From positions 1-13,863 of the forward strand of contig JBHLPL010000011.1 in assembly GCA_048939465.1 (NCBI GenBank): a stretch of 13,863 nucleotides of DNA. Reading direction: 5' to 3'. The stretch comes from Promethearchaeota archaeon (GTDB taxonomy: Archaea > Asgardarchaeota > Odinarchaeia > Odinarchaeales > JBHLKK01). A program made the position numbers and the translations under genes. Below are positions 1-13,863 of this stretch, one piece after another. Below the pieces are notes generated by a model, which worked only from the letters and a program-made list of their open reading frames with translations, was not told where the DNA came from and did not search any database. The first letter of the stretch is position 1, and each line of letters starts with the position of its first letter.

Positions 1-2
1 TT

Positions 3-1301
3 ATGGTTCATAGGGGACAGAAGATATTTCCCACTGAGCAGGAACTTACTTTTGCAAAGCTGAATAGCATAGGAGTTAAAAGAACCGTGGAAGAACTCAC
101 ATTGATTGAGACTTTGAAAACCCCGCCGAAGCCTGGGCAGGAAGTTCGAGAAGCACTAACGGAAGATCTTAACGAATTCTTTGGTATCAAGGAGCATATG
201 CTCCATATAGGACACCTGCAGCATTATGAAGATATCCCAGTTTATCTGGATCCAGAAACCCTCGTAGCAATGCATCTGGGCGTTCTGGGAGCAACAGGAT
301 CTGGAAAGTCCTACTTCGCGAAAGTCCTTGTTGAAGAACTGACGGGTCAGAAGCCACCTATTCCATTGGTCATATTCGACCCTCATGGAGAATACGGAGA
401 ATTGGAAAACATGATGGACACTCGAATTCTTGAACCAGATTTTCTTGAAGGCAAAAGATCATGGTCTAATACGTCCCCTTTTGCGGTGAAGTCCATGCTG
501 AAGGGTCTTATGAATACGACTCAATTTGGTGTTCTCGAACAGGCATTAACAAGAATGCAACTAGATGAGAAATGGCCACCAGAAGAAACCGATAGCATTG
601 TGGAATATATTCAGAATGTGCCCGGAAGAAAGGGAACCACGATCTCCACCGTAGCTGATATTCTACGTCGAGACAAAAGACTGAGAAATCTCGATTCTGG
701 AGAACCGATAGACCCCGATGAAGTAGCAGTAGTGGGAAAGGCCACTGTTATAGATTTCAGTGGTGGGGTGCCACTGGAAAAACAACAGAGACTTGTGGGA
801 GAAATCTCCGACCTACTGTTTAGTGCAGGTCTTCTAAGAAAAGAAGCTTTCTCCGTAGATCTATTGGTTGAAGAGGCTCACCGGTACTGCCCTGAAAGAG
901 GTTTTGCTATAGGGAGAAATTCTGGACTATCTGCAGATGCCTTAATGACGATAGCGACCCAGGGACGGAAGTTTGGCGTCGGGATGACGGTTGTTACACA
1001 AAGGCCTGCCATGGTCTCTAAGGCAATCTTGAGCCAATGCAACACACTACTCACATTCAGATTGATGAGTGTTGCAGACATCGATCAAGTCAAGGGGGTG
1101 ATCGGAAACATTCCACTTCTGGATAGGATTTCTTACTTGGCTGTAGGTGAGGCGATAATTCTAGGAGTTGGCTTGCCTGTTCCTTTCCCGATAATATCCA
1201 GGATAAGAATAAGAAAGCTCAAGCCCACCAAGTTGGAAGTCAAATTGAAAGAAAGGATAAAAAGGATGCAAAGAAGACAGAGGAAGAAGCCTACTATGTA
1301 G
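3..1301 (+). CDS. herA: HerA/FtsK-superfamily ATPase (DUF87/HerA-like helicase), probably 5'-truncated by the window edge
   Basis: Walker A GATGSGKS, FDPHGEY motif, Walker B LLVEEAH, TQGRKFG arginine-finger region and TQRPA motif. KTPPKPGQEV resembles the end of a HAS barrel, with only about 40 aa before it, so the true start is probably upstream. Confidence 0.85.
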   Translation: MVHRGQKIFPTEQELTFAKLNSIGVKRTVEELTLIETLKTPPKPGQEVREALTEDLNEFFGIKEHMLHIGHLQHYEDIPVYLDPETLVAMHLGVLGATGSGKSYFAKVLVEELTGQKPPIPLVIFDPHGEYGELENMMDTRILEPDFLEGKRSWSNTSPFAVKSMLKGLMNTTQFGVLEQALTRMQLDEKWPPEETDSIVEYIQNVPGRKGTTISTVADILRRDKRLRNLDSGEPIDPDEVAVVGKATVIDFSGGVPLEKQQRLVGEISDLLFSAGLLRKEAFSVDLLVEEAHRYCPERGFAIGRNSGLSADALMTIATQGRKFGVGMTVVTQRPAMVSKAILSQCNTLLTFRLMSVADIDQVKGVIGNIPLLDRISYLAVGEAIILGVGLPVPFPIISRIRIRKLKPTKLEVKLKERIKRMQRRQRKKPTM

Positions 1302-1353
1302 AGGCAAATGCATCAATTAGCTGATTAATCCTGTTGGTTCTGGATGGAGCGCA

Positions 1354-2298
1354 ATGACTAAAACTAGAGTAGTGTTCTCAACTGATGTACACGGGAGTGA
1401 GATGTTTTGGATGAAATGGCTACGGTCTGGAGAGTACTATAACGCAGATATAATCATCATGTCCGGAGATCTGACGGGAAAGGCAATAGTACCAATAATT
1501 GAACAGAATGGGAAGTTCTCGTGTGAGTACCTTGGCCACAAACACATCATAAAAGAAGAGAAGAAGCTCCAGGAGATCATTAATGATATCAGGCTGAAAG
1601 GACTCTATCCTTACGTTTGCACTCTCGCAGAGGCAAGAGAGTTGCAGAGAGAAGAAAAAAAGCTTGAGCAATTATTCAGAAATCTTATGGTGGAGTGTAT
1701 TGAAAAATGGCTGGGTTACGTCGATCAAATTGTGGATAAGAGAATAAGGGTTTTGGTCAATCCGGGCAATGATGACATCTTCGAGATTGATGAAATCATT
1801 AAGGAATCTGATCGGACGATTTATCCCTTGAATCGCGTAGTTCAGCTTGACGATAAACATGAAATGATAAGCTGCGAATGGGTTAATCCTACCCCTTGGG
1901 ATTCTCCGCGCGAGTGTTCAGAGAAGGAGCTCAAGAAGAAACTCGAAAGGGAATTCTGTAGAATTGAAGATTATGAGAATTTAGTCTGCAATTTTCATGC
2001 TCCGCCTTTTGACACTAATCTGGATGTTGCACCCATGCTGGACAAAAGACTTGAACAGAAGACTATGTTGGGGACTCCTCTGACTGACCACGTCGGTAGC
2101 AAAGCTGTGAAGGAGATTATACTGGAAAAGCACCCCTTGCTCAGCCTACACGGCCACATTCACGAATCCCCAGGAATGCAGAAACTGGGAAGAACAATCT
2201 GCTTAAATCCTGGTTCCAGATATATTTCGGGAGTTCTCTCGGCTTATGTGATTGACTTCACTCGAGAAAAGATAAATCATTGGTTTATTAGTGAGTAG
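1354..2298 (+). CDS. Icc-related (calcineurin-like) metallophosphoesterase
   Basis: Full metal-ligand motif set: TDVHGS, GDLTG, PGNDD, NFHAPP, LHGHIHES. GGAG lies just upstream of the ATG. Confidence 0.9.
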   Translation: MTKTRVVFSTDVHGSEMFWMKWLRSGEYYNADIIIMSGDLTGKAIVPIIEQNGKFSCEYLGHKHIIKEEKKLQEIINDIRLKGLYPYVCTLAEARELQREEKKLEQLFRNLMVECIEKWLGYVDQIVDKRIRVLVNPGNDDIFEIDEIIKESDRTIYPLNRVVQLDDKHEMISCEWVNPTPWDSPRECSEKELKKKLEREFCRIEDYENLVCNFHAPPFDTNLDVAPMLDKRLEQKTMLGTPLTDHVGSKAVKEIILEKHPLLSLHGHIHESPGMQKLGRTICLNPGSRYISGVLSAYVIDFTREKINHWFISE

Positions 2299-2329
2299 AT
2301 TGAAATGTGCTCGGGAAGAGTCTGGCTGG

Positions 2330-2509
2330 TTACATATCCCAACTCACAAATCTGATCTTTTCATGGCATCTTTTGCAAAAAACGTGGCCTATCTCGTTCA
2401 CCATGAAATCTTCTTCATTTTTACATCTCGGACATTTAAGCTCCTTCCGTTTGATTTTCCCCTCAAGTTCCTGTTCGTATTCTTCCATTGTGTATTCATT
2501 CCTGACCAT
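2330..2509 (-). CDS. Small Zn-ribbon protein (59 aa), CPRC-x15-CKRC
   Basis: Two CxxC pairs with TFIIB-ribbon-like spacing (CPRCKNEEDFMVNEIGHVFCKRC). Start reassigned to the ATG at 2509 (MVRNEY), which is preceded by the SD-like GAGTGAT. The ORF track's longer start at 2581 adds non-protein-like sequence. Confidence 0.65.
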   Translation of the reverse strand: MVRNEYTMEEYEQELEGKIKRKELKCPRCKNEEDFMVNEIGHVFCKRCHEKIRFVSWDM

Positions 2510-2652
2510 TTCAATCACTCTTGGATTAGGAGCTCTGCCCTTGATTATTCTGAATACTCGTAAGATGAATATTAAGCGCATCCTACAAGGTGGCTGATTA
2601 AGAATAAGAGAACCAAGTATGATAGTTACTTCTCCCCGTCAGCTTTCTCAGC

Positions 2653-3504
2653 TTACTTTTTCTTCTTCTGGGATTCCTTTGATCGCTTCGCTTCTTCTCC
2701 GATTTTTTTCAGGCCATAGAATCCGAGCGGGGGAACTCCAGCCTCGGGCATGGTACTTGGGACTAGCATTATCGTGTTGGTACCAGGTTGTTGGCCGATC
2801 TCGTAAAGTATATTCATCCATCTTAGGGACAATGCCTTCACGTTCTTCTCGTATAGTTCTGCTGCATCAATCATCTTTTGGGCAGCCTGAAACTCGGCTG
2901 TTGCGAGCGTCACTCTTGCAAGCCTCTCTCTTTCAGCTTGGGCTTGCTTGGACATGGCATCTTGGAGTGCAGCAGGAATTACAACATCTTTGACTTCCAC
3001 TGCTGTAACTTTTATTCCCCAAGCTTCTGTCTTCTCGTCGATTATTTCGCGTAGGTGTGTTCCTACCCTTTCTCTTTCAGCCAGGAGCTCGTTAAGCTCT
3101 ATTTTTCCTATGACCTCTCGCAGTGTTGTTTGTGCGGCCCACTGGGTTGCTGTCAAGTAGTTTTCTACATTTAGTATGCATTTTTCAACGCTTACTGGTT
3201 TACAGTACATTATTCCGTCTACGTTTACAGGGACGTTGTCCATGCTCAGTGTCTGTTCTGTTCTAAAAGAGATGGTCCTTATTCTTGTTGATATGGTCTC
3301 TGGCACTTTCTCTATTAATGGTATGACGTACGTTATTCCGGGTCCCCTTACCCCCACAAAACGGCCGAGTCTCAGAACCGGTATGCGTTCCCATTCTTTA
3401 ATTATGCGTATGCCGCTTAGTAAAACCGACGCTACAACTATTATCACTACTGATACGATTATCCAGAATATTAATACTTCATCCACTCCATCTCTCCCCC
3501 ACAT
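2653..3504 (-). CDS. SPFH/band-7 stomatin-like (slipin) membrane protein
   Basis: N-terminal TM helix, EWERIPVLRLGRF, AAQTTLREVIGKIEL, WGIKVTAVEVKDV, AMSKQAQAERERLA coiled coil. Exact start uncertain (GTG at codon 7 is possible). Confidence 0.95.
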   Translation of the reverse strand: MWGRDGVDEVLIFWIIVSVVIIVVASVLLSGIRIIKEWERIPVLRLGRFVGVRGPGITYVIPLIEKVPETISTRIRTISFRTEQTLSMDNVPVNVDGIMYCKPVSVEKCILNVENYLTATQWAAQTTLREVIGKIELNELLAERERVGTHLREIIDEKTEAWGIKVTAVEVKDVVIPAALQDAMSKQAQAERERLARVTLATAEFQAAQKMIDAAELYEKNVKALSLRWMNILYEIGQQPGTNTIMLVPSTMPEAGVPPLGFYGLKKIGEEAKRSKESQKKKK

Positions 3505-3525
3505 ACAAATGCTGAATGAACGAAT

Positions 3526-4254
3526 TTAAGCTTTTTCACCCGAAGCCCTCACAATGAGAACTAAACCCTCTTTATCGACAACCTCCACGTGTTCTCCTTT
3601 CATAATTGATTCTTCTTCAGCCCTTGCACGCCAGTATTCACCCAAGACCCTGATTTCACCTTGAGGATACAGATCTGTCATAGCAATCCCTTTAGCTTTG
3701 ACGAGAGCCTCCCCTCCGGTTCTAACTTTGAGTAATCTGGTTTTGGCGAGTTTAAAGACCAGGAACTCAAAAAAGACAGTGGATATTACAGCCATAATAA
3801 AAAGAATTTCTTGAATTTGTGTTGCGACGTGTTGATAAAGCATCCATTGAGGAGAAGAAAAAAGAAACAAGGTTCCCAAGATTATGCATATTCCGCCGCT
3901 AATAGCCAAAATGCCGATACTTGTTTTTAATTCAGCAACTAAGAGTGTAACGCCTAGAACAAATAATAAGACTGCGGAGGGCGGTATCCCGGTGACTCCG
4001 AAGGAGATTAAGGCTATGAAAAGACATGTAGTGCCCGCAATTTCGGCGAACCACCCTGGGGCTTTAATACCTACAAAAAGAGCATAAATACCAACAATAA
4101 GGAGTAGAGAACTCACTATGGGGTTGAAAAGAAATTCAAGAAAACGGTCAATCAAAGGTCCATCCAGAGACAGCGGACTCGGAGGAGAAGCAAGTACCTG
4201 CTTCTGTATTAAAGACAGGAGTATGGCTGTAAAGCATATTGCTGTCAGTGTCAT
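3526..4254 (-). CDS. nfeD: NfeD-family membrane protein (TM domain plus C-terminal OB fold) lacking the ClpP-like protease domain
   Basis: NP(IV)SSLLLIVGIY..PG membrane motif, about 5 TM helices, C-terminal GGEALV..GIAMTDLYPQGEIRVLGEYWRAR OB fold. Lies directly upstream of the SPFH gene. ATG at 4254 is preceded by GGAGGAG. Confidence 0.88.
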   Translation of the reverse strand: MTLTAICFTAILLSLIQKQVLASPPSPLSLDGPLIDRFLEFLFNPIVSSLLLIVGIYALFVGIKAPGWFAEIAGTTCLFIALISFGVTGIPPSAVLLFVLGVTLLVAELKTSIGILAISGGICIILGTLFLFSSPQWMLYQHVATQIQEILFIMAVISTVFFEFLVFKLAKTRLLKVRTGGEALVKAKGIAMTDLYPQGEIRVLGEYWRARAEEESIMKGEHVEVVDKEGLVLIVRASGEKA

Positions 4255-4590
4255 CTCTCCTCCACAGCCTTCATTCATCTCTCCATTAATCCGATTATCT
4301 GTTCCCTATAAGAAACTTGTGTAGAAATCGGTGAATTCTAAGAGCGGAGTTGTTATTGTCTCTTCTGAAACCTGCTTTGACTTCTTAGTGAGTAGATTGA
4401 ATCTAAAAGGCTGGAGAGGATCTTGTAAGCCTAAGTCACTGAATTATACCTCCTATGACATATTTCACAATAAGTATAAATGTGCATCTTCTATATTCTT
4501 GTGAAGGGAAAAACATAGAAGACCTCCGATTCTTGATATCCTTGAGTCTAATTAGCTTACTTACTGTTAAACAAAGCAAGGTGATTATTC

Positions 4591-4806
4591 TTGCCTTACC
4601 GAGTGGAAACAGCTGATATCCCTATGTGGAAATATCCGAAACATCCCAAAAAGATCAAAGCACTAATACGTAAACGGTTAAGCTACGTGAAGAAGAAGCA
4701 AATGCGGTATAAACCTAAGAAATGGAAGCTGAATACACACAGAAGGTTAGACCACGTGAGGAAAGAACACAGGTATCACAAATACGGAAGGAGGAAGCTG
4801 AAGTAG
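4591..4806 (+). CDS. Small, very basic protein (71 aa); C-terminal two-thirds weakly resemble ribosomal protein eL39
   Basis: TTG start with GGTGA SD at 4580-4584. 17 K + 10 R of 71 aa. Ends RRKLK. The ORF looks real; the eL39 assignment is tentative. Confidence 0.6.
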   Translation: MPYRVETADIPMWKYPKHPKKIKALIRKRLSYVKKKQMRYKPKKWKLNTHRRLDHVRKEHRYHKYGRRKLK

Positions 4807-5008
4807 ACTAACTGTTCGAGACCAAGCCAAGTTCGTATTGCTTCCGCTCAAAGAAAGAGATCAATGTTGCTTTCTTGCTCTCAGAACATCTACCCACACA
4901 GAAAGATTTTAATTATTGACATTCTTATGTACGCTTTAACTTCTTAATGAGCTTCAGCTCGATGAAGCGAGCACCAGTCAAATGAAAAACCTCCGATAGA
5001 TATATGAG

Positions 5009-5836
5009 CTAGCCAAGATTCAGCAGAGATTCAATTCTAGATTTTGCCTGTTTTAGCGTTAAGGGATAGGGTTGAGGGAGGTCTAGTTCGACAAACAGTT
5101 GAGTCATAATAGTTGGTCTTAGACCGTGTTTTTTTAGATGTTCAAGATCAGTCAGCACAGCCTCGATTGTCCCCTCTTTTCGTATCTTTCCTCTGTCAAG
5201 AACGTAGCACCTGTCAGCTAATTCTCCTATGAACTCTATGCTATGGGTGGCAATAATCAAGGTCTTACCTTGCTTCTTTAGGTACAAAAGCAAATTCAAT
5301 AATGACTCCACGCCTTGCGGGTCGAGGTTCAGTGTGGGTTCATCAAAAACAAGAATCTCAGGATCCATAGAAAGCACAGACGCTATCGATAGCTTTTTCT
5401 TTTCTCCGAAGCTTAAATTGTAGGTTATGCGTTCATTATATCCTTCAAGACCCACATTTCTTAGAGCCTTATTTACCCTTTGCATAACCTCTTCTGGTTG
5501 AAAACCCATGTTTAGTGGTCCGTAAGCCACTTCCTCCTCAACTGTATTCTTAAATATCTGGTCATTAGGGTCCTGAAATACGAAGCCTACTTTTTGACGG
5601 ACTAGTAGGCGATCCTTTGGCTGGAGAGTGTTCAGATTGTCAACTATTACTTCTCCCTTCTGCGGGATAAGGATGGCATCGAGGTGTAGAAGGAATGTGG
5701 ACTTTCCAGCCCCGTTGGGTCCTATCAAACCAACGCATTCGCCAGGGTAAACCTTGAAGTCTACTTTAGTTACGCCACAGCCTGTGCCGGGATATTTGAA
5801 AGTCACGTTTTTAGCTACAATTATGGGCCTTTGCAT
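5009..5836 (-). CDS. cbiO: ECF transporter ATPase (CbiO/NikO)
   Basis: Walker A GPNGAGKST, Q-loop VFQDPNDQIF, signature LSFGEKKK, Walker B VFDEPT, H-loop IATH. GGTGA SD upstream. Confidence 0.95.
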   Translation of the reverse strand: MQRPIIVAKNVTFKYPGTGCGVTKVDFKVYPGECVGLIGPNGAGKSTFLLHLDAILIPQKGEVIVDNLNTLQPKDRLLVRQKVGFVFQDPNDQIFKNTVEEEVAYGPLNMGFQPEEVMQRVNKALRNVGLEGYNERITYNLSFGEKKKLSIASVLSMDPEILVFDEPTLNLDPQGVESLLNLLLYLKKQGKTLIIATHSIEFIGELADRCYVLDRGKIRKEGTIEAVLTDLEHLKKHGLRPTIMTQLFVELDLPQPYPLTLKQAKSRIESLLNLG

Positions 5837-5850
5837 TTATCATCACCGCG

Positions 5851-6702
5851 TTAGATTAACATTAGACTATTCAGATAGGGGACTATAGATGGGAACACAA
5901 TCCGTGTGTCAACTAACAGCAATAGTATCAAACCCCCACTAAAGATTACAAAATACGCCAAATCTTTAGGTGTTATTCTGAGAGTAGTTAGTGATCTGAA
6001 TTTTCCGTTGAAGCCTCTGGCTAGCATGGCATTATATACTCTTTCTGCTCTTTTGTAACTCCGTCTTAATATGTTAGTAACAATCGTTCCAACTGACTTC
6101 ATTCTTTGCAATAAGTTCATTTTATTAACGGTTCTCGAATCCCGAGCTCTAGATACTTTCAGAGCCTCATCTGCAATTACAAATATGTAACGTAGCGTTA
6201 AATCGAACAATAACGTGAAGGTCTTAGGAAAATGAAGCCTGTCGAAAGCATTAGATATTTTATCAAAACTTGTGGTTAATATGAGCAGGTTGGCGAGGCT
6301 TACTGTAATCCAGACTCTCAAAATGAATTTTAATGCAGTGTACAGTCCTTCTCGGGTTACAGTTATCGTCAATCCGTCTAGACTCCAAGAAGCGATAGGA
6401 GTCCCCGGAGTTATGAACGGTAATGGGATGGCTATTATGATCGCAAATAGGGTTACGAAGAATAGGGTGCGAAAGAAGAATTCCTTAATAGGGACGCGAG
6501 CTGTGATGGCAATTGCAAAAACAAATGAGAATATTAAGAGAAATATGATGATGTTCGAAACCAGAATAGTGCATATGATTCCTGTCAGAGTTGAAAATAT
6601 CTTTATTCGCGGGTCAATCTTGTGAATTAGGCTATTTCTACGGCTGGTCTCCTCTAGAATTAGGCTTTCTCGGATAAACTTCAAAAGTTTGGAAAAGACC
6701 AT
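5851..6702 (-). CDS. cbiQ: ECF transporter T component (CbiQ/NikQ)
   Basis: IHKIDPRIK start motif, several TM helices, LRYIFVI..E, ARDSR and AMLARGFNG conserved Arg motifs. Operon position matches. Confidence 0.93.
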   Translation of the reverse strand: MVFSKLLKFIRESLILEETSRRNSLIHKIDPRIKIFSTLTGIICTILVSNIIIFLLIFSFVFAIAITARVPIKEFFFRTLFFVTLFAIIIAIPLPFITPGTPIASWSLDGLTITVTREGLYTALKFILRVWITVSLANLLILTTSFDKISNAFDRLHFPKTFTLLFDLTLRYIFVIADEALKVSRARDSRTVNKMNLLQRMKSVGTIVTNILRRSYKRAERVYNAMLARGFNGKFRSLTTLRITPKDLAYFVIFSGGLILLLLVDTRIVFPSIVPYLNSLMLI

Positions 6703-6737
6703 CAGAAACTACTCCCGGAAGGGAAAGCGAATAGACT

Positions 6738-7040
6738 TCATCTATTCCTCTTTAGCTTTGTATAAGCGAATACGATTCCACCGGATAATACCCCGACTAT
6801 TGCCATTCCAATTAACCCAGAGATCAATGTTCCAGTCCACTCATTTCCCACGTTAATGAAGTAATCCGGAATAGCCCCCTCCCACAGTTGTTCTGATTCT
6901 CCGATACCCAGGTTCTCAGCCACTCTTTCCAGCCCGTCTGGAAACGCTGATGTCAAAGGGATTAGAATTGCTAATAGCACAATGGTGGCTGCTATGGCCA
7001 TTTTCGCCCATCTCGGGAATGTTGATTCTTCCTTCGTCAT
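6738..7040 (-). CDS. PDGLE-domain accessory membrane subunit (NikN/CbiN-like)
   Basis: Two TM helices flanking SAFPDGLERVAENLG and a PDY motif. Start overlaps the upstream stop (ATGA, 7037-7040). Confidence 0.9.
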   Translation of the reverse strand: MTKEESTFPRWAKMAIAATIVLLAILIPLTSAFPDGLERVAENLGIGESEQLWEGAIPDYFINVGNEWTGTLISGLIGMAIVGVLSGGIVFAYTKLKRNR

Positions 7041-7741
7041 TGCTTGGACACCTCATTACTATTCACTTCAACCACCGATGATTGCTTTACTACTATGTTG
7101 AAGTGTTCAACCTCTGGGAGCAAGTCGGGCTGAGTTTCCATCATTGTTCCCACAACCACAACTGAGATTACGCCCTCTCCGAATCCTATTAGGATATGCC
7201 AAAATAGCATTGCGGGGACGGTCACTTCCACCCCGTACGGGAAAATGCTTGATATACCGAGTTCGATACCGCATATTGCAGACGCAATCATAACTGAAAT
7301 CCATGCTCCTGCAAAGACACCGCTCATTATTCCTAATTTGCTCTTAGCTAGTTTTCGAACGAAGTAGTAAACTGCGAAACCCACAAACACCGTCATTATA
7401 CCCATGTTAAACGAATTGGCACCCAGGGCAGTTAGGCCGCCGTCTCCAAATATCACTCCCTGAATCACCAATATGATAGTCATGCCGACTATGGCAGAGA
7501 AGGGCCCAAGGAAAACAGATAGTAATGTCCCCCCCAAAAGATGTCCACTTGTCCCTCCTATGATGGGGAAGTTGAGCATCTGTGCCGCAAACACTCCTGC
7601 AGTTAAGACAGCCATCAGTGGAACTGTTTTGGGGGTCATTGTCTTATTAGATTTATAGAACGATATTACCCAGAATGCTATTGAGACTGCATACAGAGTA
7701 GCACTTAGTGCTAAGTCCAGAAATCCATCTGGTATGTGCAT
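7037..7741 (-). CDS. nikM: Ni/Co ECF substrate-binding component (NikM/CbiM family; MHIPDG N-terminus suggests nickel)
   Basis: N-terminal MHIPDGFL, plus FAAQMLNFPI.GGTSGHLLGG, GDGGLTALGAN and HILIGFGEG motifs. AGGTGA SD upstream. Metal specificity is inferred from the motif. Confidence 0.9.
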   Translation of the reverse strand: MHIPDGFLDLALSATLYAVSIAFWVISFYKSNKTMTPKTVPLMAVLTAGVFAAQMLNFPIIGGTSGHLLGGTLLSVFLGPFSAIVGMTIILVIQGVIFGDGGLTALGANSFNMGIMTVFVGFAVYYFVRKLAKSKLGIMSGVFAGAWISVMIASAICGIELGISSIFPYGVEVTVPAMLFWHILIGFGEGVISVVVVGTMMETQPDLLPEVEHFNIVVKQSSVVEVNSNEVSKQ

Positions 7742-7772
7742 TCTCTATCACCTATCATGCATAATTGGTATT

Positions 7773-7799
7773 GTAATATAAATCTTACGTTCGTAACAC
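7773..7799 (-). promoter_or_regulatory. nikM promoter TATA box (TTTATA, 7782-7777) overlapped by an imperfect dyad GTAATA-N15-TAACAC (candidate NikR-type operator)
   Basis: TATA about 36 nt upstream of the ATG. The half-sites flank the TATA box with 15-nt spacing. Confidence 0.5.
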
Positions 7800-7823
7800 G
7801 CATAACATAAAAAACACAAATTG

Positions 7824-7850
7824 GTATTACGAAATCTTGCTCAATAATGC
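7824..7850. promoter_or_regulatory. Second candidate NikR-type operator GTATTA-N15-TAATGC
   Basis: Dyad with one mismatch and the same 15-nt spacer as the first box, upstream of a Ni-type ECF operon. Confidence 0.5.
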
Positions 7851-7992
7851 AGACCCCAAAATTCCTTAATATGCAGTTCTATCTGTTTGCTGGATATTTG
7901 ATTCATGATATTGGAAGAACTTGAGTCTTCTTTTTGAGAAGTTCCCAGATTATGTTGTAGAAAGCAAAAAAATACCTGGCCTCAATAAGATA

Positions 7993-7999
7993 TTTATAA
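7993..7999 (+). promoter_or_regulatory. Candidate TATA box (TTTATAA) for the 781-aa surface protein gene; likely leaderless mRNA
   Basis: Ends 21 nt before the ATG at 8021, has a purine-rich BRE-like stretch upstream, and no SD is visible. Confidence 0.45.
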
Positions 8000-8020
8000 C
8001 TGGAAACTAGATAGTTATTC

Positions 8021-10366
8021 ATGAAAAAAGGAATTTCAGCTGCATTGTTATTGATTCTCACCTTTTCCTGTTCGATTGCGCTGTCCTTTTCTAACACGAT
8101 CCAGACCCAGAGTGGTACTCTGCCTGATTTCAGCGGACGCGGAGGTCCTATTAACATTGCAGAATACGCTGTGGGAGATTTTGGTGCGCAAAATATATCC
8201 GCGACGACTTCATGGTCTGCCATGCCAGACACAGTGATAACCCCGGGCTATAATGCCGTCAAAATTACTCTTACTTTCTCCACAGGCTATGATGTAAGGA
8301 ACTGGACTGTCAATGAGAACTTTACCATTCCCTCCCCCGCCAACTGGTCAACGTGTGAACTAAACAATGAGGTGGGTCAAGATGTGGTCAATTTCACCAT
8401 GACTTACGAAGGTACCTATGATGATTGTGTTGAAGTCAGTGGAAAAGGGGGAGGACAGGGTGAGCCAGATGCGATAGGAGACTACGGAGGTTGGAGACAG
8501 ATCGTCGACATCACGAGTGCAGATATTGCTGCAGCTGAGATCATTCTCAACTACAGTCGCGACTATCAAAGCCAGAATCCTAACAATGCTCGGTTATTTG
8601 TGGATGTTAATGGGCAGAGGCTTGAAATAGCCCGATTTGATGATCCTAACGATTCACCTACTCCTCTATGGCATATTTTTGAGGCTGATCTGGATGCAGA
8701 GCAGTTAAATGAAAGCTTACCGGGACTACTGAACGTATCTTTAGGAGTCGAATACAGAGGCGGGAAATTAGCTCAACAAGTAACAGCCTACTATAGTTAC
8801 GTGTCACTGGTGATAACTGTGCCTGCAGTGAGCTCACAGTATGATGTGAGAATTAGAGATGCTGCCCAACCTACGGAAAACACTTCCATTCCTGAGAGCG
8901 GTATCGTTACCCTGGAGGGAAACTGGGTTGATCAGATTGACCTGGAAATCTGGTCTAATTCATCTGTTTCTGTTGGTTTTACTACGAGTGTCGACGCTGT
9001 TTCCAATAAAACCGTCATCTTCGATTTCCAAACCGTACCCGATAACAACGTAAACTGGAGTGGAGTATTCGAAGCAATTCATCCGTATTATCCCTATGAC
9101 TATAAACACTTTAATATCTCAGTACCCTTGGATTGGAACATTTCCAGTGTTTTGGATCCGATACTGAAAGAGCAATTGGGCAAGAATGCCTCTATCTTCA
9201 CCTTCCCCAGTCAGAAAATACTATTTGTAGATGCTGAGCATGCTGGCAGGGATTTGGGATTGACCGAGGCTTTGTTCGGAGACTGGCAGATATTTGCTGA
9301 CTCGCCTAATTACGCGTTGGATTGCTTCACTCAAGCTCAGTCGGACGCAGGATGGGCTAACACATCCACGATCCATCTAAACGAAATCCTTCGAACTACT
9401 CTTGTCATAAATTCCAGCGTCCTGGCCTTAAACGCCGGACGAGCTTTTCTGACCATTTACGATCCAGACCTGACAGTTTTCGCTCAGCAGGCAATCATTC
9501 CCAATGCATCGGGAATTATCGATTTTGATGACATTTCATTTGACCTCACCATCTCCAAAGCAGGAAACTACACGATAGATCTGGGCTGGGCGGGAAACGA
9601 TGAGGCAGGGAACATACGAAGCCAATTCCTGTTAATCCGTCCGGCAAGCTTTGAGCTGCTTCATCCTACGGACTCGGAGGCATCCGTCTATGTGGATTCG
9701 TCTTTCATGATTTCAGTACAATTGATGGACAACTACACGGCCGAAGCCGTTACAGATATGCAAGTATTTTGCCATTTCAGCTGGGAGAATGAAACCAGTT
9801 GGCATCTAATGGATATTTCAGGAGATCGTTATGTGACAACAGTTTATCTGCCTCCGGCTGTTCTACCCGGTCCTTATTCAATCCATCTTAGTACAGAGAA
9901 TCAGAGTGTAAGCTATGAGGCGAAAAGCATATCTCTTGAAATCGATATCAAAGCTTTGCCCACATCCGGGATACTGGGCCTAGATTTGATAACTCTTCCA
10001 GTAGCGATCGGGGCAGTAGCAGGAGCTGGAGGATACATTCTTTGGAATCAGTTTCTCAAATATCCGGCCATGGTACGCAAAATACGTAAACTGCGTGCCA
10101 AAATCCGAAAGGGAAAAACTGCTACCGAGCCCGTCGAAGTGAAGAGCCGTCAAGACTTGGCAAGAGATTTGCAGGTGGCACCTTGGAAGCCGACTGGAGA
10201 CATAACAGCCATGGAAACTGAAACAACTCCCGAAATGACCATAGAACAGACTGTACCTGCAGAAAAAACGCCGAAGAAGAATTATCAGAAGAAGAAAGGA
10301 AAGGGGACCGGAAGAAGTAAACGGAAGCAGCAAAAGAAACGAGGTAAAGGAACGAAGAGCAAATGA
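8021..10366 (+). CDS. Large secreted, C-terminally membrane-anchored cell-surface glycoprotein of unknown function (781 aa)
   Basis: N-terminal signal peptide (MKKGISAALLLILTFSCSIALS), acidic beta-rich ectodomain with about 23 N-x-S/T sequons by my count, a TM helix (LITLPVAIGAVAGAGGYILW) and a K/R-rich cytoplasmic tail. Confidence 0.85.
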   Translation: MKKGISAALLLILTFSCSIALSFSNTIQTQSGTLPDFSGRGGPINIAEYAVGDFGAQNISATTSWSAMPDTVITPGYNAVKITLTFSTGYDVRNWTVNENFTIPSPANWSTCELNNEVGQDVVNFTMTYEGTYDDCVEVSGKGGGQGEPDAIGDYGGWRQIVDITSADIAAAEIILNYSRDYQSQNPNNARLFVDVNGQRLEIARFDDPNDSPTPLWHIFEADLDAEQLNESLPGLLNVSLGVEYRGGKLAQQVTAYYSYVSLVITVPAVSSQYDVRIRDAAQPTENTSIPESGIVTLEGNWVDQIDLEIWSNSSVSVGFTTSVDAVSNKTVIFDFQTVPDNNVNWSGVFEAIHPYYPYDYKHFNISVPLDWNISSVLDPILKEQLGKNASIFTFPSQKILFVDAEHAGRDLGLTEALFGDWQIFADSPNYALDCFTQAQSDAGWANTSTIHLNEILRTTLVINSSVLALNAGRAFLTIYDPDLTVFAQQAIIPNASGIIDFDDISFDLTISKAGNYTIDLGWAGNDEAGNIRSQFLLIRPASFELLHPTDSEASVYVDSSFMISVQLMDNYTAEAVTDMQVFCHFSWENETSWHLMDISGDRYVTTVYLPPAVLPGPYSIHLSTENQSVSYEAKSISLEIDIKALPTSGILGLDLITLPVAIGAVAGAGGYILWNQFLKYPAMVRKIRKLRAKIRKGKTATEPVEVKSRQDLARDLQVAPWKPTGDITAMETETTPEMTIEQTVPAEKTPKKNYQKKKGKGTGRSKRKQQKKRGKGTKSK

Positions 10367-10374
10367 CAAAAATA

Positions 10375-10408
10375 GAGGTATAAGAAGAGGAAAGTATTAC
10401 TATACCTC
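10375..10408 (+). terminator. Inverted repeat downstream of the surface-protein gene (possible terminator or stability hairpin)
   Basis: GAGGTATA (10375-10382) and TATACCTC (10401-10408) form a perfect 8-bp inverted repeat starting 9 nt after the stop. No clear T-tract. Confidence 0.3.
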
Positions 10409-10709
10409 CCCATCCTCTGATAATATGCATATGTAAAGAAGAGTCTATGAGACGAATAAGCTTTGTTGTTTCTGTTATTTGGTTCTCAGACTGGTGGCTG
10501 GTCCTTTTTGGAAGTTAATATGTTTGCAATCTCGAGAGGAGTGAATCTATAGCTCCTGGAAATATAGTCGAGTCTTTTACGGTACTCTAATAACTCAACA
10601 ATAACTAACCTTCGGGTCTTTTGCTGTTGGGTGATTCGTTCAGGTCATTGATATTCTGAAGCAAACTCTAACTTGTAGCTGGCTAATCCCTTCAAATGCA
10701 AGTTGATGA

Positions 10710-12074
10710 TTACTTCGATACCGTTCTTATTTCTCTCTCAATTATCTCTAGAGCGGAATCGATCAATTCGCGTTTAATTATAAGCGGAGGCACAATCCTG
10801 AGGGTTGATAGCCCTGCCATAATTAATAGTACACCTTTTTTCCAGGACCCCATCATGATAGTCTCAGCCTCATCGACAGCAGGTTCTCTGGATTTTTGAT
10901 CCTTGACAAGCTCGACACCTATCATTAATCCTTTTCCTCTAACATCACCGATTATCTCAAGATCCTCTTTCATTTCATTGAACCTTTCCATAACATAGTC
11001 TCCCTGCTTTACTGCGTTCTCCATCAGCCGTTCCTTTTCAATGATCTCGATGACTTTGTTGGCTACATGACAGGAAACGGGATTTCCTCCGAAGGTTGTT
11101 GCATGGGAGCCATATTCCCAATCCATTAACTCTGCCTTAGCTATCATAGCGCCGATAGGAAGGCCAGACGCAAGTGCTTTTGCGGTTGATATTACATCAG
11201 GGACAATTCCAAAATGCTCAATTGCAAACCATTTGCCTGTCTTACCTATCCCTGATTGAACCTCATCATCTACTAGGAGAATTCCATGCTTATCAGTCAG
11301 TTTCTTGAGTCTTTTGAAATACTCAGGGGGAGGAACAATATAACCGCCTTCTCCTTGAATAGGTTCAAATACTGTGGCCGCAACTTCCTCAGGCGGGATA
11401 AAAGTATCAAGGACCTCTTCCTCAATATAATCTATGCACCAGAAATTACACTCCGGATATTCTTGTTTGAAAGCGCACCTGTAGCAGTAAGGATATGGCA
11501 CATGCGTGACCCCAGGGATCAAAGGAAAGAAACCGCGACGGTGTTGTATTTTACTAGCTGTAAGGCTGAGCGAACCTAGGGTGCGGCCGTGGAATCCTCT
11601 TGTGAATGCGATCATACGTGGTTTTCTCGTATGATATCGGACACATTTAAACGCAGCTTCAACAGCTTCAGTTCCGCTGTTGCATAAAAAGACTTGTTTA
11701 TCAAAGCTTCCCGGTGTGATCCTTGTCAGGTTCTCAGCTAGGTCTACAAACGGCATGTAATAGAAATCGGTTGCGCTATAGTGAAGGAGTTTTTCAGATT
11801 GCTCTCTAATAGCACTCAGAATGTCCGGGTGGCCGTGTCCTACGGCCATGACAGCAACGCCGGCATTGAGGTCGATATATTTCTGGAAGACAGAAGCTGT
11901 ATGATTCTATCTATTCCCATCAACATCAACAACAATTGCCCCGCTAGCTTTTTCAGCAACCATTGGATACCATCGCTTGAAGCTTGCGCTAACGACCTTT
12001 TTATCACGCGCGACCAATCCTCTTGCTTTCGGCCCTGGCGGCGTTATATTGATTTTTGGATATTCTTCTCCCAT
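10710..12074 (-). CDS. Class-III PLP-dependent aminotransferase (GABA/(acetyl)ornithine AT family), intron-containing: complement(join(10710..11882,11913..12074)), 444 aa after splicing
   Basis: Exon 1 (54 aa) reads MGEEYPKINITPPGPKAR...GAIVVDVDGN. Exon 2 (390 aa) reads KYIDLNAGVAVMAVGHGHP...NSGTEAVEAA...FHGRT...EPIQGEGG...DEVQSGIGKTG...TAKALASG (PLP lysine)...HATTFGGNP...DVRGKGLMIGVE. The two exons are in the same frame and separated by exactly 10 codons including a TAG. Confidence 0.92.
11883..11912 (-). other. Putative 30-nt archaeal bulge-helix-bulge (BHB) intron in the aminotransferase mRNA
   Basis: RNA AGAUAGAAUCAUACAGCUUCUGUCUUCCAG. Central helix GGGA/UUCC (4 bp), 3-nt bulges AU|A and AG|A, intron stem GAUAGAA/UUCUGUC (7 bp), 9-nt loop. 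Cutting after the second base of each bulge gives GGG AAU|AAA UAU AUC GAC (GNKYID). Confidence 0.85.
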
Positions 12075-12107
12075 GGTTCTGCCCCTGTGTGAGATGGAGT
12101 CAAGAAG

Positions 12108-12121
12108 TATTAATAGCTTTC
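12108..12121 (-). promoter_or_regulatory. Candidate BRE/TATA (GAAAGC-TATTAATA) for the aminotransferase gene
   Basis: AT-rich box about 34 nt upstream of the ATG at 12074, preceded by a purine-rich element. Confidence 0.35.
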
Positions 12122-12222
12122 TACACGAACTGCGCAAGAGTTTCTGAATCTAGTAGTCCGGTATTCGAAAGTCGGAAGCACCGTCAACTATTTTATTTAG
12201 AAGCCAACTATTCCCTATTCGT

Positions 12223-12672
12223 ATGAGATTGACTATTCGTCTGACCAGAAGTAAGCGAGAACTGGAGCAAGTACTCAGAATAAGAGAAACTGTTTTCATA
12301 AAGGGCCAGAATGTGCCTGCCGAAATGGAGTTAGACGGCTTGGATGATGAAGCAAAACATGTTATTGTGAAATATGGTGATAAGCCTGTAGGAACAGCTC
12401 GCATAAGATTGCGCGGTAATGAAGCCAGGGTTGAGCGCCTTGCCGTATTGGAAAGGTACAGAGGAATGGGCATAGGCAAAAGAACGTTAAAATATGTGAT
12501 AGACTATTGCAGAAGAAAAAGAGTCACCGAAGTTGTTTTGCATGCTCAGTATTACGCCAAAGACTTCTATGAAAAACTGGGCTTTAGGGCAAGGGGCAAG
12601 AGATCCATGGAGGCAGGTATTGAACATGTGGAGATGTACCTAATTCCAAGCGGAATTCAAAGCAGATCTTAA
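12223..12672 (+). CDS. GNAT-family N-acetyltransferase (ElaA/YjcF-like)
   Basis: IRETVFIKGQNVP..ELDGLD..AKH, VGTARI, RLAVLERYRGMGIG acetyl-CoA motif A, LHAQYYAKDFYEKLGF, EAGIEHVEM. Confidence 0.93.
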   Translation: MRLTIRLTRSKRELEQVLRIRETVFIKGQNVPAEMELDGLDDEAKHVIVKYGDKPVGTARIRLRGNEARVERLAVLERYRGMGIGKRTLKYVIDYCRRKRVTEVVLHAQYYAKDFYEKLGFRARGKRSMEAGIEHVEMYLIPSGIQSRS

Positions 12673-12700
12673 AAACGGGGCACAATTGTGTAAGGAAGCA

Positions 12701-12708
12701 TTTATAAA
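12701..12708 (+). promoter_or_regulatory. Candidate TATA box (TTTATAAA) of the ZIP gene
   Basis: Consensus archaeal TATA with a purine-rich AAGGAAG upstream, 47 nt before the first ATG. Confidence 0.5.
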
Positions 12709-12755
12709 GACTCAATCAAAACACTCTGGACGATAGGGGAAGATCGATTCTAATT

Positions 12756-13505
12756 ATGGTGAAGATGATGAATGGTTTGGTCTTAACCATCATAAGCACA
12801 TCACTCATGAGCACTATTACATTTTCAGGAGTTCTGACTCTGCTACTCAAAGAGGAGGTTCTGAACAAGATCCTACTGGTCTTTGTTGGTTTTTCAGCGG
12901 GAGCACTAATTGGGGGGGCTTTTTTACACCTGTTACCGGAGGCCATAGAAGCATTGCCTTCGCAAATCGTATTCATACCTCTGATAGCTAGCTTCATTCT
13001 CTTCTTTGTGTTCGAAAAGCTTCTTTGGCGACATTGCCACAAAGCTGAATGTGATATACATCCTTTTGCTTACCTGAATCTAATTGGCGACGGCGTTCAC
13101 AATTTCATTGATGGTCTAGTAATTGCGGCCAGCTTCATTGCTGGCATACCCTTGGGAATTGCAACGACTCTGGCAGTAGCATTTCATGAAATCCCTCAAG
13201 AGATTGGAGACTTCGGAGTTATTGTCTTTGGAGGGATGAGCAAGAGAAAAGCGTTAGCTTTAAACTTCGTTACGGCTCTAACAGCGATTCTTGGCGGAAT
13301 AATCGGCTACTTCCTCTCTTCCAGTATTCAAGAAATCGGAATTCTTCTGTTGCCTTTTGCAGCCGGAGGATTCATATACATTGCAGCTTCAGATCTAGTT
13401 CCAGAGCTTCATAAGGAATCCAATCCAAAAAGATCATGGACAGCGTTTGCCGCATTTTTGGGGGGTATTTCTCTTATGGGGCTTGCTCTCCTAATAATAG
13501 GCTAA
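12756..13505 (+). CDS. ZIP-family divalent metal (Zn/Fe/Mn) transporter
   Basis: FSAGALIGGAFLHLLPEA, His/Cys loop RHCHKAECDIH, GDGVHNFIDG and HEIPQEIGDF metal-site motifs, AAGGFIYIAASDLVPEL. Start could be the ATG at codon 1, 4 or 5. Confidence 0.95.
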   Translation: MVKMMNGLVLTIISTSLMSTITFSGVLTLLLKEEVLNKILLVFVGFSAGALIGGAFLHLLPEAIEALPSQIVFIPLIASFILFFVFEKLLWRHCHKAECDIHPFAYLNLIGDGVHNFIDGLVIAASFIAGIPLGIATTLAVAFHEIPQEIGDFGVIVFGGMSKRKALALNFVTALTAILGGIIGYFLSSSIQEIGILLLPFAAGGFIYIAASDLVPELHKESNPKRSWTAFAAFLGGISLMGLALLIIG

Positions 13506-13516
13506 GAGCGTTTTTT

Positions 13517-13861
13517 CTATTCTATCTCTTCTGTGTGTTCTTCCATCCGTTCTAAACTCTCTTTTAGAAATGATTCTAAGGCACCTTTGACAATATGGCC
13601 TCTTGCTGTGTATATTTCAACAAAGTGATCCCTAAGTGTATGGAAGGATATCTCGCCGACCCTTTTTGCTATTAGAACGTTTACTTCATCTTTCGCCAAT
13701 AGATTCGACAAACCCAAACCAGCTCTAGTTTCTTTCTTACTGTATGGATTATCCTTCATAGTATGATTCTTTATCTGACCTTTCTCCACGTCAATAAGGA
13801 CGTAATAAGGGCTCCTCCCAAAGTATTCTGAAATCCTTGATTCCAGTCCGTTTTTCTCACT
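13517..13861 (-). CDS. NifB/NifX-family (dinitrogenase FeMo-cofactor-binding-like) protein, 5'-truncated by the window edge
   Basis: The frame stays open upstream of the track's GTG at 13789 and reads SEKNGLESRISEYFGRSPYYVLIDVEKGQIKNH...NP...LLAKDEVNVLIAKRVGEIS, matching the family's S.(H/Y)FGR(A/S)PY and V..+I...+G motifs. Confidence 0.8.
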   Translation of the reverse strand, partial: SEKNGLESRISEYFGRSPYYVLIDVEKGQIKNHTMKDNPYSKKETRAGLGLSNLLAKDEVNVLIAKRVGEISFHTLRDHFVEIYTARGHIVKGALESFLKESLERMEEHTEEIE

Positions 13862-13863
13862 TA

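What the first reader, a model, noticed from the sequence alone, without database searches (positions are those of the whole stretch)
11862..11940. BHB (tRNA-type) intron inside a metabolic protein-coding gene
Seen in sequence: two adjacent minus-strand ORFs are halves of one class-III aminotransferase, in the same frame and separated by 30 extra nt (11883-11912) that interrupt the conserved DVDGNxYID strand and contain a TAG. The RNA folds as a 4-bp helix GGGA(11918-11915)/UUCC(11888-11885) flanked on opposite strands by 3-nt bulges AUA and AGA. A 7-bp intron stem GAUAGAA/UUCUGUC and a 9-nt loop close it. The exons also pair with each other: GUUGAUGU(11930-11923)/AUAUCGAC(11878-11871) and GGCA-A-UUG(11940-11933)/CAAUGCC(11868-11862). 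Established: archaeal splicing endonuclease (EndA) cuts after the second nucleotide of each BHB bulge and RtcB ligates. BHB introns are typical of tRNA/rRNA; the well-known mRNA case is crenarchaeal cbf5. Applying that rule without adjustment removes exactly these 30 nt and gives D-G-N-K-Y-I-D-L and a normal-length 444-aa enzyme. Inference: this is a spliced mRNA intron in a metabolic gene, possibly in an Asgard-like lineage. The exon helix next to the 3' bulge is imperfect (one U-A pair, then a 3x2 internal loop), so it is a relaxed BHB.
Basis: partly seen in the sequence, partly recalled or inferred. Interest (0 to 1): 0.95.

Follow-up and report, generated by a model that had tools for sequence, protein, structure and literature searches.

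The report
tRNA-type mini-intron in archaeal aminotransferase gene
A 30-base insert with a stop codon splits an aminotransferase gene of an uncultured Asgard archaeon; it has the shape and cut sites of a tRNA-type intron, so the mRNA is very probably spliced, which published work reports for only one archaeal protein-coding sequence (cbf5).

Summary
A class-III (acetylornithine-family) aminotransferase on the minus strand (12074..10710) is interrupted in frame by 30 nt (11912..11883) carrying a TAG.

- **Alignment:** 174 of 177 homologous loci lack exactly these 10 codons.
- **Fold:** the RNA forms a relaxed bulge-helix-bulge (HBh'): a 4-bp helix, two 3-nt bulges and a 7-bp intron stem. The standard cut rule restores DVDGN|KYID and a 444-aa protein.
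- **Conservation:** the insert sits at the same place, always with TAG, in four lineages of one genus. Both exons are under strong purifying selection (dN/dS about 0.05-0.11, dS 0.7-1.5). Stem changes keep pairing, and two pairs change on both sides.
- **DNA support:** assemblies from other studies carry the insert.
- **Machinery:** the genome encodes a two-subunit (alpha/beta) splicing endonuclease and RtcB.
- **Other genes:** a structure-blind homology test found six more mini-inserts (22-32 nt) with the same geometry, in aIF5B-, EF-2-, GatA- and SAHH-like genes.

No RNA data could be found, so splicing is inferred, not shown.

The lineage is Asgard by the NCBI label of a congener. The scan has flagged this kind before, both in this genome and in others. 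I class it as a new member of a known kind, the cbf5-type mRNA intron.

The parts
11913..12074 (-). Exon 1 of the aminotransferase gene (ATG at 12074; 54 codons, ends ...VVDVDGN)
   Evidence: Translation. The NF004426 profile is matched from position 4. dN/dS is 0.09-0.11 among congeners.
11883..11912 (-). 30-nt BHB-type intron (phase 0). Cutting one nt further 3' on both sides (11911..11882) gives the same mRNA, because both cuts are followed by A.
   Evidence: Absent from 174 of 177 homologous loci, with the gap exactly here. Present in G000, G001, G002 and L258/L259. Present in DNA contigs of other studies.
11907..11909 (-). In-frame TAG inside the intron; it is part of the intron stem
   Evidence: Conserved in all four lineages. 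TAG ends 418 of 1254 long ORFs in this genome.
11915..11918 (-). Central 4-bp helix H, 5' strand (GGGA, exonic; Gly codon plus first base of the Asn codon)
   Evidence: Pairs with 11885-11888. Pair 57-86 of alignment A2 occurs as G-U, G-C and A-U.
11912..11914 (-). 5' bulge AUA; cut after the second nt (between 11913 and 11912)
   Evidence: Sequence. The cut rule comes from established knowledge of archaeal BHB processing.
11905..11911 (-). Intron stem h', 5' strand (GAUAGAA)
   Evidence: 7 bp with 11889-11895. All cells are paired in 5 sequences, with three one-sided changes.
11896..11904 (-). Intron loop (9 nt)
   Evidence: Most intron substitutions among congeners fall here.
11889..11895 (-). 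Intron stem h', 3' strand (UUCUGUC)
11885..11888 (-). Central helix H, 3' strand (UUCC, intronic)
11882..11884 (-). 3' bulge AGA; cut after the second nt (between 11883 and 11882)
   Evidence: Sequence. Reads AAA in the other three lineages.
11923..11930 (-). Exon-exon helix, exon 1 strand (GUUGAUGU)
   Evidence: 8 of 8 pairs in every intron-bearing gene, against 2-7 (mode 4) in 128 intron-less homologues. Pair 49-96 occurs as A-U, G-U and G-C.
11871..11878 (-). Exon-exon helix, exon 2 strand (AUAUCGAC)
10710..11882 (-). Exon 2 (390 codons plus stop, starts KYIDLNAG...)
   Evidence: Pfam Aminotran_3, E 6.6e-115. dN/dS 0.05-0.10.

Best explanation
The 30 nt at 11912..11883 are an archaeal bulge-helix-bulge intron in the pre-mRNA of an acetylornithine-family class-III aminotransferase.

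Proposed mechanism. After transcription, exon 1 and exon 2 pair through an 8-bp helix. The 4-bp helix GGGA/UUCC with its two 3-nt bulges is presented on top of a 7-bp intron hairpin, giving a relaxed HBh' motif. The host's two-subunit (alpha-beta)2-type splicing endonuclease cuts after the second nucleotide of each bulge. RtcB joins the exons and probably circularises the 30-mer. The mRNA then encodes a normal 444-aa enzyme reading ...DVDGN-KYIDLNAG....

What is shown: the insert, its fold, its conservation, selection on both exons, the presence of the enzymes, and sister introns in other genes of the genome.

What is inferred: the cleavage and ligation themselves.
For: 1. Exactness. 174 of 177 homologous loci lack precisely these 10 codons. 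Only the congeners have them, each with TAG.
2. Geometry. The canonical cut rule applied to the fold removes exactly 30 nt. By my calculation, 11 consecutive allowed pairs at fixed positions have a chance of about 0.375^11, or 2e-5.
3. Conservation. Four lineages at 81-89% protein identity keep length, position and TAG. 98% of structure cells pair, against 37-56% when partners are slid. Pairs 57-86 and 49-96 change on both sides.
4. Not a pseudogene. Exon 1 dN/dS is about 0.09-0.11 and exon 2 about 0.05-0.10, with dS 0.7-1.5. There are no other stops or frameshifts in three genomes.
5. Constraint on the intron. It differs at 7-9 of 30 positions, less than synonymous sites (pS 0.45-0.65). Changes cluster in the loop.
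6. Exon helix. It is complete (8/8) only in intron-bearing genes.
7. Machinery.
 - A catalytic EndA subunit (C90, 204 aa) has as best PDB matches the Aeropyrum pernix heterotetramer chain 3P1Z_B/3AJV_B.
 - A second paralogue (C139, 191 aa) has V in place of the catalytic His.
 - The first subunit carries an extra Lys-rich loop.
 - Two RtcB genes are present.
 - The literature states that Asgard archaea have (alpha-beta)2 EndA with the L1 insert, and that only (alpha-beta)2 and epsilon2 types cut relaxed motifs (PMC5829648).
8. Sister introns. A deletion search blind to structure, run against a related complete genome, found six more inserts of 22-32 nt. Four show 4 of 4 central-helix pairs at the rule position and two show 3 of 4. 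They include aIF5B (GGI|TQHIGA), an EF-2-like gene, a GatA-like gene and a SAHH-like gene.
9. DNA support. Contigs from other studies carry the insert without gaps.
Against: - No RNA evidence exists: no junction read and no circular intron.
- The helix next to the 3' bulge is a single U-A pair followed by a 3x2 internal loop, and it is absent in G001.
- In G002 the fourth pair of the central helix is an A.G mismatch, and the MFE there is a different fold.
- In G000 and L258 the MFE prefers a register shifted by one nt, which would excise 32 nt and shift the frame.
- Covariation rests on four related lineages and does not beat column shuffles (93 of 500).
- Part of the exon helix complementarity follows from the protein motif itself (V-D-I / Y-I-D codons).
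Confidence: 0.85

Rival explanations
1. Inactivating insertion: the gene is a pseudogene, or only a truncated exon-2 protein is made from the ATG at 11849.
For: An in-frame TAG follows 55 codons. Gene callers in public records split the gene into a 55-aa ORF and a 379/388-aa ORF.
Against: Both exons are under strong purifying selection across lineages whose synonymous sites are near saturation. The 11 codons between the intron and the first ATG change almost only synonymously. There is no other lesion in three genomes. A class-III aminotransferase lacking about 75 N-terminal residues would lose conserved core; Pfam coverage starts at profile position 28 within exon 2 only. Essential genes of the same genome carry the same kind of insert.
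Confidence: 0.04
2. The 30 nt are translated: TAG is read through (pyrrolysine or a suppressor), giving a 454-aa protein with a 10-residue insertion.
For: The insert is in frame, and TAG is the only stop in it.
Against: No PylS is present: the best hit scores 37.8 bits against a cut-off of 178. TAG terminates a third of long ORFs. The 10 'codons' diverge far more at the amino-acid level than the flanks (R*NHTASVFQ, R*NRLVSIVQ, R*DHSVSISQ), while their bases keep a stem. The insert splits a strand conserved in 174 homologues. Sister inserts of 22, 29, 31 and 32 nt cannot be read through.
Confidence: 0.03
3. The gap is skipped by the ribosome (programmed translational bypass, as in T4 gene 60) rather than removed from the RNA.
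For: There is a stop right after the take-off region and a stable hairpin in the gap.
Against: No codon matching the take-off codon (AAU) sits at the landing site. The boundaries coincide with BHB cut positions, not with matched codons. The same geometry recurs at frame-shifting inserts in other genes. The exon-exon helix and central helix covary, which bypassing does not require.
Confidence: 0.03
4. Assembly or binning artefact: the insert is not in the organism's DNA.
For: The source is a 152-contig MAG.
Against: The same insert occurs in contigs of runs from other studies with no indels. It also occurs in three further species-level genomes and in one raw-run assembly.
Confidence: 0.01

Closest known systems
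BHB intron in the cbf5 pre-mRNA of Crenarchaeota (Watanabe et al. 2002; Yoshinari et al. 2006; Yokobori et al. 2009, PMC2738675)
   Same: A short intron inside an archaeal coding sequence. The exon-intron junctions fold as a bulge-helix-bulge. The host has a hetero-oligomeric EndA. The intron was gained within a limited clade.
   Different: The gene differs (a metabolic aminotransferase rather than an RNA-modification enzyme), and so does the lineage (Asgard by label, not Desulfurococcales or Sulfolobales). Here the TruB_N part of cbf5 is uninterrupted. Splicing here is not shown experimentally. The host genome holds several further mRNA introns.
BHB intron in the 5' UTR of HVO_1309 mRNA, Haloferax volcanii (PMC7714728)
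   Same: An mRNA substrate of the tRNA splicing endonuclease.
   Different: That intron lies in the untranslated leader and does not interrupt the reading frame. Its host has the alpha'2-type enzyme.
Non-canonical (HBh') introns of archaeal pre-tRNAs (Marck and Grosjean 2003; PMC5829648)
   Same: The same motif class: a 4-bp helix, 3-nt bulges, a strong intron-side helix and a weak exon-side helix. The same enzymes are expected to act.
   Different: The host RNA is an mRNA. Exon pairing comes from coding sequence rather than from a tRNA stem.
HAC1/XBP1 unconventional mRNA splicing in eukaryotes (Ire1 cleavage, RtcB or Trl1 ligation); from my own knowledge
   Same: Protein-enzyme cleavage of an mRNA at two stem-loop sites, followed by RtcB-type ligation, which changes the reading frame or product.
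   Different: The endonuclease and motif differ. That system is a regulated stress response. No regulation is known here.

Membership tests
Archaeal BHB (EndA-spliced) intron | Two 3-nt bulges on opposite strands separated by a 4-bp helix, each bulge 3' of its helix strand | tested here: met
   GGGA/UUCC with bulges AUA and AGA. Kept in G001 and L258/L259. In G002 the fourth pair is A.G.
Archaeal BHB (EndA-spliced) intron | Cutting after the second bulge nucleotide on both sides yields the functional RNA | tested here: met
   This removes 11912..11883 and gives DVDGN|KYID, matching the gap in 174 of 177 homologues.
Archaeal BHB (EndA-spliced) intron | Flanking helices h (exon side) and h' (intron side) of the strict hBHBh' form | tested here: inconclusive
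   h' is 7 bp and fully conserved. h is one U-A pair, then a 3x2 loop, then 8 bp. This makes it a relaxed HBh' form, not the strict motif.
Archaeal BHB (EndA-spliced) intron | Host encodes a splicing endonuclease able to cut relaxed motifs, and an RtcB ligase | tested here: met
   Two EndA paralogues are present. One is catalytic-like with a Lys-rich extra loop; the other lacks the catalytic His. RtcB is present in two copies. Enzyme specificity is inferred from the literature.
Archaeal BHB (EndA-spliced) intron | Structure maintained by compensatory change in relatives | tested here: inconclusive
   98% of cells pair, two pairs change on both sides and slid controls give 37-56%. There are only 4 lineages, and 93 of 500 shuffles do as well.
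Archaeal BHB (EndA-spliced) intron | Excision and exon ligation seen in RNA | not testable with these tools
   No RNA run was listed for this sequence.
Class-III aminotransferase, acetylornithine aminotransferase family (NF004426) | Full-length match above the curated cut-off | tested here: met
   621.7 bits against 552, profile positions 4-440 of 441, even with the 10 extra residues. Pfam PF00202 E 6.6e-115.

The most novel reading that the evidence does not exclude
In this Asgard genus, endonuclease/RtcB splicing of mRNAs is a routine and obligatory layer of gene expression. A dozen or more protein genes, including essential translation factors (aIF5B, EF-2), GatA, SAHH and this aminotransferase, would be interrupted by 20-35-nt BHB mini-introns. 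These introns have been gained lineage by lineage: a related complete genome lacks them at these sites but has one of its own elsewhere. That would make it a prokaryote with habitually split protein genes, in the archaeal group closest to eukaryotes.
Probability: 0.55. Interest if true: 0.85.

Novelty: new member of a known kind. Interest (0 to 1): 0.72.

Why it matters
The papers I could search say that cbf5 is the only archaeal coding sequence known to hold a BHB intron (PMC7714728, 2020). I found no later report of others.

A conserved and evidently functional intron in a metabolic enzyme gene, with sister introns in essential genes of the same genome, has three consequences:
1. The tRNA-splicing machinery serves mRNAs far more widely than textbooks state.
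2. Standard gene callers mis-annotate such genes as fragments; public records split this one into a 55-aa ORF and a 379/388-aa ORF.
3. Asgard archaea offer a natural system for asking how protein genes tolerate, gain and perhaps exploit introns without a spliceosome or a nucleus.

Tried and rejected
- **RNA evidence.** No RNA holder was listed for the gene in either search.
- **Motif-only genome scans.** I scanned for BHB geometry plus ORF merging, with three controls: parallel pairing, wrong cut offsets and junction-peptide homology. Specificity was too low to give a census: 398 hits against about 360 in controls for introns up to 50 nt, and 15 against 9-18 after the homology filter. I replaced this with a homology-first search blind to structure.
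- **Timed-out script.** One script hit the 300 s limit and gave nothing.
- **Metagenome and genome collections.** These returned only intron-less relatives at 66% identity or less. The window's own ORF was not on record.
- **Rfam.** No family matched in the window.
- **Multi-copy element.** The intron has no other copy in the genome, so I rejected a multi-copy mobile element.
- **Lineage.** I first read the lineage as Bathyarchaeia, from the named best hits. I dropped this, where the nearest proteins carry Asgard labels.
- **Covariation statistics.** The column-shuffle control was not significant with 3 or with 5 sequences.

Full report
**1. The observation**

The window is the first 13,863 bases of a 28,005-base contig (C4). 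It belongs to a 1.96-Mb, 152-contig MAG that is 91% complete with 43% G+C.

On the minus strand an ORF starts at ATG 12074 and stops at TAG 11909..11907 after ...GAIVVDVDGNR. The same frame continues as NHTASVFQ-KYIDLNAG... down to the stop at 10710.

Exon 2 (390 aa) matches Pfam Aminotran_3 from profile position 28 (E 6.6e-115). The 54-aa exon 1 is too short to score alone. The read-through protein matches NCBIfam NF004426, 'acetyl ornithine aminotransferase family protein', over profile positions 4-440 of 441. It scores 621.7 bits against a cut-off of 552.

**2. The insert is exactly what homologues lack**

tblastn of the read-through protein against 180 fetched loci gave 177 alignments across the site. 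These loci came from related genomes, GTDB species genomes and JGI metagenomes.

- 173 of the 177 have a 10-residue gap placed as DVDGN----------xYID, and one has a 9-residue gap.
- Only the window and the two congeners G001 and G002 have the extra codons, each with a stop.

**3. Fold and cut sites**

RNAfold of 11945..11855 gives -30.6 kcal/mol, z = -3.28, and none of 200 shuffles folds as well.

The bulge AUA follows the 5' strand of that helix and AGA follows the 3' strand. GAUAGAA/UUCUGUC closes a 9-nt loop.

On each strand the bulge lies 3' of the 4-bp helix, as in pre-tRNA BHB motifs. Cutting after the second bulge base removes 11912..11883. Because A follows both cuts, a cut one base later on both sides gives the same mRNA.

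The exon-side helix next to the 3' bulge is one U-A pair, then a 3x2 loop, then the 8-bp helix GUUGAUGU/AUAUCGAC. This is a relaxed HBh' motif.

There is one caveat. The MFE for the window sequence and for L258 uses a register shifted by one nt (UGGG/UCCA with an 8-bp stem). That register would excise 32 nt and break the frame. The frame-restoring register is the MFE in G001. G002 folds differently at the MFE, but its centroid keeps the exon helix and the intron stem.

**4. Relatives**

The closest proteins in the large protein collection are all 379-388-aa truncated ORFs at 83-89% identity. The next hits, at 67% identity, are full length at 443-450 aa.

Their DNA shows a 55-aa ORF followed by the truncated ORF. 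The 30-nt insert sits at the same codon in four lineages: G000, G002 (= L260), G001 (= L261) and L258/L259.

On the 5-sequence alignment A2:
- 98% of structure cells pair, against 37-56% when the 3' partners are slid.
- The intron stem is 100% paired, with three one-sided changes.
- Central-helix pair 57-86 occurs as G-U, G-C and A-U. Its exon side is the third base of a Gly codon.
- Exon-helix pair 49-96 occurs as A-U, G-U and G-C. Its two sides are the first base of a Val/Ile codon and the synonymous third base of a Tyr codon.
- Column shuffles are not exceeded (93 of 500), so with four related lineages the covariation is suggestive, not proof.

The exon helix is 8 of 8 pairs in every intron-bearing gene. 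In 128 intron-less homologues it is 2-7 of 8, with a mode of 4.

**5. Not a pseudogene and not an artefact**

Nei-Gojobori estimates among G000, G001 and G002 are:

| Region | dN | dS |
|---|---|---|
| Exon 1 | 0.07-0.12 | 0.68-1.34 |
| Exon 2 | 0.07-0.10 | 0.73-1.50 |

The intron differs at 7-9 of 30 sites, which is fewer than synonymous sites do, and mostly in the loop.

The 11 codons between the intron and the first ATG of exon 2 change almost only synonymously. That stretch is therefore translated, although no ATG, GTG or TTG precedes it after the TAG.

Contigs of runs from other studies (X3 mangrove, X7) cover the insert with no indel, and no intron-less DNA form was seen. X1 and X2 may be the source data.

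**6. Rivals**

- **TAG read-through.** No PylS is present. TAG ends 418 of 1254 long ORFs. The inserted 'peptide' is poorly conserved while its bases keep a stem.
- **Ribosomal bypass.** There is no matched landing codon.
- **Mobile element.** There is no second copy in the genome.

**7. Machinery**

PF01974 finds two EndA paralogues.

- The C90 protein (204 aa) aligns colinearly with the catalytic chain of the Aeropyrum pernix heterotetramer (3P1Z_B/3AJV_B, E 1e-44).
- The C139 protein (191 aa) is divergent and weakly matches the structural chains.
- In their pairwise alignment, C139 has V where C90 has the His of the DHS motif. C90 has an extra Lys-rich loop, KPVGIRKPKIPEF.
- RtcB is present twice.

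Published analysis states that Asgard archaea have (alpha-beta)2 EndA with the L1 insert. It also states that only (alpha-beta)2 and epsilon2 enzymes cut relaxed motifs (PMC5829648).

ARAGORN finds introns in 11 of the 15 tRNA genes it can recognise.

**8. The intron is not alone**

I fetched the complete 1,418,269-bp genome G003, which is in the same order. I ran its ORFs against G000 with tblastn.

At sites where alignments broke, I searched for the deletion that best restores the alignment, without using structure. I then read off the BHB rule positions.

| Site in G000 | Insert length | Central-helix pairs at the rule position | Note |
|---|---|---|---|
| C113:448-471 | 24 nt | 4 of 4 | |
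| C118:3265-3291 | 27 nt | 4 of 4 | INCHTH hydrolase |
| C24:7268-7289 | 22 nt | 4 of 4 | SAHH-like, ...GHPS\|EVMDMSF |
| C69:18515-18543 | 29 nt | 4 of 4 | aIF5B, GGI\|TQHIGA |
| C68:10915-10945 | 31 nt | 3 of 4 | EF-2-like |
| C77:44560-44591 | 32 nt | 3 of 4 | GatA-like, 10-bp intron stem |

The chance of 4 of 4 pairs at a random position is about 2% by my calculation. Lengths that are not multiples of three rule out read-through for these inserts.

G003 lacks all of these inserts. It has one clear case of its own at 535634-535667: 34 nt, GTAC/GTAC, in a gene 87% identical to a G000 ORF.

Earlier AI notes on this genome list ahcY, gatA, pyrG, citG, eS30 and elf1 introns. I re-found ahcY and gatA independently and did not check the others. 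The scan has also flagged such introns in other genomes.

**9. Lineage**

The G002 protein is labelled 'Promethearchaeota archaeon' at NCBI (GCA_048937925.1). That phylum sits in the kingdom Promethearchaeati, the Asgard group. The nearest intron-less homologues are labelled Asgardarchaeia, Baldrarchaeia and Bathyarchaeia.

From memory only, the size of G003 fits the closed Odinarchaeum LCB_4 chromosome. I did not verify this.

**10. Literature and verdict**

The searchable literature gives cbf5 as the only BHB intron in an archaeal coding sequence, plus one 5'-UTR case in Haloferax (PMC7714728, PMC2738675).

The finding is real. It is best explained as an EndA/RtcB-spliced mRNA intron (confidence 0.85). 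It is a new member of the cbf5 kind, in a new gene and a new lineage, within an apparently intron-rich genome. RNA-level proof is missing.

Noticed in passing
G000 contigs outside the window: C113:448-471, C118:3265-3291, C24:7268-7289, C69:18515-18543, C68:10915-10945, C77:44560-44591: Six further 22-32-nt inserts interrupt protein genes: an unnamed gene, an INCHTH hydrolase, and SAHH-like, aIF5B, EF-2-like and GatA-like genes. They were found by homology alone and show BHB geometry at the rule positions.
   Followed up: partly
G003:C1:535634-535667 (locus L127, about 15634-15667): The related complete 1.418-Mb genome has its own 34-nt BHB-like insert (GTAC/GTAC, bulges TCA and AAA). It lies in a gene 87% identical to an uninterrupted G000 ORF on C38. 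Introns therefore differ between families of the order.
   Followed up: partly
G000:C31:2961-5708 (loci L254, L256): One of the two RtcB genes is a 973-aa open frame. The RtcB profile is split in it (positions 1-57 and 45-426) by about 1.4 kb, which is the size of an intein.
   Followed up: no
window 8021-10366 (+): A 781-aa protein with an N-terminal signal-like segment, many N-x-S/T sites, a C-terminal membrane span and a Lys-rich tail. It has no Pfam match.
   Followed up: no
window 3-2298 (+) and 5009-7741 (-): A HerA-type ATPase (DUF87) lies next to a weak metallophosphoesterase match. A CbiM / (100-aa ORF) / CbiQ / ABC-ATPase cobalt or ECF-type transporter cluster is also present. A Band-7/NfeD pair sits at 2653-4278.
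   Followed up: no
window 4279-5008: About 730 bases hold no ORF of 80 aa or more on either strand and no Rfam match. I did not examine this stretch further. In this genome such gaps could hide another interrupted gene.
   Followed up: no
L258, L259, L260, L261 (public records of congeners): Gene callers annotate the aminotransferase as a 55-aa ORF plus a 379- or 388-aa ORF. The 388-aa version starts at a non-standard ATC. The public proteins are therefore N-terminally truncated.
   Followed up: yes
G000 whole genome: ARAGORN recognises only 15 tRNA genes, 11 of them with introns and some with odd calls (a 'tRNA-Stop' and a 'tRNA-SeC' with introns). Many tRNA genes are probably too interrupted to be found.
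   Followed up: no
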